DNA of 64,000 bases from a virus (taxonomy: Duplodnaviria > Caudoviricetes). Where the stretch lies: IMG/VR virus record IMGVR_UViG_2700989075_000001, positions 5,642 to 69,641 of that record, one strand, 5' to 3'. Position 1 is the stretch's first letter. Each line of letters opens with the position of its first letter. The translations under genes and the position numbers were made by a program. Positions 1-64,000 of the stretch are shown here, one piece after another. The notes under the pieces were generated by a model. It was not told the origin of the DNA, did no database searches, and was given only the letters and a program-made list of their open reading frames with translations.

Positions 1-2
1 GT

Positions 3-1439
3 CATAACTGGTACGTCGTCACGAACGACGAGGTGAAGAACAAGGGCGGCGGTAAGACCGACATCGAGCTGCCCGACGGCTCCATCCACGAATATCGCAA
101 GAACCGCGACGTGATGTTCCGCGTATGGAATCCGCGCCCGCGCCGGGCCAAGGAGCCCGATAGCCCTGTGCGCGCCTGCTTGGACAGCCTGCGCGAAATC
201 ATCCGTACGACCAAGAAGATCCGCAACGCCAGCAAGTCTCGGCTGATCGGCAATGGCGTGGTGTTCCTGCCGCAGGAACTCAGCCTGCCCAGCGCCCACG
301 CGCCCACCGCCGACAACCAGCCCGGCGCGCCCGTGCCCGTTGTGGATGGTGTTGCCGCCGCCGACGAGCTGAGCAACCTGCTGTTCCAGACGGCAGCGGC
401 GGCGGTCGATGACGAGGACAGCCAGGCGGCGCTGATCCCGCTGCTGGCCACCGTGCCCGGCGAGCACTTGCAGAAAATCTTCCACCTCAAGATCGGTAAC
501 GAAATCACCGAGGTGGAAATCAAGACGCGCAACGACGCTATTGCGCGCCTGGCCATGGGCCTGGACGTGAGCCCCGAGCGGCTGCTGGGTCTGGGCAGCA
601 ACAGCAACCACTGGAGCGCCTGGCAGATCGGTGACGAGGACGTACAGCTGCACATCAAGCCCGTGATGGAGGTGCTGTGCGCGGCCATCTACCGCGAGGT
701 GCTGGTGGCCACGCTCAAGGCCGAAGGCATCGACCCCGACAAGTACGTGCTCTGGTACGACGCCAGCGGGCTGACCGTCGACCCCGACAAGACCGACGAG
801 GCCACCGCCGCCAAGGAGCAGGGTGCCATCACCCATGAGGCTTACCGCCGCTACCTGGGGCTTGCCGATGACGACGGGTACGACCTGGAGACCCTGGAAG
901 GTGCCCAGGCATGGGCACGCGACGCCATCGTGGCCGACCCGACGCTGATCACCACATTGGCCCCGCTGCTGGAGGGCACCGACCTGGGCGAGCTGGACTT
1001 CCCTACGCCACAGCCTGCGTTGCCGCCGGGCGAGGACCAGGCCAACGACGAGCAGGACAGCACCGGCAGCGAGCCCGGCACCGAGAACGACGCCGAAGCC
1101 GCCGCCCGCGTCAGCAGCGTTGCCGACATGGTGTTGGCCGAACGGTTGCTCACCACGCGGGCGCTGGGCCTGGCCGGTAAGCGCCGCGTGAACGTGCGCG
1201 ACAGCGCCCAGAAGGCACGGCTCGCGGGCATTGCACCGCACGACTACCACCGCGTGATGGGACCGGTGCCCGACGCAGACATTCCACGACTCATCAACGG
1301 CTGGGACGAGGGGCTGGAAGAGGAGGCCCTGGCGCTGCTCGGTATCGACAGCGAGCGCACCGAGGCGCTGCGCCGCACCGTGCGCGCCCAGGTACGTCGT
1401 GAGCTGACCATGCAGGTTGTCGATGCGGAGGTGTGCTGA
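3..1439 (+). CDS. Portal protein (5' end truncated by window)
   Basis: Frame is open from the window start. Lies directly upstream of the MuF/protease and capsid genes. Contains portal-like motifs (LAMGLDVSPERLLG, NHWSAWQI). Confidence 0.85.
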   Translation, partial: HNWYVVTNDEVKNKGGGKTDIELPDGSIHEYRKNRDVMFRVWNPRPRRAKEPDSPVRACLDSLREIIRTTKKIRNASKSRLIGNGVVFLPQELSLPSAHAPTADNQPGAPVPVVDGVAAADELSNLLFQTAAAAVDDEDSQAALIPLLATVPGEHLQKIFHLKIGNEITEVEIKTRNDAIARLAMGLDVSPERLLGLGSNSNHWSAWQIGDEDVQLHIKPVMEVLCAAIYREVLVATLKAEGIDPDKYVLWYDASGLTVDPDKTDEATAAKEQGAITHEAYRRYLGLADDDGYDLETLEGAQAWARDAIVADPTLITTLAPLLEGTDLGELDFPTPQPALPPGEDQANDEQDSTGSEPGTENDAEAAARVSSVADMVLAERLLTTRALGLAGKRRVNVRDSAQKARLAGIAPHDYHRVMGPVPDADIPRLINGWDEGLEEEALALLGIDSERTEALRRTVRAQVRRELTMQVVDAEVC

Positions 1440-3934
1440 TGTGGCCGCTGCCTGGTGAAGCGCTGAACCGGACCATCGAGGTGGAGGCGGGCATTGCCGA
1501 CCTGTACGCCGAGGTGCTGAACACCTGGTGCAACCAGGCCCGCGCCGCTGTGCTTCCCGAGCTGGCCACCAGCGAAAACAACGCTCTCACTGCGGATGGA
1601 AGTTTGCCGCCGGAGCCGGGAGGGATAGATGAAACTGCCGGGTTCTGGGATCAACACTCGACTGAGTTGATCCTAGCAGGTATGTCAAATTTGTACGCAT
1701 TGTCGCTGGTAGAGGGAATGGAAGGTATGGATATTCCCTTGCCAGACATCAATTTGACTGGACGTGAACGCCCTGTCGTTCCGGCGTCCGTCGTTCGGTC
1801 GATTACTTCGACAAGCTCGGTAGCTGAGGTCGACATCCAGCGGGCTGCGGACATCGTGGAAAGCGTGCCCGAGCTACGCCAGGCCCGCGACGACTTCGTG
1901 GCGGCGCAGCGGCCGGACGTGGCAGCGGTGCCCAAGGTGGTGCAGGCCAAGGTCCAGGCAGCGGTGGCGGCAGTGAAGGTGGACGCCGCCCAGTACGACC
2001 CCATGCACACCGACAGCGGCGTGCCCGTGATCGAGGTGTACGTCACCCGCCAGCGTGAGGCAGCGGCGGCGGTGCTCACGCCTGGCAGCCCCGAGCTGCG
2101 CGACGTGGCCCGCAACGAGGGCTACCAGGCGGCGGGCATCCAGAACGCGGCGGTGGTGGTCGCGGCGGCGCAGTCCGAGGACGTGCTGGAGAAGGTGTGG
2201 ATCGCCACTATCGACGGTAAGACGCGGCATACGCACTTCGCCGCCGACGGCCAGCGCGCACCCCTCGCCGGTAAGTTCACGGTCGGTGCCGCGCTGCTGG
2301 ACTTTCCAGCGGACCCCGCAGGCCCGGCGGCAGAGGTCAAGAACTGCCGCTGCCGGGTCGGCATCCTGGCACCGGACGAGGAGCTGCCCGATGAGGTCGA
2401 CCGGCACACCGAGCGCCTTAACGGGCGCGACAGCGTGCAAGTCAACCGGCAGGGCAGCCAGTCCGACGAGATTGCCCGCCGGGCCAAGCAGGGCACGATC
2501 CGCGCCCGCGACGACGAGGACGGCGTAGGTCGAACGGCCAGCGCCGCACCGAGCGAACAGGAGTACGACATGCCGCAGCCCACCCCGGCCGACACCGCCG
2601 CCGCACTGGCCGCATCCGCCGACGAGGACGCCGCTGAGACATTCCGCGTGTTCACCGACCAGCCCATTGCCTTTGTTGGTATTGAGACCAGCGACGGCCG
2701 GATGCTGGCCACCGACATTGAGTTCAGCGTGCGTACCCCGCCGCTGCCAATGATGTGGACCAAGCAGACCGGGTATGGCCATGAGGACGCCTTTACGGTG
2801 GGCGTTATCGAGAGCGCCCGCGTGGACGGCGACACCATCCGTGGGTCCGGCTACTGGTTGAACACCACCGAGGCCGACGAGGCTTTCAACGAGGCCAGCC
2901 ATAAGGTCAGCCGCCCGAGCGTCGACCTGGCGCGCACCGAGTGGAAGTTGACCAACGAGGACGGCAACGAAATCACCGAGGAGCAGTGGTGGGACATGCC
3001 CATCGACGCCAAGGTGATTCAGACGATTACCGCCGCCGAGTTGATCGGCACGACCATGGTGGCCACACCTGCGTTCGGCGACACCATGATCGAGTTCTCC
3101 GGTGAGCGCGAAACCCGCGATGCCGCCCTGGTGGCCAGCGCCGCCGAGGCTTTCCGGCCCCGCGTGTACTCCGCTGCGCACTTCGCCGACCCCAAGCTGA
3201 CAGGCCCCACGCTGCCCACCATGACCGACGACGGGCACATTTTCGGTCACCTGGCGTGCTTCGGCGCGTGCCACCGCAGCATCCAGGCCGAGTGCGTGGT
3301 GGCCCCGCGCAGCCGCACCGGGTACAGCATGTTCCACACCAGCCCGGCCGTACGTCTGGACGACGGCACCAGCCTGCCGGTGGGACGGCTCACCGTGGGC
3401 AGCGGCCACGCGCCCGACCACGTGAGCGGCCAGGTGGCGGCAGCGCACTACGACACCGCCGGTACCTGCTTCGCCCTGGTGCGCGTAGGTGAGGACGCAC
3501 ACGGCATCTGGTTCAGCGGCGTGGCCGCGCCCTGGGCCACCGCCGAGCAGATCGAAATGGGACTGGCCGCGCCGTTGTCCGGCGACTGGCGCGACTTCGG
3601 CCAGGGCCTGGAGCTGGTGGCCGCTCTGGCGGTGAACACGCCCGGTTTCGCTGTGCGTGGCCGCGAGGGCGACCAGGGCCAGCCGCTGGCGCTGGTGGCC
3701 AGCCTGGGGCCGAACCCGCGCGGTGCCGCCACCAAGGGCGGTAACACGCTGAGCGCCAACGCCATTGCCGACATCGTGAAGAACGCGGTGTCCACTGCCC
3801 TGGCCCAGCGCGACACCGACGCCGAGCTGGCCGCACTGCTGGCCAAGGCCGACGACAAGCTGGGGCCGATGCCCACGCCGAACGACGAGGTGGCCGAACT
3901 GCTGGCCGAGGCCGACGCGAAGGCCGGTGCCTGA
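1439..3934 (+). CDS. MuF-like minor head protein fused to capsid maturation protease
   Basis: MuF motif KVWIATIDGKTRHTH...FPADP...NCRC, followed by a protease-like region (ETSDGR, LIGTTMVATPAF, LSGDWR). ATG overlaps the portal stop (TGATG). Confidence 0.8.
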   Translation: MWPLPGEALNRTIEVEAGIADLYAEVLNTWCNQARAAVLPELATSENNALTADGSLPPEPGGIDETAGFWDQHSTELILAGMSNLYALSLVEGMEGMDIPLPDINLTGRERPVVPASVVRSITSTSSVAEVDIQRAADIVESVPELRQARDDFVAAQRPDVAAVPKVVQAKVQAAVAAVKVDAAQYDPMHTDSGVPVIEVYVTRQREAAAAVLTPGSPELRDVARNEGYQAAGIQNAAVVVAAAQSEDVLEKVWIATIDGKTRHTHFAADGQRAPLAGKFTVGAALLDFPADPAGPAAEVKNCRCRVGILAPDEELPDEVDRHTERLNGRDSVQVNRQGSQSDEIARRAKQGTIRARDDEDGVGRTASAAPSEQEYDMPQPTPADTAAALAASADEDAAETFRVFTDQPIAFVGIETSDGRMLATDIEFSVRTPPLPMMWTKQTGYGHEDAFTVGVIESARVDGDTIRGSGYWLNTTEADEAFNEASHKVSRPSVDLARTEWKLTNEDGNEITEEQWWDMPIDAKVIQTITAAELIGTTMVATPAFGDTMIEFSGERETRDAALVASAAEAFRPRVYSAAHFADPKLTGPTLPTMTDDGHIFGHLACFGACHRSIQAECVVAPRSRTGYSMFHTSPAVRLDDGTSLPVGRLTVGSGHAPDHVSGQVAAAHYDTAGTCFALVRVGEDAHGIWFSGVAAPWATAEQIEMGLAAPLSGDWRDFGQGLELVAALAVNTPGFAVRGREGDQGQPLALVASLGPNPRGAATKGGNTLSANAIADIVKNAVSTALAQRDTDAELAALLAKADDKLGPMPTPNDEVAELLAEADAKAGA

Positions 3935-4158
3935 TGGGGTGCGGGTGCGGCGGCGGTGCCGGTAGCAACCGCAGCGACACCATCGGCTACTACGTGGTGC
4001 TTCCAAACGACGGCGGCACGCTGCCTGTTGGCGTGAACCCGGCCGACCCCGAGGCCGGGGAGCCGCCGTACGCCTTCTACCAGGAGGCGCACAATCAGGT
4101 CGTCCTGAACGGTGGCGGCACTGTGCGGCGGCTGCGCAAACAGCCAGCTACCGCGTGA
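3934..4158 (+). CDS. Small head-region protein (MGCGCGG N-terminus)
   Basis: 74-aa ORF translationally coupled (TGATG) to the protease gene. Confidence 0.7.
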   Translation: MGCGCGGGAGSNRSDTIGYYVVLPNDGGTLPVGVNPADPEAGEPPYAFYQEAHNQVVLNGGGTVRRLRKQPATA

Positions 4159-4268
4159 TTGCACGCCCGTCGTCTACGTTTGGCCAGCAGAGAGTTCCCG
4201 CCCGAGTTATGTACCGGGGGACGATCACCGAGAACCATATTGGCGCTGCTTGAGACAAGGAGTTCGCA

Positions 4269-6068
4269 GTGTTCGTCTCCCCTGCTCCGCACTACGGCGT
4301 GAGCACCCGCAAGGTCGGCCAGTTTGCGCACCAGATGCCGCAGGCCCTGCCCGAGACCGCCGCCGAGCTGGCTGCGCTGCTCGAAAGTGCTCAGGCCGAC
4401 ATCAACGAAATCCGTGCCCGCCACGCGGCCGGTGAGACCCTGACCGGTGCTGATGCCGTTCGTCTGAAGTCGCTTCTGGGCGACGTGGACACCATCACCG
4501 CCGCGCAGGCCACCGCCGCCCTGGCCGAGCCCGCCGACGCCGACGAGGTGGCCGGTCTGCTCAGCCAGGCCGACGCCGCCACCGCCGCGCCGGAAGCCCC
4601 CGAGGCCCCGGCCGACGAGGCACCGGAAGCCCCCGAGGGCGATGCCGGTGGTGCAGCGCCCGAGGCCCCGGCCGACGCGCCGCAGGTTCCGGTCGCTGCC
4701 AGCGCCACGCCGCCCGCTGCCACCAACGGCAACCGGCCGGTCAGCTTCGGTGCTGCCGTGACCGGTGCGCCGCCCGCGCCTACCGAGGGTGAAGAGTCGA
4801 CGCCGGGCTGGGTTGTGCAGCCGGGTGTTCCTGGCTACAAGCCCGACACCAAGGTGGGCTTCGCGCAGCTGGCCAAGCAGCTCGACACCATCCGGCCGGG
4901 CAGCCGGTCGGTGCGTGGCAACCGCCCCGACAAGCACATCGACGGGCAGTCGTTCAGCGCCCAGGTGGTGTCTGCCCTGACCCGTGACGTGGAGGTCGTG
5001 GACGACCCGCACGCGCTGGTCGCGGCCATCAACAAGGCCACCAGCCTGGTGAAGGGTGAGCGCGTCACCGCGCAGTCCCTCACCGCTGCCGGTGGCTGGT
5101 GCGCACCGTCGGAGCAGCTGTACGACTTCTGCGACGTGCCGGAGGCCACAGACCTGCTCTCGCTGCCGGAAATCACCATCAACCGTGGTGGTATCCGCTG
5201 GCCGCGCGAGCCTGATCTGTCCGGCATCTTCGAGGACTTCGAGTGGTTTTTCACCGAGCCTGAGCTGGAGGCCACCGACCCCGTTACCGGTGCCCCGACC
5301 GCGATCAAGCAGTGCGTCGAAATCCCCTGCCCCGAGGACTTTGACGAAATCCGCCTGAACGCCGTGGGCTGGTGCGTGGAGGCCGGAATCCTCCAGGAGC
5401 AGGGCTGGCCGGAGCTGATCGAGTGGTTTATGCGCTCGCTCACGCAGGAGCACCTGCGGGCGCTGTCCCGCCGGTCGATCCTGAACATCGTGGCGGGCTC
5501 CGGTGCCGCCAAGGTGATCCCGCCGACCAGCGTCATGGGCTCGGTGGCGTCGGTGCTCAACAGCCTTGCGCTGATGGCCACCAACATCCGGCTCAAGCGG
5601 GGTCTGTCGCGTACCGCCACCATCGAGGGCATTGCCCCGAGCTGGTTCTTCGAGGTGCTGCGCGCCGACCTGGCGTTCCGCGAGGGCACCGACACCTTCG
5701 CGGTGTCCGACGCCCAGATCCTCGGATGGCTGACGGCGCGCAACATCGCGCTCCAGTTCGTGGGTGACTGGCAGACCCGTGCTGCGGGCCTGCCCGGCAA
5801 CCTGGACACGCTGGTGTGGCCGAGCACGGTTCAGCTGGTGCTGTACCCGGCGGGTACCTGGTTCCGTTCGATGAGCAACGTCATCGAGCTGGGCGTCATG
5901 TACCCCAAGGAGCAGTTGCAGGTGAACCGCTTCACCCGCATGTTCACGGAGGACGCCATCGCCGTCGGCAAGCGCTGCGGCGAGTCCGTTCTGGTGACCG
6001 TGCCGCTCGACGTGACCGGCGCGATCGGTCAGCGCGAGTACCTGGCCGCGAACCAGCCCGCACCGTAG
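4269..6068 (+). CDS. Major capsid (hexamer) protein with N-terminal scaffold-like region
   Basis: AAGGAG RBS. Helical, acidic Pro-Ala N-terminal ~270 aa, then LTAAGGWCAPSE and a capsid-like domain. Synteny. Confidence 0.85.
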   Translation: MFVSPAPHYGVSTRKVGQFAHQMPQALPETAAELAALLESAQADINEIRARHAAGETLTGADAVRLKSLLGDVDTITAAQATAALAEPADADEVAGLLSQADAATAAPEAPEAPADEAPEAPEGDAGGAAPEAPADAPQVPVAASATPPAATNGNRPVSFGAAVTGAPPAPTEGEESTPGWVVQPGVPGYKPDTKVGFAQLAKQLDTIRPGSRSVRGNRPDKHIDGQSFSAQVVSALTRDVEVVDDPHALVAAINKATSLVKGERVTAQSLTAAGGWCAPSEQLYDFCDVPEATDLLSLPEITINRGGIRWPREPDLSGIFEDFEWFFTEPELEATDPVTGAPTAIKQCVEIPCPEDFDEIRLNAVGWCVEAGILQEQGWPELIEWFMRSLTQEHLRALSRRSILNIVAGSGAAKVIPPTSVMGSVASVLNSLALMATNIRLKRGLSRTATIEGIAPSWFFEVLRADLAFREGTDTFAVSDAQILGWLTARNIALQFVGDWQTRAAGLPGNLDTLVWPSTVQLVLYPAGTWFRSMSNVIELGVMYPKEQLQVNRFTRMFTEDAIAVGKRCGESVLVTVPLDVTGAIGQREYLAANQPAP

Positions 6069-6090
6069 GGCTGGCAGCTACGTCAAGACT

Positions 6091-6139
6091 GAAGGCGGGC
6101 GATGTGAGCAACCCGAGGCCGCTCGCATTGCCCGCCTTC
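6091..6139 (+). terminator. Long hairpin between the two capsid genes (attenuator/terminator)
   Basis: GAAGGCGGGCGATGTGAGC / GCTCGCATTGCCCGCCTTC form a 19-bp stem with G-U pairs; only a weak pyrimidine tail follows. Confidence 0.7.
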
Positions 6140-6161
6140 TCTCGTCTCACCAGGAGGACAC

Positions 6162-6959
6162 ATGACCGCCCCCGTTGATGTCATCGACGTGGTTCACTTC
6201 ACGCCGCCCCCGCTCAACCCGACCACCTATGGCCTGTATGGCGCGGTGGGCACCTGGCAGACCGACGCCGACAACCGGTGGCACCACGGCGTGGAGTTCC
6301 GCAGTGGCGGCAACTACGGCGGCGAGGGCAGCTTCGGCATCTGGAACGCGCCCTGGTGCGGCACGCCCGACCCGGCCGATCAGCTCAAGACCGGAGACAG
6401 GCCGGACAACCTGGACCCCTTCTACCCCGTGACGGTCTGGGCGTACGACGAGTGCGACCTGACCGCGCCCAGCCGGGCCGAGGTGGAAGCCCGCGCCGCC
6501 CAGGTGCTGCGCCTGGAGGAGCAGGTGGCAGTGGAGCGCGAGTTCGCCGCGCGGATGCTGCTGGACGCCGCCGATCTGGAGACGCCCATCCCCACCGCCG
6601 CCAGCCTGGCGCTGGCGGTCGGCGCGCTGGAGGGTGCTGCGGCGCTGACGAACACGCAGGTGTATTTCCACATCGGCGCGCAGTGGGTCAGCCAGGATCC
6701 GACCGGCGCGCTGTTCAAGAAGTCCGGCACCACCTGGACCAGCCCCTTGGGCAATATCTGGGTAGTTGGTGGCGGCTACGTGGACGGGCTGGAGGACACC
6801 ATCGTGGCCACCAGCCAGCCCTACGGCTGGCGCGACGAGCCCACCGTGCGCACCGCCATTGACGAGAAGCACAACCTGTTCGCTGCCGTGGCTGAGCGTA
6901 GCGTCCTGGTTGGATACGAGGCGGTCATCGCCGCTGTGACCATCACGCCCACCCCGTAA
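6162..6959 (+). CDS. Major capsid pentamer protein (putative)
   Basis: AGGAGG RBS. 265-aa gene following the hexamer gene, as in Cluster B phages that use two capsid proteins. Confidence 0.7.
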   Translation: MTAPVDVIDVVHFTPPPLNPTTYGLYGAVGTWQTDADNRWHHGVEFRSGGNYGGEGSFGIWNAPWCGTPDPADQLKTGDRPDNLDPFYPVTVWAYDECDLTAPSRAEVEARAAQVLRLEEQVAVEREFAARMLLDAADLETPIPTAASLALAVGALEGAAALTNTQVYFHIGAQWVSQDPTGALFKKSGTTWTSPLGNIWVVGGGYVDGLEDTIVATSQPYGWRDEPTVRTAIDEKHNLFAAVAERSVLVGYEAVIAAVTITPTP

Positions 6960-6969
6960 GGAGACCGAC

Positions 6970-7830
6970 ATGCCTGCCGGAATCATCGCCACCGTCGACG
7001 GAGGGTTCGCCACCATCGACTTCCTGGACAAGTCGCTGCGTGGCCCCGCCTTGCAGGAGCTTGTCGAAATCGGTGGCCCTGCCAGTATCGAGACCATCAC
7101 CCGCGATGGTCCGCGCCGCAAGTACCGCGTGCCGGTGGGCAATGCCCAGGCGGCGGGCCTGCTCGACGGCGACGAGGTGGGCGACGTGTGGTCTGCCGGG
7201 CGCGACACCGGGGCGGCAGCGGCAACCGTCGCGGCCGATCCGAACGTCAACCCTGGCGCGGATAACGCCAACTGGCACACCCCGGTGGACCAGTACACCA
7301 GCGCGAACGCCTACGTCGGCAAGGTGCCGAACGCCACCGTGCTGCACAACCGGGGCCAGGTGTACACCGGGGACGCCGACAGCGCAGGCGGCGACCTGGC
7401 GCACCCGCCCACGCACGCCGAGGTCATCCAGAACGTCAAGGACGCCAAGACGCCGCCCACCGAGGGCATGATGGTCCAGACCATGCGGGCGTCGGTGGTG
7501 TCGGGCAGCCTGGCCGAGCAGGACGCCGCCCTGGGCAGCGACCCCGGCGGCTGGGCACCGCAGCCCGGCGAGGGCGACACCAGCACCGAGACGGTGGACG
7601 CGCCCACAGAGGCCGATGTTTCGGCCCCCAGCGAGCCGCAGGGCGGCGAAACGCCGACCGCCGAGGTAACCACACCGGCCGAGGAGCCCGCATACCCTGA
7701 CGGCGAGCCCACGGTGGACTGGACCCGCAAGCAGCTGGACGCCTACGCAGCCGACATGCTGGACCTGGACACCACCAAGCTCGAAAGCAAGGCGGCTGTG
7801 GTGGCCGCAATCAACGCACCCAAGGAGTAG
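6970..7830 (+). CDS. Putative capsid decoration/accessory protein with small C-terminal helical domain
   Basis: AAGGAG RBS. Acidic Pro/Thr linker, then PTVDWTRKQLDAYA...KAAVVAAI (HeH/Rho-N-like). Position next to capsid genes. Confidence 0.5.
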   Translation: MPAGIIATVDGGFATIDFLDKSLRGPALQELVEIGGPASIETITRDGPRRKYRVPVGNAQAAGLLDGDEVGDVWSAGRDTGAAAATVAADPNVNPGADNANWHTPVDQYTSANAYVGKVPNATVLHNRGQVYTGDADSAGGDLAHPPTHAEVIQNVKDAKTPPTEGMMVQTMRASVVSGSLAEQDAALGSDPGGWAPQPGEGDTSTETVDAPTEADVSAPSEPQGGETPTAEVTTPAEEPAYPDGEPTVDWTRKQLDAYAADMLDLDTTKLESKAAVVAAINAPKE

Positions 7831-7833
7831 CTG

Positions 7834-8235
7834 ATGACCGGTCATCAGACCGCACTCAGCGTCCGCGCATGGCTCCAGGCCCGTATCCCGGCGAGCTGGC
7901 GGGAGGGCTGGTACCGCCTGGCGTCGGGCCTGGTCATGTTCCTGTTCGCCTTCGGGCTGCTGACGGCCGACGCGGTGACGCTGTGGCTCCAGCTGGCCGT
8001 GGCGACGGTCACGCTGCTGTTCGCTCTGCTGTACGCGACCAGCCCGTGGCGCGTGGCCCTGTATGCAATCGTGGCCCCGGTGGGAGCGGTGCTGCTGTAC
8101 TACGGCGTGGTTGACGACGTGCGCTGGGCACTGATCAGCGCCGCCGTCGCGCAGGTATTCGGCATCACCACATCGGCGGCTAAGACGGTCACTGTCGATA
8201 CCGGCGGTGTAGGCATCGGCCCGTCGGTACGGTGA
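7834..8235 (+). CDS. Holin-like membrane protein (about 4 TM segments)
   Basis: 133 aa with about four hydrophobic stretches. Confidence 0.6.
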   Translation: MTGHQTALSVRAWLQARIPASWREGWYRLASGLVMFLFAFGLLTADAVTLWLQLAVATVTLLFALLYATSPWRVALYAIVAPVGAVLLYYGVVDDVRWALISAAVAQVFGITTSAAKTVTVDTGGVGIGPSVR

Positions 8236-8603
8236 CGAACCCATGGGACGGCCCCCGTCACCGGTCGTGGGCATCGAACACGATGCTCACGTTCGTGCTG
8301 CTGGTCGTGCTCATCATCGCCACCGTCATCAGTGACTACTGGGGTGAGCCGCCGAACTACCTGGTGGGCTTGCTGGGCACTGCGGCCGGTGCATTCTTCG
8401 CGGCCATTGGCAGCGACAAGCAGAAGAAGGACGCCGAGGTCCGCGAGACCGCCGAGCGTGCCGAGGCCAAGGCTGATGCCGTGGGGCGCGTGACCGCCGC
8501 CGAGCACCCCGAAATGGTCACTGAGATCACGCCGCCGTTCGCTCCCGAGGACGTTGGCGGAAGTAAGGGGGACGAGGATGGTGGGGGCGGTGGACCACGG
8601 TGA
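8232..8603 (+). CDS. Membrane protein (2 TM, charged C-terminus)
   Basis: Two hydrophobic segments; GTGA overlap with neighbouring genes. Confidence 0.65.
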   Translation: MTNPWDGPRHRSWASNTMLTFVLLVVLIIATVISDYWGEPPNYLVGLLGTAAGAFFAAIGSDKQKKDAEVRETAERAEAKADAVGRVTAAEHPEMVTEITPPFAPEDVGGSKGDEDGGGGGPR

Positions 8604-9211
8604 CGCCTGTACTTGAGCTGATCTACAGCTTCCCGTTTGTGACGGGGCTGCTGGTGGGCATTGCGGCTCAGCGGGTGTACGCCCATGCCATGTGTCGATA
8701 CGAGAACGCGCATCACCCGTTGCCGGGCGGGCGTCAGCATCATGTTCAGGGCATCAATCGCATGTGGTTGGCCGGGCTGGTGCTGCTGGCCACCCTGGGC
8801 TATGTGCTGCTCCAGACCGGCCAGACAGAGGCCAAGTATCGGGGCCTGGCCCGCGACGTGGCCCAGTGCCAGACCGAGTTCAACGCGGCGCTCAAGGCGC
8901 GCAGCCAGATCACCGCCGAGAACGACGAAATCAGCTTCAAGCAGCGGGGCATCCTGGCCCAGCTGGATGACGCTGCCGGGGTGCTGGTCAACCGTCAGCT
9001 GAACCCGCCGTCGGCCATTGCGGCGCTGCCCACGAACGATCCCCGGCGGCTGGCCTGGAACGAGGACGTGACCCGTGTGTACTACGAGCGCACGCAGGGG
9101 CTGCGCGACGACATCGCAGAGCTGCGCAAGCGTGAGGCCCAGCTGCAAGACGAGCGGCGCAAGCACCCGTTGCCCGAACCGACGTGTGGTGTGCTGCCAC
9201 CGGCCGAGTAA
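8600..9211 (+). CDS. Membrane protein (2 TM plus coiled-coil C-terminal domain)
   Basis: Two hydrophobic segments, then a long helical domain bounded by Cys residues. Confidence 0.65.
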   Translation: MTPVLELIYSFPFVTGLLVGIAAQRVYAHAMCRYENAHHPLPGGRQHHVQGINRMWLAGLVLLATLGYVLLQTGQTEAKYRGLARDVAQCQTEFNAALKARSQITAENDEISFKQRGILAQLDDAAGVLVNRQLNPPSAIAALPTNDPRRLAWNEDVTRVYYERTQGLRDDIAELRKREAQLQDERRKHPLPEPTCGVLPPAE

Positions 9212-9294
9212 CTGCACCGTCGCCGCCTAATGTTTGAGCCAGCCTCGGAGACCGAACCTGGCGCGCTGCGCCTGACACCAGGAGGAACCAGACA

Positions 9295-10101
9295 ATGCCT
9301 GGCATCCAGCCCGTCAAGGGAACGCGGCTCCGCGCCACGAAGATCAACGGCTGCGGTATGCCGATTGCCGGTCCCCGCAACCGCCTCGTCACGTCCGGCT
9401 ACGTCAGCCTGACCCTTACCGCAGTGATGCGGGAGGCCCAGGATCTGACGCAGGACAACGCCGAGGGCAAGGAGTGCTTTACCGACCGCACCCCGCCCGA
9501 GCGCCGCTGGTACACCCCAGCTCTGGAGCTGTGCAACGTGAACACTGGTCTGCTGACCATGTTCACCGGCTGGGAGTCGGTGCTTGATGCCAACGACCTG
9601 CCCGTTGGCTACCGCGACCAGAAGGAAATCGAGACCGACTTCGGCATCGCGCTGGAGCTGTGGACCAGCGGCAAGTCCGACGAGGACTGCGCCGACATCC
9701 CCACTTCCGACGCCGTGTTCGCCGCTGCCGGGTCGGGCCGGAGCTACGGCTACTTCCTGTTCGGCGGCACCGAGTGGACCCCTGGTGACATCACCATCGG
9801 TGCCACGGTGTCGACCTTCACCCTGACCGGCCGCACCATCGCGCTGCCGTACTGGGGCAAGGGTCCGTACAACGTCCAGGAGGACGAGAACGGCGACCCC
9901 GGCCGTCTGGTGACGCCCACCAGCAAGAAGGAGCACCTGACTGTGTTCCGCACCATGGTGCCGCCGCCGGAGCCTACGCCGGGCACCGAGCCCGTGGCGC
10001 TGGCCACCAGCTCGATCTTCGTTGCGCCGGATTACTACTACGGTGGCCCGGCCAGCGAGCCCGCCGCCACCACCGCACCGGACCAGCCCGCGATCCCGTA
10101 A
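9295..10101 (+). CDS. Major tail (tube) protein
   Basis: AGGAGG RBS. RLRATKINGCG, NAEGKEC and WGKGPYNV motifs typical of actinophage tail tubes. Followed by a terminator. Confidence 0.85.
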   Translation: MPGIQPVKGTRLRATKINGCGMPIAGPRNRLVTSGYVSLTLTAVMREAQDLTQDNAEGKECFTDRTPPERRWYTPALELCNVNTGLLTMFTGWESVLDANDLPVGYRDQKEIETDFGIALELWTSGKSDEDCADIPTSDAVFAAAGSGRSYGYFLFGGTEWTPGDITIGATVSTFTLTGRTIALPYWGKGPYNVQEDENGDPGRLVTPTSKKEHLTVFRTMVPPPEPTPGTEPVALATSSIFVAPDYYYGGPASEPAATTAPDQPAIP

Positions 10102-10121
10102 GCTGGCCCGCATCAGCGAAG

Positions 10122-10161
10122 CAACAAACCGCCCCGACCTTGTGGCCGGGGCGGTTTGTTG
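10122..10161. terminator. Intrinsic terminator between convergent genes
   Basis: CAACAAACCGCCCCG...CGGGGCGGTTTGTTG inverted repeat whose T-rich ends serve both strands. Confidence 0.85.
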
Positions 10162-10169
10162 TCTGGGGC

Positions 10170-10457
10170 TTAGGCGGCTGCGGCCACCGCCTCGTTCACC
10201 AGGTCGTAGGTGAGCTGGCCGTTGCCGTAGAGGCGGCGCACCTGGCTGGGCTGGAGGGTGAGCCGGGCAGCGGCACCGAGGGCGACGGTGACGGCGGCGG
10301 TGATGTCGCGGCAGTAGGTGCTGGTGACCTCCACGGCGTGGACATCAAACAGGGCGCGGGCCAGGCGAACCTCGTCAGCGGTGGTGGCACCGTGGGCGAT
10401 GGCCAAGCGGAACTCGCGGTCGATGGCCTGGGCGGTGAACGGGCTGATGGTGGACAT
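10170..10457 (-). CDS. Hypothetical protein (95 aa), reverse-oriented within the structural operon
   Basis: AAGGGAG RBS before ATG at 10457; lies downstream of promoter cassette copy A. Confidence 0.75.
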   Translation of the reverse strand: MSTISPFTAQAIDREFRLAIAHGATTADEVRLARALFDVHAVEVTSTYCRDITAAVTVALGAAARLTLQPSQVRRLYGNGQLTYDLVNEAVAAAA

Positions 10458-10478
10458 TTTGACTCCCTTACCTGCGGC

Positions 10479-10540
10479 GGCGGGGCGGTCCCGCCTTGCT
10501 GATGTGAACACACTAACCCGCCTTAGTCGGGTAAGTCAAG
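10479..10540 (-). promoter_or_regulatory. Repeated promoter-operator-hairpin cassette, copy A (core CCTTAGT)
   Basis: Minus strand reads TTGACT-N18-TAGTGT with an ACCCG-N7-CGGGT inverted repeat in the spacer, then a GGCGGG-N5-CCCGCC hairpin. Confidence 0.85.
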
Positions 10541-10578
10541 ATGACCGATACCGCACCGCCACCGGATACCCTGGCGTC

Positions 10579-11319
10579 GTGGCTTTCACGTGGCCGGTCG
10601 ACCGGTCTGAGTTCCCGGCGCTGCCGGACGAGGCCGACCCTGGCTATGCCCAGGCGGTGCTGGAGCAGCGTGCAGCGGCTGACCTGGCGGTGGCGGTGCT
10701 GTGGGCACTGACCGGGCGGCAGTGGGGCCTGGAGACCAAGACAGTGCGCCCGTGCCCCGAGTACGCCAGCGTGCTGTACCGCGACACCGGCCAGGTCACC
10801 AGCTACGTCGTCAGCTGGGAAGGCGACCGGTGGATCAACCTGGGCTGTGGATGCAGTGGCGGCTGTCGGTACGGTGGCCCCCGCGCTGTGCACCTGCCTG
10901 GCCCCGTCTACGCCGTGACCGAGGTCAAGCTGGCGGGTGCAGTGCTGGCCCCGGCCGGGTACCGCGCCGAGGGCAATGTGCTGTACCGCGTCGGGGCCAA
11001 CTGGCTGGCGCAAGACCTTGGTCGGCCGCTGGGCGAGGCCCGCACCTGGAGCGTGACCTACCAGCGCGGCATCCCGGTGCCGGAGGCATTCGCGGCGCTG
11101 ACCGGCCTGCTGGCCAAGGAGTTCTTGGACGCGCTCGACAACGAGGGCCGGTGCCGCCTGCCGCGCACCGTGACCACCGCCAGCCGCCAGGGCGTGACGT
11201 ATCGGGCCTACGACCCGCAGGCCATCTATGCCAACGGCAAGACCGGCCTCCCCGAAATCGACCTGGTGCTGGCAGCGGTGAACCCTCACGCGCTGATGGC
11301 CGCGCCTACGGTGCTCTGA
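10579..11319 (+). CDS. Head-to-tail adaptor
   Basis: LWALTGRQWG, VRPC, CRLPRTVTTASRQGV and TGLPEIDL motifs. Probable leaderless GTG 6 nt after TACCCT. Confidence 0.7.
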   Translation: MAFTWPVDRSEFPALPDEADPGYAQAVLEQRAAADLAVAVLWALTGRQWGLETKTVRPCPEYASVLYRDTGQVTSYVVSWEGDRWINLGCGCSGGCRYGGPRAVHLPGPVYAVTEVKLAGAVLAPAGYRAEGNVLYRVGANWLAQDLGRPLGEARTWSVTYQRGIPVPEAFAALTGLLAKEFLDALDNEGRCRLPRTVTTASRQGVTYRAYDPQAIYANGKTGLPEIDLVLAAVNPHALMAAPTVL

Positions 11320-11849
11320 TGACGCAGCCCTGCCGCACCGACCCCGCCATGGAGGTCATCGGTGCCGTCACCACCACGCTGACCGAGTTCTTCCGGCCGG
11401 ACCAGGCGTGCCCGCCCATGGTCGGCAGCACCACCAACGTCCGCTTCTTCGCAGGCGACGGCGCGCCGCTGGCCGCGTGGGACAGCCACGTGAGCCAGGG
11501 CTGTGACGAGCCGTTCGTCTGGGTCCGCGCCCAGCGCCGCTACCGCAGCAAGGCGTTCCCGAACCCCACGGTGGAGGTCGGCAGCTGCTCGCTGCTCAAG
11601 GTGCTGCCGGTGGAGGTCGGCGTGGCCTGGTGCGCGGTGGTCGACCAGGAGCCCCGGTGGTCCGACTACGCCAAGGAGGCGGCGGTCAGCATGGACACCG
11701 CCTGGCGCATGGAAGAGGCGATGTGCGCCGCCACGCGCCAGCTGCTGCGCGACGACAGCGAGCGCCTGGTGGGCAGTGACATCCTCAACCCGTATGGTCC
11801 AGAGGGCGGTGTCATTGCGTGGATCGGCACCCTGTACGCCAGCTACTGA
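11319..11849 (+). CDS. Tail completion/terminator-like protein (putative)
   Basis: Coupled to the adaptor gene; PYGPEGGVIAW motif; synteny. Confidence 0.5.
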   Translation: MTQPCRTDPAMEVIGAVTTTLTEFFRPDQACPPMVGSTTNVRFFAGDGAPLAAWDSHVSQGCDEPFVWVRAQRRYRSKAFPNPTVEVGSCSLLKVLPVEVGVAWCAVVDQEPRWSDYAKEAAVSMDTAWRMEEAMCAATRQLLRDDSERLVGSDILNPYGPEGGVIAWIGTLYASY

Positions 11850-11875
11850 AATACTGATCTACGGAGGAGAACACC

Positions 11876-12235
11876 ATGGCCGGAGTGACAATCGAGGGCA
11901 GCCGCCTTTCGCCCAGCTCGTTCCTGGCGGCGGGTGAGCGCGTCACCGTGCAGCGCACCCCGCGTATCGACCGGCTGATCGCCGCCGGGTTCGTGGTCGT
12001 GGTGGACGAACGTACCGACACCGAGCGTGAGGCCGACGAGCAGGCGGCGCAGTCGCGCGCCGACCTGACCCCGTACACCTTGGACAACCCGCCCAAGCGC
12101 AACGCCAGCCGCGAGGACTGGTCCGAGTTCCTGGCCGCGCACAGCGAACTTGGCATCGTCACCGAGGGCAAGGACCGCGACGAGCTGATCGCCGCCTGGG
12201 ACGCCTACCTGGCCGGGCGCGTTACGCAGGAGTAG
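11876..12235 (+). CDS. Hypothetical protein with C-terminal HeH/Rho-N-like helices
   Basis: GGAGGAG RBS; PKRNASREDWSEFL...RDELIAAW. Confidence 0.6.
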   Translation: MAGVTIEGSRLSPSSFLAAGERVTVQRTPRIDRLIAAGFVVVVDERTDTEREADEQAAQSRADLTPYTLDNPPKRNASREDWSEFLAAHSELGIVTEGKDRDELIAAWDAYLAGRVTQE

Positions 12236-12238
12236 CCC

Positions 12239-12652
12239 GTGCCGGTAACCGCGCGCATCCACATCAACGAGCCGGAGCTGGAGCGCCAGACCGGCGCGAT
12301 ATTCCGTGGCAAGCACCGCAGCATCACGCGGCGCATCGCCAACCAGGCCCGCGCTGATGTGCCCGTGCGCACCGGCAACCTGGGGCGCGGCATCCAGGAA
12401 ATGCCCCAGACGTACCGGCCGTATCACGTGGGCGGCGGCGTGGAGGACAACGTGGACTACGCCGCCCCGGTGCATGAGGGCAGCCGCCCGCACCGCATCA
12501 CCGCCCGGCACGCCAACGCGCTGCACTTCTACTGGCACGGGCGCGAGGTGTTCCGCAAGAGCGTCTGGCACCCCGGCGTCCGGCCCCGGCCGTTCCTGCG
12601 CAACGCGGCGCGGCGCGTGGTGGCTGCGGACCCCGACATCCACATGACGTGA
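12239..12652 (+). CDS. HK97 gp10-like tail/neck component
   Basis: VPVRTGNL, YAAPVHEG and PRPFLRNA motifs. Confidence 0.7.
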   Translation: MPVTARIHINEPELERQTGAIFRGKHRSITRRIANQARADVPVRTGNLGRGIQEMPQTYRPYHVGGGVEDNVDYAAPVHEGSRPHRITARHANALHFYWHGREVFRKSVWHPGVRPRPFLRNAARRVVAADPDIHMT

Positions 12653-12708
12653 CTATCCCGACATCGGTGGTAGTCTCGCGGCCGAACACCCAAGCCTCGG
12701 GAGGGCCA

Positions 12709-13278
12709 ATGACCACGTTCGGACAGCAGGGCAAGATCACCGCGCGGGCCGACGCCGCACCGCCTACCGAACAGCTGGTGCCACCGGCCGACTACTGCGT
12801 GGACGACGAGCTGACGGCCAACGCCGCCCCCGACGTGGACGCGGTGCTGGCCGAGGTCGACGCTGCCAACGAGCCGGAGGTGCAGGTGCTCGACGCACCG
12901 GCTGGCCTGGCCAACGTGGAGCCCGCGCCGGAGGAGACAGGCAACGCGGTGGCCCTGGTGGAACGCTTCGACGTGACCGCCACCGACGAGGTGTGGAAGT
13001 TCGACTATCTGGAGTTCGAGGGCGACAAGCTGGGCATCCGGCTGCCGTCGCGCCAGGCGCTGGCGGCGTTCTCGCTGGCCTCCAGCAAGTACGTGTCCAT
13101 GGGCGTGAAGAACGACCTCACCGGCCTGTTCATCGCCCGGCACCTGAGCCCCGAGAGTTACGGCCGGGTGTTCTCCCGCCTGATGGACCCCGACGACGCC
13201 GCCTACGATGTGGACACCGTGGGCGAACTGTTCAACGCGATCGTTACCGCCAGCATCGAGGCAGACGAGCAGGAATAG
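12709..13278 (+). CDS. Tail assembly chaperone
   Basis: GGAGGG RBS before ATG 12709; immediately precedes the tape measure gene; acidic. Confidence 0.7.
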   Translation: MTTFGQQGKITARADAAPPTEQLVPPADYCVDDELTANAAPDVDAVLAEVDAANEPEVQVLDAPAGLANVEPAPEETGNAVALVERFDVTATDEVWKFDYLEFEGDKLGIRLPSRQALAAFSLASSKYVSMGVKNDLTGLFIARHLSPESYGRVFSRLMDPDDAAYDVDTVGELFNAIVTASIEADEQE

Positions 13279-13303
13279 CCGCCTGCTGGGATAGCCTGAC
13301 CGG

Positions 13304-16300
13304 GTGACCGATGTCGGCAAGATCAGCCTTGGCGTAGAGCTACACGCCGACGACCTGGCAAACCGGCTCGGTGAAGCTGTTCGGCGGGCTGTCCTGCCCA
13401 CGCTCGATAAGCTGAACCGCAAGCTAAACGAGGTCCAGCGAGAGTACCGGAACACCGGCAACGCGGCCGAGCGCAGCGCCGACAAGCAGGTGCGCCAGAT
13501 GCGCCGCGTGGCTGCCGAGGCAGCAACCACCACCGCCGCGCTCAACGCCATGAACGCCGCCTACGGGCGCAGCGGTGCCGGTCCCCGCCTGCCCCGCCCG
13601 GCCGACACTGAACGCGCCCGCCGGTCGACGGACGGGCTGGCCAACAGCACCCGCAGCGTGTCCGAGGCGCAGCGCGAGCTGAACGAGGCCATCAACATCT
13701 TCGGGCGGCGCAGCCCCGTGGTGGAAGCCGCCCAGCGCCGCCTGGCCCGCGCCGAGGCTGCTCATACCGCCGAGCTGGTGCGCGCCGCTGCGCGGTCGCG
13801 GGCGTCCACTGACAGCCAGGTCAACGATTACGAGCGCCTGGCGCGCGAGGCCGAACGGTCGGCTGCCCGGCAGGCTGCGGCGGCGCGTGCGGCCGGTGGC
13901 GGCGGTGGCCGGGGTGGTGGAGGCGGCAGCGGACGCCGTGGCGTTCTCGGGTTCCTCACCGGCCCCACGGGGCTGAACACCATCGCCCTGGGCGCGTCGG
14001 CGCTGCCAGCGGTGGCAACGGGCGTTGTCAACATCGTCGGCGCGGTGCAGCAGCTCAGCCAGGCGGGGCTGGCGCTGCCCGGCATCTTCGCGGGCGGCGC
14101 GGCTGCCATCGGCACGGCTGCCATCGGCTTCAAGGGCATGGGCGATGCCGTCAAGGCGCTCATGGACGCCGCCGACGACCCGGCCAAGCTGGAAGAGGCG
14201 AACAAGCAGCTGGAGAAAATGGCCCCGGCTGCCGCTGCGGTGGCGCGCGAGGTGGCCAAGCTGGCTGCCCCGAACGGGCCACTGCGCCAGTTCCAGAAGG
14301 ACATTGCCCAGCCGATGTTCGAGGGCATCGACACGCAGCTGGACGACTTCGCCGCCAAGGTGCTGCCGCGCGTCAAGCCCGGCGCGCAGAAGATCGCCGG
14401 GGCCTGGAACAACACGTTTAAGGAGGCCATGCGTGTCGGCAGCAGCGACAGCACGCTGGGCTTCCTGGACCGCATTTTCGGCAACACGGCCGAGGGCCAG
14501 AACCGTGCCACCAAGGCAATCGAGCCACTGACCCACGCCCTGGGCCAGCTCACCGCCACCAGCAGCGACTTCCTGCCCCGGCTGGGCGATGCAATTACCA
14601 GCGTCAGTGAACGCTTGGACAAGTTCATCACCAAGAACGCGGCGAACGGCAACCTGTTCCGGTGGATTGACGAGGGCCTGAACGGTATGCGGGCCTTCGG
14701 GAACGCGGTGCTCAACGTCTTCAAGACGATCACCGGGCTGACCAAGGCGGCGGGCGCGCTCAACGGCAGCCTGTCCGGCGACGGCGGGTTCCTGGGCTGG
14801 CTGGAGCGCAGCACCAAGGCCATGAGCGACCTGACCAACAGCGCCAGCGGCCAGGCCAAGCTCACCGCATTCTTCCGAGACGGCCGGGCCGACCTGGAGC
14901 GGTGGGGCGACCTGCTGCGCGACATCTGGCCTGCCATCCGCGAGGTGATCAAGGGCTTCCAGGCGTGGGGCGACATCATCTTCCCCATCATCAAGGCGGC
15001 GGGCAGCCTCGTTGGCAGCCTGGCCGAGGTGCCGGGCTTGCTCCAGGCGGTGCTGGTGGGCTTCTTGGCGTGGCGCACCATCGGCGGCATCGTCGGCGGC
15101 ATCACCGGCAAGATCAAGGCCATGAACACCGCCGCAGCGGCGGGCGGTGGTGCGGCCGGTGGCGGCTTCGGCAAGGGGCAGAGCGCCCTGCTGGGCGGCA
15201 GCCTGCTGCTGAGCGGCACCACCATGCAGCAGAACGCGGGCACCAGCACCACCAGCGGCGTGCTCGGGGCCTTGCAGACCATCGGCGGCGGTGCGGTGCT
15301 GGGCGGCACTATCGGCAGCGTGATCCCCGGCGTGGGCACGGGTATCGGTGCGCTGGTGGGCGGTGGCCTGGGCGCGGCGCTGGCCGGGTACAACGCGCTG
15401 GTCAACCAGAACAAGATCGCCACCGAGGCGGCGGCTGCCGCAGCCGAGAAGTGGGCGGCGACCAACGAGCGCAGCCACCAGGCCATGTTGCTGAACAGCC
15501 AGGCCATCAAGTCGATGAACGACGCCCTGGCCGAGAGCGGCGGTGCAATCGACACCGCGACCCTGGCGGCGGTGGGCGAGCAGGTGAACGCGATCCCCGA
15601 GAAGCTGGCCGGGGCCTACGACGAAAGCACGCTCAAGGGCATCGCCGCCGCGCTGGGCGACGTGGGCATGACGACGGACCAGATGGCTGCCACCATTACG
15701 GGTAGCCAGGGCCAGTTCGACGCGCTGATCGGGCGGCTGAACGGCATGGGTCCGGCCGGGCAGATCGCCGCCCAGCAGCTGGCCAGCATCCGCGACAACA
15801 CGCTGGGCGCTGCGCAGAACGCCAGCGTGGCCGCGCCGCTGCTCCAGCAGCTGGCCGACAAGTTTGGCGGGCTGGCAGGCGCGCAGGTGGCTGTGGAGAA
15901 CGCCTTCGCCGGTATTCCCACCGACGTGCCGATCAACATCAACATGCCCAACGGGCAGGCTGTGTTCGACATCCTCAAGGAAATCGGCGCGCAGATTCAG
16001 ACCAACCAAGACGGGACGATCAACGTCACCGCCCCGTTGGCCCCGGCGGTGCTCGACCAGCTGCGGGCACTGGGCATCCAGATTCAGCAGAACAAGGACG
16101 GCACCATCGTCGTCCAGATCGACCAGGCCCGCTACAACGACACCATCGCCAAGCTGGGCACGGTCGGCCAGCTCTACGACGATCTGTTCCGCAAGTCGGG
16201 CACGCTGCCGCTGCCCAATGTGCCGGGGCCGGTCAACCCGAACACGCAGGCGGCGAACCCGTTCGAGCTGCCGCGCCCGCCCGGCGGTGCCGACGGCATG

Positions 16301-19300
16301 GTCATTCCTGGCTACGCGCCGGGGCACGACATCGTGAACGCCGTACTGGCCCCCGGCGAGGGCGTGCTGATCCCCGAGGCGGTGCGCGGCATCGGTGGCC
16401 CGGCCGGGGTGTACGCGCTCAACAGTCGGTTCCGTAGCGGGCTGAGCAAGCGGTACTACGCCGACGGCGGCGTGCATACCGGTAGCGGTGCACTGCCCGG
16501 CCCGCCGGGAGGCGAGACCGAGCTGGGCGTGCTCATGCAGATTCGTGATCTGCTGGCAGGCAAGGGCGGCGTCGGCGCGGTGGCCCAGACCGCCGCTGCC
16601 ACCGACACCATCGCCAAGGCCAGCGCGGGCACCAGCGGCCAGACCATGGGTCCGTTCGGTACGCCCATCAAGGCCCGTAACCGTGGCTACGAGGCAGCCG
16701 CTGCGGCCATCCAGGCGCTCGGTGGCGACCCTGAGAAGTGGATCGGGGCCGACCCCACTACCTACGTCGCCCCGACCGCCAGCGGGGCACTGGGCGGCAC
16801 TACGGCGGCATTGCCGGGCATGGTCGACATCGCCGCGCTCCAGAAGTTCGCCATGACCGGCAACGTGGCTGACCTGCCGCCGGGCATCAGCCTGAACGAC
16901 CCGGTGGTCACGGCCATTACGGGGGCGCGGAACAAGAAGAAGGGCCTGAGCGACCAGCAGATCAGCGACCTGGTTGGCCAGGGCCTGGGACCAGGCGGGT
17001 ACACCGGCACTCTCGACAGCGACAACACCAGTCTGGTAAAGGCGCTGGAACGGCTGCGCACCAAGGGCACCAAGGTGCCGGGCGGCACGGCGGCGGTGGC
17101 CGGTTCGACGGGCGTACCCATGTACGGCATCCCCGGCGGCGCGGGGGCCATCATGGATCCGATCAGCGCCTACGCCGCGCAGCACAGCGGCGGGCAGTAC
17201 AGCTGGGGCGGCAGCGACCTGGCGGCGGGCCTGTCCGACTGCTCGGGTGCGGTGTCCGACCTGGTGGAAATCATCACGCAGGGCCAGGCCACCAGCAAGC
17301 GCCTGTTCTCCACGGCCGACGCGGGCAGCGTGCTGTCCAGCCTGGGGGCGGTGTCCGGTGCGGTGCCGGGTGCGCTCCAGATTGGCTGGTCGGCCGAGCA
17401 TATGCGGGCCACCCTGCCGAACGGCGTGGCGTTCGAGTCCGGCGGCGGCACCGGCCAGGGCGCGACCTACGGCGGCAACGCTAAGGGCGCGGCCGGTATG
17501 CCGAACATCATGTCGCTACCGGTCAACGGCGTGCCGCTGGGCGCGGGCATGTCCGGCGCACTGCCGGGCGGCGCTGCTGCCGCTGGCGGGGGCACCCCGG
17601 TGTTCGTGACCAACTGGCCAGGCGGTGGCCAGATGCCGCCGGGCGTGAACCAGCTGCTCGGCGGCTTGACGCAGGGCGGCGGCGAAGCTGCGCAGAACGT
17701 GCTCGGTGACGTGATGGGCGCGGTGTCCGGCATCGGACAGGAGGGCTGGGCCACCAAGGGCGCGAGCTATGCGCAGCTGAACCAGCTGGTCAAGGAAGGC
17801 AACCCGCTGGCGCTGGCCAAGGCGTTCGGCCTGAACGTGGAGGACTTCACGCGCCAAGGTGGCGCGGGCACCGACGTAGAGAAGAACGACCAGGCGTACG
17901 ACGCAAGTGGGCGGCTGTTCTCTGACACGTCGGCCCTGTTCGATCGCACACTGACCAGCCTGAACGCGCAGCTCCAGGCCATGCGCGAACAGATGGTCGA
18001 CGTGATCGAGCAGGTTAGCCAGAAGCTCAACGACGAGGCCCTGGAGCCCGTGGTGAAGGCCGGTGTACAGAACGCGCTGGAGGGCCTGAAGGACAGCGTG
18101 TCGAACGCCATCGGCACCGCAATGGGCAACGCAGCCGCGCCGCCCATTGCCGACGCGGTGAGCAGTGCGGTGTCCAGCCTGCCCATCGACAACACCGGCA
18201 GCGGCAATGTCGGCGGCAACCTGGCTGGCGCAGCCACGGGCGTCATCGGCATGGCGGGCGGTGGCCCGGTGTCCGGCGGCGTGGCCGGTAAGGACAGCGT
18301 GCCCGCGCTGCTGATGCCCGGCGAGTTCGTGCTGAACACGATGGACGTGGCCCGCATGGGCGGCACCCACGGCGTGGAGGCTGCCCGGCGCAAGGGCTTC
18401 CGGCATTACGCCACGGGCGGCGGCGTCATCGGTAATGACACCGTGGGCGCGGACTTCTTCGGTGTGTCCGAGGTGCCCATTGTCGGGGCCATTGTGAACC
18501 TGCTGGTGCGGGTATTGCTCCAGGTCATCGGCGTGGAAATTGAAGTGCGCGACACGATGAACGAAATGTCGAGTGACTTCCGGCAATTCCGTGGTGACGC
18601 ATTTAAGGCGTTCGACGCTCAGGGCCGGTTGCTGAACGACACCAGCGGGCTTATCGAGCGCACGCAGTCGAGCGAGGAAACCGCAGCTGAGGAGCGCATT
18701 CGCATCCTCAAAATCGTTATCCAGGCGCTTATCAAGTACATCATCGAGAAGGTGATTGTGCCGATTACCAAGGCGGTGGCGAACGCGGCTATCCAGGCCG
18801 GTGCCAGCGCTGCCGGTGCGGCGGTGAATACGCAGGCACCGGGTGCCGGTGGAATTGTCAGCTCGCTTATTTCCAGTGCGGGCCAGGCCGGTGTCGACAT
18901 CGCCGCCGAGGTTGGAACGGACTTCGCGCTGGCCATCAGCGAAACGCTGATCGACATGGTGGGCGATCAGCTGCAATCGTCGTTCCCCGACCTGGTGGCT
19001 GGGGTGTTCGGCGGCGGCGCGCTGGCCAGCATCTTCGACCCGGCGGGCGGGTTCCTGGGCACGCTGATCGGTGGCCTGTTGGGCAGCATTACCGCGATCT
19101 TCGGCGGGCTGTTCGGCGGGGCCAGCACGCTGATCCCCGGCCAGTCGTTCGACCAGGGCGGGCTGGCCATCGGTGAGGGCTACCTGCCCAAGGCCACCGC
19201 CGAGCCCGAGCTGGTGCTGAGCCCCACCGAGACAAGCCTGTTCAGCCGGTTTGTCGCGGCGCTGGAGCGCGGCGGCTTCGGCGGTGGCGGCAGCCGAACC

Positions 19301-19384
19301 GTCCACGCGCCCATTACTGTGATCGGTGGCGGCGAGAGCACTGCCGACGTGATTGAGCAGCGCCTGCTCAAGCTGATGCCGTAG
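13304..19384 (+). CDS. Tape measure protein (2026 aa) with embedded NlpC/P60-like motif
   Basis: Longest ORF, Ala/Gly-rich and helical. YSWGG...DCSGAVS...H motif near 17200-17410; repeated D-x-V-x-A-x-L-x-PGE segments. Confidence 0.95.
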   Translation: MTDVGKISLGVELHADDLANRLGEAVRRAVLPTLDKLNRKLNEVQREYRNTGNAAERSADKQVRQMRRVAAEAATTTAALNAMNAAYGRSGAGPRLPRPADTERARRSTDGLANSTRSVSEAQRELNEAINIFGRRSPVVEAAQRRLARAEAAHTAELVRAAARSRASTDSQVNDYERLAREAERSAARQAAAARAAGGGGGRGGGGGSGRRGVLGFLTGPTGLNTIALGASALPAVATGVVNIVGAVQQLSQAGLALPGIFAGGAAAIGTAAIGFKGMGDAVKALMDAADDPAKLEEANKQLEKMAPAAAAVAREVAKLAAPNGPLRQFQKDIAQPMFEGIDTQLDDFAAKVLPRVKPGAQKIAGAWNNTFKEAMRVGSSDSTLGFLDRIFGNTAEGQNRATKAIEPLTHALGQLTATSSDFLPRLGDAITSVSERLDKFITKNAANGNLFRWIDEGLNGMRAFGNAVLNVFKTITGLTKAAGALNGSLSGDGGFLGWLERSTKAMSDLTNSASGQAKLTAFFRDGRADLERWGDLLRDIWPAIREVIKGFQAWGDIIFPIIKAAGSLVGSLAEVPGLLQAVLVGFLAWRTIGGIVGGITGKIKAMNTAAAAGGGAAGGGFGKGQSALLGGSLLLSGTTMQQNAGTSTTSGVLGALQTIGGGAVLGGTIGSVIPGVGTGIGALVGGGLGAALAGYNALVNQNKIATEAAAAAAEKWAATNERSHQAMLLNSQAIKSMNDALAESGGAIDTATLAAVGEQVNAIPEKLAGAYDESTLKGIAAALGDVGMTTDQMAATITGSQGQFDALIGRLNGMGPAGQIAAQQLASIRDNTLGAAQNASVAAPLLQQLADKFGGLAGAQVAVENAFAGIPTDVPININMPNGQAVFDILKEIGAQIQTNQDGTINVTAPLAPAVLDQLRALGIQIQQNKDGTIVVQIDQARYNDTIAKLGTVGQLYDDLFRKSGTLPLPNVPGPVNPNTQAANPFELPRPPGGADGMVIPGYAPGHDIVNAVLAPGEGVLIPEAVRGIGGPAGVYALNSRFRSGLSKRYYADGGVHTGSGALPGPPGGETELGVLMQIRDLLAGKGGVGAVAQTAAATDTIAKASAGTSGQTMGPFGTPIKARNRGYEAAAAAIQALGGDPEKWIGADPTTYVAPTASGALGGTTAALPGMVDIAALQKFAMTGNVADLPPGISLNDPVVTAITGARNKKKGLSDQQISDLVGQGLGPGGYTGTLDSDNTSLVKALERLRTKGTKVPGGTAAVAGSTGVPMYGIPGGAGAIMDPISAYAAQHSGGQYSWGGSDLAAGLSDCSGAVSDLVEIITQGQATSKRLFSTADAGSVLSSLGAVSGAVPGALQIGWSAEHMRATLPNGVAFESGGGTGQGATYGGNAKGAAGMPNIMSLPVNGVPLGAGMSGALPGGAAAAGGGTPVFVTNWPGGGQMPPGVNQLLGGLTQGGGEAAQNVLGDVMGAVSGIGQEGWATKGASYAQLNQLVKEGNPLALAKAFGLNVEDFTRQGGAGTDVEKNDQAYDASGRLFSDTSALFDRTLTSLNAQLQAMREQMVDVIEQVSQKLNDEALEPVVKAGVQNALEGLKDSVSNAIGTAMGNAAAPPIADAVSSAVSSLPIDNTGSGNVGGNLAGAATGVIGMAGGGPVSGGVAGKDSVPALLMPGEFVLNTMDVARMGGTHGVEAARRKGFRHYATGGGVIGNDTVGADFFGVSEVPIVGAIVNLLVRVLLQVIGVEIEVRDTMNEMSSDFRQFRGDAFKAFDAQGRLLNDTSGLIERTQSSEETAAEERIRILKIVIQALIKYIIEKVIVPITKAVANAAIQAGASAAGAAVNTQAPGAGGIVSSLISSAGQAGVDIAAEVGTDFALAISETLIDMVGDQLQSSFPDLVAGVFGGGALASIFDPAGGFLGTLIGGLLGSITAIFGGLFGGASTLIPGQSFDQGGLAIGEGYLPKATAEPELVLSPTETSLFSRFVAALERGGFGGGGSRTVHAPITVIGGGESTADVIEQRLLKLMP

Positions 19385-19392
19385 GAGGACAC

Positions 19393-20826
19393 GTGGCGTT
19401 CCGTGGCTACTTCGCTCTGGACGGGGTGGAGTTTGCCAACAGCAGCCGCGTGGTGGCCCACATCGGAGCCAACATTCCCACCATGGACCTGGGCCTGCTG
19501 GGCGACCCCGGCGATTGCTCGCTGACGCCCGTGGCCGGTAGCCCGCTGCTGGCCGAGCTGCCCGCCAGCACAGTGCCCATCGGGCCAGGGCGGCTGCTGG
19601 GCACCGTGCCCGATGGCACGCGGCTGTACGGGCCAGGGCTGGGCCTGGTGGGCGACTGCTGGACGCCGGACACGCTGTGCTTCGGCTGCCGTGACGCCAT
19701 TGGCTATGACGACAGCTGGCCCGGCCTGAGCGACCTTCTGGACGACAGCCTGTACCGGCCGGAGCTGGCACCGTGGTACACCACGCGCGTGCCCGAGAGC
19801 GCCGAGTTCGGCGGCGTATGGGTGATGGACGTGAAGGGCCTGGACACCACACCGACGCAGCGCGACGTGACCGAGGTGGCCGGTGCCGGTGGCGCGCCCG
19901 GCCCGGTGCGCAATCCCAGCCGCCAAGTGACGTTCGACGTGCTGCTGATCGCCTGCACCAACGCGGGCCTGACATATGGGCTGCAATGGCTGACCTGTTT
20001 GCTGCGGGCCACCGACGCCGACGACGGCAGTACGCTGCGGTACCTGGCCGCGCACCCCGGCGGCAGCACCGCCGACCCCGTGACGCTCATCCGCGAGGTG
20101 CATGGCGTGGTGCTCAGCCAGGAGCCCCAGGTGCAGGACGCACAGAACCTGTCGCGGGGCTCGAATAGCCAGGCCACTGTGTATCGCGTGCAATGGACAA
20201 TGACCGTCACCCGGCCGTACGCCTACAGCCCGCCGGTCGACGTGGCGGTGGACTGGGACGAAACCGTGTTGGATCCCATCAGCTGGGTCCACGGAGCCGA
20301 CTGCAAGACCCCGGCCAGCTGCGCTGACATGCCGGTGTTCTTCGCCAAGGGCTGCGACGTAGAGCCTATCGAGGTCGTGAGCACGCCGCCGCCCACGTGC
20401 GGCGGGTGTATGCCCGTCTGCGCGGTGCAGACCCGCGTGTTCGAGCTGCCGGTATTCGACAGCCCCCGGCGCTGCCACCAGACCGCCGTGACGCTGCGCG
20501 TGCGCAACAACAGCGAGGAGCCGCTGACGCTCCAGGCGTTCTACCGCGAGGCCAATACCCGCGAACAGTGCGGCGACCAGCTGTGGCCCATCCAGCTGAC
20601 CGGGGTGCCCAGCCAGGGCGAGGTCGTGCTGGACGGCATCAGCGGCAGGTTCTGGCTGAACTGGGCCGGGCGTAAGCGCCGCCCGTTCAACATGGTCAGC
20701 ACGATGAGCGGTGTGCCCTGGCGTCCGGCCGTCATCGACCGCGACCGTAGCTGGGAGCTGGTGGTCATCAGCGACGGCGCTGCCACCTTCGACGTGAGCA
20801 TGAGCCTGGCCGACCGGGAGGTGTGA
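19393..20826 (+). CDS. Minor tail protein (distal tail-like)
   Basis: First gene after the tape measure; AGGAGG RBS. Confidence 0.8.
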   Translation: MAFRGYFALDGVEFANSSRVVAHIGANIPTMDLGLLGDPGDCSLTPVAGSPLLAELPASTVPIGPGRLLGTVPDGTRLYGPGLGLVGDCWTPDTLCFGCRDAIGYDDSWPGLSDLLDDSLYRPELAPWYTTRVPESAEFGGVWVMDVKGLDTTPTQRDVTEVAGAGGAPGPVRNPSRQVTFDVLLIACTNAGLTYGLQWLTCLLRATDADDGSTLRYLAAHPGGSTADPVTLIREVHGVVLSQEPQVQDAQNLSRGSNSQATVYRVQWTMTVTRPYAYSPPVDVAVDWDETVLDPISWVHGADCKTPASCADMPVFFAKGCDVEPIEVVSTPPPTCGGCMPVCAVQTRVFELPVFDSPRRCHQTAVTLRVRNNSEEPLTLQAFYREANTREQCGDQLWPIQLTGVPSQGEVVLDGISGRFWLNWAGRKRRPFNMVSTMSGVPWRPAVIDRDRSWELVVISDGAATFDVSMSLADREV

Positions 20827-20827
20827 T

Positions 20828-21904
20828 GTGCCGGTCGTAACCGACGATCTGCTGGTCAGCCTCCACACTGCGGGCGGCTCGACGCTGTATCAGTTCCTTC
20901 CCGACGACTACACCGACCTCACGTTCGGCCGGGCCACGCGCGACGGCAGCCAGTGCAACCTAACCGTGCCGCCGCTGCCAGGAGCCGACCGCTTTCCCGA
21001 CATCGTGTATTGGCACCACTGGCTCACCGTGTGGGACGGCACCCGGCAGGGCGCGGAGGCGGTGCTGTGGACTGGCCCCATCAAGAAGATTCGGGACAAC
21101 CGTGCCGGGCTCATGCTCCAGGCCACCGACCACAGCGCCTATCTGAGCCGCACTCGCAACCCGATGACAAAGCGATGGGACGCCGCCGATCCGTCCACGG
21201 TGGCAGGTGAGCTGTGGGCGCGCATGATCGAGGCCCAGGGCCTGGGCACGCGGGCGCTGGTACGGCCGGACCCCGAGGGCGACCGGTACGACTTCCAAGT
21301 CATCACCGACGAGCAGATGCTGGACCAGACCATGGGCCAGCTGGTGGACTACGGGCTGCGCTGGACAGTGGTGGCAGGCACGCCCATCCTTGGCCCGCTG
21401 CCACTGGAGCCGGTGGCCACCCTGGGCGAGGAGCACTTTCTGGGCGACGGCATCGACTTCGTGCGCGACGGCACCGCCACCGTGAACGACGTGCTGGTGC
21501 GCGGCCAGGACAACCTGGCCCGCGAGCGCGTCGACTTCTACGGCCAGAACCTGCAATCCATCGTCAACCTGGACACCATGTCCGGCGTCAGCAACGTGAC
21601 GCGGGCGGCGCAGAAGTACGTGCGCACCACCGGCAGCCTGCGCACCATGCTGGAACTGCCCAGCGGCACCGTGCTGCATCCGAACGCGCCGGTCACCATC
21701 GACCAGCTGATGCCGAGCGCCAGGTTCGTGATCGAGGCGCGCGGCGTGCGACAGCTGATGTTGCTTACCGGCTGTGAGGTCAACCGGCGGGCCGGAGCGG
21801 CTACCGTATCGGTCACCATGGAGACCGTGGAGGAGAAGCTGGAGCTGACCAGCGACAAGGCCGGGCCTTCGCTGAGCCTGAGCGCCGGGGCGGCGGGCCG
21901 ATGA
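20828..21904 (+). CDS. Minor tail protein (hub-like)
   Basis: Second gene after the tape measure; VWDG...LWTGPI motif. Confidence 0.75.
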   Translation: MPVVTDDLLVSLHTAGGSTLYQFLPDDYTDLTFGRATRDGSQCNLTVPPLPGADRFPDIVYWHHWLTVWDGTRQGAEAVLWTGPIKKIRDNRAGLMLQATDHSAYLSRTRNPMTKRWDAADPSTVAGELWARMIEAQGLGTRALVRPDPEGDRYDFQVITDEQMLDQTMGQLVDYGLRWTVVAGTPILGPLPLEPVATLGEEHFLGDGIDFVRDGTATVNDVLVRGQDNLARERVDFYGQNLQSIVNLDTMSGVSNVTRAAQKYVRTTGSLRTMLELPSGTVLHPNAPVTIDQLMPSARFVIEARGVRQLMLLTGCEVNRRAGAATVSVTMETVEEKLELTSDKAGPSLSLSAGAAGR

Positions 21905-24198
21905 CCGCGCTGCTGGCACCGGGGCGCACCCCGCAAAACGACGCCGAGCTGGCACGCAGCTTCCATGACCGGCTGCGCAAGCTTGAAACCGCGAGTACCG
22001 TGCGCGTCGGCCCGTGGGTGCTGTCCAACGACCCGGCCACCGGCAACCTGCGGGCGACCCGGCCGGGGCAGACCGTACTCATTGACGACCAGGGAGCGAC
22101 CGAGACCCTGGACCCCGCCAGCCTGAATCTGTCCGGCTACGTCACGGACAAAGAGCTGGTAGACGCGCTGAGCCAGATCGACACGGGCGGCTCGCTGGAG
22201 TCGATGTGGTCGGACCTGTACACCGCGCTCACCGGCCTGCTCAACCCGGTGAATGCACTGGCGGCGCTGGCCAATTTCTTCAAGGTGGAGCTGGGCAGTC
22301 CCATCACCAGCAACCGCCTGCCGCTGATCCCGCTGTCGCACATCCGGCCGGTGAACCCGAACTTGCTGCTCGACGGCAGTTTCGATGACGAGGCCACGCT
22401 GTCGGGCTTCCCAGACTGGGACTACGACGAGGCCGACGGGCGAGACCGGCCAGGCTGCGCTTACACCATGGCCGACGGACTTACGCACACCATCCGCAGC
22501 AACGCGGTGGAGGTGGAGGCCGACGACGAACTGGACGCCGAGGTCTATGCCAAGTGGGTCGACCTGGTGGTCAGCGCTGCCACACCTATCCAGTTGGCCA
22601 TCGCCAGCTACGACGAGAACGACGTACTGATCGGCGGCGCGCCTGCGGTGGTGGCCAGCGCCGGGGCTGCGGGCAGCAGCGGCGGGACCAATGGCTGGGG
22701 CACCAAGCTCAGCGTGACCGGCTGGAGCCCGCCCACGAACGCCAAGTACGTCGTCGTGGAGCTGACCGTGACCACCGGGGCAACCGGCGGCACGGTGAAG
22801 TACGACGACGCCGCGCTGCGCAAGACAGGCACCCTGCCGCAGAGTTACATCAACGGGCTGGTCGACGCGCTGTCGGGACTGTGGAACGGCATTCAGGCCC
22901 GCATTGACGACTTCATGGACCTGCTGGATGCGTTCGGCGGGTTCGTTATCGGCACCGGCCAGGGCCAGCTCACCGACGTGATTACCCGGCTCCAGGCACT
23001 CAACCCGCTGACCGGCGTGTTCGACGCGAGCAAGCTGGGCAACCTAGCTAACATCCCGGCCATCGGCCAGGACAAGATCATCGGCCTGGTAGACGACCTG
23101 GCCGACGCCGTAGCCAACGGCGGGCAGACCGTGCGGGATGCCATCGTGCAGGCGCTGACCGGCGCGGTGCCGCCCGGCGGGGCCACCGACGCCAACGTGA
23201 TCGCCGCGTTGACCAGCATTCCGGCCACGCTGGTGCAGAGCGCCGTGGAGGGCGCGAGCAACATTGACGACGCCATCCAGCAGGCGCTGAACGCGGTGGT
23301 GGAAGGCGCGAGCGGCGTGCTGAGCGCACCCGGCACCTTCGTGGACATGATCAACCAGCTGGCGGGCCTGCGGAACAGCGCCGCCGGAGCGAACGCGGCG
23401 GTGGTCAACCTCCAGGCGACCGTGGCCGGGCTGGACCCGGCAGCGTCGTCCGAGGTGATCAACTTCGGGGAGTACGTGGACGCGGCCACGCCGCCCAGCA
23501 TGTTCACCAAGTTCTCCGACACCGGCTCCGGTGCGCTGATCACCAGCGCTGGTGAGCTGCGGTGGGACAGCGCCAGCGCTGGCCGCGAGCTGTACCTGTT
23601 CAACGGTGGCCCACTCCAGACCGACCTCTTCGAGGTGTCGGTGGTGCTGCCGCAGGTGCCGACGCATGGCTGGTTCGGTGCCGACAGCACGAACTACATC
23701 TGGCTGATCGGCCGGTCGAACGCGGGTAGCACTGCCCTGGTGGCGGCGCGCCTGGCCTGGGACGAAATCAGGCTCTACAACCTGGCAGGCGGCACGTTTA
23801 CGCAGTTCGGCCCCACCATTAGTGAATCGGACATCCTGACGGCGGGCTGCTCGGTGAGCTTCAAGGGCGGCACGGTGGCCGACCCCAGGTACTTCCATGT
23901 GTCCATCAACGGCACCAAAAAGCTGGTCTACACCGACGGCTCGGGTGGCCCGCCGGTCACGGTGCTGGGGCCGGATTACCGGAACTGTGGCCTGGGCGTG
24001 GAGAAGGGCAGCAGCTATCTCACGGGCACGATCAGCACGTGGTCGATGCTTGACGGCGGCAGCAGCGCCGGGTCCGGCGTGGTGGCCGGTTACACCGCCG
24101 CTGGCCTGACCAACCTGAATCTCTGGAAGGGCACCGCCGCGCAGTACGCAGCCATTCCCACCAAGAACGCGAACACCATCTACGTGGTGAAGAACTGA
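21901..24198 (+). CDS. Minor tail protein with carbohydrate-binding-like domains
   Basis: NLLLDGSFD...W beta-sandwich signature, a helical stalk and a C-terminal lectin-like region. Confidence 0.8.
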   Translation: MTALLAPGRTPQNDAELARSFHDRLRKLETASTVRVGPWVLSNDPATGNLRATRPGQTVLIDDQGATETLDPASLNLSGYVTDKELVDALSQIDTGGSLESMWSDLYTALTGLLNPVNALAALANFFKVELGSPITSNRLPLIPLSHIRPVNPNLLLDGSFDDEATLSGFPDWDYDEADGRDRPGCAYTMADGLTHTIRSNAVEVEADDELDAEVYAKWVDLVVSAATPIQLAIASYDENDVLIGGAPAVVASAGAAGSSGGTNGWGTKLSVTGWSPPTNAKYVVVELTVTTGATGGTVKYDDAALRKTGTLPQSYINGLVDALSGLWNGIQARIDDFMDLLDAFGGFVIGTGQGQLTDVITRLQALNPLTGVFDASKLGNLANIPAIGQDKIIGLVDDLADAVANGGQTVRDAIVQALTGAVPPGGATDANVIAALTSIPATLVQSAVEGASNIDDAIQQALNAVVEGASGVLSAPGTFVDMINQLAGLRNSAAGANAAVVNLQATVAGLDPAASSEVINFGEYVDAATPPSMFTKFSDTGSGALITSAGELRWDSASAGRELYLFNGGPLQTDLFEVSVVLPQVPTHGWFGADSTNYIWLIGRSNAGSTALVAARLAWDEIRLYNLAGGTFTQFGPTISESDILTAGCSVSFKGGTVADPRYFHVSINGTKKLVYTDGSGGPPVTVLGPDYRNCGLGVEKGSSYLTGTISTWSMLDGGSSAGSGVVAGYTAAGLTNLNLWKGTAAQYAAIPTKNANTIYVVKN

Positions 24199-25538
24199 TG
24201 CCGGTCTTTATCGGTGACGAGACCATCGACACCCTGCTGAACCAGCTGGGCCAGGACTACGACAGCGTGTATATCGGCAGCGACAAGGTGTGGCCGGACA
24301 TCACGTTCCCGTACACGCTGGTCAACACCAACGTGACCGGCGCAGCCATCCCAGCCGGGGCGACGGGCGCATGGGTTCATCTGTGGGGCCGGGGCACCCC
24401 TGGCGGCAATGGTGGGCATGAGGACGGTACCCCGTCCAATGGTGACGCGCCTGGCGGCTCGGGCGGCGGTGGCGGCGGGCACGTGCACAAAATCTTCATC
24501 TACGTGGAGGACATGGGCTCGGACTGGTCGCTGTTCTACGGGCCAGCTGCGGGCGCGCCCAACCGCTTCATCACGGGCGGCGTCGACCTGATCGCCAACA
24601 GCGCCAACGGCGTGAACGGCGGCACCGCCGTGGCCAATGGGCTGACGGCTGACTACTACTCGCCACGAGCATCCAATGGTGGCAATCGAGGTCAGGACTC
24701 CGACGGCGGCGGTGCGGGCGGCGCGAACGGCGGTAGTGCCAGCTGGACCGGTGACAACGCGCCGAACACCACCCCGCCGGGCACACGCGGCATCGGCTCG
24801 AATGGCGGCACCAACGGCGGCACGGGCGGCATCGCCTACGGCTCCGGCAATGCACACCACTACGCCAGCGGCGGCGGTGGCGGTGGCGGCGGTGGGTATA
24901 CCGCAGGTGGTCCCGGCGGTGCGGGCACACAGAACACGGGCGGCACTGGCGGATCCGGCGGCGCGGCGCGCGCCGAGGTCATCTGGACGAACGAGATTGT
25001 GCCCAAGGACAAGACGTGGGAGTTCGCGCCGGGCGCATGGAGCTGGACGATGCCCGCCTGGGCGCAGACCGGCTGGGCAGTCGACCTTATCGAGTTCGGC
25101 GGCGGCAAGGGCGGCAACAACGGTGGCAGCACCAGCGCCGGAAACGGTGGCCTGGGCAGCGTCGGCGTGTCCCAGACGCTCATCATCGGTACCGACATCG
25201 CCCTGGGCGGCACCCTGAGCGGCAACGTGGGCAGCGGCGGCGCATCCAATGGCGGCAACGGCGGGAACACCACCTGCACGCAGACAGGTCTCACCGGCAA
25301 CGGCGCAACGGGCACCAACAGCGCCCAGGTGGGCACAGCGGCCACGGGCGTCACCATTGGCGGCAAGACGTACGGCGGCGGCGCAGGCGGCTCTACAGGC
25401 AGCACTACGTCGGCAGGGCAGGCCGGTGGCACGCCCGGCGGCGGTGGTCAGGGCGGCGGCTCGATCTTCTTCATTGGCCAGGCAGGCGGCGTCGGCGGCG
25501 AGGGCCGGGTGTACGTGCGACTGCGGCAGGTGATCTAA
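24198..25538 (+). CDS. Glycine-rich minor tail protein
   Basis: Two Gly-rich domains; TGATG coupling. Confidence 0.8.
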   Translation: MPVFIGDETIDTLLNQLGQDYDSVYIGSDKVWPDITFPYTLVNTNVTGAAIPAGATGAWVHLWGRGTPGGNGGHEDGTPSNGDAPGGSGGGGGGHVHKIFIYVEDMGSDWSLFYGPAAGAPNRFITGGVDLIANSANGVNGGTAVANGLTADYYSPRASNGGNRGQDSDGGGAGGANGGSASWTGDNAPNTTPPGTRGIGSNGGTNGGTGGIAYGSGNAHHYASGGGGGGGGGYTAGGPGGAGTQNTGGTGGSGGAARAEVIWTNEIVPKDKTWEFAPGAWSWTMPAWAQTGWAVDLIEFGGGKGGNNGGSTSAGNGGLGSVGVSQTLIIGTDIALGGTLSGNVGSGGASNGGNGGNTTCTQTGLTGNGATGTNSAQVGTAATGVTIGGKTYGGGAGGSTGSTTSAGQAGGTPGGGGQGGGSIFFIGQAGGVGGEGRVYVRLRQVI

Positions 25539-25540
25539 CC

Positions 25541-26698
25541 GTGACGGGCTGGTTCCAAGCCCCGTCGGTGCCACCACTGCCCGCGCCGGGCTGGTTCGAC
25601 AGCGAAGCCACGCCGCAGCCGCCGGAGCCCGACATCGCGTGGTGGGCGGTGCTCACCGTCGATATGGCGCACACGGTGGCAGCGGTCAACACCATGGAGC
25701 TGGGCGCGTTCAAGGCCCTGGGCATCGTCCATAGCGTTCACGCCACGCAGCAGCTGGCGCTCCAGGCGCTGCTGCGGCTGAACATCAACCACGGCGTCAG
25801 CGTGGCCAACACGCTGACGTTCCAGGGCCTGTACATGCTGGATATGTCGCTGGGCCTGAGCGTGCAGCACGCCCTGAGCCTGGCCCGCGTGAAGGACATC
25901 GCGGTGCCGATGCCGGTGGCGGTCGGCCACACGCTGACCTTGGCCCGCGTGCTGGACATGCAGCTGGAGCACGCCCTGGCCAGCAGCCAAGTGCTGACGC
26001 TCCAGAAGTACCGCACGCTCGCGGTGACGCAGAACGTGGCAGTGGGCCAGTCGCTGGACCTGGCCAAGATTCGCACGCTGGCGCTGGCCCACAGCCTGGG
26101 CGTGACCAACCAGATGGCCATGGGCTTTCCGACCACGGGGCTGCCCGCACCGGCCAACTACACCGCCGCCGGGGCCTACACCTACGTGTTCCCGCGAAAC
26201 TGCGACTTCGTGGACGCGGTGCTGCTCGGGGCCGGGGGCGGCGGGGCCAGCTCGGGCACGTTCTACACGCTCAAGGGTTATCCCGGCGAGGCGGGCGTCT
26301 GGGCCACCGCCACCCTCCAGCGCGGACTGACGCTAGCGTGGACCGTCACACAGTTCACCGGCCAGGTGGGCACGGGCGGCGCTCGCGGTAGCGGCGGCTT
26401 CACGGGCACCGCCGGTCAGGCCGGTAGCGCCACCACGTCGGCCGCGACCGGCTGGGGCGGGCTCAGCGGAGCGGGCGGTGCCGGGGGCATTGCGAACGCC
26501 ACGGGCACCAGCGACAACGTGGGCCGGTCACCGGGGAACATCACGTACAACGGCATTCCGTACACGGGCGGCGGCACGCAGAGCACCAACGGCGGGGCCG
26601 GTAACCCGCCTGGTGGCGGCGGTGCGGGCGGGTCAAACTTCGGCGGGGCTGGCGGTGTCGGCGCTGCGGGGGCGGCTCGTTACAGGGCCTACCAGTAG
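25541..26698 (+). CDS. Minor tail protein with internal beta repeats and Gly-rich C-terminal domain
   Basis: GTG start just after the previous stop; ~20-aa repeats (e.g. HTLTLARVLD); VLLGAGGGG motif. Confidence 0.75.
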   Translation: MTGWFQAPSVPPLPAPGWFDSEATPQPPEPDIAWWAVLTVDMAHTVAAVNTMELGAFKALGIVHSVHATQQLALQALLRLNINHGVSVANTLTFQGLYMLDMSLGLSVQHALSLARVKDIAVPMPVAVGHTLTLARVLDMQLEHALASSQVLTLQKYRTLAVTQNVAVGQSLDLAKIRTLALAHSLGVTNQMAMGFPTTGLPAPANYTAAGAYTYVFPRNCDFVDAVLLGAGGGGASSGTFYTLKGYPGEAGVWATATLQRGLTLAWTVTQFTGQVGTGGARGSGGFTGTAGQAGSATTSAATGWGGLSGAGGAGGIANATGTSDNVGRSPGNITYNGIPYTGGGTQSTNGGAGNPPGGGGAGGSNFGGAGGVGAAGAARYRAYQ

Positions 26699-26708
26699 GA
26701 TCACGACC

Positions 26709-27101
26709 GTGGCTGTGGGAATGACCGCCTACTTGGCGAACAAGTTGCTGGACCACGTGTTCCGCAATGTGGTCTATACCCCGCCTGCGGTGGTCTACTT
26801 CCGGCCGCACCTGGGCGACCCCGGCGCGAACGGCACCGCCAACGGGTCGGCGAACGCCACGCGCTACGCGATGAGCTTCGGCGTGGCCGGGGCCAGCACC
26901 GCCGGGCAGATTGCCCTGACGAACTTCCCCGAGCACACGCTGAACGCCACCGAGACCATCACCCACGGGTCGATCTGGGATCACCCGACGGCCGGTAACT
27001 GTCTGATCACCGGCCAGGCGACCGTCAGCAAGGGCGGTGTCAGCGGTGACATCATCCGGCTGGCCAGCGACATCATCGGCATTACGCCCATCGCCGCATA
27101 G
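26709..27101 (+). CDS. Small tail-associated protein
   Basis: YLANKLLDHVFR...HLGDPG...ITHGSIWD.PTAGN motif seen in phage tail-fibre accessory proteins. Start could be 26721. Confidence 0.65.
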   Translation: MAVGMTAYLANKLLDHVFRNVVYTPPAVVYFRPHLGDPGANGTANGSANATRYAMSFGVAGASTAGQIALTNFPEHTLNATETITHGSIWDHPTAGNCLITGQATVSKGGVSGDIIRLASDIIGITPIAA

Positions 27102-27110
27102 GAGACACCC

Positions 27111-27464
27111 ATGCCCGAACTCACCTGGTCGGTGGCCTGGGAGGTCGCTGCCCCGCCCGTGGAGCTGCTGCCTGCCCAGCCCATCCCGCCGACGCCGCCT
27201 GGCGACGATGCCGACGAGGCAGCGGCGCAGCAGTACAGTGACGATTACGCCGCCTACGAGGTGGCCCTGGACGAGGCGTACCACCAGACACAGACCGTGC
27301 TGGCCGACGAGCAGTGGTGGTCGGTGACGCGGCTGGAGTTCGCCGACGAGGCCGAGGCCCGCACCACGCTCCCGGCCATGGTGCGCGCCAATGCCAGCAG
27401 CCCCTACGCACGCAACTTCCGTCTGGAGACATCCCCGCCTCGGGTGTGGGCACCCGTAAGCTGA
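27111..27464 (+). CDS. Hypothetical protein
   Basis: AGGAG RBS; typical codon usage. Confidence 0.7.
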   Translation: MPELTWSVAWEVAAPPVELLPAQPIPPTPPGDDADEAAAQQYSDDYAAYEVALDEAYHQTQTVLADEQWWSVTRLEFADEAEARTTLPAMVRANASSPYARNFRLETSPPRVWAPVS

Positions 27465-27468
27465 GCGC

Positions 27469-28116
27469 GTGACCACGCCCAGCGTCTGCGTATCGGAGCA
27501 CCTGGTCGTCGGTGCTGACGGCAAGCTGCGGCTCGCGCCGTGGTCGGTGCCGCGCCTGGTGGCTGACGAAATCGCCCATAGCGGGGCCGACACCACCAAG
27601 CTGCTCGAAACCAGCACACTGCCCGGCCGCTTGCTGATCGACAAGCCCGGCGTCATGTGGACCAACCTGACCCCGGTCGACCACATGGTGCGCGTGATGG
27701 TCACCCGGCGCTGGAAGCGGTGGATCACCAGCAATCCGAACGCGGTGCAGTTCCGCGACCGGTGGTCCAGTGCCATCACGCCCAAGGGCAGCGCCGACGT
27801 AATCCCGGCCGAGCCGGTGGTCAGCGGCATCTTCAACAGCCAGTGCGGCAGCGCGGGCGACCTGGGCAGCAATACCGTGGCCGAGCCGGTGCCGGGCAAG
27901 TTCTGGGCCTGGTGGGGCACCAACACCAGCGAGGAATGGCTGGGACCACTGGCCCCCGGCGAGACGCTGCGCGTGTGGTATCGCAGCTACGTGTGGACGC
28001 CACCGCCCTTCTCGGACAACGCAAACAAGAACGCGCCCGCCCATGAGGCCGAGGCCGGGTTCGCACGCATCCAGCTGATGGCATTTCCGCAGCAAGGCAA
28101 GGTCGTGACCGGATGA
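27469..28116 (+). CDS. Putative structural protein (paralogue 1 of 3)
   Basis: N-terminal Cys motif and WTNLTPVDHMVRVMVTR, shared with the next two genes. Confidence 0.7.
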   Translation: MTTPSVCVSEHLVVGADGKLRLAPWSVPRLVADEIAHSGADTTKLLETSTLPGRLLIDKPGVMWTNLTPVDHMVRVMVTRRWKRWITSNPNAVQFRDRWSSAITPKGSADVIPAEPVVSGIFNSQCGSAGDLGSNTVAEPVPGKFWAWWGTNTSEEWLGPLAPGETLRVWYRSYVWTPPPFSDNANKNAPAHEAEAGFARIQLMAFPQQGKVVTG

Positions 28117-28718
28117 GCACCAGCCTGAAAATCTGCACGGGCGAGTACATGCTGAGCGACGTGCGCGGCGTCGGCGTGGCGCGCACCTGGCTGCCCAATG
28201 TGATTGCCGAGCAGTTTCTGGAATCCACCAAGGACGGCGAAATCAAGCTGGCCCCCGACCCGGTAACCATGATCGACGGCGACCTGACCTGGTTCAACAA
28301 CAGCCGCGACCCGGTGCACGTGGCAGTGATGGTTCACCGGGCACCGCGCAGCATCGTGGCGCAGAACCCGGCCACCGTGGTCATTCACGACGCCTGGAGC
28401 CACCAGGTGGGCAAGAGCCCCAGCGCCGACTACCCCAGCGTCATCCAGGACACGTTCGGTGGGCGCTTGCAGGTGGACCGCGCCAGCGTGGCCAAGGATC
28501 TGCTCCAGTTCGGCCGGTTCTTTCTCGACGGCGACGACAGCCAGACCTACGTCGACCTGGGCGAGGTACCAGCCAAGCAGTCGTTCCACTTCCGATACCT
28601 GGCCGCTGTGCAGACACCGGGCGTCTGGACGCAGCCCAGCGAGTTCGAGCCGCGCTGGGAGGCGTATGCGCGGTGGACCCGGCTGGTGGCCATCGGCAGC
28701 CCGGTGGGGGCACTGTGA
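28113..28718 (+). CDS. Putative structural protein (paralogue 2 of 3)
   Basis: WFNNSRDPVHVAVMVHR; ATGA coupling. Confidence 0.7.
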   Translation: MSTSLKICTGEYMLSDVRGVGVARTWLPNVIAEQFLESTKDGEIKLAPDPVTMIDGDLTWFNNSRDPVHVAVMVHRAPRSIVAQNPATVVIHDAWSHQVGKSPSADYPSVIQDTFGGRLQVDRASVAKDLLQFGRFFLDGDDSQTYVDLGEVPAKQSFHFRYLAAVQTPGVWTQPSEFEPRWEAYARWTRLVAIGSPVGAL

Positions 28719-29467
28719 GCGACTGCGTAGACGAGACGCACCTGCAAGAGCTGGACGGCGTGATCAGCCCCCAGCCGTGGATGCAATGGCGGCATGTCGG
28801 CGGCGTGGAGGCCCCCAGCAAGACGGGCAACTACGGCGTCACGCTTACCAGCGGGGGCCTGGGCACGGTCGACGTGTTCGGCACGCTGGGCAGCCTGTTC
28901 GGCAGCCTGTTCAGCTTCATCCCGACCATGTTCGGCAAGACCTCGTTCCTGGCGGGGCTGCTGGAATCGGCCAGCGCGGGCGGCAATAAGAACGACCTGC
29001 TGCACAGTCTCCAGCGCAGCTGGACCAATAACACGCCCGTACCGCAGGACGTATATGGGCTCATCACGCGCGGCGGCGCACGGGTGAGCCTCCAGCCGCG
29101 CAGCCGGGGCGGGCTGGTGCTGCGCAGCGGATACGCCAAGCACGCCAGCGACCCCGGCCCGCTGGCCATCAGCAGCATGTTCGGCGTCGGCGCGGACCTA
29201 GGGCGCGGTGGGACGCTGAGCCTGGGCACCACGTTCGGCATCGCGGAGCAGCGGATGAACAGCTGCACGATTCCGCTGGCACCCGAGCGCACCGGCTGGC
29301 TGCGGCTGGCACCGGGTGAGACCATCACCGCCGCGCTGGAGCTGCGCTTCGTCAGTGAGTTCTGGGAGAACACCACCATCGACGGCGGCGACACCGGCAG
29401 CGAAAGCAGCTACACCACGGGCGCGACCCGTCTTGATCTGTTCGCGGTGCCGGTAATCTCAGGCTGA
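28715..29467 (+). CDS. Putative structural protein (paralogue 3 of 3)
   Basis: WTNNTPVPQDVYGLITR; GTGA coupling. Confidence 0.7.
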   Translation: MSDCVDETHLQELDGVISPQPWMQWRHVGGVEAPSKTGNYGVTLTSGGLGTVDVFGTLGSLFGSLFSFIPTMFGKTSFLAGLLESASAGGNKNDLLHSLQRSWTNNTPVPQDVYGLITRGGARVSLQPRSRGGLVLRSGYAKHASDPGPLAISSMFGVGADLGRGGTLSLGTTFGIAEQRMNSCTIPLAPERTGWLRLAPGETITAALELRFVSEFWENTTIDGGDTGSESSYTTGATRLDLFAVPVISG

Positions 29468-29495
29468 CAACCCCTCCGGTCTCGGGAGACAGCCT

Positions 29496-29864
29496 ATGTA
29501 CGAACCACCGCCTGGCTACGACGATTGCGAGGCCGACGGCGATGCGCACCCGACGCCGCCGGACTGGCCGTATCACCAGCTGGAAGTGGATGGCGTGGGC
29601 ACGCTGCACGCGCGGCGACCGCTGCCCAATGCGATCCCGGCGCTGGCCGGTGCGGCGCGCAGCAAGATCAGCCCCGAGAGCCGTATCGACCACCTGGACA
29701 TCTTCGTGCAGAACCATCTGGCCGACGGGGAGTTCGAGCAGCTGCTGGCCCGCATGATGGATCCCGACCAGGACATGCCGCCGGACACCATGCTGCGCGT
29801 GAGCCGCGCAATTGCCACGGCGGGCAGTGCGCGCCCTACACGGCGGTCATCAACCTTGCGTTGA
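29496..29864 (+). CDS. Second tail-assembly-chaperone-like protein (G-like ORF)
   Basis: Aligns by eye with the C-terminal half of 12709-13278; GGGAG RBS. Confidence 0.6.
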   Translation: MYEPPPGYDDCEADGDAHPTPPDWPYHQLEVDGVGTLHARRPLPNAIPALAGAARSKISPESRIDHLDIFVQNHLADGEFEQLLARMMDPDQDMPPDTMLRVSRAIATAGSARPTRRSSTLR

Positions 29865-30175
29865 TGGCCGCGCACAACTGGCGGGCGCTGCGGACCAAGG
29901 CCCTGGAGAACGGGCACGCCGACATGATGGCCTGGCCGAACATGCACGTGGTGCTCGATGCCATGGAGCAGCTGGGCCTGGAGAGCGCGGTGGCCGGAGC
30001 AAAGACGCAGGTCGAGGCCAAGACGGAAATGACCCGCTACTACGACAAGCTCTACAAGCCCGACCTCACCGCCATGGTGATCAACGGAGACGGGTACCTG
30101 CCGCCGCCGCCGGGGTTCAGCGAGGAGGAGATGGAGGCCAGTTTCGACGCCTTCTTGTCGAGCGGAACACGGTAG
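29864..30175 (+). CDS. T-like ORF; possibly expressed by -1 frameshift from 29496, or from ATG 29864
   Basis: The -1 frame is open across CGC CCT AC at 29832-29839; a TGATG overlap is also present. Confidence 0.6.
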   Translation: MAAHNWRALRTKALENGHADMMAWPNMHVVLDAMEQLGLESAVAGAKTQVEAKTEMTRYYDKLYKPDLTAMVINGDGYLPPPPGFSEEEMEASFDAFLSSGTR

Positions 30176-30193
30176 GCCAGCTATCCTGCACCC

Positions 30194-30613
30194 ATGGCAA
30201 CTACGGCGGTGCTGTTCGACACAGCTGCACCCGCCGGTTCCAAGCTGGACCCCGCCGTCGCCGCCGAGGTGGCGGCGGTTGCGCCGGGCAACCTGGAGCC
30301 CGGCGAGGTAGACACCCTCCACCTGGCCGACGAGTCGGTCACCACGACCAAGATCGCGCCGGGTGCCGTAGGTAGCCCCCAGATCGCCACTGGCGGCGTA
30401 GAAGCGGTAAACCTTGCCGGGGGCTCGGTGGGCACCGCTGCGCTCGCTGGCGGGGCTGTGACAGCCGAAAAAACAGGGACTGGCGTTGTCACCGCCTACG
30501 ACGCCGCCGGTAATCCGGTGCCACGCCGCGAGGTCGAGCTGACCGCCGCCCAGTACCAGGCGCTCGTCACGGCGGGCACCGTGGACCCGAACACGCGGTA
30601 CTTCGTCAGCTGA
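30194..30613 (+). CDS. Small fibre/adaptor protein with 10-aa repeats
   Basis: Repeats such as VTTTKIAPGA / VGSPQIATGG / VEAVNLAGGS; leaderless ATG 6 nt after TATCCT. Confidence 0.7.
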   Translation: MATTAVLFDTAAPAGSKLDPAVAAEVAAVAPGNLEPGEVDTLHLADESVTTTKIAPGAVGSPQIATGGVEAVNLAGGSVGTAALAGGAVTAEKTGTGVVTAYDAAGNPVPRREVELTAAQYQALVTAGTVDPNTRYFVS

Positions 30614-31749
30614 TGCCGGTCTACCAGGGCGCAGCCAACCATCCGGCGTTCACCAAGTGCTACGTCGGCACACAGCGGTACCGAAAAATCTACGACGGCA
30701 CCAGCCTGGTCTGGTCGGACACCCTGATCCACGACGGTTTCGACTGGGACGGCTGGCTCCAGGGATGGATCAACGAGCTGTGTGCCGCCGACGACCTGGG
30801 CGAACTCATCAGCGACGGCTACGGCATGATCGTGGACGGGCTGGGCAACGTGGTCGGATCGACCGTGGCCTACATCCAGGACGGCGTGAACGAGACCGGC
30901 AAGCTGGTGGCGAACGCGGGCACCAGCCTGGTCGACGCCTACTGCGGGGCCTGGGGCGGCAGCGCACCGCCGGACGGGCTCATCGGCCTGGTGAACGGCA
31001 TTCCGATCATCGGCGGCATCCTGGCCGACTGGCTGGCCGGGGACATCGACATCGAAAGCATCATCGGCAGCCTGCCGGTCATTGGCAATATCGCCAAGCA
31101 GATCGGCCTGCTGCCCGACAGTGCCGGGCACCTGCTGGACCCGCTGAACTACGTCATTGACGAGCTGGGCAACGTGGTCGGGACGATCACCTGCGGCAAG
31201 TACACCAACATCGGCGGGGGCATCGGGGAGAACATCTGCTACGTCATCGGCGTGGTCGAGCAGGCGGCGCGCATGTTGGTACCGGATGGGCTCATGTCGC
31301 TGGACCGGCAGGTCAGCTGGGTCCGGCACCCGACCGTGCTGGCCACCGACGACGGATGGGTGGAGACGCAGATCGCCAACGTGGGCAGCCCCGGTTTCAG
31401 CACGCAGGTGTTCCGGCGCTACGCCAACGATGGCAGCCGGGAGCGCGGCGTGGGTATGGACTTCACCGACAGTGCGGTGTCAATCGTGCGCCGCGTGGGC
31501 GGCACCAACACGTTGGTTGCGCCCAACCTGGCGCGGTTCACCGAGGGCGATGTGCTGCGGCTGGACCAGTCCGGCAACACTCACACGCTGCTGCTGAACG
31601 GCACTGACGTGGGTGAATGGCCGGATACCGGCGGCACGGCGGCGACGGGCGCGTCAAACCGCTCGGTGGGCATGTTCATGGAAGGTGCCAAGGAGTTCCT
31701 TGGATCGCGCCGGTTCGGCCCGGCGCTGAATTACCTTGACGCTGGCTAG
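30613..31749 (+). CDS. Minor tail / receptor-binding-like protein
   Basis: N-terminus resembles that of 24198; C-terminal beta-rich lectin-like domain. Confidence 0.65.
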   Translation: MPVYQGAANHPAFTKCYVGTQRYRKIYDGTSLVWSDTLIHDGFDWDGWLQGWINELCAADDLGELISDGYGMIVDGLGNVVGSTVAYIQDGVNETGKLVANAGTSLVDAYCGAWGGSAPPDGLIGLVNGIPIIGGILADWLAGDIDIESIIGSLPVIGNIAKQIGLLPDSAGHLLDPLNYVIDELGNVVGTITCGKYTNIGGGIGENICYVIGVVEQAARMLVPDGLMSLDRQVSWVRHPTVLATDDGWVETQIANVGSPGFSTQVFRRYANDGSRERGVGMDFTDSAVSIVRRVGGTNTLVAPNLARFTEGDVLRLDQSGNTHTLLLNGTDVGEWPDTGGTAATGASNRSVGMFMEGAKEFLGSRRFGPALNYLDAG

Positions 31750-31929
31750 TTCTCGATTGTCGCGGTAGCGCAGCCACGACCAGCCCCCGACCAGCGCCGC
31801 GCCTGCGGCGGCGCTGATGCCGGGGTGCGGGTTCGCAGCGAAGAACGACGCGGCCAGTAGGAGCACACCTGTTCCACCCATGAGGGCGACAGTAACGGGT
31901 CGGCTGTACCGGCGCGCGTGGCGTGTCAT
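31654..31929 (-). CDS. Small 2-TM membrane protein (3' end overlaps the convergent tail gene)
   Basis: TAATG coupling to the upstream HTH gene; two hydrophobic segments. Confidence 0.45.
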   Translation of the reverse strand: MTRHARRYSRPVTVALMGGTGVLLLAASFFAANPHPGISAAAGAALVGGWSWLRYRDNRELASVKVIQRRAEPARSKELLGTFHEHAHRAV

Positions 31930-32135
31930 TACCGACCGCCCCACCAGCCACGGCCGGGGCGCTCGGCGTGCCAAGCGTCGATAGTCTCCGGCAGCCAGCC
32001 CTTGTGACGGCCCACCACCACATCATGCGGCGGCAGGTCGATCCCCGACAAGCTGCGGACGGACTTCATGCCGAGGCGCTTGGCCACGTCCTGGCGGCTG
32101 AGGTACACCGGCACCTTGCGTTCAGTGGTGGTCAC
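31929..32135 (-). CDS. AlpA/excisionase-like helix-turn-helix DNA-binding protein
   Basis: YLSRQDVAKRLG...LPPHD...GWLPETIDAW. Confidence 0.75.
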   Translation of the reverse strand: MTTTERKVPVYLSRQDVAKRLGMKSVRSLSGIDLPPHDVVVGRHKGWLPETIDAWHAERPGRGWWGGR

Positions 32136-32557
32136 CGCACGCTCCTTTCACGGGCTGTGGAGTTCCCCGACATCGTAAGGGTAATTCGAGGCAGCTTGGG
32201 GTCACCGGCAACGATGACGGCGGCGCGTCCGGCCACCAGACGCTCCCATTCCCACTGACCGCCCGCCTCCACAGCAATGTTGACCTCGCGGTCTGGATCG
32301 GCTTCGGCAGCGTCGATCACGCGGGCCACGTGATCATCGAATGCGTCCACCAGCTGCTCCACCTCGGTGAGCATCCCCGGCGGGCACTTGTCCGCGCCGC
32401 TCTCGATACGCTGGTAATCACGCCGGGGCTTGCCCAGCTTGAGCGCCATGCTGCGCTGGTCCAGCCCGATGTAGAGCCGGTAATTCCTGATCAGCTCGCC
32501 CAGCCCGTAGGTGTGCTCCGTAGGCTGCGGGGCTGCGGGCAGCTCGGTGACGGTCAT
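32132..32557 (-). CDS. XRE/Cro-CI-type HTH DNA-binding protein
   Basis: GELIRNYRLYIGLDQRSMALKLGKPRRDYQRIESG; AAAGGA RBS. Confidence 0.75.
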   Translation of the reverse strand: MTVTELPAAPQPTEHTYGLGELIRNYRLYIGLDQRSMALKLGKPRRDYQRIESGADKCPPGMLTEVEQLVDAFDDHVARVIDAAEADPDREVNIAVEAGGQWEWERLVAGRAAVIVAGDPKLPRITLTMSGNSTARERSVR

Positions 32558-32580
32558 GTGCTTGTCCTTTCGTGGTGCCA

Positions 32581-32609
32581 GCCCCGGCACCGAGGGGCGG
32601 TGCCGGGGC
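32581..32609 (-). terminator. Perfect 12-bp GC hairpin after the first gene of cassette B
   Basis: GCCCCGGCACCG-AGGGG-CGGTGCCGGGGC; no U-tract. Confidence 0.55.
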
Positions 32610-32627
32610 CGGGTAGGTGGCTGGTGT

Positions 32628-33362
32628 TCACCAGCCTGCTTTCGCGGCGCAGACGGGGCCGATGCCACGGGCGCGGCTTTCGTCGTTGGTGAGCTGGCGA
32701 CCGCAGATACCGCACTCGCCGATTTCGTGGCCGTAGCGGGCGCTGGCGGCTTCGGCACCGACGGCGGCGATGCGGGCCAGGATCGCCCGGCCCTGCTTCA
32801 TGCTCAGCTTCTGCTCGTCGCTGCCGATGATCTGCTTGACGAACACGTATCCGGCCCAGCGGCCGGACTCGGGGCGGTCGACCTTGTAGAACGCGGTGCC
32901 GTTGACCGCGTGAACCTGCGTGTCGATGGCGTAGCGCCCGGCGGGCACCTCCACGGTGCTGTCCTCATGGCGACGGTCGTCAATGCGGACGTTGGCCTCG
33001 GTGGGCAGGCTCTTGAGCCAGTCGATGAACGCGCTGGCACCCTTACGGGTGAACGGTGCCCAAGCGAACGCCTGCTCGGGGGCGGCGTCGGCAATGCAGT
33101 GGGCCAGGGCCTGGTTCAGGCGCTCGCCCAGCTCGTCGGCGGTGGCGATGTTCACCAAGCCGAAGTCGTCGGACTTCACCGGGTCGGTCAGCACGTCGAG
33201 CAGCAGGTTGATCACGGCGGCGCGGCTGATGTACTTGTCCACGCCCTGGGCCTGCTGCCACTTGCGGGTGCTGAGCAGATCGCGGATGAAATTCAGTTGG
33301 CCCTCGCTGGCGGCAACGACGAGGCTGGCCGGGGCGGTGCTGGTGGCGAACGGTGAACCCAT
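32628..33362 (-). CDS. Protein with C-terminal DUF6011-like Zn-binding motif
   Basis: CGICGRQLTNDESRARGIGPVC; AAGGAG RBS; downstream of cassette B. Confidence 0.75.
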   Translation of the reverse strand: MGSPFATSTAPASLVVAASEGQLNFIRDLLSTRKWQQAQGVDKYISRAAVINLLLDVLTDPVKSDDFGLVNIATADELGERLNQALAHCIADAAPEQAFAWAPFTRKGASAFIDWLKSLPTEANVRIDDRRHEDSTVEVPAGRYAIDTQVHAVNGTAFYKVDRPESGRWAGYVFVKQIIGSDEQKLSMKQGRAILARIAAVGAEAASARYGHEIGECGICGRQLTNDESRARGIGPVCAAKAGW

Positions 33363-33382
33363 GATTACTCCTTGATCGCGGC

Positions 33383-33443
33383 GGCGGGGCTGTCCCGCCT
33401 GGCTGATGCGACCATACTAACCCGCCTTAGTCGGGTAAGTCAA
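33383..33443 (-). promoter_or_regulatory. Repeated promoter-operator-hairpin cassette, copy B (core CCTTAGT)
   Basis: TTGACT-N18-TAGTAT with the same operator and hairpin as copy A. Confidence 0.85.
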
Positions 33444-33467
33444 CAGCGGCATTGCTACCATCGCCCG

Positions 33468-35201
33468 GTGAGCTTCATCCGGTCGAAATTTGCCGCCCGC
33501 GCCCTGCTGACCGTCGACCAGTGGATCGCCATTTTCGTGGCGGTCGCGGATGAGCTGGACATGCCCGACAAGCGCGGCGCGGTGGTGTGCGCCGCCATGT
33601 GCGCCTTCCAGGAGGCCGGTGCCGATCTGAACGACGGCAACGGGCGGCAAATCTGGATCCCCGGCAACATGGCCGACCCCTGCTACGCCGACGACCCCGA
33701 CGCCTACCCGCACGACAGCGAAGGCAACGACGGGCAGTCCACCGGCCCGTTCCAGCAGCAGATGAACCAGCCGGGGAAAGCGCCCTGGGGCTGGGGCGGC
33801 AACTACGGCGATTGCAACGGCACCCGCAAGAGGATGGACCCGTGGGACAGCACGCGCATGTTCTTCGGCTGGCCGGGCAGCGGGCTGCGGGACAAGGGCT
33901 ACGACGCCAGCACCGCCCAGCGCGCCAACGACAGCATCCAGCGCGTACAGGGCAGCGGCGTGCCGCAGGCGTACGCCCAGTGGTGGGGCCTGGCGAACGC
34001 CGCCTATGACCGATACCTGGGCAACCCGATCCCGGCACCGCCCAGCCCCGGCGCGGGCAGCAGCGGCGCTCCGGCGCTGATACCGAACCCGGCCTGGCGC
34101 GGCGACCCGCTGTTCCTGCCGCAGCTGCTGCGGGCGTTTGGCGTCAGCGTGACCACCTACACCGACGCCGACGGCATCCGGTGGGACCAGCGCGGGCATG
34201 GCGACTTCGGGCGCATTTCGTGGGTGCTGTGGCACCACACCGGCAGCATCAACGAGACGGACAACGGCATCGCGCACCATCCGGCGCTGGGCCTGGCCGC
34301 AAACATGCTGATCCACCCCGATGGGCACGTGGTGCTCACCGGCAGCGGCATCGCCTGGCACGGCGGCATCGGGGTGTACCCCGGCATCCCAGAGGACGGC
34401 ATCAACCAGGTCAGCATTGGGATCGAGTGCAGCTACGGGCCGGACCGCGACGGCAACTACACGATCCCCTGGCCCGAGGCGCAGATGAACGCCATGATCG
34501 CGGTCGGCGGTGCGATCAGCTGGTTCCTGGGCGACACGCTGCCGCCGTCGCACCAGATCGCTCACAAGGAATGGGCCGGGCGCGATAACCCGCTCGGCAT
34601 CAACAAGCAGGGCAAGCCGGACCCCGGCAACCTGAACATGACGTGGTTCCGCGAGCAGATCGCGGCGCGCGCAGCTGCTGGCCCCACAACCGGAGGAGAC
34701 TGGATGTCCGACCCCGACGCCCTGACCATGCTCAGGGACATTCACCGCGAGACCGTGACGCAGAAGTCGCCCAGCCGGTCGTTCATGGCCGAGGACGGCA
34801 CGCTGATCGACAGCCCTCTGGGCATCGACTGGAACATCGACGGCAATGCCTGGACCCTGGTGCTGACCGAGGCGTACTGGAACGACACCCCGCTGGCCAT
34901 CAGCGTGGTCGAGGACATCGCCGCCAACGGCGTGCGGCAGTCCAGCTGGGCGGGGTCGGCCGACAAGGACAGCGAGGTCAAGTTCAACCAGTGGTTGCGG
35001 GACTTCGGCCAGGCGTACTGCCAGGGGCTGGTCCGGCGTAAGGCCCAGTGGAACGCGCTGGTCGCTGCGGTATCGGCCCTGGCTGCCGCCCAGGCGAACG
35101 CAACCGTCGCCGCCGAGGCAACCACCAAGGCAGCGCCCAAGAAGCGCGTACCGCGCAAGACAGCCGCGAAGAAGCCCGCCACGACCGGCGGCGCAGAATG
35201 A
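33468..35201 (+). CDS. lysA: Lysin A (endolysin): N-terminal lysozyme-like domain plus Zn-amidase
   Basis: Amidase_2 residues HHTG...AWHGG...SIGIE...HKEW...KPDPG. N-domain QEAG...STGPFQQ...WG...RMDP. Leaderless GTG 6 nt after TACCAT. Confidence 0.9.
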   Translation: MSFIRSKFAARALLTVDQWIAIFVAVADELDMPDKRGAVVCAAMCAFQEAGADLNDGNGRQIWIPGNMADPCYADDPDAYPHDSEGNDGQSTGPFQQQMNQPGKAPWGWGGNYGDCNGTRKRMDPWDSTRMFFGWPGSGLRDKGYDASTAQRANDSIQRVQGSGVPQAYAQWWGLANAAYDRYLGNPIPAPPSPGAGSSGAPALIPNPAWRGDPLFLPQLLRAFGVSVTTYTDADGIRWDQRGHGDFGRISWVLWHHTGSINETDNGIAHHPALGLAANMLIHPDGHVVLTGSGIAWHGGIGVYPGIPEDGINQVSIGIECSYGPDRDGNYTIPWPEAQMNAMIAVGGAISWFLGDTLPPSHQIAHKEWAGRDNPLGINKQGKPDPGNLNMTWFREQIAARAAAGPTTGGDWMSDPDALTMLRDIHRETVTQKSPSRSFMAEDGTLIDSPLGIDWNIDGNAWTLVLTEAYWNDTPLAISVVEDIAANGVRQSSWAGSADKDSEVKFNQWLRDFGQAYCQGLVRRKAQWNALVAAVSALAAAQANATVAAEATTKAAPKKRVPRKTAAKKPATTGGAE

Positions 35202-36532
35202 CCGCCCCGGCCCCGGCCTGGCACCCGCCCAACACGGTGGGCGATGTCGACCCGAACATCGTGCTGGCCAAGCAGAAGCTGGCCAAGTACAGCTACGGCA
35301 AGCCCGCCAACGACGGCACCCCGGTGTACACCGCCGAGTTCGGCGCGGCGCTGGCCGAGTTCCAGCGGCGGCGCAATGTCGAGATTGACCAGGGCAAGTA
35401 TCTGCCGCCGCGCATGACCGCCCTGGGCACCCTGGACTACAACACCAAGGTCCAGATGGAGATTGTGCCCCGCGCTGGCGGCGGCGCGAATCCGCCACCG
35501 GCCACCATCATCACCGACTGTCATTTCCTGTCCAGCCCCGGCAGCGGCGCGGACTGGTGGGTCGGCCCCAGCTTCGAGGTAGGGGAGTGGCTTAAGAACA
35601 ACGCGGGCGTCCGGCACTGGCCGCTCGGGTATCCCAAGGGCGGCTATCTGGGCCTGATGGGCGGCGACAGCGCCCAGAGCTACCTGGACACCATCGCGCT
35701 GGAGGGCGTGGAGCTGGAGCGGCGCATCCGCGAGGACATCCTGACGTTGTACGACATCACGCTGACCCCCGGCGAAGCCATCAGCATGGAGGACATCGAC
35801 CAGCTGCCCACCGGGTTCAAGATCATCCTGTCCGGCTACAGCCAGTCGGCCGACGGCATCATCCGCGCGGCTGAGCGGCTGTTCGGTGACGGCGGCGTGT
35901 TCGTGGCGCTGCGCCGCTTCGTCAAGGGCATCCTGGCGTTCGGCAACCCTGCCCGGCAGGGCGGTGCCACCCGGTACGGGCGCAGCCCGCGCGGCAAGGG
36001 AATCAGCGGGTACGTGGCCCCGAGCTGGCTGGCGGCGCTCATCATCGACGTGGTGACCGAGACGCCCACCGCGCCGGACTTCTACGCCTGCAATGTCAGC
36101 CCCATCGCCACGGCGGTCTACGAGGTCGTTATCCACGCCGAGACCGAACTGCCGTTCGTGTTGTACCTGGCCAAGCTGGTCATCCCCACCATCCTGAGCC
36201 TGGTCAGCGGCGGCATCTTCGGAGCGGGCGGCATCGGCGGGCAGCTGGGCAGCGCGGCCACGGTGCCGATCCTGGCGGGCCTCACCGGCATGAGCGGCGG
36301 GCAGCTGCTGCCGTTCGTCAACATGGCCCAGCAGGGCGACGATGCGCTGCTCCAGCCGTTGATCGCCGCGCTCACGCCTACGGGCTTGCTGCTGAGCCTG
36401 CCGCAGCTCATCGGGCTGTTGCTGGCGCTGCCCGGCATCCAGACGCACGGCGAATACCACCTGCCCAAGCAGGAGTTCGGCGGGCGCACGGGCATCCAGG
36501 TGGGAATCGACCTGATCAGGCCCCTGTTGTAA
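35198..36532 (+). CDS. lysB: Lysin B (mycolylarabinogalactan esterase)
   Basis: N-terminal PG-binding-like helices; cutinase-like SGYSQSA, FGNPAR, DFYA and a C-terminal H; follows lysA. Confidence 0.85.
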   Translation: MTAPAPAWHPPNTVGDVDPNIVLAKQKLAKYSYGKPANDGTPVYTAEFGAALAEFQRRRNVEIDQGKYLPPRMTALGTLDYNTKVQMEIVPRAGGGANPPPATIITDCHFLSSPGSGADWWVGPSFEVGEWLKNNAGVRHWPLGYPKGGYLGLMGGDSAQSYLDTIALEGVELERRIREDILTLYDITLTPGEAISMEDIDQLPTGFKIILSGYSQSADGIIRAAERLFGDGGVFVALRRFVKGILAFGNPARQGGATRYGRSPRGKGISGYVAPSWLAALIIDVVTETPTAPDFYACNVSPIATAVYEVVIHAETELPFVLYLAKLVIPTILSLVSGGIFGAGGIGGQLGSAATVPILAGLTGMSGGQLLPFVNMAQQGDDALLQPLIAALTPTGLLLSLPQLIGLLLALPGIQTHGEYHLPKQEFGGRTGIQVGIDLIRPLL

Positions 36533-36541
36533 CCTGCACAT

Positions 36542-36615
36542 AGCGGCTCTCGTGGTTGTGGGTCCAGCGGGCGAAGCCCCGACACCTGGGGAAGGTGCCG
36601 GGGCTTCGTTTCGTT
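36542..36615 (+). ncRNA. Candidate small RNA (or lysB 3' UTR) antisense to start-associated motifs
   Basis: TAACCT -10 at 36530-36535, seed TCGTGGTTGTGGGTC at 36550-36564, followed by an intrinsic terminator. Confidence 0.4.
36572..36615. terminator. Intrinsic terminator between convergent lysB and replication block
   Basis: CGAAGCCCCGACACC / GGTGCCGGGGCTTCG stem followed by TTTCGTT. Confidence 0.85.
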
Positions 36616-36625
36616 CAGCCGGGTG

Positions 36626-37234
36626 TCAGCTGATGGACTTGCGCCACTCCTGGTAGAGCGCCTTGTCCTCGTCGGACCCGGCAGCCAGGATGTACGGCGC
36701 GGACTGGTTGGGCTTCTTGTTGCCCTTCACGATCCGGCCCAGCAGCCAGGCGGTGCCCTTGTCGAGCGCCCGCTTACCCTCGCGGACCAGCGCCTTGTTG
36801 AAGATCATCACGTCATCCAACCGCTCGCCCACCTCGTAGGGCTCGCAGGTCTCCACCTCGCCGTCGCGGTTGAGGAAGGCGTAGCCCTCATCGGTGGCAA
36901 CGGTGTTGTTGGCGTTCGGCGTGCCGGGCTGCGGCAGCGTCAGCGGGATGATGTCGGCGCGAATGAACTCCTGCTCCTCGTTCTGCTTGGACACGCTGGT
37001 GCTCATGCTGCCGTGCTCGGTCGGGTGCATGAGGACGAGCTGGCCCAGGAAGAACGCGGGCTTGTAGCCGCTGATGCCGGTGGGGTCACTGGCAGCGAAC
37101 GGGTCGCCCTTGCCCAGGCTGGTTTCCTCACCGACGTTGGCCACGTCGTCAGGGCCGGGAAGCGGTGCCTTGGCGGCAGCGGCGGGCTTGGCGGCGGTGG
37201 CGGTGCCACCCTTCTTGTCAAACGGGCTGGGCAT
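36626..37234 (-). CDS. Hypothetical protein, possibly ssDNA-binding
   Basis: AAGGAG RBS at ATG 37234; follows the nuclease and helicase genes. Function inferred from position only. Confidence 0.6.
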   Translation of the reverse strand: MPSPFDKKGGTATAAKPAAAAKAPLPGPDDVANVGEETSLGKGDPFAASDPTGISGYKPAFFLGQLVLMHPTEHGSMSTSVSKQNEEQEFIRADIIPLTLPQPGTPNANNTVATDEGYAFLNRDGEVETCEPYEVGERLDDVMIFNKALVREGKRALDKGTAWLLGRIVKGNKKPNQSAPYILAAGSDEDKALYQEWRKSIS

Positions 37235-37271
37235 TGTGGTTGCTCCTTGGTGTTGGTGTGGTGATGGTTGG

Positions 37272-38621
37272 TTAAAACAGTTCGGCGATGGTTTCGGCGA
37301 ACTCCCCCAGGGCGTCGTCCCAGACATCCTGGTAGGTCTCATAGACAGCCTGGCCCTCTTCCAGGCTGGCAATCTCGCTCAGCGCCAGGCGTGCGGTGGC
37401 GTAGCGCACCGCCTCCTTGCTGGGCATCGGTACGGCGTGCTGCGGTACCAGCTTCTCGGCCTCCTTGCGGCGTCGGCGGGTGTCCAGGCTGGCCACCATG
37501 GTCTCGGCACCCCAGGTGAGGTCGATCGTGATGGCAGCCGCCTTCTCGGGCTGGTTGCTGGGCACGTGCAGCAGGATGGCGAAGTCGGTACGAATCTCGG
37601 GCATGGGCTCCCAGCTCTTGCCGTCAATGGCCAGAATCTTGGTGGCCCAGCCGTACACGCCGCCCACCTGCACCCCGAACGGCAGCCAGCTGTACTCCAG
37701 GGACTTGCTGGTTTTCACGTCGCCCAGCACCAGCTCCCCAGTGGTGACCAGCTTGAAAATCCGGTCGATCTTGCCCGCCACCGGCTCCTCGCCCCGGTCG
37801 TTGAGCACGGTGCGCTCGACGTACTCGGGCAGCGCCACGATGCCCCGGTGGGCCATCACCTTGCGGGCATAGTGCACGTGTGGCCGGACCACCTCGGGCA
37901 CCTGGTGCAGCAGCACCAGCCCGCAGTCCAGGGCCTCCAGCCAGGCGTGGGCGCATTCGCCCAGCTCGCGGGCGTCGGCCCCGCCCATGCAATTGTCGAT
38001 GGTCTCCAGCACGGCGTCCACGCGGGTGACCTTGGGCTGGTTCATGGCCTCGTCCAGCAGGCCGATCAGATCGGCGGCGGTGACCTTCTCGGGGATGCCG
38101 TCGTCGTACACCACGGTGGCCGGGTCCATGCGCAGCAGCGACACGATGCGCTTGACGGTCTCGCGGGTGCCCCACTTGTTCAGCCCGTAAGTGTCGTCCA
38201 GTGTCTTGGCGATGGTGGTGGCGCGCGGGTAGCCCGTGGGCCTGCCAGTGCTGGGGCTCGGCAGCTGGTACCAGCCCCAGCCGTTGAACTTGCTCTCGGC
38301 ACGCGGCGGGGCAGGCGGAAGCGGGTAGTGCATCCACTGCGTCACGCGCTCCGGCACGATCACCTCGCCGTCGGCGTCAATCTCTGTCGGGGCTGTACGG
38401 GCCATAGCGGGCTTCTCCTTGGTTGATGGGGTGGTTGTGTCGGCCGGGGCCTGTTCGTGCGTCTGTGCGGCAGCCAGCGGGGCAGGCGCGTCGACTGCGC
38501 GGTAGTCGGGATGGGCCTGGGCTAGGTCGCTGGTCCACCCGTCCCCGGTCTCGCCCCGGTACCAGGTGGTGCCGTTGGTGTCCGTGCGTGCCGGGTACTG
38601 CACCGCCATGCTGGCCATCAC
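37272..38621 (-). CDS. PD-(D/E)XK (RecB/Cas4-like) exonuclease
   Basis: G..AHAWLE, AGKIDRI, LVLGDVKT. Strong alternative start at 38405. Confidence 0.8.
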   Translation of the reverse strand: MMASMAVQYPARTDTNGTTWYRGETGDGWTSDLAQAHPDYRAVDAPAPLAAAQTHEQAPADTTTPSTKEKPAMARTAPTEIDADGEVIVPERVTQWMHYPLPPAPPRAESKFNGWGWYQLPSPSTGRPTGYPRATTIAKTLDDTYGLNKWGTRETVKRIVSLLRMDPATVVYDDGIPEKVTAADLIGLLDEAMNQPKVTRVDAVLETIDNCMGGADARELGECAHAWLEALDCGLVLLHQVPEVVRPHVHYARKVMAHRGIVALPEYVERTVLNDRGEEPVAGKIDRIFKLVTTGELVLGDVKTSKSLEYSWLPFGVQVGGVYGWATKILAIDGKSWEPMPEIRTDFAILLHVPSNQPEKAAAITIDLTWGAETMVASLDTRRRRKEAEKLVPQHAVPMPSKEAVRYATARLALSEIASLEEGQAVYETYQDVWDDALGEFAETIAELF

Positions 38622-40333
38622 GCCTCCAGAAACTTGTCGAGCGCCCGGCTGGTGACCCGTACCGAAATCTCGTCGCTGAGGCGGGCCTTGGTCATGTCCT
38701 CGTCAATCACGATGCCCAGGGTGCGGGCGAACTTGAGCTGCGCTTCGCTGGGCTTCTGGTTGCGCCGCCAGCTGGCTTTCCGCTCGGGCAGCTGCTGGTC
38801 CGACTCGACAATCCACACCTCGGCGTTCTCCAGGGCGGTGGCCAGGTCGGTGAAGTCGGGGTCGTCGGTGTGGATGGGGTACCTGCCGCTAGCGGTTACC
38901 CAACCGCCCCGGCGGGTGCGAGTGCCCATCTGGCCGATGGCCCAGCGCACCGTGTCGGCCTGGCCCTTGGGCGGCACGCGGTAGCCCTCCGGCATGATGA
39001 ACACCACCTGGTTGTCCTCCATGAGCGGCAGGAACGGGATGCCACCCGTGGTCTCCATCCACACCAGGTCGCTGTTCGCCAGCAGGTCGATGGACACCAT
39101 GTCGACCGGCCCCTGACGAACCACCTTCATGTCGGTGTCGCCGCCGTCGCCGGGCAGCAGGTCGTCCAGCTCATCCAGTTCGATGGCCTCGCCGAACTCG
39201 TCCACCTCGCGGGTCTCGGCCCCGGTGTCGAGCGCGGTCAGGCTGACCAGCTTCATGGCGCGTGTGCTGCCCGCCAGGTCGAGCACCAGGGCGTCGTCCT
39301 TGTTCGGGTACAGCCGCAGCGCCCGACCGACCATCTGGCTGTAGAGGTTGCGGCTGCGGGTCGGCCGCGCCAGCACCACGGTGTCGCACATGGGGAAGTC
39401 CGCGCCCTCGGTGAGCACCTGCACCGTGACCAGCGCGCGGGCGGCACCGCTGCGGAAACTCTCGTAGATGGGCAGCCGGTCGGCGTAGCTGATCGCGCCG
39501 GTGACCGCGACGGCCGGATAGTCGGCGTCTGTCAGTGCGTCTGCGATGTGGTGGGCGGCGTCGACACTGGCCGCGAAGATGATCGGGCGGCGGTCGGCGG
39601 CGTGCAGCTTGATCGCGTCCACGACGTACTGCGTGCAGGCTTCCATCACCTCGGCCAGCTCGCCCTGGTGGAAGTCACCGGCCACGCTGCGCACGTCGTT
39701 GAGGGCATCCAGGCCCTTGATGCGCACCGTGAGGCCACGGGGCTGCACCAGGAAGCCCTTCTTGATGGCCCAGCGGATGTCCTTCTCGTAGCTGATCTTC
39801 TGGATAACGTCGCCCAGGCCGATCACGCCGCGCTCGTTGCGGTACATCGTGGCGGTGAGCCCGCACATCAGCGCGTCGTCGTAGCCGCCCAGCTCGCTGA
39901 ACGTGGTGTGGAAACCCTCGGCTCCGGCGTGGTGTACCTCGTCCCAGAGGATCACGTCACGCTTGCCCAGGGCCTCGCGGCGGCGGGCGGTGGCCAGCGT
40001 CTGGAGCATGGCGAACACGATGGGGCAGTGGTGGTCGTCCTCTTCGGCGCGCACGATGCCGATGTCGGAGGCGGGGATGGTGGGGTCCACGGCCAGCAGG
40101 TCGCGCTTCATCTGGTCGAGAAGTTCACCCCGGTGGGCCATGGCGACCACGCGCTGGCCGCGCCGGTATGCGCGCCGGGCAATCTCTCCGATGACGCTTG
40201 ACTTGCCGGAACCGGTGGGGAGAACGACACCTACACGGTTCTTGCCGGAGGCCCAGTCTGCCTCTACGGCATCGGCTGCGGCGACCTGGTAATCACGAAG
40301 CTGGCGCGGGGCCGGTGCTGCGGTGGTGGTCAT
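38618..40333 (-). CDS. Superfamily 2 DNA helicase
   Basis: LRDYQ, PTGSGKS, DEVHH, GLTAT, LTEGADFP, QMVGRALR. Confidence 0.95.
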   Translation of the reverse strand: MTTTAAPAPRQLRDYQVAAADAVEADWASGKNRVGVVLPTGSGKSSVIGEIARRAYRRGQRVVAMAHRGELLDQMKRDLLAVDPTIPASDIGIVRAEEDDHHCPIVFAMLQTLATARRREALGKRDVILWDEVHHAGAEGFHTTFSELGGYDDALMCGLTATMYRNERGVIGLGDVIQKISYEKDIRWAIKKGFLVQPRGLTVRIKGLDALNDVRSVAGDFHQGELAEVMEACTQYVVDAIKLHAADRRPIIFAASVDAAHHIADALTDADYPAVAVTGAISYADRLPIYESFRSGAARALVTVQVLTEGADFPMCDTVVLARPTRSRNLYSQMVGRALRLYPNKDDALVLDLAGSTRAMKLVSLTALDTGAETREVDEFGEAIELDELDDLLPGDGGDTDMKVVRQGPVDMVSIDLLANSDLVWMETTGGIPFLPLMEDNQVVFIMPEGYRVPPKGQADTVRWAIGQMGTRTRRGGWVTASGRYPIHTDDPDFTDLATALENAEVWIVESDQQLPERKASWRRNQKPSEAQLKFARTLGIVIDEDMTKARLSDEISVRVTSRALDKFLEA

Positions 40334-40430
40334 GTGTTGGCTTTCGTGTGGTTGTGGTGCTGGTGAAGTGTGGTGTTGGTGGTAGTCGCCCGGCCCCAGG
40401 TGGCAGGCCCTGGAGCCGCGCGACGTACCT

Positions 40431-40460
40431 AAACTAACCCGACTATTGCGGGTAAGTCAA
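40431..40460 (-). promoter_or_regulatory. Cassette copy C (promoter/operator only; variant core ACTATTG)
   Basis: TTGACT-N18-TAGTTT with ACCCG-N7-CGGGT, upstream of the helicase. Confidence 0.8.
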
Positions 40461-40631
40461 CTACCCGATAACTACCAGGTCGCGCGGGTCGGCACGGCGG
40501 GCACTCATGGCCCAGCTCCAGATGACGGTTGCCATCTTGCGGGGCTGGCCAGGGTAGTGCTCGGTGCGCAGCACCCTGCCGGTCCAGCTGGGGTTCAGCC
40601 GGTGCGTGACCTGGGCATTGTCGGGGATCAT
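40461..40631 (-). CDS. Small hypothetical protein (56 aa, MIPDNAQV...)
   Basis: Read manually; ATGA coupling to the upstream gene. Confidence 0.55.
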   Translation of the reverse strand: MIPDNAQVTHRLNPSWTGRVLRTEHYPGQPRKMATVIWSWAMSARRADPRDLVVIG

Positions 40632-40852
40632 TCGTACCGGCCGTCGTAGTCGGGCATGAACACGTCCACGTCGCGCAACTGCTCCACGTCGGTGAGTGCC
40701 ATCGTGACCTCCACGGCGGTGCGGACGTTGCCCAGCTTGGCCAGGGCCTCGCGCACGGCGTCGGTGACGCGCTGCTCGGCCTCCTCCACGGTGTTGGCGA
40801 AGTTGGGCGGTACGTCCACGGAAGCGCTAATGCCAGCGCGAATGACCATCAC
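40628..40852 (-). CDS. Hypothetical protein
   Basis: GTGA-coupled ORF. Confidence 0.6.
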   Translation of the reverse strand: MMVIRAGISASVDVPPNFANTVEEAEQRVTDAVREALAKLGNVRTAVEVTMALTDVEQLRDVDVFMPDYDGRYE

Positions 40853-41247
40853 GGTGCGATCCAACCGGGCTCGTCCCAGAGCGGCGTGTTCACCGCGCCG
40901 GGCGCGTCACTGACCTCGTAACGCTCCACCCCGTTGCTGCTGAACGGCACATAGCGGGCCGGGTAGAACGTGCAGCTGCTGTAGCCGTACCCGCCTCCGT
41001 AGCAGCTGCTGTAGGCGTTGATGGTGTGCGCCGGGGTGTAGAACTCCCGCAGGCGCGTCCAGCTGCCGTCGGGATGGCGGGCACTGTCGCACAGATCGCG
41101 CCGGGTGCCCTTGCCCAGCCAGATGCCGCTGGTGGTCTGGCAGGTGAAGCCCGGCGGGTCAGCCTTGGCCTCCACGGTGGCCGCGCCAAACGCCACCACC
41201 AGCAGGGCGCTCAGGCTGACGACGGCCAGTGCGATGCGGCGCTTCAC
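40849..41247 (-). CDS. Secreted CDGP-like domain protein
   Basis: Signal peptide, then CDSARHPDGSWTRLREF...EPG motif. Confidence 0.65.
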   Translation of the reverse strand: MKRRIALAVVSLSALLVVAFGAATVEAKADPPGFTCQTTSGIWLGKGTRRDLCDSARHPDGSWTRLREFYTPAHTINAYSSCYGGGYGYSSCTFYPARYVPFSSNGVERYEVSDAPGAVNTPLWDEPGWIAP

Positions 41248-41705
41248 TGGTCAGCCACCTCTCCGGCAGCAGCCTTGAACACGTGGGCCAGCCTGGTGAG
41301 GCCCAGCAGCTTCAGCTCGTTGGCGCTCACCACGTCGCCGCTGGCGGCGTTCAGCACCTCCAGCAGAGCGTTCGTCTCGGACAACTGCGCCGCACTCAGC
41401 AAGCCCGTGGGCGCGGTAACCGCCTTGCGGATGTCGTAGTCGCTGGGCGCGGAATAGAACACATACTCCACGTCGCTGACGCCCAGAGCCTTGCGGGCGT
41501 CGTAGGCGCTGGGCGCGGCACCCTTGCGGATCTGCTGCGTGAGGTAATCACGCAGCTTGCCCATGGTCTGGGGTGACCGCTCGCCCCGGTGGTTGTCGCG
41601 GAAGTCCTTCACCGCCTTGGCGTGGTCGGCCTGGGACTTCTGATGGTTGGCGATGGCTGCCTTCGCGGTCTTGATGAGGGCAGCGCGGTTGAACGTAACG
41701 GCCAT
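41244..41705 (-). CDS. Hypothetical protein
   Basis: AAGGAG RBS with start-associated motif. Confidence 0.7.
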   Translation of the reverse strand: MAVTFNRAALIKTAKAAIANHQKSQADHAKAVKDFRDNHRGERSPQTMGKLRDYLTQQIRKGAAPSAYDARKALGVSDVEYVFYSAPSDYDIRKAVTAPTGLLSAAQLSETNALLEVLNAASGDVVSANELKLLGLTRLAHVFKAAAGEVADQ

Positions 41706-41737
41706 GGTGCGGGTACTCCTTCGTGGTTGTGTTGCGG

Positions 41738-44539
41738 TTAGTCCTGGTCGTTGACTTCGGCAGCGGCCAGGTTGCGGGCCTGATCGGCGGTGTTCACGCT
41801 CGGGATGTAGCGCGCCCCCGAAGGGGTGCCGGTCAGGGTCTCGATCAGCGAGTACCGCAAGCCCTTGTCGACGGCTTCGGCAATGCGCTGCTTCCAGTAG
41901 ACGGGCGTGTCGGCCCGGCTCATGGCGTAGGGGTCCGGCCGCACGGCCAGGACAATCTCGGTGCGCGTGGCACCCTGCTGTGTCAGGTTGTCCACGAACC
42001 GGCGAATGCGGATCGCGGTCTCCACGATGGGCTCGGGCAGCGGGCGCGACAGCACGACCTCGCCCTGCATCGGATCCACGTTGCCGTTCGGGCCGGTGAT
42101 CAACGGGGCTGACACGTCACCCTCCAGGTGGTGGTTGATCATCAGCAGCGGGATGGGGTTCTCCAGCTGCTCGGCGTTCTTCTGCTTGCTGGTGGTGATC
42201 TCGATGCACTTGCCGGGCAGCCGCCCGTCGTCGTCGGCAATCTGGCTCACGTCCCAGGTAGCCATCCGCACCAGCAGCTCGCTGTCCAGCGCACCGTTGA
42301 GGGCACTGCTGCCGCGTGCGGTGTCGGGGCTGCCCTTGGCGGTGTGGTGGACCACGCAGACGCCCGCATTGGTCAGCTCGCGCAGCTTGTCGAACCGGCG
42401 CACCGCCTTGCCCACGTCGGTCGCGGAGTTCTCCTCCAGCCCGGCGCTCATGCGGGCGAACGTGTCGAACACCACCAGGCCGATGCCCTGTCGCACGATG
42501 TAGGCGGCAATCTCGCCCCAGGCTTCGTTCTGGGCGCTGACCAGGATGATGCCGTTGCCCAGCAGCAGGTCGTCGGCCAGGTCCACGTCGTGGGCGTCTT
42601 CCCACGCCTTGAGGCGCTGCACCGCACCGCTCAGGCCCTCGCCGGGCAGGTACAGCACGCGCGTCTTGCGGGTCGTGCGCCCCTGCCAGTTCTTGCCGGT
42701 GGCGATGTGGCAGAGCATGTCCAGTACGACCGTCGACTTGCCTACCCCAGGCGGGCCGATCACGCTGCTGAGCCCGCCGTGCTCAATCAGCCCGTCGATG
42801 ATGTACTCCGGCGGCGGCATGTCCCGCCAGTGGCTGAACGGGGCGATGCGCGGCACCCCGCTGTGCGTCGAATCGAATACGTCGGGGTCGGGGTCGTCTA
42901 CCTCGTCGGCGTAGGGGCTGTCGTCGGACTTGCCGAAGTCGGCGGGCAGGTCCGACAGGTCGGCGGCGTAGTCCACCGAGGTGTCGGCCAGCCGCTCCTC
43001 CACCAGGTCGGGGGCCTCGATCAGGTGGTCGTCGCCCTCGGTGGTCTGGTGGTACCAGGCCCCGTCGGTGCCCTCGAATGCGGCGTCCGGCCCGATGGTC
43101 TCGCCGCACTGGCAGACCACCGTGTTGTCCTCGGTCTGGTCCTCGGGGTAGATGTTGCGATCCTGCTGCTCGCGCACGGCGCGCTCGGACTCGTCCACCT
43201 CGGGCAGGTCGAACTCCCCGTCGCCGTTCATGCGGTGCTCGCGGTCGATGCCCTTGGGGTCCAGGCCCGGCTCCACCGACAGGTCCGGCGTCACGTCCAT
43301 GTCGTCCATGGCCTTGCCGACGTTGCCGCCGTAGTTGATCAGCGCCACCGCCTGGAGCTTGCTGATGGTGCTGGTGCCCTTCTCGGCCACCCATGCGTCA
43401 AACGGCTCGGCAGGGTTGTCGGTCCAGATGTGCAGCGGCGCGTTCGTCTCGGTGTACCGGCCAGCGGTGCAGCCGGTGTCGTGCGCGGTGGCGCTCTTGG
43501 GGCTGGCGTGCACGCCCGGCGCTGTCCACACGGCACAGCCGCAGCTGTCGGCGCGCGGAGCCGGGGTCCAGCCCAGCGGCTCCAGGATGCTGGCCCAGCT
43601 CACGTTCTCGGCCCAGCGGTCGATGTGCGTAGCAAGTTCGGGGTTCTCGGCCCTGTCACCTGCGGCCAGTTCTGCGCGCTGTACGCGCCGCTCACCGGCC
43701 TGCATGATGGCCTCGCCCAGCCAGTCCGGCAGGTCGTACACGTGGCCCAGCTGTTCGTACGCGCCCTCGGGCCGGGTCGACGGCGGGATCAGCACGTAGC
43801 GGCGGTCCCAGAGCACCGCGAACCCGTTGTCGCCGCCCCAGGTCATCGCACCGATGCCGCTGGCGGTATTGCTGCGGGGCAGCACCGGCCACAGCTCGTC
43901 GGGGACGGTGAACCAGAAGTGGCCGCCGTCGGCGTGCGCCCAGGTGCTGGGGTCGTCGGGGTCGGCGTCCGGCCCAACCTGGCCGGGCGTGACGATGGTG
44001 GGCGCGGGCCGGGCGTCCTCGGGAATTTCGGCGACCTCGAACCACCGGTCCACCTGGGCGGCGGTGTCGCAGTCGATGACCACCACGCCGGAGCCGCCCA
44101 CCTCCACCGCCAGGTTGACGGCGGCGGGCTTGGTCATCACGATGGTGCCCGCGTCCTCGCCCTTCTTGTTCCACGGGCATTCGACGCCGGGCGTCCCGTC
44201 CTGCTCCAGCTCAGCCCAGGTGCTGAACAGCTGGATGTAGCGCTTGAGGTAGCGCTCCAGAACTGCCTTGTCGTCGGTGGCCAGCGCCAGCCCGGCACCG
44301 GACTTCACGGTCTGCCAGTCGCGCCGCCCGGCATCGCGGGCCTCCTCCTGGGCAGCCTTGTCGTCGGCGCGCTTCTTGGCCGGGGTGCGCAGGTCGGCGG
44401 GCACCTTGCTGTCGGGGTAGATGAACAGCAGATGCAGACCGAGGTCGGCAGCCTGCCGGATGAACGCGCGCACGGCTTCGTGGTCGGTGTTGTCGACACC
44501 GGAGCCAAGCACTGCCTCCAGCGGTTTGGAACCAAGCAT
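41738..44539 (-). CDS. Primase-polymerase fused to RepA-like (AAA_25) helicase
   Basis: N-terminal VVIDCD...TPG...GGHFWF...YVLIPPS; C-terminal GPPGVGKST, VFDTFAR, VHHTAK, RGSSAL. Confidence 0.9.
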   Translation of the reverse strand: MLGSKPLEAVLGSGVDNTDHEAVRAFIRQAADLGLHLLFIYPDSKVPADLRTPAKKRADDKAAQEEARDAGRRDWQTVKSGAGLALATDDKAVLERYLKRYIQLFSTWAELEQDGTPGVECPWNKKGEDAGTIVMTKPAAVNLAVEVGGSGVVVIDCDTAAQVDRWFEVAEIPEDARPAPTIVTPGQVGPDADPDDPSTWAHADGGHFWFTVPDELWPVLPRSNTASGIGAMTWGGDNGFAVLWDRRYVLIPPSTRPEGAYEQLGHVYDLPDWLGEAIMQAGERRVQRAELAAGDRAENPELATHIDRWAENVSWASILEPLGWTPAPRADSCGCAVWTAPGVHASPKSATAHDTGCTAGRYTETNAPLHIWTDNPAEPFDAWVAEKGTSTISKLQAVALINYGGNVGKAMDDMDVTPDLSVEPGLDPKGIDREHRMNGDGEFDLPEVDESERAVREQQDRNIYPEDQTEDNTVVCQCGETIGPDAAFEGTDGAWYHQTTEGDDHLIEAPDLVEERLADTSVDYAADLSDLPADFGKSDDSPYADEVDDPDPDVFDSTHSGVPRIAPFSHWRDMPPPEYIIDGLIEHGGLSSVIGPPGVGKSTVVLDMLCHIATGKNWQGRTTRKTRVLYLPGEGLSGAVQRLKAWEDAHDVDLADDLLLGNGIILVSAQNEAWGEIAAYIVRQGIGLVVFDTFARMSAGLEENSATDVGKAVRRFDKLRELTNAGVCVVHHTAKGSPDTARGSSALNGALDSELLVRMATWDVSQIADDDGRLPGKCIEITTSKQKNAEQLENPIPLLMINHHLEGDVSAPLITGPNGNVDPMQGEVVLSRPLPEPIVETAIRIRRFVDNLTQQGATRTEIVLAVRPDPYAMSRADTPVYWKQRIAEAVDKGLRYSLIETLTGTPSGARYIPSVNTADQARNLAAAEVNDQD

Positions 44540-44571
44540 GAACAGGGCCTTTCGTGGTTGTGGTTGTGCGG

Positions 44572-45264
44572 TTAGACGTAGCGGCCGGGCTTGCTGGCGA
44601 TGCCGCCCCCGAGTGCCAGGTAGCCCACCCCGTCGGTCCAGCTGTCGGCGTGGTTGGGCGTCTTGATCAGCCGGGCCACCTTCACCAGGGCCATGCAGAT
44701 CGCCACCTGCTCGGCGGTGACTTCGTGGCCGAACACCACCGCCCAGAGCGCACCGGTCTCGGTGAAATTCTGCTCGGCATCACCGTAGACGGCGTTGCGG
44801 TCGTTGTTGACCAGATCGGCGGCGGTGGCGCAGATGGCCCCGGCGCGCTGGCCGGTGGTCTGGTTCTCAGCGGCCATCTTGACCAGAGCGTCGTGGCGGG
44901 CCTTGAGCCTGCCCGCCTTCACCTCCGGCGGCAGCTCGCCGCACAGGTCCAGATACTGCTCGCGGGCCGACAACCCTGTCAGCGGCGCGATGTCCATTTC
45001 GATAGGCCCGCCCTGGTGGCAGTGGCAGCCCAGCGAGTGCGCCTCGTTGGGGCAGGCGGCGGTCTTGGGCTTGTCGTCGGGCACGGCGGTCTCCTCGGTG
45101 GTTGTGGTCGTGGTACGGGGCAGCTTAGCGGCGGCAATCTCGCGCTCGAATGCGCCGCAGTCGCACCCGGTGCCAGCGGGTGTGAGGAACGAACAGAACG
45201 GGCTGTGCAGCACCCGGCCGTCGACAATGCGGCCGGGGATGTCGCCCTTCACGCGCGGGTCCAT
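44572..45264 (-). CDS. Protein with C-terminal DUF6378-like (nucleotide pyrophosphohydrolase-like) domain
   Basis: DRNAVYGDAEQNF...MALVKVARL...DSWTDGVGY. Strong internal start GTG 45084. Confidence 0.65.
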   Translation of the reverse strand: MDPRVKGDIPGRIVDGRVLHSPFCSFLTPAGTGCDCGAFEREIAAAKLPRTTTTTTEETAVPDDKPKTAACPNEAHSLGCHCHQGGPIEMDIAPLTGLSAREQYLDLCGELPPEVKAGRLKARHDALVKMAAENQTTGQRAGAICATAADLVNNDRNAVYGDAEQNFTETGALWAVVFGHEVTAEQVAICMALVKVARLIKTPNHADSWTDGVGYLALGGGIASKPGRYV

Positions 45265-45443
45265 TCCGTTACCGCCTGGCGGCTGACGCCCAGCGCCTTG
45301 GCCAGCTCGGTGTTCGTTACGCCCTCGGCGTGGTACTGCGTGGCGGCGCGGTGGGCTGCCTCCATGGCCCGGCGCACGTCGCGGCGGGCGGTGGCCAGCT
45401 GCTGGCCGACGTGCTCCAGGTGGCGACGCTGTTCGTCGGTCAT
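45249..45443 (-). CDS. Small HTH DNA-binding protein
   Basis: GVTNTELAKALGVSRQAVTEW; ATGA coupling to the polymerase gene. Confidence 0.7.
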   Translation of the reverse strand: MTDEQRRHLEHVGQQLATARRDVRRAMEAAHRAATQYHAEGVTNTELAKALGVSRQAVTEWTRA

Positions 45444-47269
45444 ACCTTGGCCCAAGCACTTCCCATGTCGGCGCGGTCGGTACGCAGCACCGGCACCCGC
45501 TCGGCCCAGGTGATCAGGAACTCCGGCGGTGTGAGCATGATCTGCTGGACCTCCTCGGCCACCTCGGTGTCCACCACCAGCTCGTCGTGCATGGCCAGCT
45601 GCAAGTGGTCACCGATGCCGCGCCGGTCCATTTCCACGACGCTGTTGGCCAGCACGTCGTAGGCGCTGCCCTGGATGGCGTAGTTCACCGCTTTGTACTC
45701 GTAACCAGGATCAACCGGCAGAATGCGCCCGCCAGCGGTGACCACCCGGCCGTACGTCTCGGCTACGTTCTGCACCTTGCGCATCCACCGCTCGCAGCCC
45801 TTCATCGCCTCGAACATCTGCCGCCTGATCTGCGCGGCCGACTCCTCGGTGTGGCCGATCTGGCGTGCCAGCTTGGCGATGCCCAGCCCGTACATGGTGC
45901 CCAGAAGCACCACCTTGGCCACCGGCCGGTCGATTCCGGCACTACGCTGAATGGGCTCGTACAGATCCTCCCCGGCCTCGAACGGTGCCAGGAACTCATG
46001 GTCCTTGGCCATCAGCGCCATGGTCACCGGCTCGATCTGCGACCAGTCGATACTGGTCAGGCCCTGCCCGTCGTCGGTGATGATCGCGCGGGCGTCGGCG
46101 GGGAACTGTTGCAGCTCGGGGCTGCCGTAGGCCATGCGGCCGGTGGCGCTGGCACCCAGCACGCCGACCTGCGGGTGACACCGGCCGGTCACCGACGCCT
46201 GCCGGTCAACCTTCTCCAGGTAGCCCATGACCTTCTCGATGGTCGCCAGCTTGCGCTGTGCCGCCGCCAGCGGATGGTCCAGCCCGTCGAGGTCGGCCTT
46301 GGTGGCGCGCAGCTTCTTGGTCGGCGTGCGGGGCCAGGGTTCGGGCAGCTCGCCGCGCTGGTACAGGTACTCAACCAACTTCGCGCCCTTGCCGCTGCCG
46401 CCCTCCAGCCCGTGCGCGGCCAGCTCGGCAATGGCCAGGTTGCGGTCGATGTCCACCTGCTCGGCGTAGCGGTCCAAGTAGGCGCGGTCCACCGCCAGGC
46501 CGACGGCCGACCGGCGCAGCATCACGCGGTGAACGGTTTCCTGCGTCCACAGCAGCTGCTCGGCCTCGGCGTCGGTGGTGGCCCCGTAGGTGCTGAACGG
46601 ATGGTCGGTGGCCCAGTGCAGCGCCTTGGCGCGCATCAGCGGCTCGAGCCGCAGGGTAGCCACGGTGTCGGCCATGGCACCGTACCGGTACACCGGGCTG
46701 GTGATGTCCATGCCCTCGAAACCGGCAGCCTGCGTCTTGTAACCAGCCGCCTTGAAAGCCCGCTCCAGCCCGCCCTTGTCGTCATCCAGGCCCAGGTGGC
46801 GCACGCTGAGCGCGGTCAGGTTCTTGGGCACCATCACGTCCGGCACGGCGAACCGGCTGATCAACAGCGTGTCCACGATGCGCTTGATGGTGTTGTCGTT
46901 GATCAGGCCCGCGTGGTACAGCGGCGGCGCGTCGAACGGCACGTTGTGGAACGCCACCGTGCGGGCGGCGTGCAGCAGCGCCACCGCGACCTCGAAATGC
47001 TCCTCGTCGCGGGCCGGGTCCAGCAGGATGGTCTGCGTGCCGCCGTCGGGCCAGTCCCAGGCAGCGGTCACGCAGTTGATCGTGAACACGTTGTCCAGGC
47101 CCGGCGTCTCGATATCGAACGCGATGGGCGTGCTGCGGTGCGGCAGCCGGGTGCAGAACCTATCGGCGGCGCGCACCGCCTCAGCCCCGGTGTGCATGGT
47201 GGCATCCAGCACGGGGTCGTACCAGCTGCGGCTCGGCACACGGGGGACGGCGGTGGTTGTCTCTGTCAT
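45440..47269 (-). CDS. polA: DNA polymerase I (family A, with 3'-5' exonuclease domain)
   Basis: FDIET, FHN..FD, ATGRM, DWSQIEP, AKVVLLGTMYG, NYAIQGSAYD, MHDEL. Confidence 0.95.
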   Translation of the reverse strand: MTETTTAVPRVPSRSWYDPVLDATMHTGAEAVRAADRFCTRLPHRSTPIAFDIETPGLDNVFTINCVTAAWDWPDGGTQTILLDPARDEEHFEVAVALLHAARTVAFHNVPFDAPPLYHAGLINDNTIKRIVDTLLISRFAVPDVMVPKNLTALSVRHLGLDDDKGGLERAFKAAGYKTQAAGFEGMDITSPVYRYGAMADTVATLRLEPLMRAKALHWATDHPFSTYGATTDAEAEQLLWTQETVHRVMLRRSAVGLAVDRAYLDRYAEQVDIDRNLAIAELAAHGLEGGSGKGAKLVEYLYQRGELPEPWPRTPTKKLRATKADLDGLDHPLAAAQRKLATIEKVMGYLEKVDRQASVTGRCHPQVGVLGASATGRMAYGSPELQQFPADARAIITDDGQGLTSIDWSQIEPVTMALMAKDHEFLAPFEAGEDLYEPIQRSAGIDRPVAKVVLLGTMYGLGIAKLARQIGHTEESAAQIRRQMFEAMKGCERWMRKVQNVAETYGRVVTAGGRILPVDPGYEYKAVNYAIQGSAYDVLANSVVEMDRRGIGDHLQLAMHDELVVDTEVAEEVQQIMLTPPEFLITWAERVPVLRTDRADMGSAWAKV

Positions 47270-47850
47270 GCCGGGGTCTCATTCCAGGCGTCGGCCAGCG
47301 CGGCGCGCAGCTCGTCGGCGGTGGCGTCGTCACCCACGCGGCTGATGGCCGCGAACAGTGCGTCCTCCAGCTCTTGGCGCATCTGAGTCCGGCCTTCCTT
47401 GGTGCCCAGCTCCTCGGCGTCGGCCACCTTCTCAGACAGCTCGTCCTCGGTGTACATCGTCTCGTTGTCGATGTCCTCCTGCTGCTGGGCACCGTCGGCA
47501 TGGCCCTCGTCGTACTTGGCTGCCAGCTGGTCGTCGGTGACGGCCGGGCCAGCCATGGAGCCAGCGGTGCCCGGCGGGCAGGTGTACTGGCCGGTCTCGG
47601 TGTGAATCCAGCCCCGGTCAGGCCCGTTGGTGGTGTGTACCGGATGGCTGCACTCAGGGCACGCGCCCCGGTCGGTCAGGTACTCGGTGGCAGTGGTAAG
47701 CGGGTCGGCCACCGGTGGAGCTGCTTCCCGCTCGGCAGCGGCGCGCTTCATGCGCTTGAGCATGGCGGCGCTCACGTTGCCCACGATGTCACCGTGGTTC
47801 TCCAGCAGGGCCACGGCGGCGTTCAGCTCGGCTGCGGTTGGGGTGGTCAC
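47266..47850 (-). CDS. Hypothetical protein
   Basis: Coupled ORF with a CxxC motif. Confidence 0.7.
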   Translation of the reverse strand: MTTPTAAELNAAVALLENHGDIVGNVSAAMLKRMKRAAAEREAAPPVADPLTTATEYLTDRGACPECSHPVHTTNGPDRGWIHTETGQYTCPPGTAGSMAGPAVTDDQLAAKYDEGHADGAQQQEDIDNETMYTEDELSEKVADAEELGTKEGRTQMRQELEDALFAAISRVGDDATADELRAALADAWNETPA

Positions 47851-48575
47851 TCGTACACCTTTCCGATCACGTATTCGGCCGACTCCTTGGTCAGGCCCCG
47901 GTCTTTCAGCGGGCGCAGCACCTCGGCCACTTCGCCCAGCAATGGCACCTCGTCAGGGTGCAGCATGACCGGCGCACCGCGCACCGGCCTGGGGCCTTCC
48001 CAGCCATCCACGCTCAGCTCGTCCACCCGGCCGTCGCTGTAGCGCACCCGCACCTCGCCCAGGGGCGGCGCTGTCACGTCGACCACCACCTGGACAATCT
48101 CGGTACCGGCCTCTGGCTCGTCGGGGTCCAGGTAGTCCTCGAACTCCGACGCCAGGGACAAGGTGATGGCCGCAGGCCCGCCCCGTCCGGTGTTCACGCG
48201 GCTGGCGCACTCCAGGGCCTTCTCGCGCGCCCAGGTACCGCCGTGGTCCAGCACACCGCTGGCCAGCGTTTCGGCGAACGGCAGCAGCTCACTGCCCAGG
48301 TAGTGCTCGGCGCGGTACTCGCCGAAGCGCACCACCTGACACGGGAACGTGACACCGGCGCTCTCGATGGTCTGCGGATCCCAGCCGCCAGGGCTGATCC
48401 ACACGTCCACCTGGGGGAAGCCCGACTCGGTGGTGACCTCGCGGCGCACGAACGCCACCGCCTCGCTGGTTACGTCGCCGGGGATGCGCAGCCAGCTGAT
48501 GATGGTGCCGTCGGGCAGGGTGCGCAGATGGCCCTCGTCGCGGATGCCGGTCTGGCCGGTGCCGTAGGCGGTCAT
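47847..48575 (-). CDS. Hypothetical protein
   Basis: Coupled acidic ORF. Confidence 0.7.
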   Translation of the reverse strand: MTAYGTGQTGIRDEGHLRTLPDGTIISWLRIPGDVTSEAVAFVRREVTTESGFPQVDVWISPGGWDPQTIESAGVTFPCQVVRFGEYRAEHYLGSELLPFAETLASGVLDHGGTWAREKALECASRVNTGRGGPAAITLSLASEFEDYLDPDEPEAGTEIVQVVVDVTAPPLGEVRVRYSDGRVDELSVDGWEGPRPVRGAPVMLHPDEVPLLGEVAEVLRPLKDRGLTKESAEYVIGKVYE

Positions 48576-49006
48576 TCCTGGTCACCACCGTTGGCGGCGA
48601 CACCGGCCACCGCCTGCTCGTAGGCGGTCAGCGCTGCGGCCACCTGGTCGGGAAGCTGGGCCTTGTCCAGATGGCGGCTGCCGTACTCGCGCCACTCCCG
48701 TTTGCGGGTCATCTTGTCGCTGACGCCGCCCGCCTTGAGGCGCTGCGGGCCGGTGAGCGTGACCTGCTGGAGGTGCCCGTCATCCCAGCGGGCGGTCATA
48801 AACTCCGGCTGGAACGTGGCGGTGCGGCTGAACTCGGCGGCGCGGTCGGGCAGCGCGCCCGGCCGAATGCCGAAGCGGGCCACGTGGTCAATGCTGGTTT
48901 CGGGGTCGTTGTTCTGCGTGCGCCGCACCTTGGTGGTCGTGGTGCTGGACAGCCAGTCGATGTCGGTGGTGCCGGTGACCGGCCCCTCGATAAAGCCCAG
49001 GGACAT
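48572..49006 (-). CDS. Hypothetical protein
   Basis: AAGGAG RBS with start-associated motif. Confidence 0.7.
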   Translation of the reverse strand: MSLGFIEGPVTGTTDIDWLSSTTTTKVRRTQNNDPETSIDHVARFGIRPGALPDRAAEFSRTATFQPEFMTARWDDGHLQQVTLTGPQRLKAGGVSDKMTRKREWREYGSRHLDKAQLPDQVAAALTAYEQAVAGVAANGGDQE

Positions 49007-49039
49007 GGCGGTTCTCCTTCGTGGTTGTGGTGGGGCGGA

Positions 49040-49351
49040 TCAAACCTGGTCGTCGTACAGGGCCAGGGTGGGAACGTCGTTGTAGTCCTCGGTGGGGCGC
49101 AAGGTAACCGGTTGGTCGTGGAACAGGGTCTCCTCCATGGACGCGCCCAGCCCGTAGACCACGTGAATCTCGGCCTCGTTGGCGCTGAGCTGGCGCAGCT
49201 CCCCGGTGATCACGCGGGCGACCTCGGTGTTGTTGTCCCACTGACGGAAGCGGATGGTCTGGCCGATGTCGGCCGGGCGCAGCTCGTCGGCTCGGATGAA
49301 GGTGTTGCGCTTGAACCGGCTCTCGGGCTGCACCGCGTTGTCGCCGCTCAC
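49040..49351 (-). CDS. Hypothetical protein
   Basis: GTGA-coupled ORF. Confidence 0.65.
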   Translation of the reverse strand: MSGDNAVQPESRFKRNTFIRADELRPADIGQTIRFRQWDNNTEVARVITGELRQLSANEAEIHVVYGLGASMEETLFHDQPVTLRPTEDYNDVPTLALYDDQV

Positions 49352-49617
49352 CGCGCCGCCACCGTGACGGCATAGACAGGCAGGCCGAAGTCCATAGGCG
49401 GTGCCATGCCGGGGCCACAGAGGCGGTTGCCCATGGTGGTGCAATCCCAGCAGGGCATGTCCTCCTCGCACTGCTCAGCAACGCTGGCCGGGGTGCTGCG
49501 CACCTGCTCGGCGTCCTTGGGTGCAGCGATGGCCAGGCCCAGCGGCATACCGACCGCCAGACCGATGAACAGGCCAGCGCCGAAGCACACTGCGCGGTCT
49601 GCGTTGGATGTGGGCAT
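49348..49617 (-). CDS. Membrane-anchored protein with CEEDMPCWDC...GN..CG motif
   Basis: N-terminal TM segment, Cys-rich motif, GGAGG RBS. Confidence 0.7.
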   Translation of the reverse strand: MPTSNADRAVCFGAGLFIGLAVGMPLGLAIAAPKDAEQVRSTPASVAEQCEEDMPCWDCTTMGNRLCGPGMAPPMDFGLPVYAVTVAAR

Positions 49618-49643
49618 TGTGGTTGTCCTCCCAGGTAAACCGT

Positions 49644-49728
49644 GGCGGGGCCGTCCCGCTGTGGTACCTGAAGGTTATAGCTTATTGACCGCGCCGCGCG
49701 CAAGCACTTGCCCGACTTTAGCCGGTAT
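49644..49728 (-). promoter_or_regulatory. Divergent cassette copy (hairpin conserved; degenerate operator upstream of promoter)
   Basis: GGCGGGGCCGTCCCGCT hairpin; TTGCGC...TATAACCT on the minus strand; GCCCG-ACTTTAG-CCGGT at about 49710-49726. Confidence 0.5.
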
Positions 49729-49734
49729 CTGCTG

Positions 49735-50058
49735 CTACTTGGGTTTTCGGCCGGTCTGCGCCCACTGCTGGCCACGCTGCATCTGGTACAGCAGGGACAG
49801 CGACGAGGACATCGGCGCGGGCAGGGCACGCAGCAGCACGGTCCACTCGCTGTACTCGATCACGCCGTCGCCGCTGCCCGCCGGGCGACGCATCAGTTCC
49901 TGGCACAGCGCCACGAACGGGCCGAAGTGGTTCGGATCGACGCGCTGCGTCACGACGTACCCGAGGGCGAACGCCAGCGCCGCCGTCGGGGCTTCGGACA
50001 GTGGGGTGCCGCCGGGGCCGAACGTCTGCGCCGGGACGGCGGGGAGGTTGTGGGTCAC
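49735..50058 (-). CDS. Hypothetical protein (probably leaderless)
   Basis: GTG 6 nt downstream of TACTGT, in a degenerate cassette at 50065-50087. Confidence 0.6.
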   Translation of the reverse strand: MTHNLPAVPAQTFGPGGTPLSEAPTAALAFALGYVVTQRVDPNHFGPFVALCQELMRRPAGSGDGVIEYSEWTVLLRALPAPMSSSLSLLYQMQRGQQWAQTGRKPK

Positions 50059-50098
50059 CGCCCCACAGTAGCCCGCCAATGTCGGGTGTGTCGCCGCT

Positions 50099-50300
50099 CG
50101 CGTGCGCGCACGCGCGTGTACGTGCGCGCGGGCGCGTCAGCGTACCGGATCGCACCCCAAAAAGTCAAATTTGTGGTCAACTACTTGCCACGTCCTTGAC
50201 TATGTGGGTAGGCTGCGCCCCGAGGGCAGCGCAGCTATCCCACATATAGTCAAGTCCCCCGGCGTCGTTCTGGGAAATGTCATTCCTACTCCGGAGTAGG
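50099..50300. repeat. Cluster of palindromes in the divergent non-coding region
   Basis: 32-bp alternating pyrimidine/purine tract at 50099-50130, imperfect inverted repeat at 50195-50254, perfect 16-bp palindrome at 50285-50300. Confidence 0.8.
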
Positions 50301-50441
50301 GTTCGTTCGTGCCTGGGGCGGCTGCCAGGGCTACGCCTACGGGTCCATCGCGCCTTTACGCCTTGCCCGGCGCGCTGCCCGGTGGCCAGGCCGGTGCAAT
50401 GGCCTTTCGGCCCTGGGCAATTATGGGTTAGTGTGAATCCC

Positions 50442-51218
50442 ATGACCACAACCACACGACGCAAGACCACGAAGAAGGCGGCACCCGTGAAGGGTGACGT
50501 GCGACCGGAAACACTGGCGCAGTTCAACCGCGAGCTGGTCGAGTACGGCGGGTACGACCCCGACTTCGACGGGCTGGTGGAGAAGCTGTACACCACGCGG
50601 GAGGCCATCAAGCAGCTGGCCAAGGCGCGGCAAAACCTGTTTGAGCACGTGAAAGGCTACTACCGGGGCACCGACGTGGCCGTGCCCGGTACGGAGTTCG
50701 TGGTCCGGCAGACAGCAGCCGGGGAGCCCACCACGTACCGGACGGTGAGCAGTGCCGACGCCAAGAAGGCCGACCCGGCTGCCTGGCGGCGGGCGCAGGT
50801 GCTGACCGGGTTCGTGCAGGTGAAGGCCCCGGCGGCGGTGGCTGCGGCGGTGCCGGAGGAAGCGGTGCCGGAGCTGTGCAACCTGGACAAGGGCGTGGGG
50901 CTGCGGGAGGCGGTGCTGGCCTACAAGGAGGCTCCGGCCTGGCAGCGGCTGAAAGCGCTGCGGGAGGCCGAACAGGAAACGCTCGGTCGGCTGGAGAAGC
51001 TGGCTGCGGAGTTCGGCTGGGACGGCGACCTGAAGGTGTTCGCGGATGGTTGGTCGGTGCAGCTCAAGCGCCAGCAGTACAGCAGCGAGGCGCTGGCGGC
51101 GGTGGCCCCCGACGTGTTCGAGAAGCTGGCCGTGGTGAAGGTCAAGCAGGCTCCGGCCAGGGTGTACGTCGGCAAGCCCGGTGACACCGACGGGGCCGAG
51201 GACGAGTACGCGGAATAG
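50442..51218 (+). CDS. Hypothetical protein (probably leaderless)
   Basis: ATG 7 nt after TAGTGT; coding-like sequence with two similar halves. Confidence 0.7.
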   Translation: MTTTTRRKTTKKAAPVKGDVRPETLAQFNRELVEYGGYDPDFDGLVEKLYTTREAIKQLAKARQNLFEHVKGYYRGTDVAVPGTEFVVRQTAAGEPTTYRTVSSADAKKADPAAWRRAQVLTGFVQVKAPAAVAAAVPEEAVPELCNLDKGVGLREAVLAYKEAPAWQRLKALREAEQETLGRLEKLAAEFGWDGDLKVFADGWSVQLKRQQYSSEALAAVAPDVFEKLAVVKVKQAPARVYVGKPGDTDGAEDEYAE

Positions 51219-51307
51219 CCCGTTGCGGGCGCGCCAGAAACCCTGCCTGAGCTGCGGTTATGGATAGGTACTGGCGCGCCAGCAAACTAGGGGTTATACA
51301 TATAACC

Positions 51308-51577
51308 ATGGTACGCATAAAGCCACGTGGACCGGGCCGTCCGAAGGGGCCAGACAAGTTGCTGGTGCCGGTAAAAATGGTGCCTGAGCAGCGACGACGC
51401 TTTAAGGCGTTGTGTGCTGCGCGGGACATGAGTTACGAGCAGCTGATCATCCATTGGATGGATAAAGACGACGCAAATGAGCGTCGTAGAGTCGCACAGC
51501 AAAAACATCCGCTCCACCAGCCAAAACAGGCCAGTTTCTATCCAGGAGGAGGGCAGCGTGTCCAGCCCAGACAGTGA
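51308..51577 (+). CDS. Ribbon-helix-helix (ParG-like) DNA-binding protein
   Basis: GRPKG...VPVKMVPEQRRRFKALCAARDMSYEQLIIHW; palindrome GGTTATA-CA-TATAACC abuts the ATG. Confidence 0.7.
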   Translation: MVRIKPRGPGRPKGPDKLLVPVKMVPEQRRRFKALCAARDMSYEQLIIHWMDKDDANERRRVAQQKHPLHQPKQASFYPGGGQRVQPRQ

Positions 51578-51854
51578 CGACGAGGCGGTGCTTGCGCCCG
51601 CCGAATGGACCGGCAAGCCCGTGGTCTGTCCGCAGTGCAACAACGCGGGCAAGCCCGTGATGGGCCAGGACGGATGGCAGCTGCCCATCCACGGCCGGGT
51701 CGAGCAGACCTTTCCGTTCCGTGTGGTGACGTGCGGCGGCAGCATGGGCGCGGTGCAGGCCATGCAGGTGCCCGAGCCCATGGAGCAGCGCATCGAGGAT
51801 CACGTGGCCCGCGCCATGCCCGACCGCGTGAACGACGACTGGGACACCCCGTGA
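51558..51854 (+). CDS. Hypothetical protein with CxxC...H...C
   Basis: GGAGGAG RBS. Confidence 0.55.
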   Translation: MSSPDSDDEAVLAPAEWTGKPVVCPQCNNAGKPVMGQDGWQLPIHGRVEQTFPFRVVTCGGSMGAVQAMQVPEPMEQRIEDHVARAMPDRVNDDWDTP

Positions 51855-51956
51855 CGCCCTGGCAGTTGGCGGCGCTCGTTGAGCTGCTGCGGCACCCCGA
51901 GCGGCGCGTCATCGTGACATGCGTGCCGCCCCAGCACCCGCAGACAGGACACCGCC

Positions 51957-52391
51957 GTGGATGAATGGCCCGAGCTGGAAGCGCTGGGCAAGGCGGTGGA
52001 CGCCTGGGACGAGTGGCCGGTGTCGGTTTGCCTGGCCGCGCAGGAGGTGATCGACGCTGCCCGCGCGGTGGTGCGCAACTACCGCGACACCCTGGCCATG
52101 ATCGCCGCCTACAAGGCCATGCCGCCCGTGACGCTGGAAACGCTGCGCGGCCAGGGGCTGCTCACCGAGGCCCAGTATCGGCGTCAGGTGGGGCTGCCGC
52201 CAGCGGCCGAACCAGGCGTGAAGGCGTGCATCGAGGTGCCGGTGCCCGAGGGCTACGACGAGGACGCCGATCCCGTGGTGCGCCATGCCCGCAAGGTGTG
52301 GGACGACTTCGGCCAGGCCATGCAGTCCGGCCATCCAACGACGCACATGCCCAGGGAGGAGCCGGGAGGTGATCGACACCGTGACGATTGA
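51957..52391 (+). CDS. Hypothetical protein
   Basis: Coding-like ORF. Confidence 0.6.
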   Translation: MDEWPELEALGKAVDAWDEWPVSVCLAAQEVIDAARAVVRNYRDTLAMIAAYKAMPPVTLETLRGQGLLTEAQYRRQVGLPPAAEPGVKACIEVPVPEGYDEDADPVVRHARKVWDDFGQAMQSGHPTTHMPREEPGGDRHRDD

Positions 52392-52569
52392 GCACCAGCG
52401 CGGCACCAAGCCCGTTATTCGCGCACGGGTCGACCGGGCCACCGCCTGCTACTACCCCGACAGCCAGCGCGTGGTCCTGGTCGCGGACAAGGCCGACTTC
52501 GGCGCGGCGCTGCGTGCCCTCACCGAACTGCGCGACCACTACGGTGCCGAACTGGAGCCCAAGGCATGA
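52381..52569 (+). CDS. Hypothetical protein
   Basis: GGAGG upstream; start could be 52369. Confidence 0.5.
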   Translation: MTIEHQRGTKPVIRARVDRATACYYPDSQRVVLVADKADFGAALRALTELRDHYGAELEPKA

Positions 52570-52784
52570 CCACCAGGGCACCGATCATGGAGCTGACCGA
52601 CGCCCACGCCGACGGCACCATCTACGTGGACGGCGAAGGCGACATCTGGCAGCCATGCCCGTTCGGCTGGATGGTCACCCGGCGCACGCCGTTCAGCATC
52701 GACAGCAGCCTGGGCGTACCGGCGGCAATGTTCGGCCCGTACGTTCCGGTGCTGCCGCCTCCTGGGGGACAATCGCCAGCATGA
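52566..52784 (+). CDS. Hypothetical protein
   Basis: ATGA-coupled; VDGEGDIWQ...FGPY motif. Confidence 0.6.
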   Translation: MTTRAPIMELTDAHADGTIYVDGEGDIWQPCPFGWMVTRRTPFSIDSSLGVPAAMFGPYVPVLPPPGGQSPA

Positions 52785-53368
52785 CGGTGAGCGACGACGA
52801 CATCAGCGCCATGCTGGACGAGGAGCTGCTGGCCCGGCGCACCAAGGTGATGTTCCTCAAGAACGCGGGTGCCACCTGGAAGGCCATTAGCGCGGAGGTG
52901 GGCGTCAGCATCGCCACGTGCCGCAAGGACTACTCCGTGGTGTGCCGCGACATCAACAACGAGCAGCCCGCCGACGTGGTGGCCCGGCATCGCGCGGTCA
53001 TTTTCGACATCCAGCGGGCCAACTACCCGGCCATGATGCGCGGCGACAAGGACGCGGCGGCTACCATCCTGCGGGCGCTGGACCGCGAGGCCAAGCTGCT
53101 CGGGCTCGACGCACCCACGCGGATCCTGGCCGGGGTCAGCGACGTGGAGTTCGCCAACGAGGCTGCCCGGCTCATCGAACGCATCACCGCACTGGATCCC
53201 ACAACCATGAAGGAGCTGAGCCGTGCCACCAACAGCGCGCCCCGCATCATCGACGCAGAACCCGCTGACGTTCCCGCTGACCAGGCGGGCCATCCGCAGG
53301 CTGCGCCGATGCCTGGGGCAGCGCCCGGCACTGACGACAGTGACGACGACTGGAGCAACATCGCCTGA
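52781..53368 (+). CDS. HTH protein resembling actinophage terminase small subunits
   Basis: AGATWKAISAEVGVS HTH; GDKDAA...REAKLLGLDAP. Confidence 0.6.
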   Translation: MTVSDDDISAMLDEELLARRTKVMFLKNAGATWKAISAEVGVSIATCRKDYSVVCRDINNEQPADVVARHRAVIFDIQRANYPAMMRGDKDAAATILRALDREAKLLGLDAPTRILAGVSDVEFANEAARLIERITALDPTTMKELSRATNSAPRIIDAEPADVPADQAGHPQAAPMPGAAPGTDDSDDDWSNIA

Positions 53369-53489
53369 ACCCGACGCTGACCACGGCCAGGCCGACCACC
53401 GCTGCACCCTGGTCGAACGGCATGAGATCAGCGCCCCCGTCGAGGACGAACAGCCCGACATCAGCAACTACCGGCAGGCGGTGGCTGCC

Positions 53490-53927
53490 ATGTTCGACCA
53501 GGCGCGGGCCTGGCACGCCGCCCACGGGCTGGAGCCGGTTGACCTGGCCCGCTTCGCCCGCACGGCCAGCGCCCACGGCCAGGCAGCCGTGGGCGTGCAG
53601 TGGACGGTCACGGTGGGGCGCGGTGAGCTGAGCGCCGACCAGCGCCTGCCGGGCGTCATGGACAGCTGGAAGTGGTCGGCACGGTTCCATCACTGGCGCA
53701 AGGTGTTCAACCGCATGGACGGACGCCAGGGGCGTCTGCTGGCGCTGCGTGAGGACGGCCGGGCCAGCGTCACGCCGCTGTTCCGCGACCACCGGCCCGT
53801 TGCCGCCGAGACCTCGCTGACCGGGGCCAGCATGGGCGTGCTGACCGGCAGCGTGGACGGCTGCACGTGCCACCTGCCCGGCCCCTTCAAGGACATCTGT
53901 CCGGTCCACTTCGACGCCGACACGTAA
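53490..53927 (+). CDS. Hypothetical protein (start uncertain)
   Basis: Fills the gap in the operon; C-terminal CTC...CPVH. Confidence 0.45.
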   Translation: MFDQARAWHAAHGLEPVDLARFARTASAHGQAAVGVQWTVTVGRGELSADQRLPGVMDSWKWSARFHHWRKVFNRMDGRQGRLLALREDGRASVTPLFRDHRPVAAETSLTGASMGVLTGSVDGCTCHLPGPFKDICPVHFDADT

Positions 53928-53950
53928 GCCCCAGCGGTACGATCGCGCGC

Positions 53951-54187
53951 ATGGGCCTCGCTGACACCCGCCACCACTCCGTCCAGCACCTGGTCGACCT
54001 GCTGGAGCCGAACCCCAACCTCCCCGACCCGCTGTTCAAGGTGGCCGACGTTGCCGCTTGCCACCGCGACAAGATGCTGGAGCTGCTGGGCGATGGTCCC
54101 GAGCTGGCCGCTGGCCTGCGCAAGCTGCTGGAGGCCAAGGACTGCTTCGTGCGCCAGGCGCTGCTCGACCGCGTGGACGCCGACTGA
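53951..54187 (+). CDS. Small helical protein (GPE...LRKLLEAKDCFVR motif)
   Basis: Leaderless ATG 7 nt after TACGAT. Confidence 0.7.
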   Translation: MGLADTRHHSVQHLVDLLEPNPNLPDPLFKVADVAACHRDKMLELLGDGPELAAGLRKLLEAKDCFVRQALLDRVDAD

Positions 54188-54399
54188 TGGGCGGCGACTA
54201 CACGGTCACAGACCTGCGCAAGCGCGACAAGCAGCTGACCGTCCATCTGCGTGACGCCCAGCGCGGCCAGGTAGCTCGCAATGTGCGCCAACTGGCCGGG
54301 TCGTTGTGGTGGCAGGGCGCAGCCGGTGGCAACCCGAACGCTTTCGCTACCCGCGACGACCTGCTGGCCAAGGCCCGCGCGGAGGGGCTGGAAGTATGA
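54187..54399 (+). CDS. Hypothetical protein
   Basis: TGATG-coupled. Confidence 0.6.
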   Translation: MGGDYTVTDLRKRDKQLTVHLRDAQRGQVARNVRQLAGSLWWQGAAGGNPNAFATRDDLLAKARAEGLEV

Positions 54400-54986
54400 C
54401 AGCCGAGCCCGCCGCCGACCCGTGCGAGCTTGACGCCGACGAGCCCGACGCCAAGGGCTGGGAGCCGGACTACCTGCTGGTGCCCGCACTACTGGCGGGC
54501 AGTGCGACCACCATGGCCGACCTGAGCCCCGCCGACCGCGCCTGGGCGGTGGCCGGGCTCATGCGCGAAGGCCATACCGCCGAACGCATCCGCGACCGGA
54601 TGGGATGCAGCCTGCGCACGGTGCGAATGGTCAGCGCCTGGGCGGCGACAACCGCCTGCATGTTGCTCCAGGAGGAGTCGGAGCATTTCGCCGACGAGCA
54701 CCGGATGCAGGCCAGCGAGATTGCCCGGCTGACCCGTGCCCTGGCCACCAGCGAGGCCACCGCCGAGCGCTACCGCGCCCAGCTGGCCAACGTGCTGGAC
54801 AGTTACCTGACCGGTGAGGCCGGACCGACGTTTCCCAAGTGCGGGCACCCGAAAACGAAGTACAACACCTACACCGCGCCGAAGACCGGCAAGACCAGTT
54901 GCCGCATGTGCCACGCCGACGCCCAGGCCCGATACGAGGCCCGGTGCCGTGAGCTGGCCGCTGCCCAGGACGCCGCGCAGGCGTAG
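54396..54986 (+). CDS. HTH DNA-binding protein with coiled coil and C-terminal Zn-finger
   Basis: GHTAERIRDRMGCSLRTV; CGH...NTY...CRMC. Confidence 0.7.
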   Translation: MTAEPAADPCELDADEPDAKGWEPDYLLVPALLAGSATTMADLSPADRAWAVAGLMREGHTAERIRDRMGCSLRTVRMVSAWAATTACMLLQEESEHFADEHRMQASEIARLTRALATSEATAERYRAQLANVLDSYLTGEAGPTFPKCGHPKTKYNTYTAPKTGKTSCRMCHADAQARYEARCRELAAAQDAAQA

Positions 54987-54996
54987 GGTCGGCCCC

Positions 54997-55287
54997 ATGG
55001 CCAAGGCACGCAAGGGGAGCCGCCGGGCCGGAGCATTGCGCGGTGGCCGGTCCAAGATCGCACGCAGCCGGGGACGCGGCACCGTAGCCCTGCATAGCCG
55101 CGCAGGCGGCATCGCCACGTTCGCCAAGGGCGGCGGTGGCGGGTACCGGGGATTCAAATCGAAGAAGCAGTGGCGCTGGGCCTGGGCCACGCACCAGCCC
55201 TGGGCGCGTAAGAAGTCGCACGAAACGGCCGGTGGTCCCAAGGTGCGCTATCGCCGCCTCCCGGCCAGCAAGCACAGCGGTCACTGA
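54997..55287 (+). CDS. Very basic small protein (putative nucleic-acid binding)
   Basis: Arg/Lys/Gly-rich; FKSKKQWRWAWA...WARK motif; leaderless after TAGGGT. Confidence 0.65.
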   Translation: MAKARKGSRRAGALRGGRSKIARSRGRGTVALHSRAGGIATFAKGGGGGYRGFKSKKQWRWAWATHQPWARKKSHETAGGPKVRYRRLPASKHSGH

Positions 55288-55305
55288 TAACCCGGTCATC
55301 AGGAT

Positions 55306-55800
55306 TCAGCCGAACGCGCCCAGCGCGCTGGCCAAGAACAGCAGCGCCAGCGCCGCAGTGAGGGCCACATAGCCCGCTTGCCGCCAGCTGGCCCACGGCC
55401 AGGCAACCACCTCGGGCTCGGGCTGTTCGTGCCAAGGCGACACCCACAGCGCCGGTACGCCGACACCCTGGCCCAGGCAGCGGCGGCAGCGGTAGGCGTC
55501 GACCAGCCAGCGCATGTCATGCCGGTAGTAGCAGCCGCCGCAGCCTTGGCACCAGTCCGCACGGCCATCCAGCAGGCTCTGGACACCCGGCTCCACCACG
55601 GGCTTAGCCGGTGCCGTGGACAGGTGGCCCTCGGCGTCGGGCAGCACCAGCGGCGTGAAGGCGAACCCGTCGGGCACCTGGCGCACGGTGCCGCCGGTTG
55701 GGCTGGCGTGCATCTGGGCCACGGCATCGCCCAGCTTCTCGAACTGCGCCGCGCCGAAGCCCTTGGCCGCTACTCGGGGCTGTCGTCCACCCATCACCAC
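55306..55800 (-). CDS. Hypothetical protein with CxxC pairs and C-terminal TM segment
   Basis: GGAGG RBS. Confidence 0.6.
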   Translation of the reverse strand: MVMGGRQPRVAAKGFGAAQFEKLGDAVAQMHASPTGGTVRQVPDGFAFTPLVLPDAEGHLSTAPAKPVVEPGVQSLLDGRADWCQGCGGCYYRHDMRWLVDAYRCRRCLGQGVGVPALWVSPWHEQPEPEVVAWPWASWRQAGYVALTAALALLFLASALGAFG

Positions 55801-56180
55801 ACCTCCAGGGGTACGTCGCAGTCGTCAGCGTGCGGGGCCAGGTAGTGCGCGCCGCAGGTGGCGCAATGGTCGGTCTCGTCGTAAGGATCGGTGGCGGCGC
55901 GCAGCGCGGCGGTCATCCGCGCGCCCTGGCGGCAGCTACACCCGGCGCAGTGCGGACCTCGGATGTTGCTGCGCCGGTACGTGCCGCCCTCGCTGCCCGG
56001 CACCAGGCGGTCAGCAATCACCTCGTCCTCGGTCACCAGCCGCCCGCATTCCCAGCAGGGCACTTTCACCCCGTCGCCGCCGAACCCGGCCTCGGGGCTC
56101 ACCAGCCAGCGCCGCCGGGCGCGCCGGTCGTAGCTGGAGCCGCGCTCGTTGCGGTTGCTCCGGCCGCAGACACTGCTCAC
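55794..56180 (-). CDS. HNH-like endonuclease (degenerate)
   Basis: CWECG...ADRLVPGSEGGTYRRSNIRGPHCAGC; the usual DH is DR. Confidence 0.65.
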   Translation of the reverse strand: MSSVCGRSNRNERGSSYDRRARRRWLVSPEAGFGGDGVKVPCWECGRLVTEDEVIADRLVPGSEGGTYRRSNIRGPHCAGCSCRQGARMTAALRAATDPYDETDHCATCGAHYLAPHADDCDVPLEVW

Positions 56181-58124
56181 TTGGTCACCACACTGGGCGG
56201 GTCGAACACCAGCCGCCAGCGCTCGCCTGTCCACAGCAGCACCCACCAGTGCCGCAGGCGGTGCCGGTCACCGTCGAACAGGCGCTCCACGTCGTCGCGC
56301 GTGGGCACGCCGCTGCCGGTCATACGCCGCCGACCACCTGGCCGCACCGGGCGCAGACCTGGGCGGGCCTGCCGCCGCGCACCAGCACAATGCTGGTGAT
56401 GTGCGGGCACGGCGTGCGCGGTGGCCTCATGCGCGCTGGGCCTCCTCATCGCGCTCCCAGTCGTCCAGGATGGCGTTCAGCCGGTTGATCGGCACGGTCA
56501 GCGCGCTGCCGTATTCGGCGCACAGTTCGCGGATGCGGGCCAGCGCCAGGGCCTCGGGGCTCAGGTTGTGGGTCACAGGTCGAACTCCTCCTCATACATC
56601 GGCAGGTACTCGCTGGCCGGGCGCGGCTGCCCGGCGGCAACGTTCGCGTCGAACGCGGCCAGCAGGTGCTCCAGGTAACGCACGTGCGGGCTCGGCTCCA
56701 GTCCGTTGTCCGGCGCGTCGACAATGCGCGCGATGAACTTGCGGCGCTGGCGGGCCACGTCCATCCCGTGGCTGACGGTCTTCACGGGCACTCCTGCCCT
56801 GGTCGGTGGATCAGGTGGCATTGCGCGCAGATAACCTCACGCTCGCCCAGGGTGAAGTCCCTCATGTCGTAGGCGGGGCCATCGCCCAGGATGCGCGGCC
56901 AGTGCTCGGGCTGGTCGGGCACCGGCCCACAGTCGATGCCGGGCAGGCAGCTGGCGCACCCGTCCACGGCGCTATGAGTGCGGTGGCCGCATCGGCGGCA
57001 TGGCACGCGGGTGTCGAACGTCATGGCCTTTCGTCCCATCCGTTGCGCTTGCCGCTGGTCAGGCAGGGCTGGCCCAGCGTGTTGGTGTGCTCGGCGAAGC
57101 AGCGCTTGCCCTCGTCGTCGCGGGTAATGTCCACGTCCTTGGTGCAGACGGGGCACCAGTAGGTGCCCTCGCCGCTCACCGCGTCCTCACTACGGCTGTG
57201 ATGGTGCTGCCCGGCCGGAAATGCTCACGCCAGCCGTGGAACTCCAGCAGCGCGCCGATGTCGTCCAGCACCACGAAGCGGTCGCTGGCCAGGCCGACGC
57301 GCACGTGGCCCACCAGGGGCCGGTCCAGCGTGGTTTCGGCCAGGGTCACGTGGTCGGTATGGCAGGCACGCCACGGTGCCCACCAGGGCCGGTCGCCCCA
57401 CGCGGCCACCAGCGCCACCATGGTCGTGCCGGGGCTTACCTCGGTGGCCGGGTCCACGATGGGCGGCGCGGTGGCCAGCACCTCGGCGTGCTGCCGGGCG
57501 CGGCGATGCAGCAACAGCACTCGCAGCACGAACGCCAGCGCCACGCCCAGGGCGGCGTCCCGCCAGCTGAACGGCCAGCCGATCCACTGGTCGATAACCC
57601 AGCTGGCCAGCAGGCACACCGGCATCACGATGAACCACCAGCCCAGCCAGTCCCTCATGGTCGCCACGGCTCGGCCCCCATTCCGGTGCTGACGTTATGC
57701 GTGAAGCACCAGCCATACCGCCAGCGGCAGTCCGGTCCGCACGGCAGCAGGCCCACGGCGCGCATCACCTCGGCCAGCTCCTGAGTCGTCATGTTGGCGT
57801 CCATCACTTGCCCTCCAGCTTGGCGCGCAGCGCGGCCAGTTCCTCGTCGTTCATCAACGGTGACACCGGCTGGTCCAGGAACACCGGAAGCTCCACGTTG
57901 TGGCTGTTGCACCACACCATCGGCTCAGGCCGGTAAGTCAGCTCCATGTCGCAGCCGGTGCGCAGGTGCATGATCGGCTCGGGGTTCACAGTGCTGACCA
58001 GGCCCTCGGCCAGGCGGGTATCCGGCTTAGGGCTCACGGCGTCGGCAATGCGCTCCAGTGCCAGCACCGCACGCTCGGCGAACTTGATGGCATCACGGGT
58101 CGGGCCGGGCAGCAGGTTAACCAT
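56177..58124 (-). other. Run of small coupled hypothetical genes (56177-56323, 56320-56430, 56427-56576, 56573-56785, 56782-57024, 57021-57179, 57176-57667, 57655-57804, 57804-58124)
   Basis: Mostly 4-bp stop/start overlaps; several have CxxC motifs and one has 2 TM segments. Confidence 0.6.
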
Positions 58125-58398
58125 GGTCAGGGCGTCCTTTCGACGTAAGGGGTAGGCCAGCTCGCCGGAGCGTGGCTATGGCGTTCTTGAGCGCGCGGGT
58201 ATCGCTGGGCGTGCCGGGCAAGGTGGTTGTCAGCGCACCGTTGACATACACCTTGAAATGACCCCGGCACGGTTTGACCTCACCGCCCACGGCGATCACC
58301 GCGTGTACCAGCTCGCGGACTGCGGTGTTGGTGCCGCCCACGCGCTTGCGGCCACAGCCGGGCACCGGGCGGGCTTGGTCGGGTATCGGTTGGCCCAT
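58117..58398 (-). CDS. HicA-like (dsRBD-fold) protein
   Basis: VRELV...GHFKVY...TLPGTPSDTRALKNAIATLRRAG; AAAGGAGG RBS. Confidence 0.65.
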   Translation of the reverse strand: MGQPIPDQARPVPGCGRKRVGGTNTAVRELVHAVIAVGGEVKPCRGHFKVYVNGALTTTLPGTPSDTRALKNAIATLRRAGLPLTSKGRPDHG

Positions 58399-58416
58399 GG
58401 TGGGCCTCCTTTCGGT

Positions 58417-58441
58417 GGTGGGCCGGGCCTTCCGGCCCACC
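58417..58441 (-). terminator. Perfect 10-bp hairpin after the first gene of cassette D
   Basis: GGTGGGCCGG-GCCTT-CCGGCCCACC; no U-tract. Confidence 0.55.
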
Positions 58442-58454
58442 GGGTAGGGGGCGG

Positions 58455-58733
58455 TTAGCCGAGGTCGGGAGTCTCGTCGGTGTGGCCGAGCGCCCAGTTG
58501 GTCACGCGGATAACCTGCATACCGTCGGCCCCGTCGAGGTTGAACACCGCCACGCGGACCCCGGTGGCCGGGGCGTAACCGAACGCCACGTGGTGGCGCA
58601 GCTCCTCCCAGATCACCTGGCCCTGGTCAGCCTGGGCTTCGATCATGCCGTCGAGCATGTCAGCGCCCTTGATGCCGCGATCTTCGAGCAGATCAACGAC
58701 GAGGCCCTTGGCGACGGTGACGATGGTGGACAT
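58455..58733 (-). CDS. Hypothetical protein (92 aa)
   Basis: AGGAG RBS; first gene after cassette D. Confidence 0.7.
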   Translation of the reverse strand: MSTIVTVAKGLVVDLLEDRGIKGADMLDGMIEAQADQGQVIWEELRHHVAFGYAPATGVRVAVFNLDGADGMQVIRVTNWALGHTDETPDLG

Positions 58734-58752
58734 TTGAATCTCCTGCCTGCGT

Positions 58753-58814
58753 GGCGGGGCTGTCCCGCCTTGCTGATGTGAACACACTAACCCGACTAAG
58801 GCGGGTAAGTCAAG
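58753..58814 (-). promoter_or_regulatory. Cassette copy D (core ACTAAGG)
   Basis: Near-identical to copy A but with the core inverted. Confidence 0.85.
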
Positions 58815-59340
58815 AAGTGTTTTTGCAGGTCGTGGGCTTGTCAGTAAAGTGCCGCCGCACCATACCGTCGCGGCGCTCGGCCCAGTGCTTGCCGCATACC
58901 GCGCAGTAGGCGTGACCGCGAAAGGTGCGGGCCGGGGCCTTTCCAGACCCCGGACACCGCACCCTGTCAGCTGCGGCCGACATCCCACGCGGCAGGCAGG
59001 AACCCGCCACCCTGGAGCCAGCTGTCCAGCGCCAGGAACACCTCGGCCAGGCGGTGCACCTCGTCGCCGTACTCGGCCAGGTCGCCCCTGGCCAGGTCCA
59101 GCGCCTCGGCCAGGGCGGCATCGGGGTCCATCAGGACACCTCCACCCACTGCATGACGACCTGGAGCGCGGCGTCGTAGCTGTCGGCGTCGGTGACCTCG
59201 TTGACGAACTGCGTCACCTCGGCCACGTGCCCGGCCGCACGCAGCGCCTTGCTGACCTTGCCGATGATGAAGAACACGTTGCCGTCCTGGCCGGTGAGCT
59301 GCACGTGCACATCGGGGAACTTGGGTGTGGTACCGGCCAT
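58810..59340 (-). other. Three small genes (58810-58983, 58967-59131, 59131-59340)
   Basis: Overlapping or coupled ORFs; 59131-59340 has the LTGQDGNVFFIIG...ALR motif common in phage small proteins. Confidence 0.6.
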
Positions 59341-59960
59341 CAGTAGCCACCCTCGCGTTCGCGGCCAAACGGGCTGCGGGGGCCGACAACTACGCCACCG
59401 GCCGCAAACCCTCCGCGCCCGCCGCCACCGGCCCCACCGTGGGCCTGGGGCACCTCTGCGCGGACCAGTGGATCGACTACGCTGCCGGGGCTGTAGGTGC
59501 CCAGCACCCGGCCGTAGGCACCCATGCGTTCGGCCACTGGCTCCTCGTCCTCGGGCTCCGGCCCCAGGCGCTCGACACCGGCCAGCCTGTCCAGGCTCGG
59601 CCAGTTGGCCTCACCGATGAACTGGAGCAGGCCCGGCCAGTTGAGCCGGTCGGTGGTCTGGCCCGTGACGGTCCAACGCACCGCGTTGCCGACCCGCCAG
59701 CCGACGGCGGCGTAGGCGTATTCCCGTCCCGCCTGGTACTTGGTGAAGCCGACGACCACGGCGCTGCCGTGTTCCACGGTGGGCTGCTTGGGCCTGCGGG
59801 CCTCGCGGCGCGCCAGCTCGGCCTCGGCCACGGCGCGGTCCACCTGGCTGGCCTGCTCCAGCAGCTGCGCCGCCTGGGACCGCAGTGCTGCCGCCGACAT
59901 CAGCTGGGACGGCAGCGACGGCTCCACGGTGGCCTTCTCGCCTTCGTTGTCATTGGACAT
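59340..59960 (-). CDS. Hypothetical protein
   Basis: AAGGAGG RBS with start-associated motif. Confidence 0.7.
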   Translation of the reverse strand: MSNDNEGEKATVEPSLPSQLMSAAALRSQAAQLLEQASQVDRAVAEAELARREARRPKQPTVEHGSAVVVGFTKYQAGREYAYAAVGWRVGNAVRWTVTGQTTDRLNWPGLLQFIGEANWPSLDRLAGVERLGPEPEDEEPVAERMGAYGRVLGTYSPGSVVDPLVRAEVPQAHGGAGGGGRGGFAAGGVVVGPRSPFGREREGGY

Positions 59961-59990
59961 GGATGGTTCCTCCTTGGTGGTTGTGGTGGT

Positions 59991-60215
59991 TTACGGGGCC
60001 TCGTCAGCCGGGCCGGAGCCGTAGCTGCTGGGATGCTTGGCGTCCTTGCAGCGGCTGTTCTTGCCCGCCATGCCGATGCCGTGCTTGGCGTTCACAAACG
60101 CGGGGTTCATGCACGCTTGGTCGTAGACGGGGTACTGGCCGGTCTCGGCGCTGGCGGTCGCGGCACCGAACAGGGCCATGCCTGCGGTGAGTGCGGCGGC
60201 GATCAGGTACTTCAT
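59991..60215 (-). CDS. Small secreted protein
   Basis: Signal peptide MKYLIAAALTAGMALFGAATASA; AAGGAGG RBS. Confidence 0.7.
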   Translation of the reverse strand: MKYLIAAALTAGMALFGAATASAETGQYPVYDQACMNPAFVNAKHGIGMAGKNSRCKDAKHPSSYGSGPADEAP

Positions 60216-60253
60216 GGTGGTTCCTCCTTGGTTGTGGTGGTTGGGGTACTGCG

Positions 60254-60323
60254 TGGCCCTGGCTGGACTCGAACCAGCAACAACAGTGATCAGCTGCGCG
60301 CTCCCCAGGTGCGCCGCAGGGCC
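60254..60323 (-). tRNA. Non-canonical tRNA-like element (GAT anticodon, shortened anticodon stem, no encoded CCA)
   Basis: GGCCCTG/CAGGGCC acceptor stem; GCGC-ACCTGGGGA-GCGC D-arm; CAG-CTGATCA-CTG anticodon arm; GCTGG-TTCGAGT-CCAGC T-arm. Confidence 0.65.
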
Positions 60324-60383
60324 TCGGGGTGCCGGGCGGGCGCACGGTGGGAGCACCACCACCACCGCCCGGCACCGGTCTAA

Positions 60384-61436
60384 CTACACCGGCAGCAAGG
60401 CGCTGAACGCCTTGGCCTTCATGTTGCCGATGTCGCTGCTCATCAGGGTGCGCTGGGCGCGGCGAATGGCTGCCTCCTCGCCCTCGGCACCGGTCACGGG
60501 GCGGTGGTGGTCCAGGTACTCGGTCACCGCGTTGTACACCCCGAACGCCGTGCCACGGAACGGAGCCACGGTGTCGGCGGTGCGGTACAGGTCGACCACC
60601 TCGGCGGCGCGCAGCTTGCGGCTCTCGGCCTGCTTCTCGGTGGTGGCACCGGGCACGTTCCAGATGTCCTCCAGCACCTCCAGAACCTGCACCGGGTTCA
60701 TCTCCCGCTTGATCAGCAGTTCGCACTGCTCCACGAACGTGTCGCGGTAAGCGAATGTCAGGCCCAGCAGCTGGCGCACCTCGGCCAGACGCTTGTCCGG
60801 CTCGCCCGTGTGGCGCAGGCTCACGCAGCTGCGAGCGGCGTGCTCGGCCATCCGCTGCGTGTTGGCGCACACAATGCGCACCGGGCTGATGATGGCCCGC
60901 AGCGCGTCCTCGCCCGTGTGGTTGTTCAGGATGCTGATGTACAGGTCGGTGATGTCCAGCTCCCCGGTCACGGGGCTGCGGAACTCCATGTGGGCGGGCA
61001 TCTTCATGGTGACGAAGGTGTCCCGGCCACCGCGCAGCGCGCCGATGGTCTCGATGTGCGCGCCGCCCTCGTCCACAATCTGGCTGAGCAGCGCGGTGGT
61101 CTGCTCGTTCTGGAACGGGGTCCAGCGGTTGCCGACCACGCCCAGGGCCTCGGTGCCGCCGTTGACCGGGTTCGTGCGGACCACCACGTGGCGGTCGGGC
61201 ACCGGCAGGCTGATCGTTGCGCCCTCTTCACCGGACTGGTCGGGCACCTCGGCCGTCAGCGGCACCTTGCGCACGTCCCAGCCGCGCATGTGTGCGGCGT
61301 CCAGGGCCTCGTCGGTGGTCATCAGGTGGCCCACCGGAGTGCCGAGCTTATGCCAGGCGTCCACCAGCCCGTTGGCGTCGGTGCGGCTGTCGGCAAAGCT
61401 GGTGATGCCGTCGGTGGTGTCGAGTTCGTGGGCCAT
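60384..61436 (-). CDS. DUF932/DUF945-family phage/plasmid protein
   Basis: AWHKLG, LGVVGNRWTPFQN, ETIGALRGG, PVRIVCANT, RHTG, GTAFGVYNAVTEYLDH. Confidence 0.85.
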   Translation of the reverse strand: MAHELDTTDGITSFADSRTDANGLVDAWHKLGTPVGHLMTTDEALDAAHMRGWDVRKVPLTAEVPDQSGEEGATISLPVPDRHVVVRTNPVNGGTEALGVVGNRWTPFQNEQTTALLSQIVDEGGAHIETIGALRGGRDTFVTMKMPAHMEFRSPVTGELDITDLYISILNNHTGEDALRAIISPVRIVCANTQRMAEHAARSCVSLRHTGEPDKRLAEVRQLLGLTFAYRDTFVEQCELLIKREMNPVQVLEVLEDIWNVPGATTEKQAESRKLRAAEVVDLYRTADTVAPFRGTAFGVYNAVTEYLDHHRPVTGAEGEEAAIRRAQRTLMSSDIGNMKAKAFSALLPV

Positions 61437-61460
61437 GGTGTTGCTCCTTTGTTGGTGGGT

Positions 61461-61521
61461 GGCGGGGCGGTCCCGCCTGCTGATGTGAACACAGTAACCC
61501 GACTAAGGCGGGTAAGTCAAG
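61461..61521 (-). promoter_or_regulatory. Cassette copy E (core ACTAAGG)
   Basis: TTGACT-N18-TACTGT plus operator and hairpin. Confidence 0.85.
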
Positions 61522-61542
61522 CACTTCAAGCAGGCAATTTAG

Positions 61543-62607
61543 TCAGAAACTGCCCATCAGGTAGCCGACCGGAATGGCCAGCGCAGCCGCCACGGCCAGC
61601 GTGGCGCACACCGCCTCGGTCACGGTGTCGGGCTTGGCAAAATGCAGCGCCACGCTGGCCAGCAGGCTGATGGCCACCAGCACCAGCGGGCCGGTCACCA
61701 GGGGCCTCCCTCGGGCAGGTTGAACCACGTCTCCCGGCGCTCGGCGTCGGTGGGCTCGGGCTCCAGTACGGCGATGGTGCCCTCACCGAGGGCGACGAGC
61801 ACGTGCCAGGGCACCGGGTCCGGCCCGTGCTCGACCATGGCGGCAAACAGCCCGCTATCGGTCTCACGGAACACCTTCTCGGCGCGCTCGCGCCGGATGT
61901 CGCGGGCGATCTGCGCCGCCCAGCGGATGTGCGCGGCGGCGTCGGCCGCACGGTTGCGCCGCCGGGCCTTGCGGCCGAACCAGCCGCAGGCCGGGCACCA
62001 GAGCGCGTGTTCCACGTGAAACTTCACGGCATAACCACCTTGAACTCGTTGCGGAGCAAGCACTGGCGCTTTCCCCTGGGCTTGACGAGGCAGTACAGCG
62101 GAGTGCCGTCTGCCGTTTTCGTGATCATGCTGACCCGGCACCGCAGGCCCGCATATTCGGCGATGTCGTTGACCACCGGCACCACCGTGTCGGTATCGGT
62201 GTAGTTGCCGTTTACGTCGGCCAGTCGGCCGTGAGCGGCACGTTGCGCCGCCTCCTGGGCGTCGGCCTTGCTGCCGCACACAGCGGTGAAGTTCGGCCCG
62301 CTGGCGGTCCATATGGACGCCTGCACATTGAGCACGGCGTAGGGACCGGCCCGGTACAGCCCAGGCCGGACGCGCGTCCACTTCATGCGCGGGCCTCCCG
62401 CCGGTCGCGCCAGTAGGCGGCATTCGTGGTGAGTTCCCAGTCCACAATGGCGCTGGCCTGCGCCCACTGCTCGGCTTCGGGGTCCAGGATGGTCTCCAGG
62501 CGGCTGGTGATGCCCTGGCCCACTGGGCAGGTGGGCTCATGGTCGGTGACGTATCCGGCGCAGCTGTCGCAGCCTGCGGGCTCGGTGACGTTGGCGGGGT
62601 CGTACAT
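61543..62607 (-). other. Four small coupled genes (61543-61698 2-TM, 61695-62027, 62024-62386, 62383-62607)
   Basis: 4-bp stop/start overlaps. Confidence 0.6.
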
Positions 62608-62612
62608 GGCGG

Positions 62613-62945
62613 CTATGCCTCCTCGGACTGGATGCGGGCAATGGCTGCGGCGGCGTCCTTGGCGCTGGGCACCGACCGCACGTAGATGATGGAGCTGCCG
62701 GGTGCCAGGTCGACCTGGTAGCCCACGGCGATCATGTCGTCAGCGAGCTGCTTGGCCTTGCGGACGTTGGCGCTGTCCAGGTCGCTGACGCTGACCCACA
62801 CGTTGGCCGGAATGGTGCGCCCGTTGCCACGGTGCGCGCTGTACCCGGCGCGGTGTATCGGCTGGCAGATGATGCCGAAGTCGCGGTGCAGAGCCCGGCT
62901 GATGACCGGGGCGGTGGGCAGACCGTTGGCGGGCTTGGTGCTCAT
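62613..62945 (-). CDS. Hypothetical protein (110 aa)
   Basis: AAGGAG RBS; first gene after cassette F. Confidence 0.7.
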   Translation of the reverse strand: MSTKPANGLPTAPVISRALHRDFGIICQPIHRAGYSAHRGNGRTIPANVWVSVSDLDSANVRKAKQLADDMIAVGYQVDLAPGSSIIYVRSVPSAKDAAAAIARIQSEEA

Positions 62946-62967
62946 GGGTGGCTCCTTGGGTCGCGGA

Positions 62968-63029
62968 GGCGGGGCTGTCCCGCCTGGCTGATGTGAACAC
63001 ACTAACCCGACTAAGGCGGGTAAGTCAAG
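62968..63029 (-). promoter_or_regulatory. Cassette copy F (core ACTAAGG)
   Basis: TTGACT-N18-TAGTGT plus operator and hairpin. Confidence 0.85.
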
Positions 63030-63038
63030 ACGCTGGCA

Positions 63039-63074
63039 GGGCCAGGACCAGGCAATTTGCCCGGCCCCGGCCCT
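63039..63074 (-). terminator. Hairpin after the cassette G gene
   Basis: Minus strand GGGCCGGGGCCGGGCA-AAT-TGCCTGGTCCTGGCCC pairs fully using G-U pairs, so it is strand-specific. Confidence 0.6.
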
Positions 63075-63080
63075 GGAGGC

Positions 63081-63764
63081 TTACGCCTCGTCCTTGGCGG
63101 CAGCCTTGCGGGCGACGCGGCGCTCGCGGCGCTTGGCCAGCCGCTCGGCCTTGGCGTCGGCAGTCTCGTTGGCGCGCTTGGCGGCGCGGCGGGCGGCACG
63201 GCGAGCCTTGCGGGCAGCCACCTTGTCGGCAGCGTCGACCTCGGCTTCCACCTGCTCGATGGTGGCGTCGGCCTCGGGCTCGGCCTCGGTGGTGTCCAGC
63301 TCGGCCAGGGCCTCCTCCAGGTCACCCTCGGGGTCGGCAGCGTCGACCGGCTGGGGCTCGGGGTCGGCGGCAACCTCGGGCAGCTCGGCGGCGGGCTTGC
63401 TGGCCTTCTTGGCGGTCTTGGTGCCCTTGGCCTTCGGCGCGTTCTTGGCCTCGATCAGCGCGTTGATGGCCTCCTCCTGCCAGCCATCGGCGGCGGCGAA
63501 GTCGCCCACGGACACCACGCCTTGGACGCTGGTGGGCACGGCGGGCACCACGGTGGCCTGGTAGCCCTGCTCGGCGAAGTACGCGCCGACCTTGCCGCTG
63601 CCCGCTTTCGCGGCGGCGGCTGCGGACTTGTGCCAGCTGTACGGACCCCAGCTGGTGCCGTCCTCGTTGCCGGTCATCAGGACGTGGGTGTAGGCCATGG
63701 ACCCGGTGGTGCGGGTGAAGGTCGCGCCGTTGGGGGCGGTGGCGGTGAAGGTGATGGTGGCCAT
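63081..63764 (-). CDS. Hypothetical protein with acidic linker and Arg/Lys/Ala-rich tail
   Basis: AAGGAG RBS; first gene after cassette G. Confidence 0.75.
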   Translation of the reverse strand: MATITFTATAPNGATFTRTTGSMAYTHVLMTGNEDGTSWGPYSWHKSAAAAAKAGSGKVGAYFAEQGYQATVVPAVPTSVQGVVSVGDFAAADGWQEEAINALIEAKNAPKAKGTKTAKKASKPAAELPEVAADPEPQPVDAADPEGDLEEALAELDTTEAEPEADATIEQVEAEVDAADKVAARKARRAARRAAKRANETADAKAERLAKRRERRVARKAAAKDEA

Positions 63765-63790
63765 TGTGGTGCTCCTTGCGGTTGTGCGTA

Positions 63791-63851
63791 GCGGGGCGGT
63801 CCCGCCGTGCTGATGTATGAACACTAACCCGCCTTAGTCGGGTAAGTCAAG
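63791..63851 (-). promoter_or_regulatory. Cassette copy G (core CCTTAGT)
   Basis: TTGACT-N18-TAGTGT plus operator and hairpin. Confidence 0.85.
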
Positions 63852-64000
63852 ACGACCATGGAAGAAAGTTTTTGCAGGTCACAGCGTCTTTTACGTCCAC
63901 CCCTGGTACCGCCCCCGGTGTCCGGCTCCGTGTATTTAGACTAACCTGTTATCCTCCGGCCTCACAACTCCTCCGGCAGGTGGTCGGTTATGCTCCGGCC

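Follow-up and report, generated by a model that had tools for sequence, protein, structure and literature searches.

Small phage RNAs that end in a terminator and block translation at or near a ribosome-binding site are exemplified by sar of P22, OOP of lambda and c4 of P1. sar and OOP are encoded in cis, opposite their target, and c4 acts on sites of its own transcript. Other phage- and prophage-encoded sRNAs are in print, as is a 3'UTR-derived sRNA that acts on phage mRNA; in the portions of this literature available to us they belong to Gram-negative hosts and mostly concern host genes or one phage gene.

The accessible part of a report on GcvB (PMC3879156) describes pairing just upstream of the SD sequence, by which translation-enhancing ACA motifs are silenced. 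Start-associated motifs have been described in cluster K phages. According to the available sections of that paper (PMC3203893), SAS and ESAS are short asymmetric repeats that lie in one orientation just upstream of the starts of non-structural genes only. They are conserved across subclusters ahead of unrelated genes, their function is thought to be translational, with 'RNA or protein' partners, and each K1 genome has a single copy in reverse orientation (PMC3203893).

The window analysed here, a stretch of 64,000 nucleotides, is from a Coopervirus-type mycobacteriophage of cluster B4. From the lysB stop codon to the convergent terminator the layout is TAACCT, 15 nt, CGTGGTTGTGG, a strong hairpin and a T-rich tail (Table 1). 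From these letters an earlier note had proposed a late small RNA antisense to the start regions of replication and early genes, and its description of the locus proved accurate. TAA of the lysB stop (36530-36532) opens the hexamer, TCGTGGTTGTGGGTC occupies 36550-36564, GGCTC (36545-36549) and GGGTC (36560-36564) enclose the loop TCGTGGTTGT, and the strong terminator consists of the hairpin and tail given in Table 1. Every target coordinate that it gave was found again as an exact match to the complement, 9 nt or longer.

Table 1. Features of the predicted RNA locus and complementary sites at start regions (coordinates in the window)
Feature	Coordinates	Strand	Remarks
-10-like hexamer TAACCT	36530..36535	+	fits TANNNT; first 3 bases = lysB stop codon
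Predicted non-coding RNA, ~71-74 nt (~73)	36542..36615	+	predicted fold -40.2 kcal/mol: 5' stem-loop and terminator
Stem-loop 1, arms GGCTC/GGGTC	36545..36564	+	loop TCGTGGTTGT presents seed; fold and covariation
Seed core CGTGGTTGTGG	36551..36561	+	conserved core; complement CCACAACCACG
Terminator hairpin	36572..36608	+	15 positions per arm, one A/C mismatch, loop TGGGGAA
T-rich tail TTTCGTT	36609..36615	+	plus strand only
Primase/polymerase (gp51 homologue) leader	44552..44563	-	12 nt; CCACAACCACGA at -24, AAGG, ATG 44539
gp56 homologue leader	49019..49030	-	12 nt; CCACAACCACGA, AGGAG, ATG 49006
gp50 homologue leader	41721..41731	-	11 nt; CACAACCACGA, AGGAG, ATG 41705
Helicase (gp47 homologue) leader	40348..40357	-	10 nt; CCACAACCAC at -24 of ATG 40333
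gp91 homologue leader	59977..59986	-	10 nt; CCACAACCAC, CAAGGAGG, ATG 59960
gp92 homologue leader	60229..60237	-	9 nt; CCACAACCA, AGGAGG, ATG 60215
Inside annotated gp52 homologue	45098..45107	-	10 nt; CCACAACCAC, GAGGAG, 6 nt, GTG 45084
Inside exonuclease gene	38431..38439	-	9 nt; CACAACCAC, 10 nt, AAGGAG, 9 nt, ATG 38405
gp59 homologue (start 50058)	50046..50056	-	11 nt; GTG-ACCCACAACC, match at +2
gp78 homologue (start 56576)	56564..56574	-	11 nt; GTG-ACCCACAACC, match at +2
gp60 homologue (rightward, ATG 50442)	50446..50455	+	10 nt; match at +4, codes Thr-Thr-Thr-Thr

The ends of the predicted RNA are placed 6-8 nt past the hexamer and in the T-rich tail. The stretch 36542-36615 doubles as the 3'UTR of the lysA-lysB mRNA. 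It overlaps none of the annotated leftward genes, the gp45 homologue ending at 36626. On the opposite strand GCCCGCTGG stands after the hairpin, in place of a T-rich tail. The mean unpaired probability of the seed in fold prediction was 0.28-0.60, and its exposure is therefore only moderate. No annotation lay under the module among the rows listed for the records examined, proteins flanking the locus gave no useful match in Pfam, and the whole window gave no Rfam match at the gathering score. Lowering the threshold to E<=10 for 36450-36700 produced ten weak sub-threshold hairpin matches, the best to Pxr (24 bits against a gathering score of 80). A weak match to sar (19.6 bits against 43) was on the minus strand and covered the hairpin only.

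As judged from the alignments, the module is conserved much more widely than its flanks. Its parts, a rare TANNNT hexamer, a variable spacer, a GTGGTTGTGG-like core in a covarying G.U-dependent stem-loop and a covarying terminator, were common to all 11 aligned homologues, including lineages of six genera besides Coopervirus. The -10-like hexamer, seed and terminator, whose persistence in relatives the earlier note had seen as a test of its proposal, were thus either conserved or covarying throughout, as was the stem-loop. Thirteen B4-type phages kept GCGGCTCTCGTGGTTG intact, Adawi among them although its lysB 3' end is unrelated, and the seed core CGTGGTTGTGG was identical in the thirteen except for one T>C change in Bane2. 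In phi1_186018 there is a 20-nt insertion between hexamer and stem-loop, yet GCGGCTCTCGTGGTTG is kept. Vincenzo (81.6% identity over the 1.4-kb query) also has the module. The order of parts was repeated in Acadian, Indlovu, Chah, Hosp, LilMcDreamy, Rinkes and Rosebush, where the core is conserved with lineage-specific variants; for Indlovu, LilMcDreamy and Rinkes the comparison covered the intergenic modules only. The covariance model R1 found one plus-strand match per genome, in the window at 36530-36615 with 95 bits, and scored 89-94 bits on four phages outside its training set. In other words, the element is single-copy per genome. Module matches were found in 293 B1-type, 39 B2-type and 47 B4/B5-type records.

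Both structured parts of the module covary. Across the 11 sequences, 85.7% of the 77 cells of stem-loop 1 were paired. Shuffles averaged 76.0 +/- 2.7, with 0 of 500 reaching the observed value, and sliding gave 27-60%; three pairs had changed on both sides. RNAalifold independently recovered this stem-loop and gave compensatory changes in 14 of 20 pairs overall. Of the 66 paired cells, 26 are G.U and would turn into A.C on the opposite strand, so stem-loop 1 exists only in the plus-strand RNA. Its register is shifted in Rinkes and Rosebush, and Hosp and Chah have a different stem-loop; the core sits in the loop or the 3' arm of a covarying stem-loop. The letters of the terminator stem differ per lineage and pairing is always retained. 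The hairpins of Hartsy and Chah, for example, differ solely by one double change of G-C to A-U, and Tres departs from Rosebush in no more than the loop and the final bases of the tail. Each of the 11 homologues has a T/G-rich tail after the hairpin. On sequence evidence the module is specific to the plus strand in its conserved TANNNT, its G.U-dependent stem and its T-rich tail.

TANNNT stands 16-38 nt ahead of the GGTTGT core in every one of the 11 homologues. It overlaps the lysB stop codon in seven and is set apart from the stop codon in Acadian (2 nt after), Chah (3), Rosebush (20) and Indlovu (44). The hexamer is rare (127 in 128,000 positions, 0.1%), and it was found 6-7 nt ahead of 9 of the 88 mapped start codons, as against 12 of 4311 other ATG/GTG codons, which is the pattern of leaderless mRNAs. 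The earlier suggestion that TAACCT resembles the -10 elements of other genes was borne out in so far as TANNNT is start-associated; a simple sigma-70 consensus scan of 35800-37400, which also demands a -35, returned no promoters, and no -35 element is conserved among the homologues. TAACCT itself was rejected as a promoter class, since it is too rare to define one. The window has seven such sites and one TAATCT, and just two of these sit upstream of genes: TAACCT at 49677 (minus strand), 60 nt ahead of the gp58 homologue, and TAATCT at 29454, 42 nt ahead of the gp35 homologue.

The complement of the seed, CCACAACCACGA, occurs 22-26 nt ahead of six mapped leftward start codons, precedes two further contexts of SD plus start and directly follows three start codons, all at distances of 1.8-24 kb from the RNA locus. 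From their sequence contexts, GTG 45084 is likely the alternative or true start of the gp52 homologue and ATG 38405 is likely an internal start of the exonuclease. The first of these contexts recurs in ChrisnMich, and equivalents of the second are found in Chah and ChrisnMich. The primase leaders of Hosp, Acadian and Rosebush also hold the motif of their own lineage, as does that of Chah, before an unannotated GTG. Non-intergenic minus-strand copies in relatives had an SD and a start codon after them in 6 of 6 cases in Chah, 6 of 6 in Rosebush, 9 of 9 rows in ChrisnMich and 6 of 7 rows in Acadian.

It might be feared that such a motif is no commoner near starts than elsewhere, an outcome that the earlier note had named as contrary to its proposal. 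This was not the case, as four measures gave an excess over chance. With start positions mapped from the ChrisnMich annotation, nine of the 13 C/A-core sites outside the locus lie within -45..+25 of a mapped start, six of them at -22..-26; two more are the sites inside the gp52 homologue and the exonuclease gene (45098-45107 and 38431-38439). The non-core flanks of the 29-mer served as an internal control: their 15 matches of at least 9 nt were scattered in coding sequence, with one near a start. Allowing at most one mismatch, ACAACCACGA had nine matches, eight of them on the minus strand, compared with 3.3 +/- 1.6 when shuffled (0 of 100 reached nine). At least 10 contiguous Watson-Crick pairs with the 29-nt 5' part of the RNA were possible in 9 of 88 start regions (500 shuffles: mean 2.3, maximum 8). 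No such helix occurred at structural (rightward, left-arm) starts; the absence of matches from structural gene starts, previously seen by eye, was confirmed by both the contiguous-helix and the exact-match scans. RNAduplex energies of the 29-nt part against all start regions were -29 to -37 kcal/mol nearly everywhere, and because of this lack of discrimination the contiguous-helix score and cofolding minus self-folding were used instead. Ten of 90 start regions reached ddG <= -20 kcal/mol in cofolding, compared with 2.1 regions on average and never more than 7 for 45 seed-shuffled RNAs. At -18 the excess was weak, being reached by 6 of 45 shuffles, and thresholds of -8 and -10 were uninformative, with 60 and 52 of 90 regions passing and shuffles alike. 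Hybridisation energies are high throughout this G+C-rich genome, and the cofolding excess is clear only at <= -20 kcal/mol.

Seed and leaders were also compared between lineages. On the minus strand of the B4 window CCACAACCAC has six copies and CCAACAACCAC none; in Chah (B1), whose seed has an extra T, the numbers are zero and seven. Rosebush, with a seed that has a U ahead of GUGG, has four copies of CACAACCACA and none of CACAACCACGA, against two and four in B4. When leaders matching at least 9 nt were counted with own and foreign seeds, Chah gave 5 versus 4 and 2, Hosp 3 versus 0 and 0, and the B4 window 6 with its own seed and 5 with the Hosp-type seed. The covariation of seed and targets that the earlier note had hoped for was found in that variants change together across lineages, but in B4 the match is unclean (5 versus 6). 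Since the intergenic and leader copies share one strand, such co-variation is equally expected for a protein-bound minus-strand motif. In Phaedrus (B3), lysB is followed by a hairpin alone and the module is absent; an R1 search of the right 32 kb gave no match, so there is no second or relocated copy there. None of its 62 leaders matched any of the three seeds, and it has two copies of ACAACCAC. Module and leader motif are jointly absent from this phage.

The plus-strand RNA gene or 3'UTR element suggested by the earlier note remains the best reading of the comparative data, that is of hexamer, seed, G.U stem and terminator. We consider the chances to be somewhat better than even that this is a phage sRNA, or a 3'UTR of the lysis mRNA, which pairs with an enhancer-like C/A-rich leader element in the fashion of GcvB. 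Region 36530-36615 would then be a conserved gene for a small plus-strand RNA of ~73 nt, derived from its own TANNNT-type -10, from processing of the lysA-lysB mRNA 3'UTR or from both, and ending at the lysB terminator. Its 5' stem-loop would display the G/U-rich seed UCGUGGUUGUGG, which could form 9-12 contiguous Watson-Crick pairs with the C/A-rich CCACAACCACGA of leftward replication and early leaders. The putative targets are primase/polymerase, helicase, the internal exonuclease start and several small genes, where the motif sits immediately 5' of the SD and in part extends into it. Most likely the leader motif acts as a translation enhancer and leaves the ribosome-binding site free of structure; once paired with the RNA it would be masked and translation would fall, the duplex perhaps being cleaved as well. 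The predicted pairing spans -24..-13 and just touches the SD, so that an effect by SD blocking would be an argument from analogy. One RNA would in this way govern a dispersed phage regulon, much as GcvB silences ACA enhancers. What we infer is that the predicted RNA is transcribed, and when, that it acts in trans, and that it represses its targets instead of protecting or activating them. Of the general features of the sRNA class, the candidate has an intrinsic terminator, a conserved and moderately exposed seed, above-chance complementarity at several leaders and a non-coding sequence.

The likeness to GcvB, in which a G/U-rich single-stranded region faces C/A-rich pre-SD sequences of many mRNAs, is here at the sequence level only; the leader motif holds ACA/ACAAC at -24..-13, comparable with the ACA enhancers of that system. 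There is no homology of sequence or structure, GcvB being absent from the Rfam matches even at E<=10 (36450-36700), and the present candidate is encoded by a lytic phage and has the phage's own genes as proposed targets. To our knowledge the mycobacterial host is without Hfq, and pairing would therefore have to work Hfq-free. Like SAS, the motif is found in one orientation (8 of 9 on the minus strand), is absent from structural starts and keeps a set distance in six copies (-22..-26). The 13-bp SAS consensus, however, had no match with up to two mismatches in the whole window, and SAS, as far as the available text goes, includes the SD (AGGAG) and lies 3-7 bp from the start, whereas the present motif is 5' of the SD. 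Nor do the accessible sections propose a complementary RNA gene for SAS (PMC3203893). With published phage and 3'UTR-derived sRNAs the candidate has in common its location at an mRNA 3' end, where it uses the intrinsic terminator of the mRNA, as well as a conserved seed, several proposed targets and possibly an internal promoter; it differs from them in that dispersed early and replication leaders of the phage itself would share one response element. Unlike sar and OOP, the RNA does not lie opposite its proposed targets, which are kb away.

Cluster B is among the largest groups of mycobacteriophages and its control of gene expression is essentially uncharacterised. Full-text literature, with most subscription journals and supplements outside the scope of the search, yielded no description of this RNA or motif and no cluster B transcriptome or regulatory RNA, and mycobacteria are nowhere mentioned in a 2025 review of sRNAs derived from phages. 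No RNA run containing this phage was among the sequencing runs listed, the few rows of doubtful RNA origin being wastewater runs in contig form (shares 0.10-0.15), from which neither ends nor strand could be read. What emerges is one conserved RNA candidate that carries no annotation in the records examined and for which both the seed and the matching leaders can be specified. Should it prove real, a phage of an actinobacterial host without Hfq would encode an sRNA with multiple targets, and a start-associated leader motif would gain a function. We raise only tentatively the wider possibility, which may well prove wrong, that most cluster B phages have an RNA-based regulon in which an Hfq-independent sRNA beside the lysis cassette switches off or tunes replication and early genes via a start-associated enhancer, seed and element co-evolving. 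If so, phage RNAs might have response elements in other unexplained start-associated actinobacteriophage repeats as well, for instance in the SAS of cluster K, with their single reverse copy. The motif also flags true or alternative starts overlooked by annotation (Chah primase, the internal exonuclease start, the gp52 homologue), and leader and seed together could become a portable translational switch in mycobacterial genetics.

Other explanations of the same data must be weighed. A protein may act at many start regions, as RegA of T4 does, and the C/A motif could be the site of an RNA- or DNA-binding protein, with the intergenic copy a decoy, titration site or orphan and no function for a plus-strand RNA. 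Every copy, the intergenic one included, is on one DNA strand, the lineage variants common to all copies would fit co-evolution with such a protein, and the cluster K sequences have likewise been left, in the text available, as 'either RNA or protein' sites (PMC3203893). We nevertheless regard this as unlikely. It leaves unexplained the conserved rare TANNNT of the plus strand, the stem that encloses the motif, dependent on G.U pairs and failing on the minus strand, and the invariable position of the orphan between hexamer and plus-strand terminator, past the end of the leftward operon. Moreover, 5 of 12 homologues lack an SD or start codon after the intergenic copy, and minus-strand transcripts would include the site only if the hairpin were read through. 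Quite unlikely, in our view, is a purely cis-acting 3' end of the lysis mRNA, a stabilising pair of stem-loops or a terminator accessory, with leader complementarity a by-product of low complexity. The stretch does lie within the 3'UTR and shares the mRNA terminator, hairpin covariation is expected of any structured 3' end, and leaders of this G+C-rich phage are C/A-rich in general; but when the G/U-rich seed was shuffled at constant composition, far fewer leaders were matched (the observed numbers were reached by 0 of 500 and 0 of 45 shuffles). Composition alone would predict neither exact identities of 11-15 nt and the matched extra base in B1 nor the joint absence in Phaedrus, where the terminator is still there.

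The direction of control might also be reversed, early mRNAs with the C/A motif pairing with the lysis-mRNA 3'UTR and holding it down, or exposing it to cleavage, until early transcription fades. The element always closes the lysis cassette, the last gene being lysB or, in Rosebush, a holin gene that takes its place upstream of the module; many motif copies face one seed, and the lysA leader of Acadian itself has ACAACCAC ahead of its SD. Yet the rightward transcription unit also simply ends at this position, a -10-like hexamer conserved for the element itself would be superfluous and we know of no precedent for such logic, so we think a lysis timer of this kind very improbable. The alternative offered by the earlier note was that the motif is only an unstructured A/C-rich translation enhancer and that the intergenic copy belongs to a minus-strand ATG at 36541. 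Its first half probably applies to the leader copies and, by analogy with GcvB and ACA enhancers, is compatible with an sRNA. The second half, that the intergenic copy is the leader, or a relic, of a leftward gene, can hardly be sustained. In B4-type phages the minus strand does have an ATG (GTG in Adawi) 12 nt past the core, from which a long ORF runs antisense to lysB, as is expected of such G+C-rich DNA; but Acadian, Indlovu, LilMcDreamy, Rinkes and Rosebush, 5 of 12 homologues, have no ATG, GTG or TTG after the core, and in Chah, Hosp and phi1_186018 the start codon is 29-31 nt off. The ORF varies from 17 to at least 500 codons (51 in Vincenzo), GAGAGCC stands where an AGGAG-type SD would be, and a relic would not stay conserved across genera.

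A plus-strand peptide was also considered, from a 34-codon ORF at 36552-36656, and rejected: it has no SD, and its frame and length vary between homologues, through 1-2-nt indels past the hairpin in B4 and a stop after 14 codons in Acadian.

Megablast with window positions 36000-37400 matched 194 mycobacteriophage records. The best matches were ChrisnMich and JAMaL (93.4%) and Nigel (92.7%), all classified as Coopervirus (Bclasvirinae), which we take to be cluster B4. In the window (bases 5642-69641 of the 69,641-base virus record) 88 start codons were mapped by tblastn with ChrisnMich proteins, after whose gp numbers the homologues are named here. The positions and strands of lysB and of the next gene, a gp45 homologue of unknown function (Table), place the module (TAACCT hexamer, stem-loop 1 with the G/U-rich seed, terminator hairpin and T-rich tail) within a 93-nt gap between convergent transcription units. 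All elements described in the earlier note were recovered at their coordinates.

Thirteen B4-type phages share an almost identical sequence from TAACCT up to the hairpin, with variable flanks; differences in the hairpin arms are compensatory. In Adawi the 3' end of lysB is unrelated and homology picks up again at GTAACCTG. In phi1_186018 the hexamer and GCGGCTC are 20 bases further apart (L012 535-555), and Vincenzo (81.6% identity over the 1.4-kb query) retains the module with TAATCT as hexamer. The same order of parts (TANNNT, 16-38 nt, a GTGGTTGTGG-like core, about 11-17 nt, a long lineage-specific hairpin and a T/G-rich tail) recurs in other genera, in Acadian, Indlovu, Chah (B1), Hosp, LilMcDreamy and Rosebush (B2), as well as in Rinkes, a record without a genus. 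Conservation in related phages, which the earlier note had named as a check, extends to hexamer, seed core and terminator in 11/11 homologues. The hexamer overlaps the stop codon in seven of these 11 and lies downstream of it by 2 nt in Acadian, 3 in Chah, 20 in Rosebush and 44 in Indlovu. The last gene of the Rosebush cassette is a holin gene, not lysB, and the module is still present; in Phaedrus (B3) a 69-nt gap holds a hairpin alone and no module. Counting GenBank and RefSeq duplicates, B1-type module matches numbered 293 records, B2-type matches 39 and B4-type matches 47, with query coverage of at least 80% in 38 of the last group. Insertions flank the core parts of the module and never break them: about 90 bp follow the terminator in Hangman (L011 614-705) and about 60 bp in phi1_186018 (L012 634-690).

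Evidence for the plus strand came from base pairing, the tail and the hexamer. The stem enclosing the seed (GGCTC/GGGTC in the window) is retained with other letters in relatives: 85.7% of 77 cells pair, compared with 76.0 ± 2.7 in shuffles (0 of 500 reach the observed value), and pairing drops to 27-60% when the partners are slid. Three stem pairs have changed on both sides. G.U accounts for 26 of the 66 paired cells, the minus strand would pair only about 40 of 77, and the hairpin is followed by a T-rich tail on the plus strand only. RNAalifold predicted the same stem and the terminator unprompted, with compensatory change in 14 of 20 pairs. A covariance model built from 11 module homologues (R1) gave one match per genome, always on the plus strand, with 89-94 bits in four phages outside the building set; it found no second copy in the window or ChrisnMich and none in the Phaedrus right arm. 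Within subclusters, Hartsy departs from Chah by nothing but a double change (G-C to A-U) at the base of the stem, and the only positions at which Tres and Rosebush disagree are in the hairpin loop and the last bases of the tail.

TANNNT is the mycobacterial type of -10 element. It occupies 127 of 128,000 positions in the window and stands 6-7 nt before 9 of the 88 mapped starts compared with 12 of 4311 other ATG or GTG codons, and because of this difference it seems to serve leaderless genes in the phage, lysA included. That it occurs by chance at a suitable distance in 11/11 homologues is unlikely. The nine starts concerned (11319, 13304, 27469, 30194, 33468, 50058 on the minus strand, 50442, 53951 and 54997), several visibly without an SD, include those of lysA (TACCAT), the tape-measure gene (TAGCCT) and the divergent pair gp59/gp60, and look like leaderless mRNA starts, each served by a promoter of its own. 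Upstream of the lysA TANNNT, at a distance of about 11-20 nt, is the conserved word TCGGGTAAGTCAAC, which has variants, and in Hosp a word of this type precedes three rightward genes (L023, upstream of starts 3561, 22831 and 35871); the word may be a site for a phage-specific promoter or regulator.

The G/U-rich stretch is complementary to a C/A-rich word, CCACAACCACGA, the leader motif. Thirteen sites outside the locus match its core exactly over at least 9 nt, and nine of them fall within -45 to +25 of a mapped start. Six of the nine are at -22 to -26, immediately 5' of an AAGGAG-type SD (helicase, start 40333; primase/polymerase, start 44539; gp50, gp56 (start 49006), gp91 and gp92 homologues), and three at +2 to +4 of the start codon. 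Two further sites lie within annotated genes, each with an SD and then a start codon downstream of it (GTG 45084; ATG 38405). Flank matches of the same 29-mer, an internal control, numbered 15, with only one near a start. Shuffling tests support the association of motif and starts, the weakest being cofolding at -18 kcal/mol, in which 6 of the 45 shuffled RNAs do as well as the real one. The motif was found at none of the structural gene starts of the window, in agreement with the earlier manual scan. Leader copies sit in short intra-operon spacers, where the upstream gene often stops 10-20 nt ahead of the motif, and for this reason they belong to mRNA leaders and not to promoters. The gp59 and gp78 homologues, two unrelated-looking small leftward genes, share their first 14 nt, GTGACCCACAACCT, a stretch that also matches the seed complement over 11 nt.

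It had been suggested that the motif is just an unstructured A/C-rich enhancer. The leaders do consist almost exclusively of A and C around the SD, and ACA motifs just 5' of the SD are reported to enhance translation (PMC3879156), but composition alone cannot explain exact repeats of 11-12 nt. The accompanying suggestion, that the intergenic copy belongs to a minus-strand ATG, was rejected: a start codon after the core (ATG in B4 phages, GTG in Adawi) is absent in 5 of 12 homologues, its position and the ORF length vary where it exists, and there is no AGGAG-type SD. A 34-codon plus-strand ORF was likewise discarded as a coding sequence, having no SD and neither frame nor length conserved among homologues. 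Among the 16 matches listed, the B1- and B2-type module is free of annotated features. The B4-type query starts 13 nt within lysB; apart from one automatically annotated hypothetical ORF in phi1_186018, the features listed under it were confined to the lysB end.

Seed and leaders vary together between lineages. The seed of the B4 window is UCGUGGUUGUGG, and its minus strand carries six copies of CCACAACCAC and none of CCAACAACCAC; in Chah, whose seed has one extra U, these numbers are 0 and 7. CACAACCACGA and CACAACCACA occur four times and twice in the B4 window, and 0 and 4 times on the minus strand of Rosebush, where U replaces C before GUGG in the seed. In Phaedrus, which has no seed, the longer variants all score 0. 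The Hosp primase leader has CCACCACAACC, agreeing with the Hosp seed, which 3 of 66 Hosp leaders match over at least 9 nt; none match the B4 or B1 seeds. The covariation sought by the earlier note is present as lineage-matched variants, but its specificity is not clean, as 5 of 88 B4 leaders match the Hosp-type seed and 6 of 88 the B4 seed. An SD and a start codon come after the non-intergenic copies in 6/6 cases in Chah, 6/6 in Rosebush, 9/9 rows in ChrisnMich and 6/7 rows in Acadian; several such starts in relatives are absent from annotations. The co-variation shows functional coupling that would look the same with an RNA or a protein as the partner, because the intergenic and leader copies share a DNA strand.

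In the most likely mechanism, a plus-strand RNA of about 73 nt would start near 36542-36543 and end at about 36612-36615; the 3' end of the lysA-lysB mRNA would contain the same sequence. The predicted RNA would display UCGUGGUUGUGG in or beside the loop of stem-loop 1, where the seed could pair with the C/A-rich element at -24 to -13 in a group of leftward leaders. Pairing may extend into the first SD bases in some lineages: these are reached by matches of 12-15 nt ending in CGAAG or CGAA in Acadian and Chah. By analogy with GcvB, which is reported to silence ACA enhancers immediately 5' of the SD (PMC3879156), seed pairing would be expected to reduce 30S loading and lower translation, possibly with cleavage of the duplex. 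We lean somewhat towards repression of the leaders rather than their protection or activation. Its location behind the lysis genes would fit an RNA that accumulates late, but a host-type -10 could fire at any time in infection. The rightward lysA leader of Acadian has ACAACCAC, GAGGAG, 7 nt and GTG, and the lysis mRNA of this phage would then combine a 5'-terminal target-like site with a 3'-terminal seed.

The mode of working proposed for the candidate is that of GcvB, and as a phage sRNA that ends in a terminator and possibly derives from a 3'UTR it would belong to a general class. The module belongs to no Rfam family. Its genomic logic resembles that of the cluster K SAS, of which Anaya, Adephagia, Angelica and CrimD are reported to have one oppositely oriented copy each (PMC3203893); the module motif is not a member. 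The literature searched, with incomplete coverage and exclusive of supplements, held no description of the candidate RNA or the leader motif. What makes this RNA notable, as a prediction from sequence, is that it is conserved, specific and directly testable.

Motif, SD and start codon in succession likely mark internal or alternative starts missed by annotations (Table). In the Chah primase gene a GTG (VLGS...) matches the MLGS... start of other lineages; the annotated ATG does not.

Table. Positions of features in the window and, where a handle is given, in related phages
Feature	Position	Strand	Remark
lysB	35198-36532	+	mapped from ChrisnMich
gp45 homologue	37234-36626	-	mapped from ChrisnMich
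Exonuclease gene, likely internal start	38405-38439	-	motif + SD + start; context conserved in B4, ChrisnMich, Chah
gp52 homologue, likely internal/alternative start	45084-45107	-	motif + SD + start (GTG)
Likely missed starts in a relative	L022 9184, 15463, 18527		motif + SD + start
Likely missed starts in a relative	L025 33770, 14784		motif + SD + start
TCGGGTAAGTCAAC region before lysA	33423-33467	+	
GTGACCCACAACCT, gp59 homologue	50046-50058	-	
GTGACCCACAACCT, gp78 homologue	56564-56576	-	
Acadian lysA leader	L033 4011-4034	+	
'Rnase E' homologue	52781-53368	+	
G+C-rich stem-loops	~10458-10502, 33363-33407, 61437-61481, 62946-62990, 63765-63809	-	before SD

One rightward gene of the window has homologues annotated 'Rnase E' in ChrisnMich, Hosp, Acadian and Rosebush. 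This name looks unsupported, because Pfam gives its product no RNase E domain and only a sub-threshold winged-helix match (18.9 bits; cut-off 21.9). A repeated G+C-rich stem-loop of the GGCGGGAC..CCCGCC type directly precedes the SD of the gp18, gp42, gp93, gp98 and gp100 homologues, and in Chah, Hosp, Phaedrus and Rosebush the same stem-loop recurs ahead of many small genes of the right arm. It forms a second, structured type of start-associated element, found even in Phaedrus.
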